In this document: piece after piece, positions 1-64,000 of the stretch
How the letters are laid out: each line of letters opens with the position of its first letter
Numbering within the stretch: position 1 is the stretch's first letter
DNA from: Eledone cirrhosa
Lineage: Eukaryota
DNA length: 64,000 nt
Assembly (NCBI GenBank): GCA_964016885.1
Contig: OZ024742.1
Coordinates: 235,042,001 to 235,106,000 of the forward strand
Reading direction: 5' to 3'
The notes under the pieces: generated by a model
The model's database searches: none
Told to the model about the DNA's origin: nothing
The model's input: the letters and a program-made list of their open reading frames with translations, nothing else
Made by a program: the position numbers and the translations under genes

Positions 1-927
1 CAGGCCCACAGGTCAAATTGAACTCATTACTGCAAACTTTAAGATTTAAGTGTCCTGGTAACAAACATAACACAGTTTTGATGATAGGTTATGAACCACA
101 AATCTCTCAGTTGCTTGTCCTCTACACTATCCACTCAGCTAGCTACACTCTCCTTTCAGATTATACTGATACTGATGCAATCAACTATAATCTCACCCTC
201 CCTACAATGACTGGCTTTGTTGAATCTCTATTCTAAGAAATCAATATAGGCAACAAAAGAAATAGTATTTGCACATACACCCTCTCATATATATATATAT
301 ATATACTAGGCCACCTGTGACCTGTTGGCTCACGAGCACTTCAAAATATTTTTTTTAAATCATGTTCACTTAAAAATAATTTTTGAATAATTAAAATATA
401 CACAGACATGTATATAATGTGAAATGAAACTGGAAGGCCCATATATATATATATACGTGTGTGTATATATATATATATATATATAAATGTGGGTGTGTGT
501 ATACATATATATGTATGTGTGTGTGTATACATATATATGTATGTGTGTGTGTATATATATATATATATATGTGGGTGTCTGTGATCTATATACACTGGTC
601 ATAGACACACATATACACACATATATATACACACACACTCACATATATATATACACAACAACACCACCAGCTCGCTCTCTTCCATTCTCCTTCTCTGTCT
701 CCTCTCCCTCTCTTTATTTCTGTTTCTCTCTCTCTCTGTTTATGAAGGTACCCTGATAAACTCCACATCTCGGGAACCTGTGGTCCAATTTATGCGAAAC
801 TTGTTTTATTCCATTTGTATTCCCATTTCAGGGTCAACTTCCTTTCAAAGTATTTTCCCATTATGTGCCCTTTTGGGTGTATTACATTACAGACAAGCAA
901 GTAATCACAGAATTTTAGTAATATATA

Positions 928-970
<43 letters not shown>

Positions 971-1145
971 TAGGGTGTGGTAAAATATCAGGTGAACCAC
1001 AACCCACCAGAGTACTCGATACTTGGGGTAGTAGGTGAAGAAATTCAGGACCCCAACGGCTGAGCTCTGGCCATTTCGACAGCTAGTTCTGAACTATATA
1101 TATACGTATATGTATGTATATATATATATATAATATATATATATA

Positions 1146-1178
<33 letters not shown>

Positions 1179-1179
<1 letters not shown>

Positions 1180-2210
1180 GGTGCAATAAGTAGCAGCAAG
1201 TGCCCACAGAATACTAGCTCCTTCCATTGCACAGATGGTTCTATAGAAATAGTGGACACCTTCCGTTACCTGGGTGACAAAATCAGCAGCGGGGGAGGGT
1301 GCTCTGAACGTACAGTAGCTAGAGTCAGAACTGGATGGAAAAAGTTCAGAGAGCTTATACCACTATTAGCCGCTAAAGGGTTCTCTCTAAAAATGAAAGG
1401 CAGGCTGTATGATGCCTGCATACGAACAGCAATGTTGCATGGCAGTGAGACCTGGGCATTGTCTGCAGAGGATATACGCAGATTGGAGAGGAACGAAGCT
1501 TGCATGCTCCGCTGGATGTGTAATAGTAATATACGTGAACGGCAAAGCATAAACGAACTAAGGGAAAAATTAGAAATAAGAGGGATCAGATGTTGTTTAC
1601 TCGAGAGAAGGCTACGTTGGTATGGTCACGTGATGCGCATGAAAGACGACAGCTGTATAACAAAGTGCAGGGCAATAAAAATAGATGGTAGCCATGGAGT
1701 AGGCAGACCCAGAAAAACCTGGGACGACTTGATAAATTCCGACCTCACACAGTTACACCTCTCCAACACAATGTCACTGGACCGAGACCTTTGGCGGTAC
1801 TCAGTAATAGAGAAGACCCGCCTTACCTAAATACAAAGTAAAACCTACTACAGTCAGTAGGCACCTCTAACAAAATACACCCCCGTCCCACTACCCCCAC
1901 CCCATCCACACCACCCCTTTCAATGTAAAGTTATGTTGGTGCCACAACATCCAGTCCGAAATAAATGAGGTCGGGTAGGTGTCACGACAAAAAAACACAC
2001 AATCCACGCTGTAATGTGGCCGTGTATGCAACACGGTAAAAACCTCCCAGTCCACACTGTAAATGTGGTTGGTGTTAGGAAGGGCATCCAGCCGTAGAAA
2101 ACCCGCCAGACAGTCCTATGCGAGTGAGACAACCACTCTTGCCTCAAGTGGGAAAACTCCCATCCAAACCCATGCAAGCATGGAATATGGACGTTAAACG
2201 ATGATGATGA
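1179..2210 (+). mobile_element. RTE-clade LINE (family A), 5'-truncated copy
   Basis: ORF 1252-1830 encodes the RT C-terminus (FRYLG, MLHGSETW, RLRWYGHV, GRPRKTW). The 3' UTR ends in (TGA)n, and both ends abut (TA)n. Confidence 0.92.
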
Positions 2211-2416
2211 TATATATATGCATGTTGGTGCGTATATATATATATATACATAGAGAGAGAGAGAGAGAGAATATAGTAGTGATCAAATTTTGTTAGGGGA
2301 AATCGAAGACTATGACAACATACAATGGTTTTTGACTCGCCAAGTGAATCACTTATAGGGTTTCCGTGCTGATCAAGCATGGGTACAATGAAGGTAATTC
2401 CGGGAGTGTTTATATA

Positions 2417-2525
2417 TAATATAAGTAACATGAATGTAATAACTTCACAGTTACAAGACTAACATTTATTTTTAATAAATGTTAGTCCTTTAACTGTGAA
2501 GATGTTATATTCATGTTACTTATAT
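2417..2525. repeat. Imperfect fold-back hairpin between TA tracts
   Basis: ataagtaacatgaat...gactaacatttatt is inverted as aataaatgttagtc...attcatgttacttat. Confidence 0.75.
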
Positions 2526-2701
2526 TTTTTATATATATATATATATATATACAGTATTTTCCGTAGTGTTGTAATATAAATATTACACACAGTAGATGGA
2601 CAGCTCACGTAGAGTTTACTCGACGGTTCCAGTTGTAGTTCCAAAAGTAATCCGGAGAAAAATAGAAGGATTTAAATGGATACAGTTTAGTTAAAAGGGA
2701 T

Positions 2702-2822
2702 TTATTGACACGTGTTTCAATAACAGTTACATAACCTGAAAACAGCTGCTATCTACAAAGTATTAGTTATGCAGACATTCAATATTTCAATGTTATTATC
2801 AACTGTCATTTCATCAGAATAA
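2702..2822 (-). ncRNA. Minimal hammerhead ribozyme motif (Penelope-like type)
   Basis: Minus strand reads TTATT-CTGATGA-AATGACAGTT...AACTGTTATT-GAA-ACACGTGT-C-AATAA. This gives a 5-bp stem I, a 10-bp stem II, a palindromic stem III and a GUC site. Confidence 0.75.
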
Positions 2823-3232
2823 TTTTACTGAGGACCTGTCTGTTTGGTTTTTATAGAGAATATTAGGAGGGAGGGGTGAAGTTGTTAGAAGAATAGTTGA
2901 GGGAGTGGTTTTTTGATAGCAGTGAGAATTTTTGGTGGCAGTGAGTAATTAGATTCCCATCTGTTGTTTTGACATTTTTATAGAATATATTATTGGTTAT
3001 TTTTCTAAATCTATAGAAGGATTAGAGATAGTATAGATATGCATGGTTGGTTTTGTGTTTGCACTTAATTAACATTCAGACTTAAATTTTTCTTTCAAGT
3101 ATACGTATCCTTTCGCCCACGCATTCACACACAAACATATATGCACACCTCTACAAAATACATATACTCACATACACATACTTACATGCTCATACTTACA
3201 TACATATACACATGCACATATATATATATATA

Positions 3233-5069
3233 CATCATCATGATCATCATCATCACCGTTTTACGTCGGTTCTTCCACGCTAGCATGGGTTAGACGGGTT
3301 GTCCTGTTGTGGGCAGTGTCTGGTCGGCTGACCATGCCTTGCTCATACAGGAACTGATTTGGCTTGGTTTCTACAGCTGGATGCCCTTCCTAACACCAAC
3401 CTCATTTACAGTGAGTGCTGGGTACTTTTTTCCGTGGCACCTACACGTCCACTTTACAGTGTGGGCTGGGTGCTTTTTTTCCGTGGCACCTCCACGACCA
3501 GCTTGCGGTGGGGGGTGTGGGGGCATATTGTCTATATGCTTCAGCTTGTACCCATGGGAGGTCGGGTACTCTGTATTACTGCGTGACGCCAGAAGTCACG
3601 GTCGTGTGTCATTGTCTTTGAGAGGTGTAATTGGGTAAGGTCGGCTTTTATCACCTCATCCCAGGTCATCTTGGGTCTCCCCACTCCGCGGTTTCCATCA
3701 ACTTCTAGTGTTCTGCACCTTTTTATGCAGCTATCATCCTTCATATGCATCACATGTCCATACCAGCGCAACCGCCTCTCCTGCACACAGCATTTGATTC
3801 CTCTTATGCTCAGTCTCTCTCTCAATTCATTTATGCTTTGTCGTTCACGTATATTATTGTTACACATCCATCGGAGCATGCAGGCTTCGTTTCTCTCTAA
3901 TCTACGTAAGTCTTCCACCTTCAGCGCCCAGGTCTCGCTACCATGCAACATCGCTGTTCGGATACACGCATCATATAGTCTGCCTTTCATTCTGAGGGAG
4001 AAGCCTTTTGCAGCTAGCAGTGGTAGTAGTTCCCTAAACTTCTTCCATCCCGTTCTTACCCTAGTTATTGCACTTTCTGAACACCCACCTCCGTTGCTAA
4101 TTCGGTCACCTAGGTAGCAGAAGCTGTCAACTGTTTCTACAGGGCCCTCCCAGAGATTGGTGGTACTTGTTTCCTGTGGCTGTTTGCTGTTTGCTGTCTC
4201 AGCACAGCTGCTGCATGTGAATCCTACATTCTTAATTAAGCTTCCTGAGATCCCGCTACATCTCTTATGTATCCATTGTTTGCATTTGGGGAAGAGAATG
4301 GAGTTCCTACCTACACCTTTCCTACATACTGAGCAAGGCCATTTCCCTGAGGGGATCTGGGTTCTGTTTTCTCGTCTACTTACAAGGACCTTAGTCTTTG
4401 TCATGTTGACTTTGAGACCCTTTCTTTCTAGTCCCTGCTTCCAGGTTTGGAATTTATTCTCTAGTTCTACCATAGATTCAGCTATGAGTGCGAGGTCATC
4501 AGAATACAGGAGTTCCCATGGGCATCCGGTCTTAAACTCCTCCGTTATTGCCTGCAGGACTATGATGAACAGGAGAGGGCTAAGAACAGAGCCCTGGTGG
4601 ACACAACCTGTACGCTAAATTCCTCGCTATACTCATTGCTAATCCTAACTTTGCTGACTGCTCCCCTATACATGGCTTGTACCGCTTTCACAAGCCATTC
4701 ATCTACTCCTAGTTTTCTAAGAGCCCACCAGATTACAGCGCGTGGAACTCTGTCAAAGGCTTTCTCAAGGTCGACAAATGCCAAGTAGAGTGGCTTACTT
4801 TTAGCTAGGTACTTTTCCTGTAATTGCCTCACAAGGAAGAGGGCATCAGTGGTGCCTCTTCCTGGTACAAACCCAAATTGCATCTCGTCTATTTTCACCC
4901 GGTCCCTAATCAGCTGTGCTATAACTCTTTCTGTTACTTTCATGACCTGGTCCATCAACTTTATACCTCTATAGTTTCCTCTATCTAGTGCATCGCCTTT
5001 ACCTTTGTAGCAGTTGACAATGATGCTACTGCACCAATCTTTTGGTATGGCCCCTTCTAGTATTACCAT
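3233..5069 (-). mobile_element. RTE-clade LINE (subfamily B), 5'-truncated
   Basis: ORFs 4560-5174 and 3541-4473 contain RT motifs (QFGFVPGR, FVDLEKAFD, YSDD). A (CAT)n tail lies at about 3233-3255 and (TA)n tracts flank the copy. Confidence 0.92.
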
Positions 5070-5296
5070 ATATATACATATATACATGTACATACATACG
5101 CATTCATGTGTATACATTTTCATACTCAACTTATCTTTATAGACACACGTATAGACACACATATATACATACATACTCCAGTCTATGTGTATATATATAT
5201 ATATATAAACACTTTAATACATGAATACACTTACATCTAACTATACACATCAAACATATATATATATTTACTTATTTATATACATTTTCACATATA

Positions 5297-6687
5297 GGGC
5301 TCTGTTCTTAGCCCCCTACTATTTATTATTGCCCTTCAGGCTATAACAGAGGAGTTCAAGACCGGCTGCCCATGGGAACTCCTATACGCAGATGATCTAA
5401 CGCTCATAGCTGAATCAATGACCGAACTAGAGAAGAAATTCCAAACGTGGAAGCACGGCCTAGAATCAAAAGGCCTTAAAATTAACCTGGCTAAGACTAA
5501 AGTTCTAGTTTGTAGGAAAGAAAATAAGGCAGCGGTCCCATCGGGGAAATGGCCATGCTCAGTGTGTAGGAAAGGCGTAGGTAGAAACTCCATTTTATGT
5601 CCCAAATGCAAAGTATGGGTGCATAAAAGATGTAGTGGGATCACAGGTAAGCTAACTAAGAACATAGATTTTACATGTGGCCGGTGCTCTGGTGCAATAA
5701 GTAGCAGCAAGCGCCCACAAAATACTAGCTCCTTCAACTGCGCAGAGGGTTCTATAGAAATAGTGGACAGCTTCCGTTATCTGGGTGACAAAATCAGCAG
5801 TGGGAGAGGGTGCTCTGAAAGTACAGTAGCTAGAGTCAGAACTGGATGGAAAAAGTTCAGAGAGCTTATACCACTATTAGCCGCTAGAGGGTTCTCCCTA
5901 AAAATGAAAGGCAGGTTATACGATGCCTGCATACGAACAGCAATGCTGCATGGCAGTGAGACCTGGGCATTGTGTGCAGAGGATATACGCAGACTAGAGA
6001 GGAACGAAGCTTGCATGCTCCGCTGGATGTGCAATAGTAATATACGTGAACGGCAAAGCATAAACGAACTAAGAAAAAAATTAGAAATAAGAGGGATCAG
6101 ATGTTGTTTACTCGAGAGAAGGCTACGTTGGTACGGTCACGTGATGCGCATGAAAGACGACAGCTGTATAACAAAGTGCAGGGCAATAAAGATAGACGGT
6201 AGCCACGGAGTAGGCAGACCCAGAAAAACATGGGACGAGCTGATAAATTCCGACCTCACACGCTTACACCTCTCCAAGACAATGTCACTGGACCGAGACC
6301 TTTGGCGGTACTCAGTAATAGAGAAGACCCGCCTTACCTAAATACAAAGTAAAAACCTACTACAGTCAGTAGGCATCTCTATCAAAACACACCCCCGTCC
6401 CACCACCTCCTCCACCCCACCCACACCACCCCTTTCAATGTAAAGTTATGTTGGTCCCACAACATCCAGGCCGAAACAAATGAGATCGTGTAGGTGTCAC
6501 GACAAAAAACACACAGTCCACGCTGTAAATGTGGCCGTGTAGGCAACACGGTAAAAACCTCCCAGCCCCACACTGTAAATGTGGTTGGTGTTAGGAAGGG
6601 CATCCAGCTGTAGAAAACCCGCCAGACAGTCCACGCTGTAATGTGGCCGTGTAGGCAACACGGTAAAAACCTCCCAGCCCCACACTG
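5297..6687 (+). mobile_element. RTE-clade LINE (family A), truncated at both ends
   Basis: YADD motif upstream of ORF 5418-6341; nearly identical to 57748-58772. The 3' UTR has an internal duplication and runs directly into a palindrome. Confidence 0.92.
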
Positions 6688-6944
6688 GCCACACTGTTCT
6701 GTGTGCGAGTGTCGTGTCATCATCAGACAGCTTGTTACATAATAAGGTTGTTTCCGAGGCAATCCAAATTGAATCGACATGGGAACGGATGAAGTTGGTG
6801 CTTTTGGGTTTTTCATCCGAATAAACCTAAAAAACCCAAAAGCACGAACTTCATCCGTTTGGATTGCCTCGGAAACAACCTTATTATGTAACAAGCTGTC
6901 TGATGATGACACGACACTCGCACACAGAACAGTATGGCCAGTGT
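6683..6944. repeat. ~260-bp fold-back palindrome
   Basis: cactggccacactgttctgtgtgcgagtgtcgtgtcatcatcagacagc... is inverted as ...gctgtctgatgatgacacgacactcgcacacagaacagtatggccagtg. One arm carries a short insertion. Confidence 0.9.
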
Positions 6945-6968
6945 CGTCATTGAAATATATATCACAGC
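6895..6968 (+). ncRNA. Minimal hammerhead ribozyme motif
   Basis: GCTGT-CTGATGA-TGAC(ac)GACACT...AGTGTCGTCA-tt-GAA-ATATATAT-C-ACAGC. Stem I is GCTGT/ACAGC; there are two extra nt before GAAA. Confidence 0.6.
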
Positions 6969-7106
6969 ATTATTATTAAAGGACTTGAACATCTGAAACT
7001 ACTTCGCTTTTCCTTATTCGATATTTACTCCGTCACTCCTATGTGGAAAAAGTACATTGAGTGCTTGAATTGAATTGCATCAATGTTTACCCTAATATAT
7101 ATATAT

Positions 7107-7282
7107 AAATATAAATTTAAATAATTTTAAAAGCTATACAATGCATTAGAAAATTAAAAGTACCAAGATAACAATAGATTCTTACCTTAGAAAATGTACT
7201 TAGGTAAGATTCTATCGTTATCTTAGCACCTTTAATTTTCTAATGCATTGTATGGCTTTTAAAATTATTTAAATTTATATTT
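7107..7282. repeat. ~175-bp AT-rich hairpin
   Basis: aaatataaatttaaataattttaaaagctatacaatgcattagaaaattaaa...cttacct is inverted as aggtaag...tttaattttctaatgcattgtatggcttttaaaattatttaaatttatattt. Confidence 0.85.
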
Positions 7283-7890
7283 CCTATTCAACACTGCTTC
7301 AAGCAAACTACAACACTCTGATATATATATATAATAATAATATTATTATTTATACTTATATATACACTATAAATAATTATAAATAGGAAAGGTCAGTAAT
7401 TCATTACCACCTTATTACCAGTAAGAAAAATAGCTCAATGAACATTACCGGAACATTACCGGAACAATTATCACATTGCATCCACCTTAAACTTCATAGA
7501 AACTGCTTTTCATACCCATGCATCTCTGTCTGCTTAATATGCTTTTATACCTGTATTGTATTATGTGATACCTTTGCCATACTGTGATATATATGCTTAG
7601 TACCATTGCTTGTTTTTTACCTGGTTATTCTGTACATGCCTAATACTTCTGCACTCTTTCTATACGTTTACCTATGTACCGATAATGTCCTCATTTTGCG
7701 AGTAACTTTCTTCTTTAATTCCTCTATAATTGTTGTATTATCCTTTTATAATCTTTGTCGCATCCACTGATACTGACCACATCATCTTCACTCTTTAAAT
7801 ATGACACTGTTAAAGACAACAGTAATATCTATGTATCTTTACAATTCTTCTGTGGAATAGGAGGTTAATTATATGTCTAAAATTTGCTAG

Positions 7891-7937
7891 TGCTCCGATG
7901 ATTCCAATCGAAAGTTTGGAAGAAACGATTGTCAGCA
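7891..7937 (+). ncRNA. Hammerhead-like motif with a U4C core change
   Basis: TGCT-CCGATGA-TTCCAA...TTGGAA-GAA-ACGATTGT-C-AGCA, followed by AATAAA and (TA)n. A related, more degenerate copy lies at 9189-9233. Confidence 0.55.
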
Positions 7938-7973
7938 ATAAAATGTTTTGAACATAGTTTTGATTATTCTGTA

Positions 7974-8007
<34 letters not shown>

Positions 8008-8097
8008 ATAATAATAAATATAAAGACTAAAATCCAAAGAGGGCTCGATAAGGATAAATATATATATATATCAAATATATAAGAACCCTAGAGCAAA

Positions 8098-8308
8098 TAT
8101 TTATTAAAATAACAGATTAAAATTTAAGCAAAGAATCGCTGCTTTCAATCTGTGAACACAGAAGTAAATATTTTGAAAAACATTGCAACGTTTTTTGAAA
8201 TATTTACTTCTGCGTTCACAGATTGATTTTTTTTAGCTTCAGAAGATTCTGTTAAGGGTGAAAGCAGCGATTCTTTGCTTAAACTTTAATCTGTTATTTT
8301 AATAAATA
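8098..8308. repeat. Fold-back palindrome of a dispersed repeat; linear copy at ~46620-46736
   Basis: The arms begin tatttattaaaataacagattaaa..aagcaaagaatcgctgctttca. The left arm lacks about 40 nt that are present in the right arm and in the 46.6-kb copy. Confidence 0.85.
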
Positions 8309-8789
8309 CATATATATATATAATAATTATGTTTATATCAAGTGTCTTAACTACCTATAGTCACTCAATGTTGTTTACCGAATGGAGGTGACAGTATTGA
8401 TTGTATATATAGAATTAAAACATTTGTTATGACAGGGCCACACAAGCATTGCATTGATACTTGCATTGTTATTATAACCTTAAGGAAAATCTTCTTAAGA
8501 TCCATATATTTGGACTGTATGTTTTCAAAATCTATATTTCTGTACTCAATGCTTTTTGGCTTTGTATGTTTGGGCTATATATTCTATTGCATGAATATTA
8601 TGGCTAATATTATAAAACTTTTTGCCTAAAATCAATATATCCTTTGATATTTATAATTTTTAATACCTACATTATATGCTTTTACTATACCATTCTCTTA
8701 CATTACATATATTGCATGTACTCTATTGTAATTGATATTTTGGCTATAATATACTTGCTATAAAATTCTTGTTATAATATTTGGTTATG

Positions 8790-8966
8790 CAGAGTATCAG
8801 TAGAGGGTCGGACGCCATGCTTTGCAGCACAGTTACGCCCCTTTACGGACTGAGTTCAAATCCCGCCAAGGTTAACTTTGCCTTTCATCCTTACGGGGTC
8901 GATAAAATAAAGTACCAGTAATGAACTTGGTAATTGCTGGCCTTGTGCCAGAAGTAGAAACAATTA
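8790..8966 (+). mobile_element. tRNA-derived SINE family 1 (representative copy)
   Basis: B-box-like GAGTTCAAATCC followed by ctttgcctttcatccttacggggtcgataaaataaagtaccag. Further copies lie near 12810, 13755, 29620, 34510, 36245, 42305, 42665, 48490, 52520, 53365, 54600 and 54785 (+), and near 22890, 28740, 35910 and 38030 (-). The central motif resembles the Meta-SINE domain (from memory, unverified). Confidence 0.8.
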
Positions 8967-9459
8967 ATAACCATATCCTTATATATAACCTACACCTCCA
9001 ATTATTTATATTATATCTTTATTACAATTTTTCATTATAATTTTTCATTACAAATTTTATGTCTGTTCAATTTTTATGCTCTTGCTCTATAATATATTGA
9101 GTTAACACTTATACTTAGTCTTCTCACCTCTAATGTATCCTGCTAAATGTTCAAGTGAATAGGAATATATTTGTTTTAATCTTTATATGCTCCGATGATT
9201 CCAGACCTACATCTGGATGAAACAATCATAAGCTATTAAACGTTTTAAACACCATTTGATTGTAATTTATGTTGTATGTTGTTATATATATATAAAAGTG
9301 GTTACACAACAGTTAGTTCACCATACCGAGAACAATTGTTTCACCTTAGCGGATCTTCATATATATATGTATGTAAAAGGTAAACAGAAATAACAACACA
9401 ATTGGTACAGTATATGGAAGGTATATATTAGGTTAACGCTTGATATAGCAGGAAGAGGG

Positions 9460-9495
9460 TCTTAACGTTTCGGACACTAGTCCTTCGTCAGAAGA
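9460..9495 (-). ncRNA. Minimal hammerhead ribozyme motif (36 nt)
   Basis: Minus strand reads TCTT-CTGACGA-A-GGAC-TAGT-GTCC-GAA-ACGT-T-AAGA. A second, 5'-truncated motif (TGAAGA..GAA-ACAATTGT-T) lies at 9326-9360 on the same strand. Confidence 0.75.
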
Positions 9496-9726
9496 AAGAA
9501 TGAGAAATAAAATAGATTAAGAGGACGGGCGGGATGGAATTGGAAAAAATGTCTTTAGATAAAAATAACAGGTCCATTCATGTTGACATCTCTTGCAAAA
9601 CTGTTGGTGCAGGCGTTTTGTGTATGATTTGTTTTTTAGAAAAGTGGATGATGGCGCGCGTCTACCTGAAATGGAAAAAAAAACGTTTTGTAAAAAGAGC
9701 TATACTTGAGCACGTGTGTAAGCATG

Positions 9727-9792
<66 letters not shown>

Positions 9793-10012
9793 AAAGAATA
9801 GAGGTGTAACACACAAGTTATGATATATTGGTAAACGGAAAAGAAAATGCTGACAAATTGTTCACAGTGAAAAATAGTTTAATTAGGAATAAGTGAGAAT
9901 TAGTAATAGTATTGGTTAGTATTCAGTTTTTGGTTTTAAGTTTTACCGGTTGCGCATTTCTAATGCTTTTCAAAAATAATTTTGAGATAGAGCGTCCGTG
10001 ATGTTTGCTCTA

Positions 10013-10074
<62 letters not shown>

Positions 10075-11099
10075 CTATTGATTATTTTTCTTACCACTGC
10101 ATTATTATCTTAACAGATGAAAGCAGCAGGCTTAGGATTTGTTGGCAGGTGAACAGCAATCTTAGGGTCTTGCTCTTTTTTCATGTCCACTTCTTTTTCC
10201 ATCTCCCTTCTTTTTCCTTGTTTTCATTCTTCTAGACACCCTCTGCCATTTTCTCTCTTTCAGCTTTTCTCTCCTTCATTAGTATTTCCTTCTTATAATC
10301 TCCTTCATTAGTATTTCTTCTTATACTTGTTACCCACCCCCCACCCCCCAGCACTGCAAGTTAATGAAAATCCTCATTAGTCATTGCTAATACCTTCATC
10401 ACTGTAATACTTGTTTACAGTCTGTGAGATGTGAATCCTCTGTCAGTTTGATACAAGTTAGCTACAACTAGAGAATTATTTTCCATGTATTTTTTATAGT
10501 GAAATCATTGAGTTATTATCCCTATATTTCCTTGCATGAAACAGTCAATGAATTGTTTTATCATATCTCCTCCCTGTGCATCTACTTTGCCTATTGCAGA
10601 GTTTATTATGCTGGAACCATTCAGGCTAGATCTTCATTCTGAAAAGTTCCTTCAAATTATTTTGTATACCCTGAAGTAGTGTTGGATGCTGTTCTTCTTC
10701 CTTTGACTGTTGTTATTGTTGGTCCTTCATTGGTTCTGACAACAAGTGTTCCACTTGTTTGAACAATGGAACAGTCTGCTCTTGAAATTAATGGTGCGAG
10801 TGGCTGAGCATTCCAAAGACACATGTACTCTTAATCTGGTCCTTAAGGCGATTCAGAATGATACAAGGTGTAACAAGACAGGTTCTTTGAAATACAGCTA
10901 CAACTTAGTTTTTCCCTCTGAGTGGACAGAAATGACGTTAAATAAAGTATCTTGCTCAAGGACATAATGAATCACTATACCTCTGATAAGATATTAACTA
11001 CTAATCAGCTGAATAGTTAATATGATGTCCTATCAGCTCGGTCAGTTGTGGCTGCCACTGACTCATCCATTCCTATTACCGATATTGAATAAATTTATT

Positions 11100-12150
11100 G
11101 TATCATCATTATCATTACCGTTTAACGTCTATTTTTCCATGCTTGCATGGGTTAGACAGGTCATTCACATTGGGAGACAAGTCTGGCTAGAGTTTGCTTC
11201 ACCGTACTTTATTCCGACATGGAATGTAAATTTGGCCAGGTTTTTTACAGCTGGATGCCCTTCCTAACACCAACCACATTTACAGTGTTGTACTGGATGG
11301 CAACATTATGAGAAGGGACAGGCAAGTTGGCCATGCCGACCCATCTCACAGCATAATCATAGTTTAGGAGCCCAGTACTGGATGGCAACCACCATGTTAT
11401 GTTGGGAGGTACATTCATTATCCGGGACGCTCTTTGTGTTTACAACCATTGTTCTATCATATTTTCTGGTGAGGATATTGTCGATTTGGCTGGTGTGCTC
11501 CCCTGAGCTATAGGTGATCAGTTGATTTGCTGGTTTCTTGAAGTATGTATTGCAGATAGTCATTTTGTTTACGTCGCAGAATTCCAGGAGCTTCAGTCCT
11601 TCCTCATTTCTTGTGGCAACCCCATGGAATCCCTCACTTAGTCTCCCAACATGTCTGTTGAAGTTGGCTGCAATAATGGTGAATTTGGTGTTTCTTGTTT
11701 GGGAAGTTGCACTTAATAGGGACTCGTAGAACAGGTCCTTTTGTTTGTAAGGCAGACCAGATTGGAGTGCGTAGACAGACATGATTGATACCGTTGTTCT
11801 GTTTAGGATGAACCTAAGTGAGATGATTCTGTCATTTATTCTATTTACTGTAATTACCTTGTCCAACCATTTTTCAACTAGCATGCTACCTACACCTCCA
11901 AGCTCACTGTCGTTACCTTTCCAGAATTTAAAGCATTGTTTTCTGGGCAATTCTCCTTTCCACTTCGTTTCTTGTATATAACATACATCAATTTTCTTAC
12001 GCTCGAGCATTTCCACAATCTCACCTGACCTACTTTTCAGCATCCCTACGTTGATGGCTGCAGCTCTGAAGTCACTGGTGGGGGATACATTTTTCCTGTT
12101 GGTGGATGATGTCTTGCTGCCGATTATTTGTGTCTGGGAAGAAAGGGAAG

Positions 12151-12181
<31 letters not shown>

Positions 12182-12240
12182 CTCCCGGACAGGTTGTTTG
12201 CATTGTGACCTTGTTTACTATGAATATTACTTACCAGTCA
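11100..12240 (-). mobile_element. Internally deleted RTE LINE: APE endonuclease part joined to the 3' tail
   Basis: ORF 11357-12043 has APE motifs (IQETKW, VYALQ, SQIDNIL). The family 3' tail (ggaagggcatccagctgta...gacgttaaac(TGA)n on the minus strand) lies at about 11100-11290. Confidence 0.8.
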
Positions 12241-14229
12241 GCGATATTTGGTGTTGCTAGGGGTGGGGCCTTGTGGTGCAGGTATCAGTGTTAAAGAGTT
12301 ATTGGTGCAAATTTCTCGTAGAGGTGGACAGGTGTTTATGTTATAGTGTGGTATAACACATAGAGGTGTTGAGGTGATGAAGTTAGATTTACAAGATGGT
12401 GCTCTCCTTCTTCATTGGACTATGCTATGGTGGTGAGTGAGAGTGGGAGGTACGTCGCTTGTGGAACATATTTGAAATAGCATATAAACAATAAAACAAA
12501 AATATAAACTTGGAGGTAAATAACACAAAATAACATTTTTTTTTTTTTTTTCATTAAAATAAATATGTATACTCGATAAGCCAAGAAATATATCACAAAA
12601 GAATCGATGGGAAAATGGGGGCAGGGGGTGTCAAATTTTGACAAGTTTCACCAACTTCAAATTCTACGTAAATAAGGTACTGAAATATTTGGAGTGATTA
12701 TTTCATAATGAAATGCTGTTTTTCTACATTTGCTATATCGTCAGGAGTTTTATTTATACATTGCATTGAGGACATTCCCACAAAGTTCTATTATTAGATG
12801 GCCCTTGCCATTCTGAGTTCAAATCCCACCGATGTTAACTTTGCCTTTCATCCTTACGGGGTCGATAAAATAAAGTACCAGTAATACATTGAGTAATAGC
12901 TGGCCTTGTGCCAAAAGTAGAAACAATTATTAGATGTGCGCAGATTGTTTTTCTCTGTGATTTACATATTTATACCTTTTCTTTCAGTCTTGTTTTGTTT
13001 TATTTCACATGCTCTCTCTCCCTTCTCTCGCTCTCATCCCTCTTTTTCTCATTCTGCCTCTCCTCTCTCTCTTGCTTGCTGTCTCTTCCTCAGACATATA
13101 ATACAGAGATTGGCTTATATTTGAGTATATATGGTAAATATGAACAAGCAAGAAAACTTTAGTTAATCAACACTTTAGTTGTCATTGAAGAAAGGAAAAC
13201 AATAATATGAATGTTTAAATCTACTCAAGACACACAGTGGTGCATATATTTACTTTCTCTCTTTCTATCTCTCTGTCCTTTCTTTCTCACTCTATCTATA
13301 CTCTCTTTCTTGCTCTCTCTCTCTCCTCTTCCCTCTCTTTGCATTCCCCTTCTCTCTCTACATCATCATCATCATCTCTCTCTCTCTCTCTCTCTCGTCA
13401 TCTTTTTTGCCTTTTTTTTTTTATAGCAGAGCTATGATCAATGATGTTCCAGATGTGAATATCCTGTTTACTTTTTCTTTTCAGCCTTAGTGTATTCAGG
13501 ACTGCATTATCCAATATGTCTTTCTTTTGTTTTAAGTGGTACAGTGTAATTTGATGGAAATTTGGCTGATATTTTTATTAAGTCAGTTGACTGCATAGAA
13601 TAGTAGTGGGAAACCTTTTGGTAGTAAGGACAAATTGCAAGTGCATACAAGCCTGTAAGGTACACATGTACTGAGGAAAATAATAACTCTTGGACCTTTT
13701 TTGCCATATTTCTAATTAAATATACTGTCTATGTTTCATTATATTTTCGGTGAATTGGCAGTATTAGTAGAGGGTCAGACATGCTTTCCAGCGTAGTTAC
13801 GCCCCTTTACGATCTGAGTTCAAATCCCGCTGAGGTTAACTTTGCCTTTCATCCTTACGGGGTCGATAAAATAAAGTACCAGTAATGTACTGGGTAATTG
13901 CTGGCCTTGTGCCAAAAGTAGAAACAATTATATTTTAAAGATAATGACGCATTTGGAAGAATTTAGTTAAATAATTTTCTCGTTATTAAGCTGATGTTTA
14001 GAATATATAACTGAAAGGTTGTTAATGGAAAGTAGTAATTAAATATGAACACTATAAACATTATAAAACTAAACTCTATTTCATGCAGTTTGGTATCAAA
14101 AGGGTTAATTTTACAAATTCACGGGTATGCAACTTATATGAAATTACCGTTTTTGTGTTAAGGCTTAAATCGTTTTTTTTTTATAGAGTTTTAGAGATTT
14201 TGAATCTCCCTCTCTCTAATATTTACATT

Positions 14230-15280
14230 GCAGCAGGTCTTTGAGAAATCGTAGGAGTATTGCTAAGAGGTGTATGCTTGTTTCATAAACCTCAAAAAGG
14301 CATAAAACTGCATTCCATGGGACCTGTTATGCAAGATTTTGTAGGAGTATGGGATCAATAGTTAGCTTGTTGTCATGATATCTCTATACAAATGCTCTAG
14401 TATTTGTGTTCGAATAAATACTGCTAAGAAACCATTCAATGTGGGTGTTGAATTCTGCCAAGAATGCGTACTGTCATCTCTCCTGTTCATAATCTTCACC
14501 AACAGGATTGATATGTGCAGCTGGGTTGGAAGTGGTATTAAGACTGGTGGGTGTAGGATCAGTCAGCTGAAATTTTCAGGCAACATGGGATTACTTAACT
14601 CGTCAGGTGATCTTCAACATGTATTTGATAGGTCTGCTGCTGAGTGCTGCACAACAGGAATGAAAATCAGTGTTGCAAAGACTGAGACACTCGTCCTCTC
14701 AAGGAAGCCTGCGCAATGCACTCTGCATGTTTGGTGTTTTACTGAAGAAGGTGGAGAAGGTGCATTAATGTGCCAGCTTCAGCATTCACTTATCAGAAGG
14801 TAGGTGTAAAAGCCAAATTCGCTATCTTCAATTTGGTATTCATGCCTATGGTCATGAATCTTGGGTAATTGAAAAAATATGATCGCGAATAAAAGTGGTT
14901 GAAAAGGGGTTCCTCTGAAGGGTCTTTGGAGTAATGTTGCTTGATAGTCCATAACTCAGAAATCAGAGAGTTTCTCCTGGTAGAGCCACCACTTCTTCAA
15001 ATTGAGGGATCACAGCTGCAATAATATGGACAAGTGATTAGAATGCCCCAGAAAAGAATCATTGGATAGATTTTATGAGCACAGCCAACTAGTAGGAGAC
15101 CCAAGCGTAGACCCTGAGCAAGATGGTTGGATAACATCCATGAGATTGGCTGCTCTCACTTGGGAATCCAGCAAAACCATTTGGAGATGGTTGCATCTGA
15201 TAGGACTTGCTGAAAGGCATGCTTAAGGACTCTGCCACCACAACCTTCCCAGGAATAAGTGGAAGAAGAAGAAGAAGAAA
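14230..15280 (+). mobile_element. Degenerate RTE-like LINE fragment (another family)
   Basis: Decayed RT motifs (Q.CVLS.LLF.IF, GMKISVAKTE, R.KRRP), many stop codons and a (GAA)n tail. Confidence 0.75.
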
Positions 15281-15799
15281 AGATTTTCAGAGATTCCAGG
15301 TGATTTCAAATTTGAATGCAGGTTCTTGACTCCTGACATGGAGGCTCTCACATTAGCTCTTCTGATCTCTAGTTGACATTATTAGTGTAAGAGAAGGGGT
15401 TATAGAGAAAGTTTAGTAGTTATATATTATCATATACATCATCATTTCTGTATGTCCTTTTTTCTGTACTGGCATATATTGGACAGGATGTTTTACAGAC
15501 AATGTTTTACAGCTGGTTGTTCTTCCTGACACCAACACTTCTAATCACCTCTTATGACACACATGAATATATAGTAAGAAAATGATGGTAAAAGTTCAAT
15601 TGCAGCAAAGAAAGAACAAGGAACATAGAAAAGAAGTGGTGAGCTCAGATCTGAGGCTGTTGAACTTAGCATATGATGTGGCACAAGATCAAAGGGAGTG
15701 ATGCTTTGCTGTACTTTAACTTCATCCAACTTTATGCTCAGTTCTTCCTCCTTTGAATGTCAGCTCCCTAGAAGTCCCCCACAAACACATACACATGCT

Positions 15800-15955
15800 C
15801 TCATTGCAACCATCAATTTGCAACTGTTAACTTGCAATCACCATCTTGCAACCCTCAACATGCAACTGTCAACATGCAACAATCAATTTTCGATTGGCAA
15901 CTTGCAACCACCAACTTGCAACCTCCAACTTGCAGCTATCTACTTGCAACTGTTC
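15800..15955. repeat. Degenerate (CAACTTG)-like heptamer minisatellite
   Basis: Repeated tgcaac and caacttg units. Confidence 0.65.
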
Positions 15956-16129
15956 AAAAGCAAAATTAACAATATAAACCACACCATTCTCAGAGGATTT
16001 GCAAAAACTGTGTGTACAACCCCTTCTTCAAGATAAAACCAATAAAAACATTTTTTTCTAAGATGTAAAAAATAAAAATTAAAACAATGATGATAATTGT
16101 GATCTTATTTACATTTTCTTCATTTCTAG

Positions 16130-16241
16130 ACACTAACATCTTACAAGAAAGTTGAAGCACAACTGAATATGAGTGAGGAATTTACAAATAGCTCCACTTA
16201 TCAGAGAAAGATTGGCTCTGCAGATGGAAGCAACATTCTTG
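16130..16241 (+). CDS. SLC1-family (EAAT-like) transporter, internal exon A (TM4b-4c loop to GxNxLG)
   Basis: tttctag acceptor and gtgagt donor. Encodes TLTSYKKVEAQLNMSEEFTNSSTYQRKIGSADGSNIL(G), matching the EAAT GMNVLG motif, with two N-glycosylation sequons (NMS, NSS). Phase-1 end joins exon B in frame. Confidence 0.85.
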
Positions 16242-16584
16242 GTGAGTCATAACAAATATGTTCAATACATAGTAAACACAAATGCATATGTCATAGGCCT
16301 TTAGCAAACTCACTGAGTTATTCTGATCCATAGCATATGTGATAAGCTTCTGGCAAACAAAGTGTAGTATTCTGATTCAATGTCTGGTCATCACTATTTC
16401 TCTTATACACTGCTACTGTCTTTGGAAGACATATGACCCCTCTTGATACCAACTTGCCCCAAACCACCCCAATTCTATGATGACAACCCTCGTATTGTGA
16501 AGTTTTTATATTTAAATTTAAAAAAATAATGTATGGAAGAATATTTTTGTTAAGCTATGTATTAAATACCAGCTTAGTAATCAC

Positions 16585-17725
16585 CATCATCATCATTGTT
16601 TAACGTCCATTTTCCATGCTAGCATGTGTAGGACATGCTGCCCCATTGTGAGACATCCAGGTTAAAGGAACGTGTTTTGCTCCCACAGAACTGATTTTTG
16701 CTTGGTTTCTATGGCTGGATGCCCTTCCTAACACCAACCACATTTACAATGTGTATTGGATGCTTCTTGTTGTGACACCCATACAACCACTTTACACTGT
16801 GGACTGGGCACTTTTTATCATGACTCCTACACAACCACTTTACAGTGTGGACTGGGCACTTTTTGTTGTGTCGCCAACACGACCACTTCACAGTGTGGGC
16901 TGGGTGCTTTATGTCGTGACAACTGCATGACCACTTTACTGGACTGGGCACATTTTGTCATGGCTCCAGAATGACCACTTTATGGGATAGATTGGGGACT
17001 TGGATGGGGTGATACATGGGGAATTGGGGAGGTAGTTATAAGGGTGTGGTGATTACAGTAAGGGAGGTGTAATGGGGGGAAGGTGTATTACTACATAGCA
17101 CCAGAGAACACGGTCCTGTGTCATCACCTTTGAGAGGTGTAATTGGGCAAGGTCAGATTTTATCACTTCACTATTTCTAGGCCTGCCCTATTCAATTGCA
17201 TACTCTACACCTTTTTATACAGCTGTCATCTTTCATACGCATCACATGTCCATACCAACGCAATCTCCTCTCCTGCACACTGCATCTGATTCCTCTTACG
17301 CCCAATTTCTCTCACAGTTCATTTATGCTTTGCAGTTTGCGTATATTACTACTGCTCATTCATCAAAGCAATTTTTGCAAATCTTCTGCACACAGTGTCC
17401 AGGACTCACTACTTTGCAACATTGCTGTTTGTATGCATTGCATTTGGAGCAGAGAATGGAATTTCTACCTACTCCTTTCCTACATACTGAGCAAGGCCAT
17501 TTCCTTGAAAGGATCTGGGCTATGTTTTCTCTTCTACTTACTAGGACCTTAGTCTTTTTCAGTTTGACTTTAAGACTCCTTCTTTTTTGGCCCTACTTCC
17601 ATCATTGGAATTTCTTCTCTAGTTCCACGATGGATTCAGGTATGAGTGTAAGATCATCTGTGTACAGGAGTTTCCATGAGCAGCTGGTTTTAAACTCCTG
17701 TTATAGCCTGCAGTGCAATAATAAG
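16585..17725 (-). mobile_element. Degenerate, internally deleted RTE LINE with an expanded ~44-bp 3' UTR repeat
   Basis: Similar to 3233-5069. About 6 units of accactttacagtgtggactgggcac... occur at 16735-16985. Confidence 0.8.
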
Positions 17726-18107
17726 CAGGATATATATATATTTTTACATTTTGGGAGGGTCATTCTGCCAATAAAAACACACGCACTGTTGGTTTTCACT
17801 TCAATTTATTATAAATTTCTGGTTGGTTGGTTGGTTGGTTCGATAACCGTATGGTTGTTTATATATTGTCAAAGCTCTTCCATCACACATTCTGTGTCTT
17901 TTTTGTTCTGTCCTACACCACCTTGTTTTTGTGTGTTGTATGCCGTCTGCTTGGTTTGTGCATGTGTTACATCAAGGTGTGTGTGTTTTTATTTATTTAT
18001 TTATGTGTTTATTTACTTGTCACTAATTGGTTATTTGTTCTATCTGTGTGTGTCTGGTTTGTTTTATTAGTTTGGTTTTTGTGTGTGTTTGTATGTCTTC
18101 ATTTTGT

Positions 18108-18612
18108 CCTTAATTACTAGTTGTGATGTTGCTATTCCACTCATGTTTTCTGTTTAATTTTGGTTGGAGTTCATTTATGTTTGTAGCCTCTGTGATTTGT
18201 CTGAACATTGCATCTTTTCTGTGTGTGGATATAATTTTTATCTCTATGTTCTCTAATGTGCCCCTATGTTCTGTTTTGGCATGTTGGTGGAGTACTGATG
18301 AGTTTTTCCCATCTTGGAGTTCTCGCCAGTGTTCACTTATTCTTTTTCCTATGCTATGGGCTGTTTCACCTATGTATGTTGTCTTATTCCTACATTCTCC
18401 CTCAGTACATCTTATGCTATATACTACATTTCAGGTTTTGCAGTTAGTTTGCGGGTTTAGCTTGCAGACTATGCATTTCCTATCAGTGCAGGGGGTTCTT
18501 TGAAATGGATATATTTTACTAATTAAGGTTTTTATGGGAATACCTGGTCTTTCAACTATCTTAATATTTAATTAGAGCTTAACCAGAGCTCTTCTAAACC
18601 TGTAAGATAGTT
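18108..18612 (-). mobile_element. Penelope-like element fragment: Cys-rich linker and GIY-YIG endonuclease (pseudogenised)
   Basis: My minus-strand translation is KIVERPGIPIKTLISKIYPFQRTPCTDRKCIVCKLNPQTNCKT*NVVYSIRCTEGECRNKTTYIGETAHSIGKRISEHW...RQITEATNINELQPKLN. It has one in-frame stop and is absent from the ORF track. Confidence 0.85.
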
Positions 18613-20034
18613 CACCTCTTGGGGTTATATTGATGAAGAAGACCACGAAAATCATGGGCGGAGGTGGTGAGAGCTGACCCCAGATCATTGAAGCTCATGG
18701 AGGAGAAGACGAAGGACCATGATGAATGGAGAGATGCTGTGCTGAATAAGACCCACCCTTTCAAGCAGGGAAAAGCAGACGTAAAATGATGATAAAATGA
18801 TGATGATGATATAAGAATGATATAACAGTGGAGAAAAGCTGAAAAATGTAAAATAACCATTCTTCTGTACATAAGAGGTTATATTTGAATCCAACTCCTT
18901 GTTATTCATTGTAACAGATGGCTGTTTTACAGCTCTTTCTGCATTTGAAACTCTTACAATTTTGTGAAATGAAATATTTGCAAGATATAAGAAAGTAATG
19001 CTCATACATACCTAAAATATTTCTTGGCATATGTTAATCTCTGTATATATGTGGAGTGGGTGCACACATTAAAAAAAAGAAAAGATGATGATATAACGAT
19101 CTAAGGCACACACTGAGATGGCACTAAAAAATATATGCTTCACAGTTGTTTTGTAGACAGTTATGAGTCAAAAGAAGATCAGAACCAATATGGTGATGTT
19201 CAGTAAAGAGAGAGGAGAACTGCATGGGTTAGATCAGTTGTCATATTACTGAGACAGTAACTCAGAATATGGTAAAATAGGTCTGAAAATATGACAGTCT
19301 TTTGTGTCTTACTGTGTAGAGAGATTTATTTTTAAGCTAAGCTAATTTCTGCACTATTTTCAAATACTTATTTCTTACCTGCTGTGAATAGAAACCACTA
19401 GAAATTTTTCCTCTGAATATGTATATCTCTTATTTCTTTGAGAAAAGTATCAATGCCATACAATTTTATTTTCCCTCCCTCATAAATCTAAAACCTTTCG
19501 CTTATGCAAATTATAAATTAAAGATATGAAAGGCCAAAGTTGACTGTGGTAGAAATGCAAATTATTTACCTTACTTCTCAAGGCTGAGTTAAGACTTTTA
19601 GATACCCTAAGCACAGAAAAAATTATAGGGACTCCTTTTTATTGACCATGGTTCAACTACAACATTGCACCATGATCCATAGTAAATCTGGCACAAGAAA
19701 AAAATTATGTAGGCTCCCTCTTTACTTGAGGCCCTAAGCATATGCTTATTTTGCTTAATGATTAATACAGAGTTGTTACTTCTAGAAAGTAGCCTTTGGT
19801 ATTCCTCATTCATCATCTCTATCTAGTTACTCATGAGCATCACACTGGCCAGAAATTAGATTTGGCAGAGTTCTTAACAACACAACTTACCAGCTTGACT
19901 TATCCAACATGAGAAAGAGTGCCTTTCTGCTCCCTTCCACTGACCTGACATCACTTGGTATAGTATATGTGCCATCTATTATGCCGCATTAACCCAACAG
20001 GATCTGGATTCAGAACCTATATACTGTAACGCAG

Positions 20035-20750
20035 TTAACCATTTTTATATCGATCCACCCAAAACTTCTGTTTCTATGAAATAAAACGACTCATTTTAAA
20101 GGGTTCTTACTTAAGTTAAAACCTTCGAACATAATTTTATATACAAACATTTTGTTTTGTAAAAAATACAATCTTAATGAAATTATAATTTTAGTAAATC
20201 CTTCCCAAATTCTTCACTAAATTATTAAGTATTTCAATAGAAATAAGGTAATGAAAAGGTTAATTTATCAATCTACTTTGTAGCCAGTCTGTCTGTAATA
20301 AATTAATATATTGATTTCTTAACTAGATATAGAGTCCAATTTTATATTAAAGGTGTAGAATTTAGATTTGAAGGACTTGAGAACAAATAAAAAATGAGTA
20401 ACTAGTTAGAATCAATTTTGTAGGGATAGAGCTTAAATAGATCAGCACCTTGTTAAATGCTTTAGGAAATGTACTAAATTTATGTTAACTGTTTTTAGGA
20501 CTAAAGTAGAAGTGAGGTCTTATTTATTTATATTAACCCTTTTGATACTAAAATACCTAAAACTGCCACAGTGTTTATGATACACAGATGTTTATTTTAG
20601 TGTTTATATTTATCTAAAAACTTTCCATCATAATTTTACATAATAACTTTTAAGTTATTTTAAAACTGTCCAAATTCTTGATTATTTTCAAAATTATTTG
20701 AAAATCATAGGCAATGTGTTTCTTCAGAAATGTGGTGAAGAACAAGTTAA
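20035..20750. mobile_element. Two related ~220-bp TTAA-flanked MITE-like repeats (piggyBac-like ends)
   Basis: ttaacc(c)ttt...aaaggttaa at about 20035-20262 and 20533-20750. Related inverted copies end at 14108 (tttggtatcaaaagggttaa) and about 39735. Confidence 0.45.
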
Positions 20751-23599
20751 TTTGGGTGGAAATATAGAAATAAAAAGGAATTTTAAAAAATGTGTAACCA
20801 CTAAGGGTCCAACCAGTATATCCTAGTTTATTGACTCAAATTCAACAGTGAGATAAACCATTTCATATTTACATTCTGAAATAGTATCAATTAATCCTAT
20901 TATAGTTGCATGCCCCCTGGGGAATACAACTGTTTTACAATCATTATTGGTGATAAGAAGGGCATCCAGTTATAGAAAACTTGCCAAACATAGAGTTGGT
21001 AAGACTCTTTAGTTGTGCAATAGACATGACAACTTCTCTAGTATTGAATATCTACAAAATAAACACACCCAGAACACTATGTAAAGTGGTTGATGATAGG
21101 AAGAGCATCCAGCAGTAGAAAACTTGCAAAGCAAATATAGGCAGGAAGACTGTACAGTTGTGTCAAAAACATGACAACTTTTCTAGTATTGATGTCATGA
21201 TAAAATGCACTCAGTAGAATGCAGGGTCGTATATTAGGCCCCCAGCCCACCTGGAGGTCAGTAGCCCTGCTTGCGTACTGATTGGTCTGTGATAACATGT
21301 TCAATCTTTGATAGCAGAGGAAAATGAATGTTAAACAATAATGATGATGATGAATCTGCTTCCCTTTTCCTTGGTTTACACATGGAAACTACATAATGTA
21401 GTGTCCACTTATTCAACAAGAGAAACTTTTAGCTGCTTTATAGTTGCCTTTGTTTTTCACCTTTTTTAATCTTAATTATGCTTCTTTTGACTCCTGTTGT
21501 CCTCTTTCTTACTTTTTCTCTCTGTCCCTCTCTTGTCTTTGTTTCTTAACTGTGTGGAGTACTAGATACCTCCTCTAGTCTGCCATGGCTTACTAATTCT
21601 ATATGGACATTTAAATTGACTAAATAAATAACTAGAAATCAGAGGATTAAGTTAGCTTTTAGTTGAGGTACTTTATTACTATTTCAATAACGTCTGACAA
21701 CCCCGGTACTGCAGTTAATACATTAGTTGATAGTCATGCTATTTAAGTGAGATACACATTACTAGTTCTGTATCTGCCTAACAACAGCAATATGGCAATA
21801 GACATATTAACTGCCACAAATATATATATTTAGTTTTAATGTTAATTTGTCCATCCCATGAAGAATTATTATATTTCTCTACATTTTTATTGAATAAGCT
21901 TAACTGGTTTTTCTTTGTTATTTAACTGTTTGTTGCAATCAACAATTAATGAAATTGGCATAGAAAAGTGGCAGTAATTATAATTACAACTGTTGTCATG
22001 GCAACACATTTCTATCTACCTATGCAGTGCAAAATCTATAACTTCAGCTCAATCAATTCACTGATTCACTGTAGGTAGGGCATTATTCATGATCCTTATA
22101 TTCATGAAATTATAATATTAGTAAATCTCTTCACAGATAAACCAACAACCAAAGAATGAATGTTCACAAGAAGTATCAGTATCTTACAAAAAACTTCTAA
22201 ATTCATTTTAGATTTTCTTAAACAACAGTTAAATATTCAATATAAAAACACTTTCTCTACTGTTGCCATTATTGTTGTTCTTGTTTTTATTTCTGTTGCT
22301 AGTAATGGTCGTGGTGGTGGTGGTGGGGTACTAGTGTGTTTGTTATTATTAATACTAATGTTCTTGGTGTTATTTAGTTCAAAGTCAGCCTTCAAATGAT
22401 CTACAATCAGTTATTCCAGTCATTCTTTTCTCAACACAGTGTATCTAAGATTATATTTCTGAAGTGTCTTTCCTTTTTTAATTCTTTCATGGCCATATTT
22501 CTCTATTCAACTAATTAATAAATATTTTGGCGAGATTTACTATTCATTATTAAGAAGTCAATTGTTGGATTGGCAATATTGGTAGAGGGTCGGACGCCAT
22601 GCTTTGCACGATAGAGTTGCGGCCCTTTATAGTCTGAGTTCAAACCCGCAAATTGTTATTGATCTACTATTGTTATTGATCTACCAATTGAAATCAAGTT
22701 GTTTTATTACATTTCACAGGACAAAGTATATAGTATGTATAGACCCATAACTTTTGGTGGAGTTGTAGGGGCGCCATAGTGACAGACTGTATCTTGAGTA
22801 TTGCAAATCTAGTGGAGCCCATTCCTCACCAAGTCTGAACACAACTGACTTCTTACAGAGTGGAAGTGAGAAAAATATCTAGAGGAAAAATCAACCCCAG
22901 TACTGGACTGGTACTTTTATTATCAAGCTTACAAGGCTAAAAGGCAGATTTGACTTTGGTGGGATTTAAACTCTGAGTGCTGAGAGCTGGAATGAATACT
23001 GCAAAAGCATTCTATACAATGCATAGATCAAAACAGATATACTAATAAGCCTTGAAGAGTTTGGGATATAGGAATTGGGTTTTATTTTGTTCATTTATTT
23101 ATTGTGGTATTGTAATGCAATGTAGTGTAGAGCAAGTGTTGATAGTTTTTCTATGATAAGAGGGTACTAGCCTATCCTTCAACCTTCTCTTTCTTTCTGG
23201 ATAAAAGGATATGTGAGACTAGGGTGCTGGAAGTGCTGGGGAGGTCTTGCCAGAAGCGAGGGGCCAGTTTCATCACATCCGAAGTGCAAGCAGTCTCTTA
23301 GCTTCTCTTGGTCTATAAGCTGCATTGTGTGCAGATGTCCTTTTTCATGGCTGGTGTGAATGAGTGTGTGAAACATGAACAGGAGAGAGACCAAGAGAAA
23401 GAGATTGAGGGAAAAAGAGAGAGTAAGAGAAAGTAACAGTCTGTAAGACCTCAAAAGGGTCTGTAGGAAGCAATAGTCTCCATCAAGAACTGCTTTGAAC
23501 TGATTGTTGCTTGATCTATTTATATCTGTCACTTCCTCTGTCCCCTGGTTGTCCACTCTCAGAATTGTTTACGCCCGAAAGGAGATAACCCAGAAAATG

Positions 23600-24130
23600 A
23601 TTGTTAAATGTCAAGGTGTGGACAGATTTCGCTACAGTACTACCCCTGTTGACAAAAAAGCTCTACGAGTGAATGGTCAGCTGTATGATACATATGTGCA
23701 ATGTGCAATGCTGCATGGTAGTGATACATGGGCAGTGACTGCTGAGGATATGCAAAGGAGAGAAATGAAGTAAGCATACTTCAATGGATGTGCAATGTTA
23801 ATGTGCATGAACAACAAAGCATAGATGAACTGAGAGAAAAACTGGGTATAAGAGGAATCAAATGTAGTGTGCAAGAGAGAAGAGTGCACTGGTATGGACA
23901 TATGATGCACACTGATGATGATTGCTGGATGAAGAAGTGCTAAGAAATCTCAGTGGAAGGAAGCCACAGTAGAAAAAAACCTCAGCAGAAGTGATTAGAG
24001 CTGATCTCAAATAGCCGAAGCTCACAGAAGAGATTAAAAAAAGGATCACAATGAGTGGAAGGATGCTGTGCTGAAAAAGATCTGTCCAACCCATGCTAGC
24101 ATAGAAAAGTAGATGTAAAATAATGTTGAT
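23600..24130 (+). mobile_element. Degenerate RTE LINE 3' fragment
   Basis: LYDTYVQCAMLHGSDTW motif with stop codons; ccatgctagcatagaaaagtagatgtaaaa tail. Confidence 0.75.
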
Positions 24131-24477
24131 GATTATGAAATAAATCCTTCCAAATTCTTCCTTAATTAATTCAAATACAGTGAAGGCGCATAGCTGAGTG
24201 GTTAGATAATTGGATTTGCAATTGTGAGTTTGTGATTTTGATTCCCAGGCCAGGTAATGTGTTATGTCCTTGAGCAAGACACTTTATTTCACATTGCTCC
24301 TTCTGCCTGGATTTGTAACCGACAGATAGTATTAGCAATTGTAAAGACCAATGGAAACATTGTTTCCTCGGTTCAATTTGACAAGCTCCACTCCACTCAT
24401 TAAACGAATGAGGTCTGGGACCTTGTCGATCAACTGTCAACAGTATATTTCAATATAAATATGGTAATGAAATGTTA

Positions 24478-24930
24478 ATTTGGATCAAAGTTCAGCATTT
24501 GGCTCATAACCCTCACCACAAGATCACCTCTTTAGATATACAAATATAAGGTGGCTGGCTCATAAATTTAGATCGCAGTTCAGCATTTAACCTGTAGTTT
24601 TAACAAGACTGCCTACTCAGATGTACAAATTTAAGATGTTTCATTCATAAAAATAGATTAAAACTCAACATTTGACCCATATGTCAAACAAGGCCACCTC
24701 ACCAGATACTCAGATATAAATTTAGATCAAATCTTAAAATTTGACCCATAGTTTTAGCAAACCCTCTACTAGATAACGTCCCTAAGTATACAGATATAAG
24801 ATATCCAGCTAATAATTTTGTATCCAAGTTTAGCATTTGACCCATAGTGCTAATGACTCGCATTGCAATACAAATATAAGTTGTCCATCTCATAAATTTG
24901 AATCTAAATTTGGTATTTGATGTATAATTT
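24478..24930. repeat. Degenerate ~70-95-bp tandem repeat (about 6 units)
   Basis: Recurring tttagatcaaagttcagcatttgacccatag...tacaaatataag...ctcataaa. Confidence 0.65.
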
Positions 24931-25286
24931 TCACAAACACTCATCACAAAATAATTCAACACATTATTAACTCTGCGAATTGTGGCTCTTTTAAGCCTTG
25001 GCTATGGTTAGTAGAAGTCACCATATTATAGTCTCTTCACAGAAGATATTGAAATGATAGCTATAGTAATGCACTGGACTAAATTAATAAGGTATTTACT
25101 TTTGTTCCTTGATGTTCTCAGTTTAAATCCCATCAGAGTTGGGTTTGACTTGGCATTTTTTTCATTTCCTTCTACAGTCGATAAAATAAATCCTAGGTAG
25201 GTACTAAGTTAATGTTAATATCAACTATTTCCCTACATTATGAAATTATGTCTTTCCACCAATATATGGTTACTAATGACTGATGA

Positions 25287-25430
25287 CTAATCACGGGCTC
25301 TTGTGATATATGATTACTAATTACTAATGACTAATCACGGGCTCTTGTGATATATGATTACTAATGACTAAGCACGGGTTCTTGTGATATATGATTACTA
25401 ATTACTAATGACTAATCACGGGCTCTTGTG
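25287..25430 (+). repeat. Tandem repeat (37-44-bp units, about 3.4 copies) at a LINE 5' junction
   Basis: Units ctaatcacgggctcttgtg-atatatgattactaa(ttactaa)tga start at 25287, 25331, 25368 and 25412. Confidence 0.9.
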
Positions 25431-28008
25431 GGATGGAGGCCAGTGAGTGAACGAATTATTACTGCCAGATTGAGCACAAGATTAGCCAAGGTGACCGTAG
25501 TGCAAGTCTACGCCCCGACTGAAGCTGCCTCAGATGAAGATAAGGACACCTTCTTTATCCAACTACAGGATGTCCTAGAGGAAACACCCAGGTCAGACAT
25601 TAGGCTGGTGATTGGTGACTTCAATGCCAAGCTAGATGGAGACAAGAGAGAAATGCATTCAGCCATTGGCCCCCACGGTTCAGCTGATTCCACCAATAAC
25701 AACGGGAAACGGTTGCTGTCAGTGAGCAGTATCAGCAACCTCTCCATCGGGAATACACTCTTCACCCATAGGCGGATTCACAAGATGACATGGACTTCCC
25801 CTGATGGCAACACCAGGAATGAGATTGATTATATCTGCATTGGCACGAGTGGCGTTCCTCTCTCTTGAATGTTCGCACCTACCGAGGGGCAGACGTTGGA
25901 TCTGACCATCATCTTGTGGTTGGAAAAATCCGCTTGAGGTTGAAGAAGAACAAAGCAAATAAGACCAAGAACTACAGCACGCACAGAACCGTGAAGACCA
26001 GTGGCAGATGTTTGCTCAGGCGGTCAGGGTGAGTGCTGATGTAGTTATTGGTAGAAGGGGGACCAACCGGGAACAGTGGATCAGCAGTACTTCATGGAAT
26101 CTCATTGACGAGAGGAAGGATGTTAAGAACAAAAGAGATCAAACCAAAACTCGACAGCAATGGAAGGAAGTGGACAAAGAGTACAGACGTCTTGACAAGG
26201 AAGTAAAGAAGAGCTGTCGAAAAGACAAGCACCAGTGGTTTGAAGATCGGGCTGCAGAAGCACAGGTGGCAGCAGATCAAAATGATTCCAAGACGCTGTA
26301 CCAGATCGTCAGAGAGCTAACTGGAGAATGAAGTGGAAGCAGTTTGCCAATCAAGAGCAAAGATGGTCGGATGCTTGCAGCCAGTGAAGAGCAGGCCCAG
26401 AGGTGGAACGAACACTTTCGTGAGGTCCTCAATCAGCCATCCCCCAACACAGTCTTCAAGCTTGACTGGGAGGAAGCGAGCTTCCGGCCGGATGTACGAC
26501 TAGACGACATCACAAGAGCTGAGGTGGCCAAGGACATCTGCTGCCAAAAGAATAACAAAGCGGCAGGGCTGGATGAGATTCCTGCAGAGCTTCTGAAGCA
26601 CGGCAAGGATGTAATAGAGGAGCAGTTAGCCCATTTATGCAATGTGATTTGGCAAGAAGAGGAGGTGCCGGAGGACTGGGGAAATGGAGTTATTGTGCCA
26701 CTACCGAAGAAAGGCTGTCTCAGCGACTGCAACAACTGAAGAGGGATCACGTTGCTATCAGTGCCAGGGAAGGTATTCTGCACAGTCATCCTGAACCGGC
26801 TGAGAGCAGAAGTAGATCGTCATCTTCGAGACGAACAGGCTGGCTTCCGCAGTGGAAGGTCTTGTTCAGAACAGATCTTCACTCTCCGAAATATCATTGA
26901 ACAATGTCGGGAGTTCCACAAGTCCCTTGTTGTCAACTACATTGACTTCAGGAAAGCTTTTGACAGTGTTCATCGGGAGTCATTGTGGAAGATTGTAAGA
27001 CTCTACGGTGTCCCAGAGAAATATATTAACATCTTCAGGTCGCTGTACCGACATTCCAGGTGCTGCGTTAGGACAAAGGACGGAAACACGGAAATGTTTG
27101 ACATCTTGACGGGTGTTCGACAAGGCTGCACCCTTTCACCTTTCCTTTTCCTCATTGTCATCGATTTCATCATGAAGAAGACAATGAGTGACTCTCGTTT
27201 TGGCATCAGTTGGGATGGAAGTAGATTAAGCGACCTGGACTTTGCCGATGACATCGCAGAGATAGGCCAATCCCGAGAAGACCTGCAAGAGATGACAAAC
27301 GTTCTAAATTACAATGCAGAGAAAGTTGGCCTGCGCATCAGTTGTGAAAAAACCAAGACCATGTCGACAGGTGACCCTCCAAATCCTCCCATCATGGTTG
27401 GTCAGCGTAACATTGAATGTGTAAACCACTTCCAATACATTGGCAGCAACATCTCTGACGATGGGGATGCTGAGGTGGATGTGCGCACAAGGCTGGGAAA
27501 AGCAGCGGCGGTCTTCCAGCGACTCCGTCCGTTATGGCCCAGGTGTTCCATCAGCAACGCTATCAAATTCCGTGTTTACATGTCCATTGTAGTACCAACA
27601 GCGATATATGCCTGTGAGACATGGAAGAGTACGGAAAGTGTATGTAACAAGCTTGATGTATTCCACCGTCGTTGCATTCAGACCATATTGAAAATTTCAT
27701 GGAGAGACCAAGTTAGCAATGAGGAAGTGATGAGGAGGTCAGGATTGGAAAGGAGACGGCGGTTCGCGGGCCACATCCTTCGTTTGCCGGCAGATCGACC
27801 TGCTCATATTGCCATGGATTGGGTACCAGAAGGTGGCAGGAGAGAACGGGGAAGACAACGAAAAACATGGCAGAGCACATTCAGGGAGGACCTGCGGGAG
27901 ATGGGAATTACCTGGAGAGGTGCTAGAAGGGCCGCCAGTGACATGATCAAGTGGAGGAAGCTCGTTGCCCAATGTTCTACAGGGGACTGAAGGAACTAAG
28001 ACTAAGAG
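25412..28008 (+). mobile_element. RTE-like LINE of a distinct, GC-richer family (APE + RT), 5'-truncated, with 12-bp TSD
   Basis: APE motifs (VQVYAPT, GDFNA, NEIDYI) and RT motifs (QAGFR, IDFRKAFD, GVRQG, FADD). The tail is gaactaagactaag. The TSD aatgactgatga occurs at 25275-25286 and 28009-28020. A few stops and deletions are present. Confidence 0.93.
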
Positions 28009-28250
28009 AATGACTGATGATAACTCTCATTTGCAATGCCTTTACCTAATGTAGGTATTTTTTGAAATCAATTATACCTTACAAGGCCTAACTGAAGATA
28101 ATGGAAAACCCAGAGAGGAATTAACAGATATTGTTCCAGGCTCAAGCAAATTCAAAAACTTAGTTATTGGTGACTTCGTAAAGCTAATAAAATGATAATG
28201 ATAATGATAATATACCAATGTAAGGCATTCTTATATTATTGTCTTCACAG

Positions 28251-28377
28251 GACTTATTACTTTTAGTTTTCTATTTGGTGTGGCGGCTAGTTCTTTGAAA
28301 GAAAAAGGAGAACCTTTCCGAATGTTCTTTGAATCAACCAGTCTCATCACAGCTGAAATATTTAAGTATTTGCTCAA
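28251..28377 (+). CDS. SLC1-family transporter, exon B (TM4c-TM5)
   Basis: tcacag acceptor and gtaagt donor; 127 nt. Encodes (G)LITFSFLFGVAASSLKEKGEPFRMFFESTSLITAEIFKYLL(K), similar to EAAT GLVVFSIVFG...GEKG...FF. Confidence 0.9.
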
Positions 28378-30894
28378 GTAAGTAAATAAACTCTTTCTCT
28401 CTAGTCTAATCTATTTTAAACCTTCAGATTTTTCTGCCATTTTAAAGGGCAGTTCAAATTTCAAACATGTCCATTATCTTTGCTTTGTATTTGTGCCTGT
28501 ATATATATTTACACTGGTCTAAAAGTCAATGTCCTCTGTTTTGTGAGGTTTCTTTCTTTTGTTTATCAGTTGAGTTAATGTTATTATTTATTTATAATAA
28601 CCTGTAACTCCTAGTAGACTAGTAGGGGCACTGTAGTAACATACAACATTTCTTGGGCACTTGAAACCTGATGAAGCCTATCTCTCTCCAGTTGATTTTT
28701 TCCAGAGAAGGAGGGAGAGGAAGTGAGAAAGAAGATAAAGGAAGAATTGATCTCAGTGTTAGGCTGGTGCTGTTTTTTATTGACCTCAAAAGGAGGAAAG
28801 GCAAAGTTACCGTGGCAGCATTTTAACAGAGAGAGTATGAATACTGAAAAGCATTGTATCCAATGTTTTAAAGCCTCCACCAAGTCACCACCTTCATTTT
28901 AATATATATATATTTATATTCCTATATTTCTGATAATTGAAATATTATATAACATATATAGGTTTGGCTGTGCAAATGGGAGAAACAAAACTCTGTTCAA
29001 GTCTAGAAATGATCTTGAGTGTTTTACAGTCAAAAATAGCCAATCCACTTTTGCTGTTAGTGCCTATATGTGGCAAGGTCATCCACTTCATTGTATCTAT
29101 TATTGCATCTGGCTAGATTATAATTGAATTGAGAAATGTATGTATTCTTTTTGCAAAACTCCTCCAACTTGAATTTTGTGATCAAAATGACCAGCCAGTG
29201 ATATCTTCAGAAATCCAGTGCTAATTTTTTAGATGGTGACACTGTCAAAATGCTTGTTATTTCTTATATTCTTTTTTTGTGTGTATATGTCACATCCACC
29301 TATCACTAAATTGCACTGAACTAGAGGTGGCCTGTGTAGTTTACCAAAAACAAGTCCTGATTCGTGGTTCATGAGAATTGATGAGCATGTTGATATTATT
29401 GAGTAGCACTAATAGGAATAAGTTGTGAACAACTCACTAATTTGCAATTCACAACATAATCCCTACAGGACTTTATTATAGAAGAAAACAGCTTAAATCT
29501 CTCATAGAGAGATGATACAGCAGCTTTTCCACAAATTAGGCGATTATTCAGCAGGCCGGTAGCTTTTATCAAAGACACACATTCATACATCTCATTTACA
29601 TATATTTATACATATTTTCAAGGTGGCAAATTGGCAGAGTCATTAGATTGTCAGATTAAAAATGTCTTGGTATTTGTTCTGGCTCAATGTGTTCTGAATT
29701 CAAATCCTGTGAAAGTTAACTTTGCTTTTCATCATTTCAATGTTTATAAATAAAGTACCGGTACAGTACTGGGATTCATTTTTTTCCCTCTCACTCTCTT
29801 TAGAAGAAATTGGCTGCATTCCAATCTATAGAGAGATTGGTTTCATTGTCATCATCATCATTTAATATCCGTTTCCCATGCCTGCATGGGTTAGACGAGT
29901 TGTCACGCTATGAGACAAGTCACACCCGGAGACCATGTCTTGCTCATACAGATATGCATTTTGGCTTGGTTTCTATGGATGCCTTTCTTAATGCCAACCA
30001 CATTACAGTGTAGACTGGGTGCTTTTTATTGTGGTACCAAAACAACCACCTAACAGAGTGGACTGGGTGGTTTTTGTCATGTCACTAGTACAACCACCTT
30101 ACAAGGTGGACTGGGTTCCACCAGGTTTTAAATGCCCAAGATATGACTCCATCAGGAGTTAAAAAGGGGCCTTTACCCATACACACTTTGAAATTGTGTA
30201 TAAGACTAGCAAGAAACAGTAGATGATTGTTGATTGTTGAGGTAATTTTTCCAGACTTCCACTTTTGAACAACTTCTTGGGTGTTTAGGGTTTTTTCTAT
30301 CAGACTGCTCTTTCAGTCTGTGCAGTGATATTTTGCTCCGTTGAATCAGTTTGTTTGCATAAACAATTACTGTAGTGCATTTCTATAAAAACTCTGATAG
30401 TAAACCAAATCCATAGGTTTAACTTGAAGAGAAATTGTTCTGGAGAGGTGTTTTTCAACACAGCATAAAAACATAACCTATTTTGAAACTTCTAGTTAAG
30501 AAGCAATTCTCTCACCAATTATCCTACTGCGAATTCTAATCTTTGATTAAAACTGCTAAATTATTACATCAGATTAATGTTCCTTCAGAATTGTTACAGT
30601 GCCAACATTACATTTGTCCCATCACTAAGTGTGGGGTTGTGAGTTGCACACCAGAAGGAACAGTGTGTAGTGACATAACTAAACCCTGCCCCTTCCAATG
30701 CATGACTCACAACCCCTAAGCAAATGTTGCAAGCTTTATTAAACACTTGATTGATAGTATGGTTCAATAGATGTTTAATAATAGTTTCAACTTTCTGATC
30801 AGTGTTTGATGATTATGATGGTGATCATACAACAACAACAACAATGATGGTGGTGATGATGATAATGATGATGATTGTTTCCTTTTCATTGCAG

Positions 30895-31128
30895 AATAAC
30901 TCCAATTGGTGTTGCTAGTTTAATAATGGCAACCATAGCAAGCATTAAGAACATCAACACACTTTTCACCAGTCTTGGAATGTTCAGCCTCACAGTTTTT
31001 GCTGGACTGTTTTTCCATTTATTCATCCTTCAAACTATGGTATACATTATTATTTTCCGAAAAAACCCTTTTATTTTCCTCTTTACCTGCATACGACCAT
31101 ATATTTTGGCCTTTACTTTCACCAGCAG
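30895..31128 (+). CDS. SLC1-family transporter, exon C (TM5-TM6-HP1)
   Basis: ttgcag acceptor and gtaagt donor; 234 nt. Encodes ITPIGVASLIMATIASIKNINTLFTSLGMFSLTVFAGLFFHLFILQTMVYIIIFRKNPFIFLFTCIRPYILAFTFTS(S), with the PxG and RKNP motifs and the start of the HP1 serine tract. Confidence 0.93.
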
Positions 31129-33774
31129 GTAAGTTATAACACTCTTACTGATATGTAATGAAATGTATACACAACATAACTTCTTTCTTTGGTTGTAGCT
31201 ATTTTATTTTATTGAGAAGAAATACAGTGTAAAGTGGTTGACAAACATACTGAGACAATATATAGAAGAGAAGACTCTTTGATCCTGTCAAGGACTTCTC
31301 AACCTCTCTAATTTTGAAGCTGTATAAAAATGCGCCCAGTACACTCTGTAAAGTAGTTTGTGATAAAACAAAGGGAATATATATCTTTCCAAGTACATGA
31401 CACCCTCTCTAGTGCTGGTGCCATGATAAAATACAATATATGAGCAAGACATGATTCTCCGGCCCATCCGATCTCAGAGTGTGACAATTTATAAAAAAAA
31501 AAACAACATGCAACCTTTCTTGTATTGTATCGACACACCAATCAAAAACTTTCTTGATGATATGCTAATATGGTAATCATGTTGTTTACCTTCAATAAAT
31601 CGCTGCAGAAAACATTAATTTGAAGAAAAATTAGCTGTATTTCAAAAAATTACAGCACAAAAACATTTTTTTTTAACATGGCTTCCATTAACAACATCAA
31701 CAACTTCAACAACAACAGCAGCAACAACATTGGTTAATCACTACCATAAACCATTCCGAAAAATGCTTTCAAAATGACAACTTCGTCACCTTCAGCAGCA
31801 ACAACATCAGCGATGTGGCAGCATTATAGTCTTACCGCTGTAACCACCACACCTTCAGATAGCGGAATCACAGCTACAATTACGTCGCCAATGACCCAAC
31901 AACAGATTCAACCTCTTGCTTTCTTTTTAAAGCAATTTTAGCCGTTTTCCTGGCTGTCAAACACTGGAGGGGCCGACAATTTCTTGCCTACCCATCAATT
32001 CCTTGCCAGCACCTGCAAATATTGACTTGCATTTTATGCCCATAGAACAGCTCCCCTGGAGTCGTTGGATCTCTCTTCACCAGAATTAGCAACCGGCAAA
32101 AGCAAATACCTGCCTGTACCCACTACGGACTCTCAGGTTCTCTCTGATACTGCGACAGATTCACCTCATTGTCTGGTCCCACAGACTCATCGTCGAATAA
32201 TCTTTGATTCATCTATACAGCTCTGGTACAACGATTACCATAACAGCTACATCTACACAGCTCTAGTAAAACGATTACCATAACAGCTACACAGCTCTGG
32301 TAAACCACTATCAACAGCATCATCATTGACAACAGCTACTGGTAAAACAATTACCATAACAACTAACAATTAATGTAAGATCAGCAACTTTAACACATTT
32401 TTCGCCCATGTCAGACTTTATTCGTTTTCTATTTGACCCCAGGTGGTCACGTTATAAATAGCAAACAGCTAGTCATTTGACACAGTGGCTTAACACAGGC
32501 CCTGAGCGCCTCATTTACAATTTTCTTCTTGTATGCATTCATTCTTTCGTTCATTTTTTTTCATTGATGTGCTCTTTTTCAGCGTTTTCTTACTGGATCA
32601 ATGCTAATTCAATCTTTTCTTATTTATCGCCCTTCCGGTCTAAACAAGGGGTATTGTAGCAAGCTACTTTCCTTTAGCGCATTGATACCCTGTCCGTGCG
32701 TAATTCGGCTAAGTTAGGCCAATCGTGATATGTATTTTCAACTTCTGCCCAAACCGAGACTTTCCTGCGACTTTTAATAAACTAATTCTTTTGCAATTTC
32801 GACTGTGGTAAGGTAAACACCAATTCTTTTTTTGCTCCGCAAACATTAACCAACATGTAACGACAACAACATAACTGCGGCCTGGCCAGCACTTCAGCCA
32901 GTTAACCATACCTTCTAAACTCTTAATTTGATTATTTCTTTGTTTGGCATGCCAGCCCAGCTTAATCGAGCTCTTAACCTTTGTTAATAAATTATGTAAA
33001 TACATGCTAAAGTCTTGTGATGCTATTTACCACAGCCATTGCTTGAAATGTGATATGGAAAGATTCCAGAGTTATATTCACAGCAGAACAACAGAACATG
33101 AGACTTACAGCCGAACCTCAATTCAACTTACATGTATTGATATAAGAAACCATACAAACCAATTACCAACAAATACATGGTTGTTACATATTATCGTTGA
33201 CATTACTCGCTGCTAAGAGTATTACTATATTGTTAAACTGGTGACTACTAAATTGCTAGAAATAGTGACCTCTGTTGATACACATTACAATACACAAAAC
33301 ACAAATACCAATAATAACTATTATAATAATATTATTTAACTGCTTCACCAGCATGGATGTAAAATAATGATGATGATGATGTATGTGTGTGTGTATAGAT
33401 ATATCATCATCATCAATATATACATGTATATAAATATGGTCTGGTCTCTATCCATCCTCATTATTGAGGGTTGGGGACCATATACAATTGCACCAATGCT
33501 TATATATATGATGGTGTATATCCATGATTCTCATCAAGGAAAAAGTTACATTGGTGGGTCCAAAATCCTTGGCCGACCATCACTCAGAAGTTGGCTACTG
33601 AGCTGCAACTCATCCAACTTCATTACAAGGATGAAGCTGTTGGCCATTCAAAAGGAGTCCCATCTACTCTGGTTTTGAAATCTGAGTGATCTTTCTTCTA
33701 GACAGACTGCAAACATCTATGAACCTCCAAGTGTAGAAGCCCATCTATTTAGCAAGTCTGTCTACATGAGACAG

Positions 33775-34500
33775 TTAAGATTATGAGAGTTGGAAAGGAG
33801 TTCTTTGAGTAATACTTCCTGCATGATAATCAAAAAGTTACAACCAGGGAAATTGCCCAGCAATACTGCAGTGAATCTGTAAACAAAAAGCTGCAAGCTT
33901 ATCAGCAAAAAATCGTGCATGGATATGTTGCCAAGAAGCTCCAGAGTGAGTAATATAGATAAACAAAGTCATCTATCTTGGACCAACAACTGCTATATTG
34001 GCTCTCTCTTTGAAGGATATGCTTCTGCAATCCCAAAACAGGAAATCGATACAAAATACCTGATCCAAAAAAGAGATAAAGATGCAGGCAAAGCACCAAG
34101 ATGTGATAACAAATGCAGACTCTGCAGAATTAACATTGAAGATGTCTTAAGCAGCTGTCCAAAGATGTCATCATGGTACTATCTACTCATGAGGCATGAT
34201 GTAGTGGCCAAAATACTATAAAATGCAATCCATAGAAAAAATAGCTCAGACAATAAACATATTAAAAGTTACAGCTATGTGGAAGATATATACATAATAT
34301 GAAAGAGTACTGGTGGAATGTTGCAGTCAAAGCCCCAATAAAATGCAAGCCTAAGAGACCAGATATAATGATATGGGACAGGGAAAAGAAGGCATGCACT
34401 GTAGTGGAAGTCATATGCCCAGCAGATGCCAATATAATATTAAAGATTTGCAAAAAGGAGAACATCTATGCAGAACTAATGAGGAATCTGCAAATACTCC
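33775..34500 (+). mobile_element. R4/Dong-like non-LTR retrotransposon C-terminal fragment (restriction-like endonuclease)
   Basis: AIPKQEIDT, a decayed Zn knuckle CRLC...SSC, RHD, and KRPDIMIWD...VVEV motifs, interrupted by stops. Confidence 0.8.
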
Positions 34501-35641
34501 ATATCTCTGTATTCTGAGTTGAAATCCTGTTGAGGTCAACTTTGCCTTTCATCCTTTCAGGGTTGATAGAATAAAGGGCTTCTCTAGGGTGATGGATCAG
34601 TGAGAAATTATTACATGCCTTTTTTAATTGGTTCTTTACATCTGAATTCTTAGATGTTAGACTTAATTTGTCACCAAGTTTGACATCACCACTTGGAACC
34701 TTCAGTGCCTTCAGTAAAATTCCCTCTGCTGCAAGCATTTAGGCTGGGTCTCCAGTTTGAGGAAAACTTCCTCCACCAGTCCCAGAGGGACTAAAAAATA
34801 AAGAATCGTTGATGTTGTTTATGGAACCTTGATTAAACTATTTTTAAAATATATTCACTTGTGTTTTATTCTGTAATAATTTATCAAAGTCTTTCACCAA
34901 TCATCTGTGACCTGGTCACTGATTCTCTATTCCATTATATCCTAGACAAACTATCAGTTACTAGGTCATAGGGGTGCAACAAAAGACTTAATGGAATATA
35001 ATGCTATTACAAAATATAACAAAAGTGAGTATAACCTGTATATTTTTGTCTTTGAACCTGTAGCAATGGAGACGTCTGGTATTCTTGACTCTTGTGTTCC
35101 CCCCCATTCACTGTTATCGGAGCAGAATAGGCCACCTAGAAGAGTGAGCCACACAAGCTGGAATGAATATTTCAATGTGTCTCTCTCGATAGCCTCTGGA
35201 ATAGTGCTTTCTCCATTCTGTCTGCTGGAACCGGGAAGAAGCATGGGGTTCTGAATACTAGAGGGTGTTCTCCCACACAGTCTGGACTTGAATCATTGGG
35301 GTAGCAATGCTGATTGATATCTATGACATCTGTCCACACACACACGCACATTCACACTTACATGCTGATATACACATACTGATATACACCTATAGTTCTG
35401 TCTTAATTGTCAATTGAATTCTTAAATTCATAAAAGAATTCTAATACTTGTATGTCCATTTTAAATGGTTATCATGTCTCTAGCGGCTGAAAAAAGAAAT
35501 TACACTGACACCCCCCAACCCCAAAAATACTTTAGTAAAGTTAATCACCTCTCTAAATAACTAGTATAAACAATAAAAGAAATCAATATTTATGTCCTCA
35601 TCAATTTTGTTTTTTTTCTCTCTTTTTCCCTCTGATTTCAG

Positions 35642-35836
35642 TTCTGCTGCCTATGCTGAAATGGAATATTCTCTAGTGCAGAAAAATAAAGCAGATAAAC
35701 GAGTGGTTGGAGTATCACTGCCTCTAGTGGTGACATTAAATGCTGGTGGTAGTGCTGTATTTATTGTAACAGCAGCCATGTTCCTAACAAGCTACCAAGG
35801 TGTTCATTTGAATGCTGGCAATGTATCAGCAATTGT
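35642..35836 (+). CDS. SLC1-family transporter, exon D (HP1-TM7-HP2a)
   Basis: Polypyrimidine tract with tttcag acceptor and gtaagc donor; 195 nt. Encodes SAAYAEMEYSLVQKNKADKRVVGVSLPLVVTLNAGGSAVFIVTAAMFLTSYQGVHLNAGNVSAI(V), aligning to EAAT SSATLP...DKRV.RFVLP.GATINMDGTALYEA. Confidence 0.93.
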
Positions 35837-38814
35837 GTAAGCTTCTTGGTCTTTTGGTTTATTTTTTTAGTGAGGATGGTAGGGCAGTTTATCAAATATA
35901 GAAAGAATAATTCTTTCTAATATTGGCACAAGGCCAGCAATTTGGGAAAAGGGTAAAGTAGATTATGTCGACCCCCCACCCCCCACCCCCCAGTTTACCA
36001 ACTCCCAGAAGGATGAAAGGGAAAGTTAACCTAGGTGTATGATTTGAATGTAGAAAGTCACTATTAAATACCACCAAGCATTTTGTCTGATGCTCTACTG
36101 ATACTGCCAATCATAGAAAGAATAATGGTAACTAACAGAACCTGGGAAAATTTCACATTTTCATATTTCTATTTCACTCCACTGTTGAGGTTATTTAAAG
36201 TGTACACAAACTTGTTTCATTATGTTATATATTTCAAGGAGTAGTGGATTGGCAGAATCATTAGAGCATCAGACAAAATGCTTTGTAGTATTTACTTATG
36301 GCCCTTTATGTTCTGATTTCAAATCCCACCAAGGTCAGGCTTACCTTTCATCCTTTTGGAGTTGATAAAATAAAGCACCAGTTAAGTACTAGGGCCAATT
36401 TAATTGACTTGCCCCTTTCCTGAAATTGCTGGCCTCATGTCAATATTACAAAATTTGAAAGAATTATGTTAAATATTTTGATTATGTCTTCAATTTTGTT
36501 CCATAGTTAAGGTTGTTTAGCGTATAACACTGGAACACACAGAAGCCATGATATTTGTTTAAAATATAATCCCATTTGTTCATTTTCTTTCATTTTGATT
36601 TTATATCTTGTCCAAATGAAGGTGTCAGGCCTGGTGGTTAGGGTATTGAGTTTATGATCATAATATCATGAGTTCAATTCCTAAACCTGATGGCACATTG
36701 TGTCCTTGAGCAAATTCTGTTTACTCATCTGAAAATAAGTATCAGCTGTAGCTAGGGGTTAGCCATATGACAGACTGACATCCCATTTATGAAGGGGTCT
36801 TATACTCTCAGTTGCTTAACACTTTCATTACGATATCTCTAATGGACACTGCCTATAATTTTCAAATAATCAGAAATATGAAGGGATTTAGTAAAATAAC
36901 TAATGTGTTCATTATTAAGCTGGTGTGTGGAGCATAGCTATGGTTGAAGGTTTTTAGATAAATAATCTTTATTGCCTAGTTTCCATTGAAGAAAGGAAAA
37001 CGGTAAGATCAATACTTAAATCTCAAAACACACAGGGGGTATATATATTTATTCTCTCTCTCTTTCACTACAGACCTAAGTTTTATTCAGGAACCTAGCA
37101 ACCACATAGTCCCATACTCATTGAATTGGTTGTATCACAACAACTGTAACTATTGAATACTTAGTGTATTCAAGTTTTAAATAACAAATTCATTTCATTG
37201 CATAAAGTATATGTTGATAATGTTCTATTATAAACATGACAGTTTTCAAAGTATGCTATGACATGTTTACATAGTATATATTTCTTCCACCTTTGCAAGC
37301 AGGGAAAAGCAGATGTAAAATGATGATGATGATATAACATTTGCTCTTTGTTTTAATTGTTTCGGGTCAACAATTAAATAGTGTTTGTAGTTGCTGAATT
37401 AGAGGTATATATGAAAACATACAATATGCTTATGTAATAAGCTTGGGATAAGGTGATAAAGGCTGACTTTGCCCAATTGCACCTCTCAAAGGCAATACCA
37501 TAGGACCGGGATCTCTGGCATTACGCACTAATACAAAAGACCCGACTTCCCACAGGCACAGGCCGAAGATAAAGCATATGAATAATATGCACCACCCCAC
37601 CCCACCCACTCCCATACATGCATCCAGTGAAGCCTCCAGCCTACACTGTAAAGTGGCCGTGTTGCTGTCATGGCAAAAAACACCCAGTCCACACTATAAA
37701 GTGGTCATGTACAGCAAAAAGCACCCAGCCCACACTGTAAAGTGGTTGTGTAGGTGTCATGGCAAATAAAACATCTTTAACACTAAGCCAGGATAACAAA
37801 CAGAATCAGGACTTGCTATAACACTGGCTCTTCAATTCTGTTGGCATTACAAATATTTAGTAGTAAAGGAGTTTCTAACATATTCAATGTAGTAAATCAA
37901 TAAATTTTACTTAATTAAAATTACTTTCTTGGGGATGAAAATAATTATCTTAATTACTAACTCTAGTCAATATGGCAGGACAGACAACTCCAAAAATTTG
38001 ATTAACTAAACTTAAATATAGTTTCTAATTTAGGCACAAGGTAGCAAGCAATCTTTGAGGAGATGATGGGAAAGTCGATTGTATCAACTTTATAGGTACT
38101 ATTTTTTATCAAGGTTGACCTTGGCAGAACATAAATAGTTATAACTAAATGTTGCAAAGCAGCTTTTCAAAACTCTTAGGACTCTACCAATCCATCAACC
38201 TTAACTAAAGTTAAATATAAATTGCAATTGGAAATGAGTCTGTTTTGATGTTTTGATGTTATTAGATCTCATCAAGAAAGCATAGTCTTCCCATAACTAC
38301 AAGGTCTTAGAATGACTGGAGAAATATACCTTTTTCATGGATAAACACTAAGTGGTGTAATAACTTTTTCCTACATTGAATTTTTCTTAATCTACATTTG
38401 GTGGGCTAATGCTTGATCTGTTGAGTTATGTACACATTTTCTAAGTACTAGACCTGTTTCATAAGGCATGTCAGTAGAAAAAACATATACCAGCTGACAA
38501 GCAGATCTAGAAAACAAAAATATATCCCCCATGGAGAGCCATGTTAGTAGCTATTGAGTGAAGAATCCCTACAGAGTGCAAAACATGGAGAAACATGGAT
38601 TCTTATTTGTATCAAGGAACACCTGTTGCTAGAATATTCAGAAACACTGAAACAGAAGTTGAACTGTTGTATTGTCAAAGACTTGATTTTTGGTTTCACT
38701 TGTAGAAGATATTATTAGTGGTAGGTGGAAATCAACTCAACCAAAAAGTAATGTAGAAGATATAAAAAAAATGTTAATTAGCTCAAGTAGGAATTGTATT
38801 CACATCACAAATAT

Positions 38815-39410
38815 TCATCATCTTTATCATTTTATGATTGTTTTTCAATGCTTGCATAGGCTGATGGGTCTTTCCCAATACAGCATACCCACACTTGTTA
38901 CATTCCATTGTCATGTCCTTCGCAAGCTTCAGCAATTTGAGATCAGTTCTCACCACCTCTGCCCATGTCTTCCTTGATCTTCTTCTATTGCATTTTCCTT
39001 CCACTAAGATTTCTTGTAACTACTTTACTCAGCAATCATCATCCATATACATCACATGCTTTTATTAGCACAGGCTTCTCTCATCCAAACATTTAATTAT
39101 GCTTATACTCGTTTTTTTTTGTTTTTTTCTCAGGTCATTTATGCTTCATCAATCATGCACATTAACATTACATATCCAACAGAACATGCTCTTTTCATTT
39201 CTCTCAAGCCTCTACACTCATTTCTCATGTCTCACTACCTTGTAGCACACATCACATGCAGGCAACATACAGCTGGCCTTTCGTTTATAGACAGTCCTTT
39301 TGTAAATAGAGTTAGTAACTCCCTAACCCTTTTCCATCCTGTTCATATTCTAGCTTCTAAGCCCTCAGGGCAACCTCTCCCATGCTAATTAAGTCACCTA
39401 GGTAGCAGAT
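38815..39410 (-). mobile_element. Degenerate RTE LINE 3' fragment
   Basis: Minus strand contains CYLGD, GWKRVREL and RSRKTWAEVV remnants. Confidence 0.7.
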
Positions 39411-40173
39411 TGTGCAAACTGACAAAACCCCACAGAACTAACCTTGAGTTAAACAACATCATACACAATATATTTAATCTAGCTTTCTCATATGGTGAAA
39501 AGCCCTTATCCCTTTCATAACTGTATTTTTAATTCAATGTGTTAGTTTAATTAATTAACGAAAAATTTGGAGGGATTTACTAGAATTATTGTTTCATTAA
39601 GATGGCATTTCTAATAACAAAATGTTCTTAGATAAAATTTGTTGCACAGTTTTAATATAAATAGAATTCCTTTAAAGTGGGTGTTTTGTTTCCTAGAGAA
39701 AGATGTGGTTTGTAGGCAGGTTGGTATCAAAATGAATTTCCTTGAGAGTTTATGATTCGTTGGCTACCCTCAACCTGAATTAGTTGCCCTTCAATGCTAT
39801 TATCCAAAAGTGGTACAATACTGCTTGCAGACAGTTCATGAAGTCACAAGGAAGAGCTGGGTGTCTGTGGGAGCCAATGACAAACAAACTGTCCTGAAAA
39901 AGAATTGGCAAGGACCTTACCAAAAGTAATGTTTCTCCTTGACATTCCATATCTCACCAGAACCATCACATTCTCAACATACTGATTGCAGGAATGGATT
40001 AGCTATTAAACAAAATAAACATGTATTGGAGATCAAAGGAAAAGGGGCACCATTTTATTCAAATTAAATGTAATTGTCATTCCCCACCAAATGCTGTTGT
40101 TTTTTTCAATCTGGCCCAGATTGAGTGATTAATGTATCCAATCATTTGAAGCTGTTTTCATTTATTTTAATAG

Positions 40174-40308
40174 ACTTCTTACAGCTATTACTTCAATGGC
40201 TTTACCTGGTATACCAAGCTCAAGTATCGTCACTTTGATTTTATTGTTCACTTCCATGAATATTTCTCCAAAACCTATTGCCATGCTTTATGCTCTGGAA
40301 TGGATTTT
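40174..40308 (+). CDS. SLC1-family transporter, exon E (HP2-TM8a)
   Basis: taatag acceptor and gtaagt donor; 135 nt, phase 2-2. Encodes LLTAITSMALPGIPSSSIVTLILLFTSMNISPKPIAMLYALEWI(L), similar to EAAT TAASIGAAGIPQAGLVTM...IAVDWFL. Confidence 0.93.
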
Positions 40309-40509
40309 GTAAGTATTTTCATCTTCTCATTTTATCAAAACGATTTTTGAAAGTGACAGCATTAACACAGAATATATTAAAACTCCCTTGTTCTCTTTCC
40401 AGCCCTAGATTACTTTATTTTTAAAATCAATTTTGTTGGGGTAATTTCGTTTCAAGTAATAATCAATTTCTTAAACTATTAAGTAACAGGATTTTGTTAT
40501 TAATTTCTT

Positions 40510-41200
40510 ATAATAATAATAATGAAAATATTGTGTACAGTGCTCTGGTGCACTATAACTCATCAAAGGTGCATGTATAGTACATAGAATAAAGTACAAA
40601 TGTCAGGAAAGTGAACAGTGTATGAGTCATGATATACACACAGATACATGCATGCGTGTGTATGGAGAGGGATTATCAGATGTAGTGTTGCCAAATTTCC
40701 GGAAGCATGGAGGTTTTAAAAGATGCAGTGTCTCGGCAGCTAACAACTGATGCAAGTAGTTTGTTCCATGCTTCAACAACTCTGAGCGTGAAAAAATCTT
40801 TCCAAAAGTCATGGGAGCTGTGCTGTTTTCTGACTTTGTAGACACATGGAATTCAAAAAAGGTGCTCAGGGTTATTGTTGGCAAGATGGTTAATAATTTT
40901 GTGGGTGTTTACCAAGTCAGTTGCCAGATGTTGGAGCTTCAATGTATCCATTCCCAGGGAAGCAAGGCGTTCAAAGTATGGTAGATGCTTGATGGAGGGT
41001 ATTCACTTGGTTGCACATCTCTAAACTGTTTCCAGAAGGTCAATGTTCTGAGCAGGATAGGGGTTCCAGACTGGTGATGCAAATTCTAAGTGTGGCCACA
41101 CCATAGCTATATACAGATTTAAATAGATGGCTGGAGAGCAGCTGTCAAAGGTCTTACTGAGTGATGCCAAGACACCCTCGGCCTTCTTGACAATTTTATA
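40510..41200 (-). mobile_element. CR1-like LINE 3' fragment
   Basis: Minus strand has PHLEFASPVWNPY..QNIDLLETV and LPYFERL remnants and an (ATT)n tail. The same tail occurs at about 52770-52957 and 59825-59873. Confidence 0.75.
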
Positions 41201-43698
41201 TTGATAAAGAATTACATGACCTTTTCATTGCTTAGTCACTAATTATACTGAATTTTGCCTTAACAAGGTTAATGGGGTATTAAAGCAAATACAGTGATAG
41301 CTGTAACAAATACATTTCCTGTTTCTGAATCTCACCTTTAAAACAATTTACTTTACTTCCCAGTTTTTACAGCAGAAAGACGAAACTATAGATGCCAACT
41401 TTTTTTTTGTAATGCACCTATTCTATGTGTTAAAAGGGTGTTTTGATTTTGAGATTTTTCCAGTATACATAAAGGTTACTTTTGAAATGGTCAGTTAGCT
41501 AGATTAAGTTCTTTCCAGACCCTAAGTACTTAAAAGTTTGAGGGGAAATGACAAATACATTTAATTTGAATAAAATGGTGCCCCTTTTCCTTTGATGCCC
41601 TAAGCATGTATTTGTTCTGCTTAATGGTTAATCCATCCCTACAATCGGTATGTTGACAATGTGAAGGTTCTGGTGAGATATGGAATGTCAAGGACGCACA
41701 TTACCTTTGTTTAGACAAGATTTTCTGCCCTGTTAGCTAGTGCTTTTTGTAAAGCTTAGTAGGAAGAGGAAGGGCAAGGCTAGTGGAAGGAAGTTATTCT
41801 AAGATCAGAGACTGGATTTGGATGCTTACAATAGACTGTACTCCACTAAAAGCATCCATGGACCAGATGGTGGTGTTACACTGGTCATTGCTTCTGAAGT
41901 AATTTGTATAAATGGCCTTCTGTTGATAGCTGTCAGTTCATTGCAAAGTTAACCTCCAATTATTGCTGGTATTCATTGTTTCAGCTGAATAGATTGGAGC
42001 AGTGTGAAATGAAGTGCAGTCTGGGGATCAAACCCATGCCATTATTATCATGAGCCAAACACCCCAAAACTCCCAGGTTTCGCACAAACTCACAAACAAC
42101 CAATTACACCAAATCCCCACAAAGAGAAAGAAATCCTTTATTTTCCCCATTCACTCAAGTGACATCACTGCTCCTCAACCCCAGCTTGCATCTGCACCAG
42201 AGAATAACTGTTCAATTGCTGTCATTTCCATTGTGGTAGACTGTTGTTTATTTCTTCCCACAAATTGGCCTTCTGAAATTATTATTTTCATTATTAATAA
42301 TACGTGGCTTCAAATCCAGCTAGGGTTAACTTTGCTTTTCGTTTTTCCAGGGTCAATAAAATAAAGTACCAGTTAAGTACTGGGTTAATATAATTAACTC
42401 CATCCCCATCACCACTACTACTGTTACTATCACTATCACTACTACTAATTATAAAAAAGTGCTGGAATAGCATAAATGGTAAGCCATCAGCAAAATGCCT
42501 TGTAGTATATAGTTTTGTCACCTTATTTATCTGAGTTTAAATCCTACCAGCATTAGTTTTGTCCTATTCAACTTCACTGGACTATTAAAATAAATATCAT
42601 GTACTAGAGTTGATTAAACATTCAATATTCTTCCAGAATGTGTGATTTTCTGTCTATATTAGGAAAACTTTGCCTTTCATCCTTACGGGGTCGATAAAAT
42701 AAAGTACCAGTAATACACTGAGTAATTGCTGGCCTTGTGCCAAAAGTAGAAACAATTATTATTATAAGATGGGGGTGCAGTTGATTGGTACTGAATTGCT
42801 TTGCAGCATTCAGCTATGTCTCATTATGTTCTGAATAGAAATCCTACAGAGTTTAATTTTATCTTTCATCCTTTCAAGGTTGATAAAATAAAGTACCACT
42901 ACCTTCTGGTTTCTAATCCTACTATGGTTGATTTTACTATTTATTCCTTTTGGTCCAATCTCAGTTGATTTAACTTTTAACATCCTATACTGCATAAAAC
43001 CACATTAGCATGATATTCTTGAAAAATATAAAACAGTACTATGATTGCATCTCATTAAAAATTATAGTCTTTACTCTAATACTGCAAATTTTCACAACAA
43101 TCTGTCCACTACTAAAGATTCTATAAACATTTAAATTAACAATTCTATTTTTAAATATTTTTTGCCTCATCATTGCTGGGTGTTAAGAGTTAAATGTATT
43201 TCTAATCCTTAGTATTGTTGGATCTCTGTTGATCCCGACAATGACTGTTTGTCTTTTGAACAACAGAACACCCTGCTCATGATATTAACATGTAAGTGGC
43301 TGAGTTTTCCACAGATATGTGTACCCTTAATGTAGTTCTCAGGGCAATTCGGTGTGACACAGGGTATGACAAGATGGACCATTTTGAATTATAGGTACAA
43401 CTCACTTTTTCCATCTAAGTGGACTGAAGCAACATGAAATAAAGTATCTTGCTCAAAGACACAATGTGCTACTCAGGCTGGGAATCAAACTCATAATCTT
43501 ATGATTGTGAGCCCAGCAACCTAACTTCTAAGTCATCCACCTTCACGGAAATTACTTAATATTGGTTTCAAAATATTTATTTTCTCTACACTATATGTAT
43601 GTATTGAGAGTCTGTCTCATAAAACATGACTTTTATTGTATCATTACAACTTCAAATTAATATTTTGACGTATATTTTTATATTTGTCTTCCTTTCAG

Positions 43699-43930
43699 AG
43701 ACCGACTAAGAACTGGCAACAATGCACTTAGTCACATCTTAGGATGCTTAATTGTTGATCATTTTATGAAGTTCTCAATGACTACGGAACATAAAAAACA
43801 CAAAGGGGACGAAAACTGTGAAGAACTGAAAATTATGACATCAACTGTAACTGCAAGTCCTGAAGAATCAGCTCTACTAGAAGAGAAAAACAGTTTGTTT
43901 CTAAATGGCAACACCACAATGAGTGATTAA
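43699..43930 (+). CDS. SLC1-family transporter, terminal coding exon F (TM8b and cytoplasmic tail, stop TAA)
   Basis: ctttcag acceptor. Encodes DRLRTGNNALSHILGCLIVDHFMKFSMTTEHKKHKGDENCEELKIMTSTVTASPEESALLEEKNSLFLNGNTTMSD*, containing the DRLRT TM8 signature. Confidence 0.93.
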
Positions 43931-43978
43931 TAGTTAAATAACTAACAAATAGTTTTATCGTTCTACATGGCTGAATAC

Positions 43979-44774
43979 AAGAAATGTATATCTGAGTTTT
44001 TTTAATATTAATAATAATATTCGATTCATTTGCAATTATGCAAACAGCCTCTTTAAGCCATGTGAGTAGAATTATGGGGTTGGTTATTCTATTCACATGG
44101 CTTAAAGTGGCTGTTTGCATAATTGCAAACGAATCAAATATTACATTATATACATTGGACGGATAGGTGTCATCTTGTTTTGTTGTTAACACAACGTTTC
44201 GGCTGATGTACTCTCCAGCCTTCATCAGGTGTCCTAGTGATGTTATTATTAACGTTTGTTCAGGTCACTGCCTAGAATTGTACTCGGAATCTTGAGGTTA
44301 GTAGTCCGACTCTCTACCGATACTGCCATAATAGTTAGAGAACACCACTGGAAAACACGAAAACTAAAAGAGGCAGCAAATATGCTAGGACACAATAACC
44401 TCCTAAGCAGACCTAGTGCAGATATGAGTAGTATATGGGAACCAGTATTGAGGAAGGATAGAAAAATATCAGTTTATAAACCCTAAAAATGCACGAGAAA
44501 AAAAAAAAAAGTGGTTAAAAAGCAGGCTACTAATCTCAAGATTCCGAGTACAATTCTAGGCAGTGACCTGAACAAACGTTAATAATAACATCACTAGCAC
44601 TCCTGATGAAGGCTGGAGAGTACATCAGCCGAAACGTTGTGTTAACAACAAAACAAGATGAGGACACCTATCCGTCCAATGTATATAATGTAAATAATTC
44701 CTCGTCTCAAAAATATAGAACAGTAGAATCAAATATTATTATCAATATTCAAAAAACTCAGATATACATTTCTT
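43979..44774. mobile_element. Penelope-like 3' remnant with inverted pseudo-LTRs, immediately downstream of the SLC1 stop codon
   Basis: Inverted arms at 44141-44304/44527-44693 and 43979-44027/44726-44774. The spacer encodes a GIY-YIG-like tail, EHHWKTRKLKEAANM..N.LSRPS....IWEPVL. A nested hairpin lies at 44018-44140. Confidence 0.85.
44188..44233 (-). ncRNA. Minimal hammerhead ribozyme motif (mirror copy at 44598-44643, +)
   Basis: GACAC-CTGATGA-A-GGCTG-(10 nt)-CAGCC-GAA-ACGT-T-GTGTT. In the + copy the stem I 5' arm is changed to CACTC. Confidence 0.75.
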
Positions 44775-44791
44775 ATATATATGTATATATA

Positions 44792-45295
44792 TATAATTAG
44801 TTACAACAGTGATATATACAGGTACTTAAGTTTCGTTGGTTTATGAACCCCAATTCCTTCAGCCTATTATAAAAACAAAGATGTCCTCTGGTGGTTGAGT
44901 TGAATCTTTTATGAAGATTATTCAAGAGTTCTAACAAAGGAAGGTAATTTCGAAAATAGTTATAAATAACTATAAATAATCAAAATCATTAGATAGGTTC
45001 AAGGGAAGTAACTCTTCCAAAAGTATCGAGATTAGGGAAAATTTTTGCTAAGTTAACTCAATCCAAATTCATTGGCATACAAATTAGTTAGTCAGGTCTA
45101 TACCATTTACTCAGAATGTACTTTGTTTCGTGTGGACAGTGACTAAAGCAGTCAAGGCGTGTATTTAAGTAGTGTTTATCTGAAGCTAGTTGAGAGAGTA
45201 TATTCCATACTTATTTATAACAGGTTGAAGAAGTTGGAACGCATAACTCAACAAAACTTATGTACCTGTATATGTCACTGTTGTAACTAATTATA
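44792..45295. mobile_element. Second Penelope-like remnant with ~85-bp inverted ends, each with a hammerhead-like motif
   Basis: 44818-44867 (-) reads ATAGG-CTGAAGG-A-ATTGG..CCAAC-GAA-ACTTAAGT-A-CCTGT. 45220-45269 (+) reads ACAGG-TTGAAGA-A-GTTG..CAAC-AAA-ACTTATGT-A-CCTGT. Confidence 0.7.
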
Positions 45296-45358
45296 CTTAA
45301 CTCGTCCTATGGACTGAGTGCTCTTACCCTTGAATATTTCTACCAAACTTTTATTACA

Positions 45359-45397
<39 letters not shown>

Positions 45398-45414
45398 GCA
45401 TTTGAGCATATATG

Positions 45415-45463
<49 letters not shown>

Positions 45464-45973
45464 TAGAAAAGGAAAGGTGTCAATCATCAGAGCAGACCAA
45501 GGAAACAATGTTTCCATTGTTGATACTATCTGTTGGTTGCAACTCATGGCAGAAGGATCAATGTGAAAAAAGTACTTTGCTCAATAACACAATTTGCCAC
45601 TTCGTCAAGGAATCGAACCCATAACTTTTTTTTTTTTTTCTAGAATCTATTCTACCATAAGAGAAAAATAATTTGCGTTTAAATGCCACCAGAATGGGGT
45701 AATGACATTGGCCATGGGACTGTTTCATTTATTTAATTCTGTATCACATCAACATTATTTCCTCTCAAAATTATCATTGCTAATATATATATATATAAAT
45801 ATATAAATGGAGAAAGCTAATAGCGATACTCCGGCCAAATTCCAACTCACTCAACAAACATTAGGAAATATCTGAGTATATTCCTAATTAAACGTTTGGG
45901 GTGCTAACTATATAGTATTGTGTGGAGAATTGGCTGTATCATTTCATATGAGATATATCAAATATATCACTTT

Positions 45974-46094
45974 CCAGACGACTCGTTTCATTATAAGATT
46001 TCTACAAGTTGGGTGAAATTATACCAAATTATGTAGAAGCTTGTATAAGATCAACAGATACTTATTCAAGTGGGTTCTTATAATTCTTCAGTGA
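45974..46094 (-). ncRNA. Hammerhead-like motif downstream of a GIY-YIG-like tail
   Basis: TCA-CTGAAGA-ATTATAAGA...TCTTATAAT-GAA-ACGAGTCGT-C-TGG. The upstream minus-strand ORF 46208-46408 contains IEFLARGLN, similar to the PLE endonuclease end P.GLN. Confidence 0.6.
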
Positions 46095-46558
46095 GTGCCC
46101 AATAATATTAATATTGATAACCAAATCAACATCAATATTTAGCGATAATCACCAACAGTGCTTGAGGGAGCTGCTAGGTTGTTAGTCCAGCAGTTCTAAA
46201 GAAAATCTCACACTGTCTCGAAAATAGGAGGAAGGAGACTAACACCAAAAACAATACATGCGCAGGTCGTTGAATTCCGATAAGAATTCAAGCCACGTGC
46301 TAAGAACTCAATTGGATATGAAAAAATAACCATATGTGCGCATCGCTTAATAACACATATAGATATTTTCTCGGGCAAAATAACAGAATGAGATACAAGA
46401 ACAAACAATCAATATTCATATAAAATAAACTAAGAGTGTCATACCTTATATCAGGAAATATATATATATATAAAGAAGATAGACGGTTTTAAATGTACAT
46501 CCTCTGCTTATTATATCTGATCAACCAACTTTCCTAAATTGAATAATATATATATATA

Positions 46559-46585
46559 TACTAGCAGAATGGCCCAGCGTTGCTC

Positions 46586-46625
<40 letters not shown>

Positions 46626-47045
46626 TAACAGATTAAAGTTTAAGCAAAGAATCGCTGCTTTCACCCTTAACGGGATCTTCTGAAACTAAAATAAAAAATC
46701 AATCTGTGAACGCAGAAGTAAATATTTCGAAAAACCTTACACACACTATATATATATATATACACACACACTATATATACATATACACACACACACAGCT
46801 ACGTCATAATGTCGTAATGCAGACAGCCAGATATTATAAGGGCGCAACGTTATATCTATGTATCTATCTAAAAAGAGAAAGACTAAGAGAGAGAGATCGC
46901 TAAATCGCCTAATGCAGTCCTTAGGGCATTGAAAATTTGATATATCTTTTGCTCAGAATACTCACAGGACCATAAGTATTACATATGTAAAGTTTGAAAA
47001 CAATCGGTTGGGTGGTTCTCGAGTTTTAGTGATCAGACAGACATT
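46559..47045 (+). mobile_element. Possible Helentron/DINE-like non-autonomous element, interrupted by TA tracts and other repeats
   Basis: actagcagaatggcccagcgttgctcggg start and aagtttgaaaacaatcggttgggtggttctcgag...cagacagac segment resemble such elements (from memory). Confidence 0.4.
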
Positions 47046-47685
47046 CATGGATGTGTAACAGTAATATACGTGAACGACAAAGCATAAATGAATTGAGAGA
47101 GAGACTGAGCATAAGAGGAATCAAATGCTGCGTGCAGGAGAGGCGGTTACGCTGGTATGGACATGTGATGCGTATGAAGGATGACAGCTGCATAAAAAGG
47201 TGCAGAGCACTAGAAGTTGATGGAAACCGCGGAGTGGGGAGACCCAAGATGACTTGGGATGAGGTGATAAAAGCCGACCTTACCCAACTACACCTCTCAA
47301 AGTCAATGACACACGACCGTGACTTCTGGCGTCACGCAGTAATACAGGGTACCCGACCTCCCATGGGTACATGCTGAAGCATATAAACAATATGCCCCCC
47401 CCCCCCCCACCGCAAGGTGGTCGTGGAGGTGCCACGGCAAAAAAGCACCCAGCCCACACTGTAAAGTGGACGTGTAGGCGCCACGAAAAAGCACCCAGCA
47501 CTCACTGTAAATGAGGTTGGTGTTAGGAAGGGCATCCAGCTGTAGAAATCAAGCCAGATCAGTTCCTGTATGAGCAAGGCATGGTCAGCCGACCAGACAC
47601 TGCCCACAACAGGACAACCCGTCTAACCCATGCTAGCGTGGAAGAACGGACGTAAAACGGTGATGATGATGATGATGATGATGAT
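47046..47685 (+). mobile_element. RTE LINE subfamily B, 3' fragment
   Basis: Nearly identical to the reverse complement of 3250-3870, with a (TGA)n tail. A family A 3' UTR fragment follows at 47787-48063. Confidence 0.9.
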
Positions 47686-47741
47686 TCTCTGTTTTAGATA
47701 TATAGATAGATATATATCGTCATTTTCCACGCTAGAATGGG

Positions 47742-47790
<49 letters not shown>

Positions 47791-48859
47791 TGCCACAACA
47801 TCCAGGTCGTAACAAATGAGATCGTGTAGGTGTCACGACAAAAAAACACACAGTCCACGCTATAATGTGGCCGTGTAGGTAACACGGTAAACACCTCCCA
47901 GTCCCACACTGTAAATGTGGTTGGTGTTAGGAAGGGCATCCAGCTGTAGAAAACCCGCCAGACAGTCCTATGCGAGCAAGACAACCACTCTTGCCTCAAG
48001 TGGAAAAACGCGCGTCTAAACCAATGCAAGCGTGGAACATGGACGTTAAACGATGATGATGATGAAAAAAAAATATATATGCAAGCAGGGAAAATAGATG
48101 TAGAACTGTGGATTTTGTAAGAGGTGTAGTATTTTTCTATTTATATATATAGATAGCATGACAAGGGCAGACAGTACCGGGTGCTAGAAAGAGAAGTAAA
48201 TTCTCCCACAAGTGCACCCTGCCCTCATTCTGTTTTCGAAAATAAGTCAATAGCGAGCCTTGATGAAGGTTAGTTTAGTTGAAAACACAAAAAACATTAA
48301 TTATTATCAATTTTATTTAGTATTAGTAGCAGTCAACTTACAAACAAACTTCATTTTTATAAGACTATAGATTTGGTAATAATGGAGCTTAAGAAAATCT
48401 TTTACCATCTTTTTTCCCCGCTGTTGAAACGTATTTCATAAATCTCTTTATCTCGTCTATCCATTATTATTTAAGTGATCTGTGGGGCGATGGATTGGTT
48501 GTATCAGGCAACATGCTTTGTAGTGTATAGTTACGATCCTTTACATTCTGAGTTTAAATCCTGTATGGTTAGCTTTGTGGGGTTGATAAAATAATGTACC
48601 AGTAATGTACTGGAGCTGCTTTAATAGACTTTCTCTTCCCAAAAATTGTTGTCCTCGTATCTAAATCAGAAACCACTATTTTAGTCTCTGTGCATCTGCA
48701 TTCATACAACACACCAGATTTATATTTTTGATTTGGTATGGATTATACCTCTGTTGTGAATTGATTCATTCCCTTTACTGATTGTCGGATCACCTTGAGC
48801 TTGAAATTTTGATAACTTTACTCACCTGAACTTTTACCCTTGCTCTGTAATCTGAAGGG

Positions 48860-50700
48860 TGCTAAGAAAGTTAGGTGTAGATGAATGGCTTGTGAAGACT
48901 ATGCAAATACAGAAGCACAACTAGCAAGATGAGAGTTAGTAGTGAGTACAGTAATGAATATAAAGTGCAGGTTGGGGTCCCCCAGGGCTTAGTCTTAAGC
49001 CCACTTCTATTTATCATTGTCGTTCAAGCCATTACGGAGAAGTTTAAAACTGGCATGCCACAGGAACTCCTGTATACTGATCTAGTCCTTATAGCCAAAA
49101 CTTTGGGAGAAAATCCTAGAATCGAAAAGCCTAATAGTAAACTTAGCAAAGACTAAAGTCTTAATAAGTAGGACAGGAAGCTGATACCATCAGGGAAATG
49201 GCCTTGCTTGATATGTTGAAAAGGGGTGGACAGGACCTCCATAAGGTGCACACAATATAATCTATGGATGCATAAGAGATGTAGTGGAATTGAAAACAGG
49301 TTAACGGAGAAGATAGATTTTATATGTAACAGATACACAGGAGCAGTAAACACTGAGAGCACATGGAAAATTGATTTCCATAGCTGCAAGGGAGGCTCCT
49401 GAGAAGTTGCTGACAGCTGTTGTTACCTAGGTAACCTAATCAGCAGTGGGGAAGAATACTCTGAAAGTGTGATAAACTGGATAAGAATGGGCTGGAAGAA
49501 CATTAGGGAATTGGTATCACAGCTGACAACAAAGGGCTTCTCTCAAACTGAAATGCAGCATGGAAATGAGATATAACCTTGACTGTATAAGACTTGAAAA
49601 GACTAGAAAGAAATGAAGTGAATATGCTCTTATGGATGTGTAATGCATGAGGTACATAGCATAAGCAAGCTCAGAAAAAAACATGGTATAAGAGGAATTG
49701 GATGTAGTGTACAAGAGAGAAAACTGCAATTGTATAGGTATGTGATGTGTATGGAAGATGACAACTGTATAAAGATGTGCAGAGAAATTTCAGTGAATAG
49801 AACTTGTGCAGACCAAGGAAGGGATGTGATAAGGTAGTGAAGACTGACCTCACCAAGCCGAATTTCACACCAGATATGACAACGAAAGGCATAGATTGGT
49901 GACATGCTGTGCTGGTGTTGACCTGTCTACCAACCTAAAACTTCACGTCACCTGATCCATCATCATAAATCCCACCCACCTCGCTATCACCTCTTAGTAG
50001 ATATCCTCACTATCACTCCTCCATTCTCCTCCACCAAAAAACCACTATTCTCACCCTCAAAGTAGCTATTCTCAACATCACTTTACACTCTCACTCCTAC
50101 TCTATCCAGTGTGATTACCCATCCTCACACTCAATTCTAAATCCTCCTCCTAAAACCCTGACACACCAGTAATAACTCCTTAGTAGTTGTTATTACCACA
50201 GTACTCTTTTTTCCCACTCACCACACTTCACCCTGTCAAATTCCTCCACATTTGATACCCACCCATGACATACACCTCACACTCGTCTATGGGGTAGAGA
50301 GAGCTCTTCCATTGAGTCAATGATGATAACCTCTCTAATGCTGTATCCAGCTGTAGAAAACTTGCCAAACAGAGTCAAGAGGACTTCAGTTGTATAAAAG
50401 ACATGACAACTTCCCTGGTGTTTGTAATTTAAATGATAAATGCACACAGTAGATTCTGTAAAGTGGTTGGTAATAGGAAGGATACCTAGCCATAGAAAGC
50501 CTGCCAAACAAAGTGTCAACAGACTCTTCAATTGTGTCAAAAACATGACAACTTCCTAGTGTTGGTGTCATAATAAATGCACTCGGTAGAGTATGGGAAT
50601 GTAAGTGGGATGCATGCCCACCTCGAAGTTGGTAGTTTTGTTTGAGTATTGACTGGCCAATGACAGGGAAGGGAAAACATGTTAAATGATGATATATATA
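48860..50700 (+). mobile_element. Old degenerate RTE LINE
   Basis: GVPQGLVLSPLLF motif, a decayed PHD-like segment, many stops and the family tail. Confidence 0.75.
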
Positions 50701-50704
50701 TATA

Positions 50705-51340
50705 TAAGTATGTATGTATACGTACATACATATATGTATACAGACGTACAGTAGTATGTATATATATATACATACATGCACACATATATATATGCACGTA
50801 TCGGTTTACCGAACATTTATTATAATGCTCGGTTTGTAAACAAACAAACAGCCCGAATTACGCCGTACAGTGTTTAGGCAACCACGTCACCTTTTTGTTC
50901 AACACTGACACAGGAACGATGTACTAGTTTCAAGCTTATTAGCTATCGTCAGCATCGTATACCTTCCTGCCAGATGGTTGAACGTCTGAAAGTATATACT
51001 TTCCTTATGCATATTACTCGATATGCAAATTAGGCTGCTCAGCCGTTAATATGCATAAGGAAAGTATATACTTTCAGACGTTCAACCATCTGGCAGGAAG
51101 GTATACAATGGTGACGATAGCTAATAAGCTTGAAACTAGTACATCTTTCCTGTGTCAGTGTTGAACAAAAAGGTGACGTGGTTGCCTAAACACTGTACGG
51201 CGTAATTCGGGCTGTTTGTTTACAAACAAACAAACCGAGCATTATAATAAAGGTTCGGTAAACCGATACGTGCATATATATATGTGTGCATGTATGTATA
51301 TATATACATACTACTGTACGTATACATACATACATACTTA
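50705..51340. repeat. ~630-bp near-perfect palindrome (arms ~300 bp, spacer ~51017-51046)
   Basis: gcacgtatcggtttaccgaac...ctttccttatgcatatta is inverted as taatatgcataaggaaag...gttcggtaaaccgatacgtgc. The flanking TA-like sequence is also mirrored. Confidence 0.95.
50917..50957 (-). ncRNA. Minimal hammerhead ribozyme motif (mutated mirror at 51106-51146, +)
   Basis: CGATG-CTGACGA-T-AGCT-AATA-AGCT-T-GAA-ACTAGT-A-CATCG, with a 5-bp stem I, palindromic stem III and GUA site. The mirror copy reads GTGACGA. Confidence 0.75.
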
Positions 51341-51487
51341 CATTTAAGTAAGTGCCGTACTAAGAGTGAGAAATGAAATTTTGTTTCATTCTATTCCATA
51401 CATATATATATATATCATCATCATCATCATCATCGTTTAACATCCATCTTCCATGCTTGTGTGTATATATATATATATATATATGGA

Positions 51488-51780
51488 GGGAGATGGCTAA
51501 GTGGTTAGAGCATTGGCCTTGCAATCGAATGGTTGTGAGTTCAATTCTCAGACCGGGTGATGTGTTGTTTCCTTGAGCAAGGCACTTTATTTCACATTGC
51601 TCCAGTTTACTCAGCTGTAGAGATGAGTGGTCGTGGAGGTGCCACGGAAAAAAAGCACCCAGCACTCACTGTAAATGAGGTTGGTGTTAGGAAGGGCATC
51701 CAGCTGTAGAAATCAAGCCAGAATCAGTTCCCGTCCCACCCTTGCAAGCAGGGAAAAGCGGACGTAAAATGATGATGATG
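51488..51780 (+). mobile_element. tRNA-derived SINE family 2 with RTE-derived tail
   Basis: A box tggctaagtgg and B box gagttcaattc, then ccttgagcaaggcactttatttcacattgctcc, then the RTE subfamily B 3' UTR and (TGA)n. Other heads lie near 24185 and 36625 (+) and near 10900, 43410 and 45540 (-). Confidence 0.8.
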
Positions 51781-54458
51781 ATATATATATATATATATAT
51801 ATACACAGGGTTTAACAGGTAAATTGGGACCATTTAGAAAACAATTTTCTGAGATGGTGAAAAAGAAAAATATTTTCAGTTACCTTGTAAAATTAATGGA
51901 GAGGGTTTTTAGAGTGCCTTGTACTTCAGAAAGAAACTAAGATTTGTTGTTGATTATTCCCTATTTAGGGATCATAATGTTCTGTGTGCATCTTTTCCTC
52001 TGTCACTTAGTAATTTTTTTAAAGAAGTTTTTCGAAGGAGATGGCAAATGGACAACCATGTAAGGAGCCATAACATTGATACTCACTTAAATCAGAACAA
52101 GACTTTTTAAAATGTGTATGCTTTTTGTTATTATGGGGGTTGTGGTATTTGATGATAGATGGTATAATCGGTGGAGTGTCAGACAAATGCCTTATTCTAT
52201 TTAGTTGCATAAATTTATGTTTTGAATTCAAATCCTAGGAGGTTTGACTTTGCTTTTTCTCCTTCTGGGAACAATAAAGTAAGTACCAGTCAAGTAATGG
52301 GGCCTATAAAATCAATTTTACAGAATAAGTATAAGTATAGTGTTAGGCAAAATCTGTTGTAGTATTCAGTTGTTTCTACATTCTGTATACAAATCATTCC
52401 ATGGTAGACTTTTCCACCGAGATCAATAAGAAACTGGCTGTGTGCTGATGCTTGCTTCTATCATCTATACGGCAAACTATGACCATGTGTGAATGGGAGA
52501 AATCATTATTTACTAATACAATGGCAGTTGATTGATAGAATCATTAAAGCATTGGATAACATGTTTGTGTTATTAGTTTTGGCTCTCTACGTTGTAAGTT
52601 CAAATACTGCTGATGTCAATTTTGTCTTTCATTCTTCCAGAGTCACTAAGATAAAGTACCAGTCAAATACTGAAATTATTCTAATCAATGTTCCCTTCCT
52701 CCTAAAATGGGTAGCCTTGTGCCTAAATTAGAAACCATTGTTAATTTATGAGAACAAAGCAGGGTTGATAGAAATGCTTCCCGAGATCCGCCAACACTAC
52801 AGCTGATGTTCCCCCTCCATACACATACACACGTGTATACCATGACACTATTCACTTCCCTGACATTTGTGTATTATTCTATGTACTATACATACACCTT
52901 TGACGAGTTGTAGTGCACCTGAGCACTTTACACAATAATTTCATTATTATTATTATTAAATGATAAAACACCAGACTGAATGTTCCTATATGTTGTGTGT
53001 TCAAATCCTGGCAAAGTCTCTAAAATAAGCACTAGTTATATACTGCAGTTGACTCAATTAACTCTATCCATTCTGTATTTTTTGTCATCATAAATTTGTT
53101 TTAAACAAAATGTAGAAAATCATTTAACAAGATCTTTTTCAGAGGGAAGCCTAATAACACAATCAGATGAAGGCAAATGTATTATAATTTTGGAAATATC
53201 TCAGGGATTGTTTTGTTTTGTTTTTTTCTTCAATCTGTGATAGAGCTCCAATGACAGGCTGATACACTGCCAGTCAACCAGCTGAGTGGTCATAGTATCC
53301 TGTCATTGGCATTAATTTAAATGTTTTTGTTTAGCCCCACATCAGGCCTGGTTGAGCAGGCTTGTTGACTTTGCCTTTCATCCTTACGGGGTCGATAAAA
53401 TAAAGTACCAGTAATGCACTGGGTAATTGCTGGCCTTGTGCCTAAAGTAGAAACCCTTATTATCATAGGCATTCTAGCCATGACCATCTTCCTCTTTTTT
53501 AGAGAGGAGACTACATTATCCAGTGTGTTCTTTCTTTTTTTAAGGAGATTTGGCTGCTATTTCTAACAAGTTGACCAACCACGTAGAGGCTCCTTTGTTA
53601 ACTCAACTAGTATGTTGTTCATATCTATCTATGACTTACTAAGGTACTTAACTCTTAGTGGCTGAGTCCATCTAGCTGCATGTAGGTACCACAGTGTGGT
53701 ATCATTCACTGCTGTAAGAAAAACAATAAAATAAAATTTACAGCTCACACCACTGCAGGTTTAGTTGACATGGTTGCAATTTGGGAGAAGAAGGGATTTC
53801 TGGTGTTTTAATCCTATCATGTAAAACAATGTAAAATGAAATGTCTTGCTCGGGAACACAAAGGAATCAAACCCATGACCTTATGATCATAGAACATTTT
53901 GTTAGTTTCCCAGATACTGAGTTCAATTCCTACAATAAGTAAATAATATCAATGCTCTGTCCATGGAGAAATATACCTTTGAAAATCTTTGAATACAATA
54001 CAGAGGATAAGTCTTATGGATACCTATGTATTTCATATTGGAAGAGGTGAACTATATTGTCATTAGTTACAAGTTTCCATTTGGGTCAATCAATCTTTCA
54101 CTGCATTTCTTATGGGAGTGTCTTTCACTGTGTACCGAACAAATATCACAAGGGACTTTGACAAAGCCGTTTTATTTTCCTCGTCAAAACATACACACAC
54201 ACACATGACAGGATTATGTACAGTTTCTGTCTACCAAATTTTACTTACAACTGAAGGCTGTGCTAGAAGATACTTGCCCAATGTTCCACATAGTGGGGAT
54301 GAACACAGAACAACATAGACTTCTTAACCACACAGCCATAGCTGCATGATTCAGAAAATTATCTACTTTATGATGTGAAATGTCAGTTACAAACGTAATG
54401 TGTTTTGCCTTCTTTATTTTCAAGAATTTCATCACTAACTTTAATCTTCCAACTGAAG

Positions 54459-54584
54459 ATTTCTTTGGCTGCTATATAAAATATCATTATTGTTCTTATT
54501 TCTTTGGCTGCTATATAAAATATCATTATTGTTCTTATTTCTTTGGCTGCTATATAAAATATCATTATTGTTCTTATTTCTTTG
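54459..54584. repeat. Perfect 39-bp tandem repeat x3.2
   Basis: Unit atttctttggctgctatataaaatatcattattgttctt. Confidence 0.95.
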
Positions 54585-55130
54585 ATAATTAAAAGTAGTA
54601 GATTGGCTGAATTGTTGCAGCATTGGATGAAATGCCATTGCAGTGTTTGTTCTGGTTCTTTACATTCTAAGTTCAAATCCCACCAAGTTTAACTGTGCCT
54701 TCCATCTTTCTGGGGTCAATATTACTCAACTTTGCCCTCCCCCCAAACTTACTGGTTTTGTGCCTAAATTAAAACAAAAAACCATGGATTGACAGTATTG
54801 GTAGAGCGTTGGGTAAAATGCATTTCAATATTTAATTATGAATTTCTATATTCTGAGTTCAAATCCTACTGAGGTCAGATTTATTTTTCATCCTTCAGAG
54901 ATTGATAAATAAAGTACCTGTGATTTATAAATTATTATTATTGTTGTTATTTTTTCTTTGATAGCTTCATATGAATTTCTACTGCATTGCCTGGTGCACC
55001 TCTGTGTCCCTGGGGTGTGTGCAGCATTCTATGTTTTTGATTTTTGTGGGGGTTGTTAGAATATTAATGCTTCCAGTTAGAATATTAATGCTTCCACTAC
55101 ATTAATCTTGTTTTATTATAGGGTTTAGTT

Positions 55131-55384
55131 CAGGCATGGGCAACCTTTTCCGAGAAGCGGGCCACATGAGATATGGCTCATCAGGGGGGCCGCATGCGCT
55201 AATTTACATTCGTGCCCACATTAAAAAAAGGGCAGTAACTCAGGTTGTTTTCCTTGATCGTAAAAATGATAGAATGATAAATTATGACTGAAAAGTTGGG
55301 GTAAAAAAAATCAAAAAGATTTCACTTAGGTGACTTAGGCGAGCCATTCAGAAAGCTTTGTGGGCTGCAGGTTGCCCATGACTA
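55131..55384. mobile_element. hAT-like MITE
   Basis: TIRs caggcatgggcaacct / aggttgcccatgacta and an 8-bp TSD gtttagtt / gtttagct. Confidence 0.8.
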
Positions 55385-56038
55385 GTTTAGCTTGTTGTTT
55401 CTGGTGTTATCTAAGTGTTTATTCTATGGTGTAGAGTATGTGTAATGTGAGTTGTGTTATTTTGTTGTGTAGTGAATATATTCTGTATGTGTTATATAAT
55501 TAGTGTTGGGTTTGAGGTGTTTGGTTTGTGTAGCATTAATCTGTTACAGTTGTCTAGAATGCCAGTTATGTGAGTTATAAGTGTTCAACCTTGGATATCA
55601 GTTATGTAAGAGAATGTGTTGTGATATTTTGTTGGGTGTTAATCCTATAAAGTGTATGTCATATGATACATTGTAAATGTCATATGATACATTGTAATTG
55701 TCATGGGATTGACTGTCCTGATGAAGCCAGTCAAGTCTGCTTTTGCTGGACACCACCAGAGGGTATTAGCCCTGATGTTTGCAAAGCTACAGCTTCCTAA
55801 ATGTTTACCCTGTAAACATACCGTGTTTCTTTAGAAATACGAAATTTCTATACATATCTGTATACAGCTATGCTTGAAGCTAAATCCTACTTATATATAT
55901 ATATATATTTCATTTATATATATATGTATATATATATTTATTAATAAATATACAAGGTAAACTGTCTCTAATATAGTTTATCTCGTATACATACACATAC
56001 ATATATATATATAAATGAAATATATATATACATATATA

Positions 56039-59000
56039 CTTGTTCTAAATAGAACTACTGTGACAGTAATATATGCATACGCGCCCCAATCCGGACTGCC
56101 TTAGCGCTATAAAAGGCAGATTCTATGAGACACTGATGCTCACTACCTCCCAAATAACCGACAGTGACTATATAATTATTGCTGGCGACCTAAATGGTCA
56201 CGTTGGACAACATTGTGATGGCTATGACGGAATCCACGGAGGCTATGGGTTTGGTACTAGAAATGAGGAAGGCTCCAGAATCCTGGAATTCTGTGATGCA
56301 AATAACCTAACTATCTGTAACACTAACTTCAAAAAACGAGACAATCACTTGATCACCTACAGATCAGGGGAACATACCAGCCAGGTAGATTATATCCTTA
56401 CCAGAAGACGTGACAGAGTGTCTGTTGTAAACACTAAATCCCTCTCCCATGAAGAATGCACCTCCCAACATAGACTGATAATTAGCGACCTCATAGTCAG
56501 GACGAGACGTACTAGACAGCAGAAGAGGACTATCCTCAGGAGAAAAATATGAAAGCTAAAGGACCCCACAGCCAGAAATAAATTTAAAAGCATATTACTT
56601 GATGCTTTCGACAGTAAGGAAGAGCAATTAGAGTCGTAAAGTATAGAGGAACAGTGGAAATTCCTGAAAGCAAACCTGCTGATGGCGGCAGACGAATTCT
56701 GTGGCTAGAGCAGCCCTGTAGGCAGGAGGAGAGTAACATGGTGGTGGAACAGTAAGGTGGAGGAGTCAATTAAGGCCAAAAAGCAGGCTTGGAAAGTATG
56801 GCGGGATGGGGGAAGTAGAGAAGACTATCAAGTGGCCAGGAGGGAATCTAGGAGACAAGTGTACTTCGCAAGAAGGGAAGCAGAGGAAAGAAAGTTCAAG
56901 CATGTTCTACAACGCGAGGACCAAAAACGTGAGGTGTTCAGGATTGCTAGGCAATGTGTCAAGGATATTGTCGGGGAGAAGTGTGTACTTAATGATGATG
57001 GCGTACTTGCCATCACTGACACTGATAAGAAGGTAGCTTGGAAGTGTCACTACGAAAGGCTACTAAATGAGGAGAATAAATGGGAGAAAGACAGTCTCCC
57101 CCACATCGACCCAATAGAGGGACCAGCAGTGTTAGTCGAGGGTAGTATAATAAGTAAGGCAATCAAGGATATGAAGACGGGTAAGGCGGCTGGGCCTTCG
57201 GAAATAGTTGCTGAGATGCTGAAGGCATCTGGCACGGTGGGACACACCATGGTCACCCGGATAGTTAACCAAGTCGTACAGAATGGGGTTGTTCCGAAGG
57301 ACTGGCATAGCAGCATCATCATTAACTGTTACAAGGGTAAAGGAGATGCCCTAGATAGGAGTAACTATAGAGGCATTAAATTAATCGACCAGGTCATGAA
57401 GGTCTCGGAAAAAGTAATAGCGCAACTAATCAGAGAGAGAATTGATCTAGATGAAATGCAGTTCGGGTTTGTGTCAGGCAAAAGTACCACAGACGCTCTT
57501 TTCATTGTACGACAACTACAGGAGAAGTACCTAGCTAAAAGTAAACCCCTATACTTAGCTTTTGTCGACTTGGAGAAAGCCTTCAACAGAGTCCCCCGTT
57601 CCATTATCTGGTGGGCTCTTAGAAAAGTAGGTGTTGATGAATGGCTTGTGAGAGCCATACAAGCCATGTATAAAGAAACAGTCAGCAAGGTTAGAATTAA
57701 CAACGAATATAGTGAAGAGTTTAGCGTAAAAGTTGGTGTTCATCAGCGCTCTGTTCTTAGCCCCCTCCTATTTATTATTGCCCTTCAGGCTATAACAGTG
57801 GAGTTCAAGACTGGCTGCCCATGGGAACTCCTATACGCAGATGATCTAACGCTCATAGCTGAATCAATGACCGAGCTAGAGAAGAAATTCCAAACATGGA
57901 AGCACGGCCTAGAATCAAAAGGCCTTAAAATTAACCTGGCTAAGACTAAAGTTCTAGTTTGTAGGAAAGAAAATAAGGCGGCGGTCCCTTCCGGGAAATG
58001 GCCATGCTCAGTGTGTAGGAAAGGCGTAGGTAGAAACTCCATTTTATGTCCCAAATGCAAAGTATGGGTGCATAAAAGATGTAGTGGGATCACAGGTAAG
58101 CTAACTAAGAACATAGATTTTACATGTGGCTGGTGCTCTGGTGCAATAAGTAGCAGCAAGTGCCCACAAAATACTAGCTCTTTCAATTGCGCAGAGGGTT
58201 CTACAGAAATAGTGGACAGCTTCCGTTACCTGGGTGACAAAATCAGCAGTTGGGGAGGGTGCTCTGAAAGTACAGTAGCTAGAGTCAGAACTGGATGGAA
58301 AAAGTTCAGAGAGCTTATACCACTATTAGCCGCTAAAGGGTTCTCCCTAAAAATGAAAGGCAGGTTGTATGATGCCTGCATACGAACAGCAATGTTGCAT
58401 GGCAGTGAAACCTGGGCATTGTGTGCAGAGGATATACGCAGACTAGAGAGGAACGAAGCTTGCATGCTCCGCTGGATGTGTAATAGTAATATATGAGAAC
58501 TAAGGGAAAAATTAGAAATAAGAGGGATCAGATGTTGTTTACTCGAGAGAAGGCTACGTTGGTATGGTCACGTGATGCGCATGAAAGACGACAGCTGTAT
58601 AAAAAAGTGCAGGGCAATAAAGATAGACGGTAGCCACGGAGTAGGCAGACCCAGAAAAACCTGGGACGACCTGATAAATTCCGACCTCACACACTTACAC
58701 CTCTCCAAGACAATGTCACTGGACCGAGATCTTTGGCGGTACTCAGTAATAGAGAAGACCCGCCTTACCTAAATACAAAGTAAAACCTACTACAGTCAGT
58801 AGGCACCTAACAAAATACACCCCCCACCCCATCCACACCGCCCCTTTCAATGTAAAGTTATGTTGGTGCCACAACATCCAGGCCGAAACAAATGAGATTG
58901 TGTAGGTGTCACGACAAAAAAACACACAGTCCACGCTGTAATGTGGCCGTGTAGGTAACACGGTAAAAACCTTCCAGTCCCACACTGTAAATGTGGTTGG

Positions 59001-59143
59001 TGTTAGGAAGGGCATCCAGCTGTAGAAAACCCGCCAGACAGTCCTATGCGAGCAAGACAACCACTCTTGCCTCAAGTGGGAAAACTCCCGTCCAAACCCA
59101 TGCAAGCGTGGAACATGGACGTTAAACGATGATGATGATGATG
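56039..59143 (+). mobile_element. RTE LINE family A, long 5'-truncated copy (APE + RT)
   Basis: ORFs 56073-56552, 56757-58496 and 58572-58772 contain AGDLNGH, SQVDYIL, FVDLEKAF and YADD. The copy ends in (TGA)n and has several stops. Confidence 0.95.
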
Positions 59144-59151
59144 ATATATGT

Positions 59152-59562
59152 AAATGAAAAAACAATGTTGTCTCTGTGACAAAGCGAGAGTGTATTTGAT
59201 TACATATAAAACTGAGAAAAACTTTTCGATAGAACAGCTGTTAAAACAGCTAAATGCTGTCAAAGACAGCGATGGGCAAAAAAGCCTTAGAGGACAGAGA
59301 CCACTGGCCAGTGATCAACAAAGAGACAATCGACAAGGTGGGTGACAGGCAGATGAAATATAGAAAAGATAGAAAGAGGAGGACATGGAGAAGTGTCTTG
59401 GTGCATAGAAGTGACTGGAAGAAGGAAATAAAGAAAGGTGATGTACAAGACAAGTTATTTAGCTGTTTTATCGGCTGTTGGAGCCATGAGTTTTCTCATT
59501 TTTATGTGTATTCAAATATTCTCTCACTTTGTTTCAATCAGAGGCAACATTGTTTTTCATTT
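59152..59562. mobile_element. MITE-like element with ~100-bp imperfect terminal inverted repeats
   Basis: aaatgaaaaaacaatgttgtctctg...aaaacagctaaat (59152-59255) is inverted at 59457-59562. Confidence 0.7.
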
Positions 59563-59894
59563 TTCCAAGCTTACATGGCTCAGAGGGGGTCATCTGCGTT
59601 GAGAGACAAGTCTGGCCACACTGAACCTTGCTCCAACAGGACTGTAAATTTGACCAGGGTTTTTTTACAGCTGGATGCCCTTCCTAATACCAACTACATA
59701 CATATGCATACATATACATACATACATATATATATACATACCTATATATACATACATACATATATAGTGGAAAATGGACGTTAAATGAAGATGATGATGA
59801 TGATGATGATGATGATATATATATACATGAGTTGTAGTGCACCTGAGCACTGTACACAATAATTTCATTATTATATATATAAATATATATATAT

Positions 59895-62800
59895 ATCATC
59901 ATCATCTTCGTTTAACGTCCATCTTCCACGCTAGCATGGGTTAGACGGGAGTTGTCCCACTTGAGGCAAGATTGGTCAGGTGACCGTGTCTCTCTCATAT
60001 AGGACTGTCTAGTGGGTTTTCTACGGCTGGATGCCCTTCCTAACACCAACCACGTTTACAGTGTATAACTGGGAGGTTTTTACCGCGTTACCTACACGGC
60101 CACATTACAGCGTGGACTGTGTGTTTTTTTCTCGTGACACCTACACGATCTCGATCTCATTATCTCATTTATTTGGACTGGATGTTGTGGTACCAACTTT
60201 ACAGAGAAAGGGTGGTGGGAGTGGGAGTGGGGGTGGGAGGATAGTGGTTGGGGTGTATATTTGGTTAAGAGATGCCTACTGACTGTAGGTTTCGCTTTGT
60301 ATATAGGCAAGGCGGGTCTTCTGTATTACTGTGTAGTGCCAAAGATCTCGGTCCAGCGACATTGTCTTAGAGAGGTGCAAGTGTGTAAGGTCAGAATTTA
60401 TCAGGTCGTCCCAGGTTTTTCTGGGTCTGCCTACTCCATAACTACCATCAATTTTGATCACCCTGCACTTTTTTATACAGCTGTCGTCTTTCATGCGCAT
60501 CACGTGGCCATACCAACGTAGTCTTCTCTCAAGTAAACAGCATCTGATCCCTCTTATTCCTAATTTCTCACTTAGTTCATTTATGCTTTGCCGTTCACAT
60601 ATATTACTATTACACATCCAACGGAGCATGCATGCTTCATTCCTTTCCAGTCTGCGCAGGTCCTCTGCACGTAATGCCTATGTCTCACTGCCATGTAGCA
60701 TTGCTGTTCGTATGCAGGCATCATACAATCTGCCTTTCATTTTTAGAGAGAAATCTTTTGTGGCCAACAGCGGTATAAGCTCTCTGAACTTTTTCAATCC
60801 CGTTCTGACTCTGGCTACTGTACTTTCAGAACACGCTCCACCACTGCTGATTTTGTCACCCAGGTAACGGAAAGTGTCCACTATTTCTATAGAACCATCT
60901 GGGCAATAGAAGGAGCTAGTATCCTGTGGACACTTGCTACTAAGCATCAGCCACATATAAAGTCTACTTTCTTAGATAGTTTACCTGTGATCCCACTACA
61001 TCTTTTATGTACTCATAGTTTGCATTTGGGACATAAAATGGAATTTATGCCTACTCCTTTCCTACACACTGAGCATGACCATTTCCCTGAGGGCACCTGC
61101 ACCCTGTTTTCCTTTCTACAAACTAGAACTTTAGTCTTAGACAAGTTAACTTTAAGGCCTTTTGATTCTAGGCTATGCTTCCTTGTTTGGAATTTCTTCT
61201 CTAGTTCAGCCATAGATTCAGCTATGAGAGTTAGATCATCTGCGTATAGGAGTTCCCATGGGTAGCCGGTCTTAAACTCCTCTGTTATAGCCTGAAGGGC
61301 AATAATAAATAGTAGGGGGCTAGGGACAGAGCCTTGATGAACACCAACTTTTACACTAAATTCTTAACTATATTCATTGTTAATTCTTTAATTCTAACCT
61401 TACTGACTGTTTCTTTATACATGGCTTGTATAGCTCTCACAAGCCATTCATCTACACCTACTTTTCTAAGAGCCCACCAGATAATGGAGCGGGAGACTCT
61501 GTCAAAGGCTTTCTCTAGGTCTACAAAAGCTAAGTAGAGGGGTTTACTTTTAGCTAGGAACTTCTCCTGTAGTTGTCGTACAAGGAAATGAGCGTCTGTG
61601 GTACTTTTACCTGACACAAACCCAAACTGCATTTCATCTAGATTAATTTGCTCTCTGATTAGTTGTGCTATAACTCTTTCTGTGACCTTCATGACCTGGT
61701 CAACTAACTTAATGCCTCTATAGTTTCCCCTATCTAGAGCATCCCCTTTACCCTTGTAGCAGTTAATGATGATGCTGTCTTTTGGTATGACCCCATTCTG
61801 TATTACTTGGTTAACTATATGGGTGACCATAGTATGTCCCACCATTCCAGATGCTTTCAACATCTCAGCAACTATCTCCGAAGGTCCAGCTGCCTTGCCT
61901 GTCTTCATATCTTTGATTGCCTTACTTATTATACTACCTTTAACTTGCACCGCTGGTCCTTCTATTGGATCGATTTGGGGCAGACTATCTTTTTCCCATT
62001 TATTCTCCTCATTTAATAGTCTCTCGTAGTGACACTTCCAGGCTATCTTCTTATCAGTATCAGTGAGCGCAAGTACACCGTTATCATTACGGACACACTT
62101 CTCCCCCAAAATATCACGGTTTTCCTTGACACATTGTCTAGTAATCCTGAACACCTCACATTTTTGGTCCTCACGTTGTAGAACATGCTTGAACTTTCTA
62201 TCCTCTGCTTCCCTTTTTGCAAGGTACACTTGTCTCCTAGCTTCTCTCCTGGCCACTTGATAGTACTCTCTACTTCCCCCATCCTGCCATACTTTCCAAG
62301 CCTGCGTTTTGGCCTTGATTGTCTCCTCCACCTTACTGTTCCACCACCAAGTTATTCTCCTCCTGCCAATAGTCTGCTCCAGCCACAGATTTCATCCGTT
62401 GCTTTCAGCAGGTTCACTTTCAAGAACTCCCACTGTTCCTCTATATTGCACGTCTCTAATTGCTCTTCCTTATTGTCAAATGCATCAAGAAATAAGCTTT
62501 TAAATTTGTCACTGGCTATGGGGTCCTTCAACTTCCACATTCTTCTCCTCAAGGTAGGCCTCCTCTGTCGTCGAGTACGTCTATTCCTAACTATGAGGTC
62601 ACTAACTGCTAGGATATGTTGGGAGGTGTATTCTTCACGGGGGAGGGATTTAGTGTTTACAACAGACGCTTTGTCACATCTTCTAGTAAGGATATAATCT
62701 ATCTGGCTGGCGTGTTCCCCTGATCTATAGGTGATCAAGTGGTTTTCTCGTTTTTTGAAGTTTGTGTTACTGATAGTTAGGTTATTAGCGTCACAGAATT

Positions 62801-63178
62801 CCAGGATTCTGAAGCCCTCCTCATTTCTATTTCCAACCCCATAGCCTCCATGGATTCCACCATAGCCATCACTATGTTGTCCAACATGACCATTTAGATC
62901 GCCAGCAATAATTAAGTAGTCGCTGTCGGTTATTTGGGAGGTAGTGTGCATTAGCGTCTCATAGAATCTGTCATTTATAACGTCAGGTAGACCAGATTGG
63001 GGTGCATAAGCAGATATTATTGTCACAGTAGTTCTATTTAGAACTAGTCTTATTTTAATTATTCTGTCATTCACTCTATTTACGTCAATTACCATATCTA
63101 CCCATTTTTCAGCTAACATAATTCCTACTCCACCCAGTCCGTTGTCATTTCACACCCAGAAAAGTTTATAGCATCGTT
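59895..63178 (-). mobile_element. RTE LINE family A-related, long 5'-truncated copy
   Basis: ORFs 62352-63119 and 61351-62331 plus downstream fragments; (CAT)n tail; convergent with 56039-59143. Confidence 0.95.
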
Positions 63179-63404
63179 TTATATATACATATATATATTT
63201 AGTTATGTAATAAACAACATAAGATAATTATTTCATTTACCAATGGTTTCTTGTAAGCAAACAAAATTTGCTTTCAGTCATCAGAATGAAAAAATCCTGG
63301 TGTATTTATTGACAGTGGATTTTAAAAACAAAAATATAATCTATATGAAAGTGAGGCTGGAAAAGGAAGAAGGAAAGGCAAAAGAATAAATATAAAAGTA
63401 GATA

Positions 63405-63413
63405 AACACACAT

Positions 63414-63486
<73 letters not shown>

Positions 63487-63552
63487 TACACACATACATA
63501 TATATATATATATACATACACACATATATACACATACATATATATATATATA
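63405..63552. repeat. (CA)n/(TA)n microsatellite, representative of dozens in the window
   Basis: Directly visible in the sequence. Confidence 0.95.
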
Positions 63553-64000
63553 TGCAGAGGTTATATTTAATTTGTTGGGATTCAACAAGCTTAAAAATGT
63601 TTATAACTGATATAAAGCACTCAACAAATTAGTGGAGTAAATACACAATATATTAATAAATGGAAACTATATTTATAAAACCATATTTATTTTATTATAC
63701 ATATTTCAAGGGCCACCAAGGCAAATTATGGTGCGCTTTCATCAGATAATATAGAGATTTGTTTTATAAATAAATATTGACATACCCGTAAAAAAAGATA
63801 ACCATAACGGTTGGAGCTTCCTGGATAGTGGAGATATTACATTTATTGAGGGTGATAGAAAATTATGATTGAGTATGCAAATGAGTGTCTGAAAGGTTGA
63901 AAAGATAACGGTTTATTTAAATTAAACTGTTGGAGGAAGGTGATATGTGAGGGAGAGAGAAAAAAAAGAAAAAAGAAAAAAAGAATAAAGAAATGAGAAA

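Follow-up and report, generated by a model that had tools for sequence, protein, structure and literature searches.

A gene of the SLC1 family in the octopod Eledone cirrhosa raises the question of how a carrier that keeps the residues for an acidic substrate would work once the residues that couple transport to ions are gone. To our knowledge, the characterised animal SLC1 transporters are Na+-dependent. The 3′ part of the gene lies in a 64,000 nt stretch of contig OZ024742.1 (positions 235,042,001 to 235,106,000, assembly GCA_964016885.1; hereafter the window), for which a first-pass annotation had proposed a functional but non-canonical SLC1. This proposal is borne out insofar as the gene looks functional, is conserved and transcribed, and has lost the Na1, Na3 and K+/H+ residues while keeping those for the substrate. 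It is an intact SLC1 variant within an old invertebrate branch of a known family, and judged from its sequence it likely carries amino acids with no ion drive of the customary kind. How this fold gains and loses ion coupling is under active study, so far by way of reconstructed bacterial ancestors (PMC12668577).

The gene comprises 11 coding exons encoding 518 amino acids, with exons 6–11 inside the window (Table 1). All six are open, with AG acceptors and GT donors, and the HP1 SSS is retained, as originally annotated. The first-pass annotation left out coding exons 1–5, which lie upstream of the window, as far as 65 kb away; the donor of intron 1 is GC. Five of the window exons are joined, with no differences over 997 nt, in a public contig that runs on to 44003 as 3′ UTR. 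The gene is therefore spliced, the evidence being that single joined contig from one study. A retrocopy origin of the contig was rejected after a search of the Eledone genome returned no intronless copy.

Table 1. Coding exons and diagnostic residues of the Eledone SLC1 gene, in window coordinates
Feature	Position	Strand	Basis
Coding exon 6 of 11 (TM3-4 loop region)	16130..16241	+	tblastn with P0008 (O. bimaculoides orthologue), 82% identity; AG/GT, frame open
Coding exon 7 (TM4c-TM5)	28251..28377	+	tblastn; splice sites; in spliced contig, 0 differences
Coding exon 8 (TM5 end, TM6, HP1a, start of SSS tip)	30895..31128	+	PF00375 match; splice sites; spliced contig
HP1 SSS, split over exon junction	31128/35642		
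Coding exon 9 (HP1b, TM7: NAG for NMD, FI for YE)	35642..35836	+	motif reading; splice sites; spliced contig; PF00375 30.5 bits, above cut-off
TM7 TLNAGGSAVFIV, within exon 9	T codon from 35733; N codon from 35739		
N365-A366-G367 (AAT GCT GGT), GltPh N310-M311-D312; Na3 carboxylate and Na2 Met lost	35739..35747	+	orthologue aligned to EAAT1; canonical paralogue in same genome
A366 (GCT); G367 (GGT)	35742; 35745	+	codon positions
F372-I373, TM7 YE pair (EAAT3 E374); proton/K+ glutamate lost	35760..35765	+	codon reading; clade residue counts
F372 (TTT); I373 (ATT)	35760; 35763	+	codon positions
Coding exon 10 (HP2, tip SMALPGIPSSS; TM8 start with E439)	40174..40308	+	motif; splice sites; spliced contig; PF00375
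TM8 LEWIL/DRLRTGNNALSH, split over exon junction	40308/43699		
Coding exon 11 (TM8: D443, R446, T447, N450, S453, H454; C-terminal tail; stop)	43699..43930	+	motif; splice sites
D443 (GAC); R446 (AGA); T447 (ACT)	43700; 43709; 43712	+	codon positions
N450 (AAT); S453 (AGT); H454 (CAC)	43721; 43730; 43733	+	codon positions
H454 (CAC), GltPh D405, Na1/K1 site	43733..43735	+	codon reading; 56-member clade: His 36/56, Asp 0/56

Orthologues from Octopus bimaculoides and Argonauta (381/520 and 335/525 residues identical to the Eledone protein) carry the same TM7 and TM8 changes. Three other octopod species show the TM7 changes and two show the His in TM8 (for O. sinensis the record is partial); "neutral amino acid transporter A-like" is the RefSeq name of two octopod orthologues. 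This recurrence, together with presence in the spliced contig, means that the changes reflect neither chance nor assembly error. The TM7 core (18/19 identical in O. bimaculoides, 17/19 in Argonauta) and the TM8 core (20/23 and 21/23) are better conserved than the tails. In a neutral simulation with substitutions only, run at the octopod divergence, 7 of 2000 frames stayed open; this simulation and the region-wise identities stand in for dN/dS. Together with the open frame, the spliced transcript and the changes common to other octopods, these results largely refute a pseudogene, decaying duplicate or assembly error, which we consider very improbable despite a long stem branch to the octopod trio (about 1.0–1.1 changes per site) and an identity of only 73% between two octopods. 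Neither a missing transcript nor substitutions private to the assembly, the warning signs named in the first-pass annotation, came to light. No squid, cuttlefish or nautilus orthologue was seen in a 90% library or named among 50% representatives, at limited sensitivity (one search missed Argonauta) and with close relatives possibly collapsed.

Read from the exons, the TM7 and TM8 motifs are those first reported. The changes are M311A, D312G, Y317F, G404S and D405H in GltPh numbering and E374I in that of EAAT3, and all three coupling carboxylates (D405, D312 and E374) are lost. Two of the six positions in the Na+-site set [S/T]92-93, N310, [M/S]311, [D/E]312, [D/E]405 (PMC12668577) are preserved (S92 and N310), and I373 stands in place of the TM7 glutamate (EAAT3 E374, EAAC1 E373). 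The substrate residues D394, R397, T398 and N401 are kept as D443, R446, T447 and N450; this was correctly noted for Eledone, but T398 is Ser in O. bimaculoides. By codon logic, A-to-I editing yields no Asp from GGT or CAC, as had been argued, but could convert H454 to Arg, or N365 and N450 (AAT) to Asp; the spliced contig matches the genome throughout, yet contigs drop rare variants.

The O. bimaculoides orthologue (P0008) matches PF00375 at 246 bits over profile positions 6-386 of 387, and its AlphaFold model (pLDDT 86, pTM 0.85) displays helix breaks at 326-328, 361-362 and 403-408. Foldseek matched the model to EAAT2, EAAT3 and ASCT2 with a target TM-score of ~0.87 (E ~1e-23 for EAAT2/3), and an ESM Atlas search retrieved generic EAAT clusters only. 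For this orthologue the prediction is thus an SLC1 fold made up of scaffold and transport domains, in which HP1 and HP2 are present and TM7 is broken.

Phylogenetically, the Eledone protein sits in a well-supported clade of 56 of the 147 treed proteins, with members named from six phyla (mollusc, nemertean, annelid, flatworm, rotifer and hemichordate). The phylogeny called for by the first-pass annotation accordingly gave a divided answer: other octopod orthologues share the changes, but the suggested mollusc subfamily is not mollusc-only, and just the D312G step is octopod-specific within the sample of 56. Neither D405 nor E374 occurs in any clade member, while D394 and R397 persist in 55/56. 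The full Na+ set is present in 0/56 members versus 60/91 other treed proteins, and a basic residue at 310, 311 or 405 in 55/56 versus 9/91. D312 is missing in 20 members and kept in 36, and HP2 position 353 is Pro in 52/56. Compensation for loss of H405 by a basic residue at 310/311 (19/20 vs 22/36, Fisher p=0.01) was considered and rejected, the association being gone in 7 phylogenetically independent pairs (sign test p=1). Arthropod EAAT2 is likely the sister group: this grouping, with canonical EAATs excluded, received SH-aLRT values of 96 and 99 with two bacterial outgroups, but the AU test did not reject the rival tree (p=0.325). Tree supports are SH-aLRT or FastTree values. The Drosophila EAAT2 sequence stands outside the tree, and the motifs of tree protein P0066 match, by eye, those of a Chilo gene named EAAT2 in a published supplement. 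A literature search, mostly without subscription papers and not covering all supplements, found no description of the clade.

The mechanism that we favor, at slightly short of an even chance, is exchange or facilitated passage of aspartate or taurine that needs no K+ and is coupled weakly or not at all to Na+, with His filling the Na1 pocket. Such a carrier would likely take a small acidic amino acid as its substrate (aspartate, or perhaps taurine) and operate by an elevator mechanism, exchanging the substrate or letting it run downhill without K+ countertransport. Because E374 and D405 are gone, there would be neither a K+ step nor an E374-proton step; the single EAAC1 mutants E373Q and D454N lose steady-state or net uptake and keep exchange (PMC2151618, PMC7537348). 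With D312 absent, G306 replaced and TM3 reading V/S/N, Na3 and Na1 would be unable to hold Na+ as in GltPh. The His side chain, or Lys/Arg at 310/311 in other members, may occupy the cation pocket and pre-form the high-affinity substrate site, much as the ancestral cation-independent exchanger AncInt attains such a site without Na+ (PMC12668577); AncInt keeps its Na+ sites, and the likeness is therefore an analogy rather than a homologous change. The putative substrate is drawn from the kept residues and the likely kinship to arthropod EAAT2, of which Drosophila dEAAT2 is an aspartate/taurine transporter (PMC3737229). Concentrative glutamate clearance would be left to a canonical EAAT elsewhere in the genome. 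Against this mechanism stand Na2, which is built mostly of backbone carbonyls and could survive, and the likely sister group, in which the Na1 Asp is retained along with NMD or a version of it. The exchange of EAAC1 D454N, moreover, is still Na+-dependent (Km 28 vs 13 mM; PMC7537348). Also against it, the activity of an EAAC1 D367 mutant was too low for a K+-binding test (PMC7537348), so loss of D312 is disabling in a canonical background.

Coupling might instead be reduced, with one Na+ still needed, either at Na2 under HP2 or at a site rebuilt with N365 and TM3 S114/N115, which would make the protein a low-stoichiometry symporter or a Na+-dependent exchanger like ASCT or insect EAAT2. The Na+-dependent exchange of EAAC1 D454N points this way, as do the N310, T308 and S349 equivalents kept in Eledone, the D312 of 36/56 clade members and the D405 of the likely sister. 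Given that Eledone lacks M311, D312 and D405 together, that the HP2 tip is rebuilt (with Pro at 353 in most members) and that no clade member has the full Na+ set, we regard this as unlikely, if deserving of attention. A proton-coupled symporter, with H454 as the titratable site in place of Na1, is consistent with the His at 405 in 36/56 members across several phyla and with the change of the same residue in prokaryotic SLC1s shifted to H+ coupling (PMC12668577). The prokaryotic H+ signature (hydrophobic 92, L311, N405), however, is matched at 0/3 positions, Eledone having S, A and H; the His is missing in 20/56 members, with 9 changes on the tree, and the animal proton acceptor E374 in all 56, which makes proton coupling distinctly unlikely.

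Less probable still is a protein that serves mainly as a ligand-gated or leak anion channel, or as an amino-acid sensor, with negligible transport. The loss of coupling alongside kept substrate residues would suit such a role, the S103 equivalent is Asn, and octopods have Gly at EAAT1 R388, a position where acidic replacement (R388D/E) is cited in PMC5472439 as holding the EAAT1 channel constitutively open. The cited effect, however, concerns acidic substitutions rather than Gly, S103 lies outside the pore according to the same paper, and the predicted model keeps HP1, HP2 and the TM7 break intact. As R388 is kept in 36/56 members, a channel is not the design of the clade.

The clade may represent a third functional class of animal SLC1, not yet described, a proposal that we put forward tentatively and with some doubt. 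Its members would be Na+- and K+-independent aspartate/taurine carriers, at least as old as the protostome-deuterostome split, in which side chains (His405, often Lys/Arg at 310/311) replace bound Na+; octopods would be extreme among the His-bearing members through deletion of D312, giving a natural animal SLC1 with built-in cations. Dozens of proteins from living animals form a graded series here, from loss of YE (arthropod EAAT2) through loss of D405 (the whole clade) to loss of D312 (octopods and several others), which opens the ion-coupling question to direct tests. The automatic label "EAAT-like" given to the mollusc, flatworm, rotifer and hemichordate members is probably misleading where such genes serve as markers of glia or glutamate clearance. 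Should the substrate be taurine or D-aspartate, there would be a bearing on mollusc osmolyte handling and cephalopod neurochemistry.

With vertebrate EAAT1-5 (SLC1A1/2/3/6/7) and archaeal GltPh/GltTk, the protein shares full-length PF00375, the best PDB sequence and fold matches, the HP1 SSS and the four substrate residues. It differs in the substitutions given above as well as T314S and G306V, in TM3 (Y/T/T to V/S/N) and in forming a separate clade; the HP2 tip reads SIGAAGVPQAG in the canonical Eledone paralogue versus SMALPGIPSSS here. Arthropod EAAT2, the likely sister, resembles it in having YE replaced by Phe and a hydrophobic residue and in an HP2 of xVPS type, but has retained NMD, or NMN or NLN as variants of it, together with the D405 equivalent. 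ASCT1/2 (SLC1A4/5) work in exchanger mode and keep NMD and the Na+ sites. The ASCTs also lack E374 and do not require K+ (PMC7537348), and they have a small neutral residue in place of the R397 equivalent (PMC3737229); the Eledone gene is the reverse, with R446 kept (Arg in 55/56 of the clade) and NMD and most of the Na+-site set lost. AncInt and the prokaryotic H+-coupled GltP/GltT (Reddy et al. 2025, PMC12668577) provide precedents in this fold for a cation-independent exchanger and for later loss of Na+ residues, although AncInt retains its Na+ sites and the H+-coupled clade, with its own signature, is prokaryotic and of independent origin.

The gene is real and conserved. A PF00375 search of the E. 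cirrhosa genome (G000) recovered at least three SLC1 loci, at C2:131.67-131.93 Mb, at C3:104.0 Mb and in the window, which was placed at G000:C3:235042001-235106000. The Octopus bimaculoides orthologue P0008 served as query for the exon search, after which boundaries were fixed for all 11 coding exons, five upstream of the window and six within it; the frame is open across 518 aa, and re-translation of the three exons inside the interval flagged at first pass (window 35739-43735) reproduced the first-pass reading. Splice acceptors are all AG, and the donors are nine GT and a first GC. The GC donor, that of intron 1, was read from genomic sequence at G000:C3:234977074, upstream of the window.

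Upstream coding exons (contig C3 of the species' own genome) and LINE-derived features of the window
Feature	Position	Strand	Basis
Coding exon, upstream of window	C3:234976878-234977073		P0008 match
Coding exon, upstream of window	C3:235024842-235024916		P0008 match
Coding exon, upstream of window	C3:235029564-235029686		P0008 match
Coding exon, upstream of window	C3:235031613-235031697		P0008 match
Coding exon, upstream of window	C3:235040056-235040098		P0008 match
LINE-type reverse transcriptase frame + PHD finger	window 5298-6341	+	frame/domain reading
LINE-type reverse transcriptase frame + PHD finger	window 56709-58496	+	frame/domain reading
LINE-type reverse transcriptase frame + PHD finger	window 3541-4614	-	frame/domain reading
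LINE reverse transcriptase/endonuclease fragment	window 26740-27990	+	
LINE reverse transcriptase/endonuclease fragment	window 61351-62391	-	
LINE reverse transcriptase/endonuclease fragment	window 11357-12214	-	
LINE reverse transcriptase/endonuclease fragment	window 62352-63149	-	

A 2087-nt contig of public run X1 contains five abutting pieces on exons 7-11 plus 73 nt of 3′ UTR, with no other letters and no gaps relative to the genome across 997 nt. It is a spliced mRNA of the gene, from one study, and its other 1090 nt may accommodate the 634 nt of upstream exons and a 5′ UTR. No such exon join was found in the longest listed pieces of three larger runs, and the own-genome search found no intronless copy. 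Only 7 of 2000 frames were still open at 73% identity in a substitutions-only neutral simulation; a pseudogene is barely credible. Modelled by AlphaFold from a 90-sequence alignment, the orthologue P0008 (pLDDT 86, pTM 0.85) is predicted to retain both hairpins and the TM7 break; the top PDB matches of the model are human EAAT2, EAAT3 and ASCT2. By domain and predicted fold, the gene is a member of SLC1.

RefSeq orthologues from O. bimaculoides (XP_052825489 and isoforms), O. sinensis (XP_029656485, partial) and Argonauta hians carry the automatic names EAAT1-like, EAAT3-like or ASCT-like. The orthologue comparison proposed at first pass came out in favor of shared substitutions: NAGGS and FI occur in all three, and the TM8 SH in both full-length proteins. 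Identity (381/520 to O. bimaculoides, 335/525 to Argonauta) is highest in the TM7 (18/19 and 17/19) and TM8 (20/23 and 21/23) cores; the tails score lowest (6/25 and 31/55 versus P0008). Several predicted O. bimaculoides RefSeq isoforms (P0004-P0007, P0003) swap or skip exons with TM8 or TM5-6, so that the substrate site would be lost.

Residues were mapped by our own alignment. Part of the numbering follows PMC12668577 (GltPh, used unless another protein is named) and PMC3737229 (EAAT3). The alignment upheld both the losses proposed at first pass (M311A, D312G, E374I, Y317F and D405H, the last being H454 of the gene) and the retained residues (HP1 SSS, D394, R397, T398 and N401). G306V, G404S and replacement of TM3 Y89/T92/S93 by V/S/N are further changes; N310, a hydroxyl at 314 (Ser) and an acid at 390 (Glu) are also kept. 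Against the signatures in PMC12668577, the gene matches two of six Na-site positions and none of three H+-coupling positions. The same source describes a cation-π contact of Y317 with R397, which F317 could presumably still form.

The gene was aligned with database matches (165 rows, redundant O. bimaculoides isoforms omitted), and 18 rows that were poorly covered or gapped at key positions were removed. Of the 147 proteins treed, 56, including the gene, formed one clade (FastTree support 0.998; SH-aLRT 99-100 when 54-row and 39-row subsets were treed); the sample is biased towards the query because one match list behind it was the best 150 of 6374. Organism names on 25 of the 55 other members span octopods, gastropods, bivalves, a nemertean, an annelid, tapeworms and a fluke, rotifers and two hemichordates, making the group wider than the mollusc subfamily first suggested. 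D405 (0/56 versus 85/91 of the others), E374 (0/56 versus 60/91), the full Na set (0/56 versus 60/91) and G306 (4/56 versus 86/91) are depleted in the clade. D394 and R397 occur together in 55/56 versus 69/91, N401 in 48/56 versus 89/91, and at least one basic side chain among 310, 311 and 405 in 55/56 versus 9/91; Pro353 is found in 52 members and His405 in 36. These 56-versus-91 counts indicate substrate recognition held and cation sites rebuilt across the clade. D312, present in 36 members and missing in 20, changed eight times on the tree, with Gly there in three members, the octopods; by its residues the gene ranks among the clade's more stripped members. An apparent trade-off between His405 and basic 310/311 disappeared under independent-pairs testing. 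One subgroup (P0030, P0031, P0034-P0036, P0039, P0041, P0045 and others, the named members from bivalves) lacks N310, D312 and His405 altogether, and mostly has Arg at 311 while retaining D394 and R397.

The canonical cycle has a 3 Na+/H+/K+ stoichiometry, which a protein lacking all three coupling carboxylates (the equivalents of EAAC1 D367, E373 and D454) cannot plausibly run. In LeuT-fold carriers, a basic side chain can stand in for a Na+ ion. According to PMC2151618, EAAC1 E373Q and D454N abolish steady-state uptake and retain exchange, and D367 acts in Na+ binding to the empty carrier; in PMC7537348 the two proposed K+ sites are formed by D454 and E373. Because the three coupling residues are lost and a reconstructed bacterial ancestor shows that the SLC1 fold can exchange aspartate without any cation (PMC12668577), the preferred reading of the product is a K+-independent exchanger or facilitator, to which we give just short of an even chance. 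The His454 side chain would fill the Na1 pocket, and exchange or facilitated flux would proceed without K+ and with little or no Na+ coupling. Residual dependence on one Na+ is entertained because D454N exchange is still Na+-dependent (PMC7537348), and we consider it unlikely but appreciable; proton coupling through the His is distinctly less probable. An anion channel or sensor, slightly more doubtful again, would fit the Gly at the position of EAAT1 R388 (PMC5472439), but Arg is retained there in 36/56 clade members. These modes are not fully exclusive (exchange could accompany a chloride leak), with a very small overlap.

The C2 paralogue (G000:C2:131671753-131933900, L001-L003; ~260 kb), used as the in-genome canonical reference, is a canonical EAAT with motifs TINMDGTALYEA, SIGAAGVPQAG and DRFRTMINVEGD and intact NMD, YE and D405. 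The third (G000:C3:104008098-104059300, L004-L006), a long branch within the canonical group, reads IININAGVLYKS in TM7 and NRVGVTVNTIAD in a putative TM8 exon (weak match, E=0.29); D394, R397 and T398 are seemingly lost and D405 retained, nearly a mirror pattern of the gene if that exon is correctly assigned. Three LINE copies in the 64-kb window carry a PHD finger that directly follows the RT domain on its C-terminal side within one frame, and the four LINE fragments sit in introns and downstream of the gene.

Clade genes are already in databases under automatic names. A full-text literature search, with subscription papers and some supplements beyond reach, found no paper on the clade; a preprint of 2026 on the phylogenomics of the metazoan glutamate system (10.64898/2026.09.05.749567) treats SLC1A as a single group with no residue analysis in its main text, and the accessible portions of PMC5055395 and PMC9815951 contain nothing further on it. 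Trees that include two bacterial outgroups join five arthropod proteins to the clade (SH-aLRT 96 and 99). Bemisia members of the arthropod group bear the RefSeq name EAAT2, and the Pieris member's TM7, HP2 and TM8 motifs match, by eye, those of a Chilo gene named EAAT2 (PMC4501067 supplement). Kinship with arthropod EAAT2 is a lead because a rival tree placing the arthropod proteins with canonical EAATs is not rejected (AU p=0.325), long branches are present and Drosophila is absent from the tree. According to PMC3737229, aspartate and taurine are preferred to glutamate by Drosophila dEAAT2. The arthropod group lacks YE, as does the clade, but retains NMD (or a variant) and D405, the latter absent from the clade; the gene itself differs in defining residues from canonical EAATs, ASCTs and prokaryote-type H+ symporters alike.
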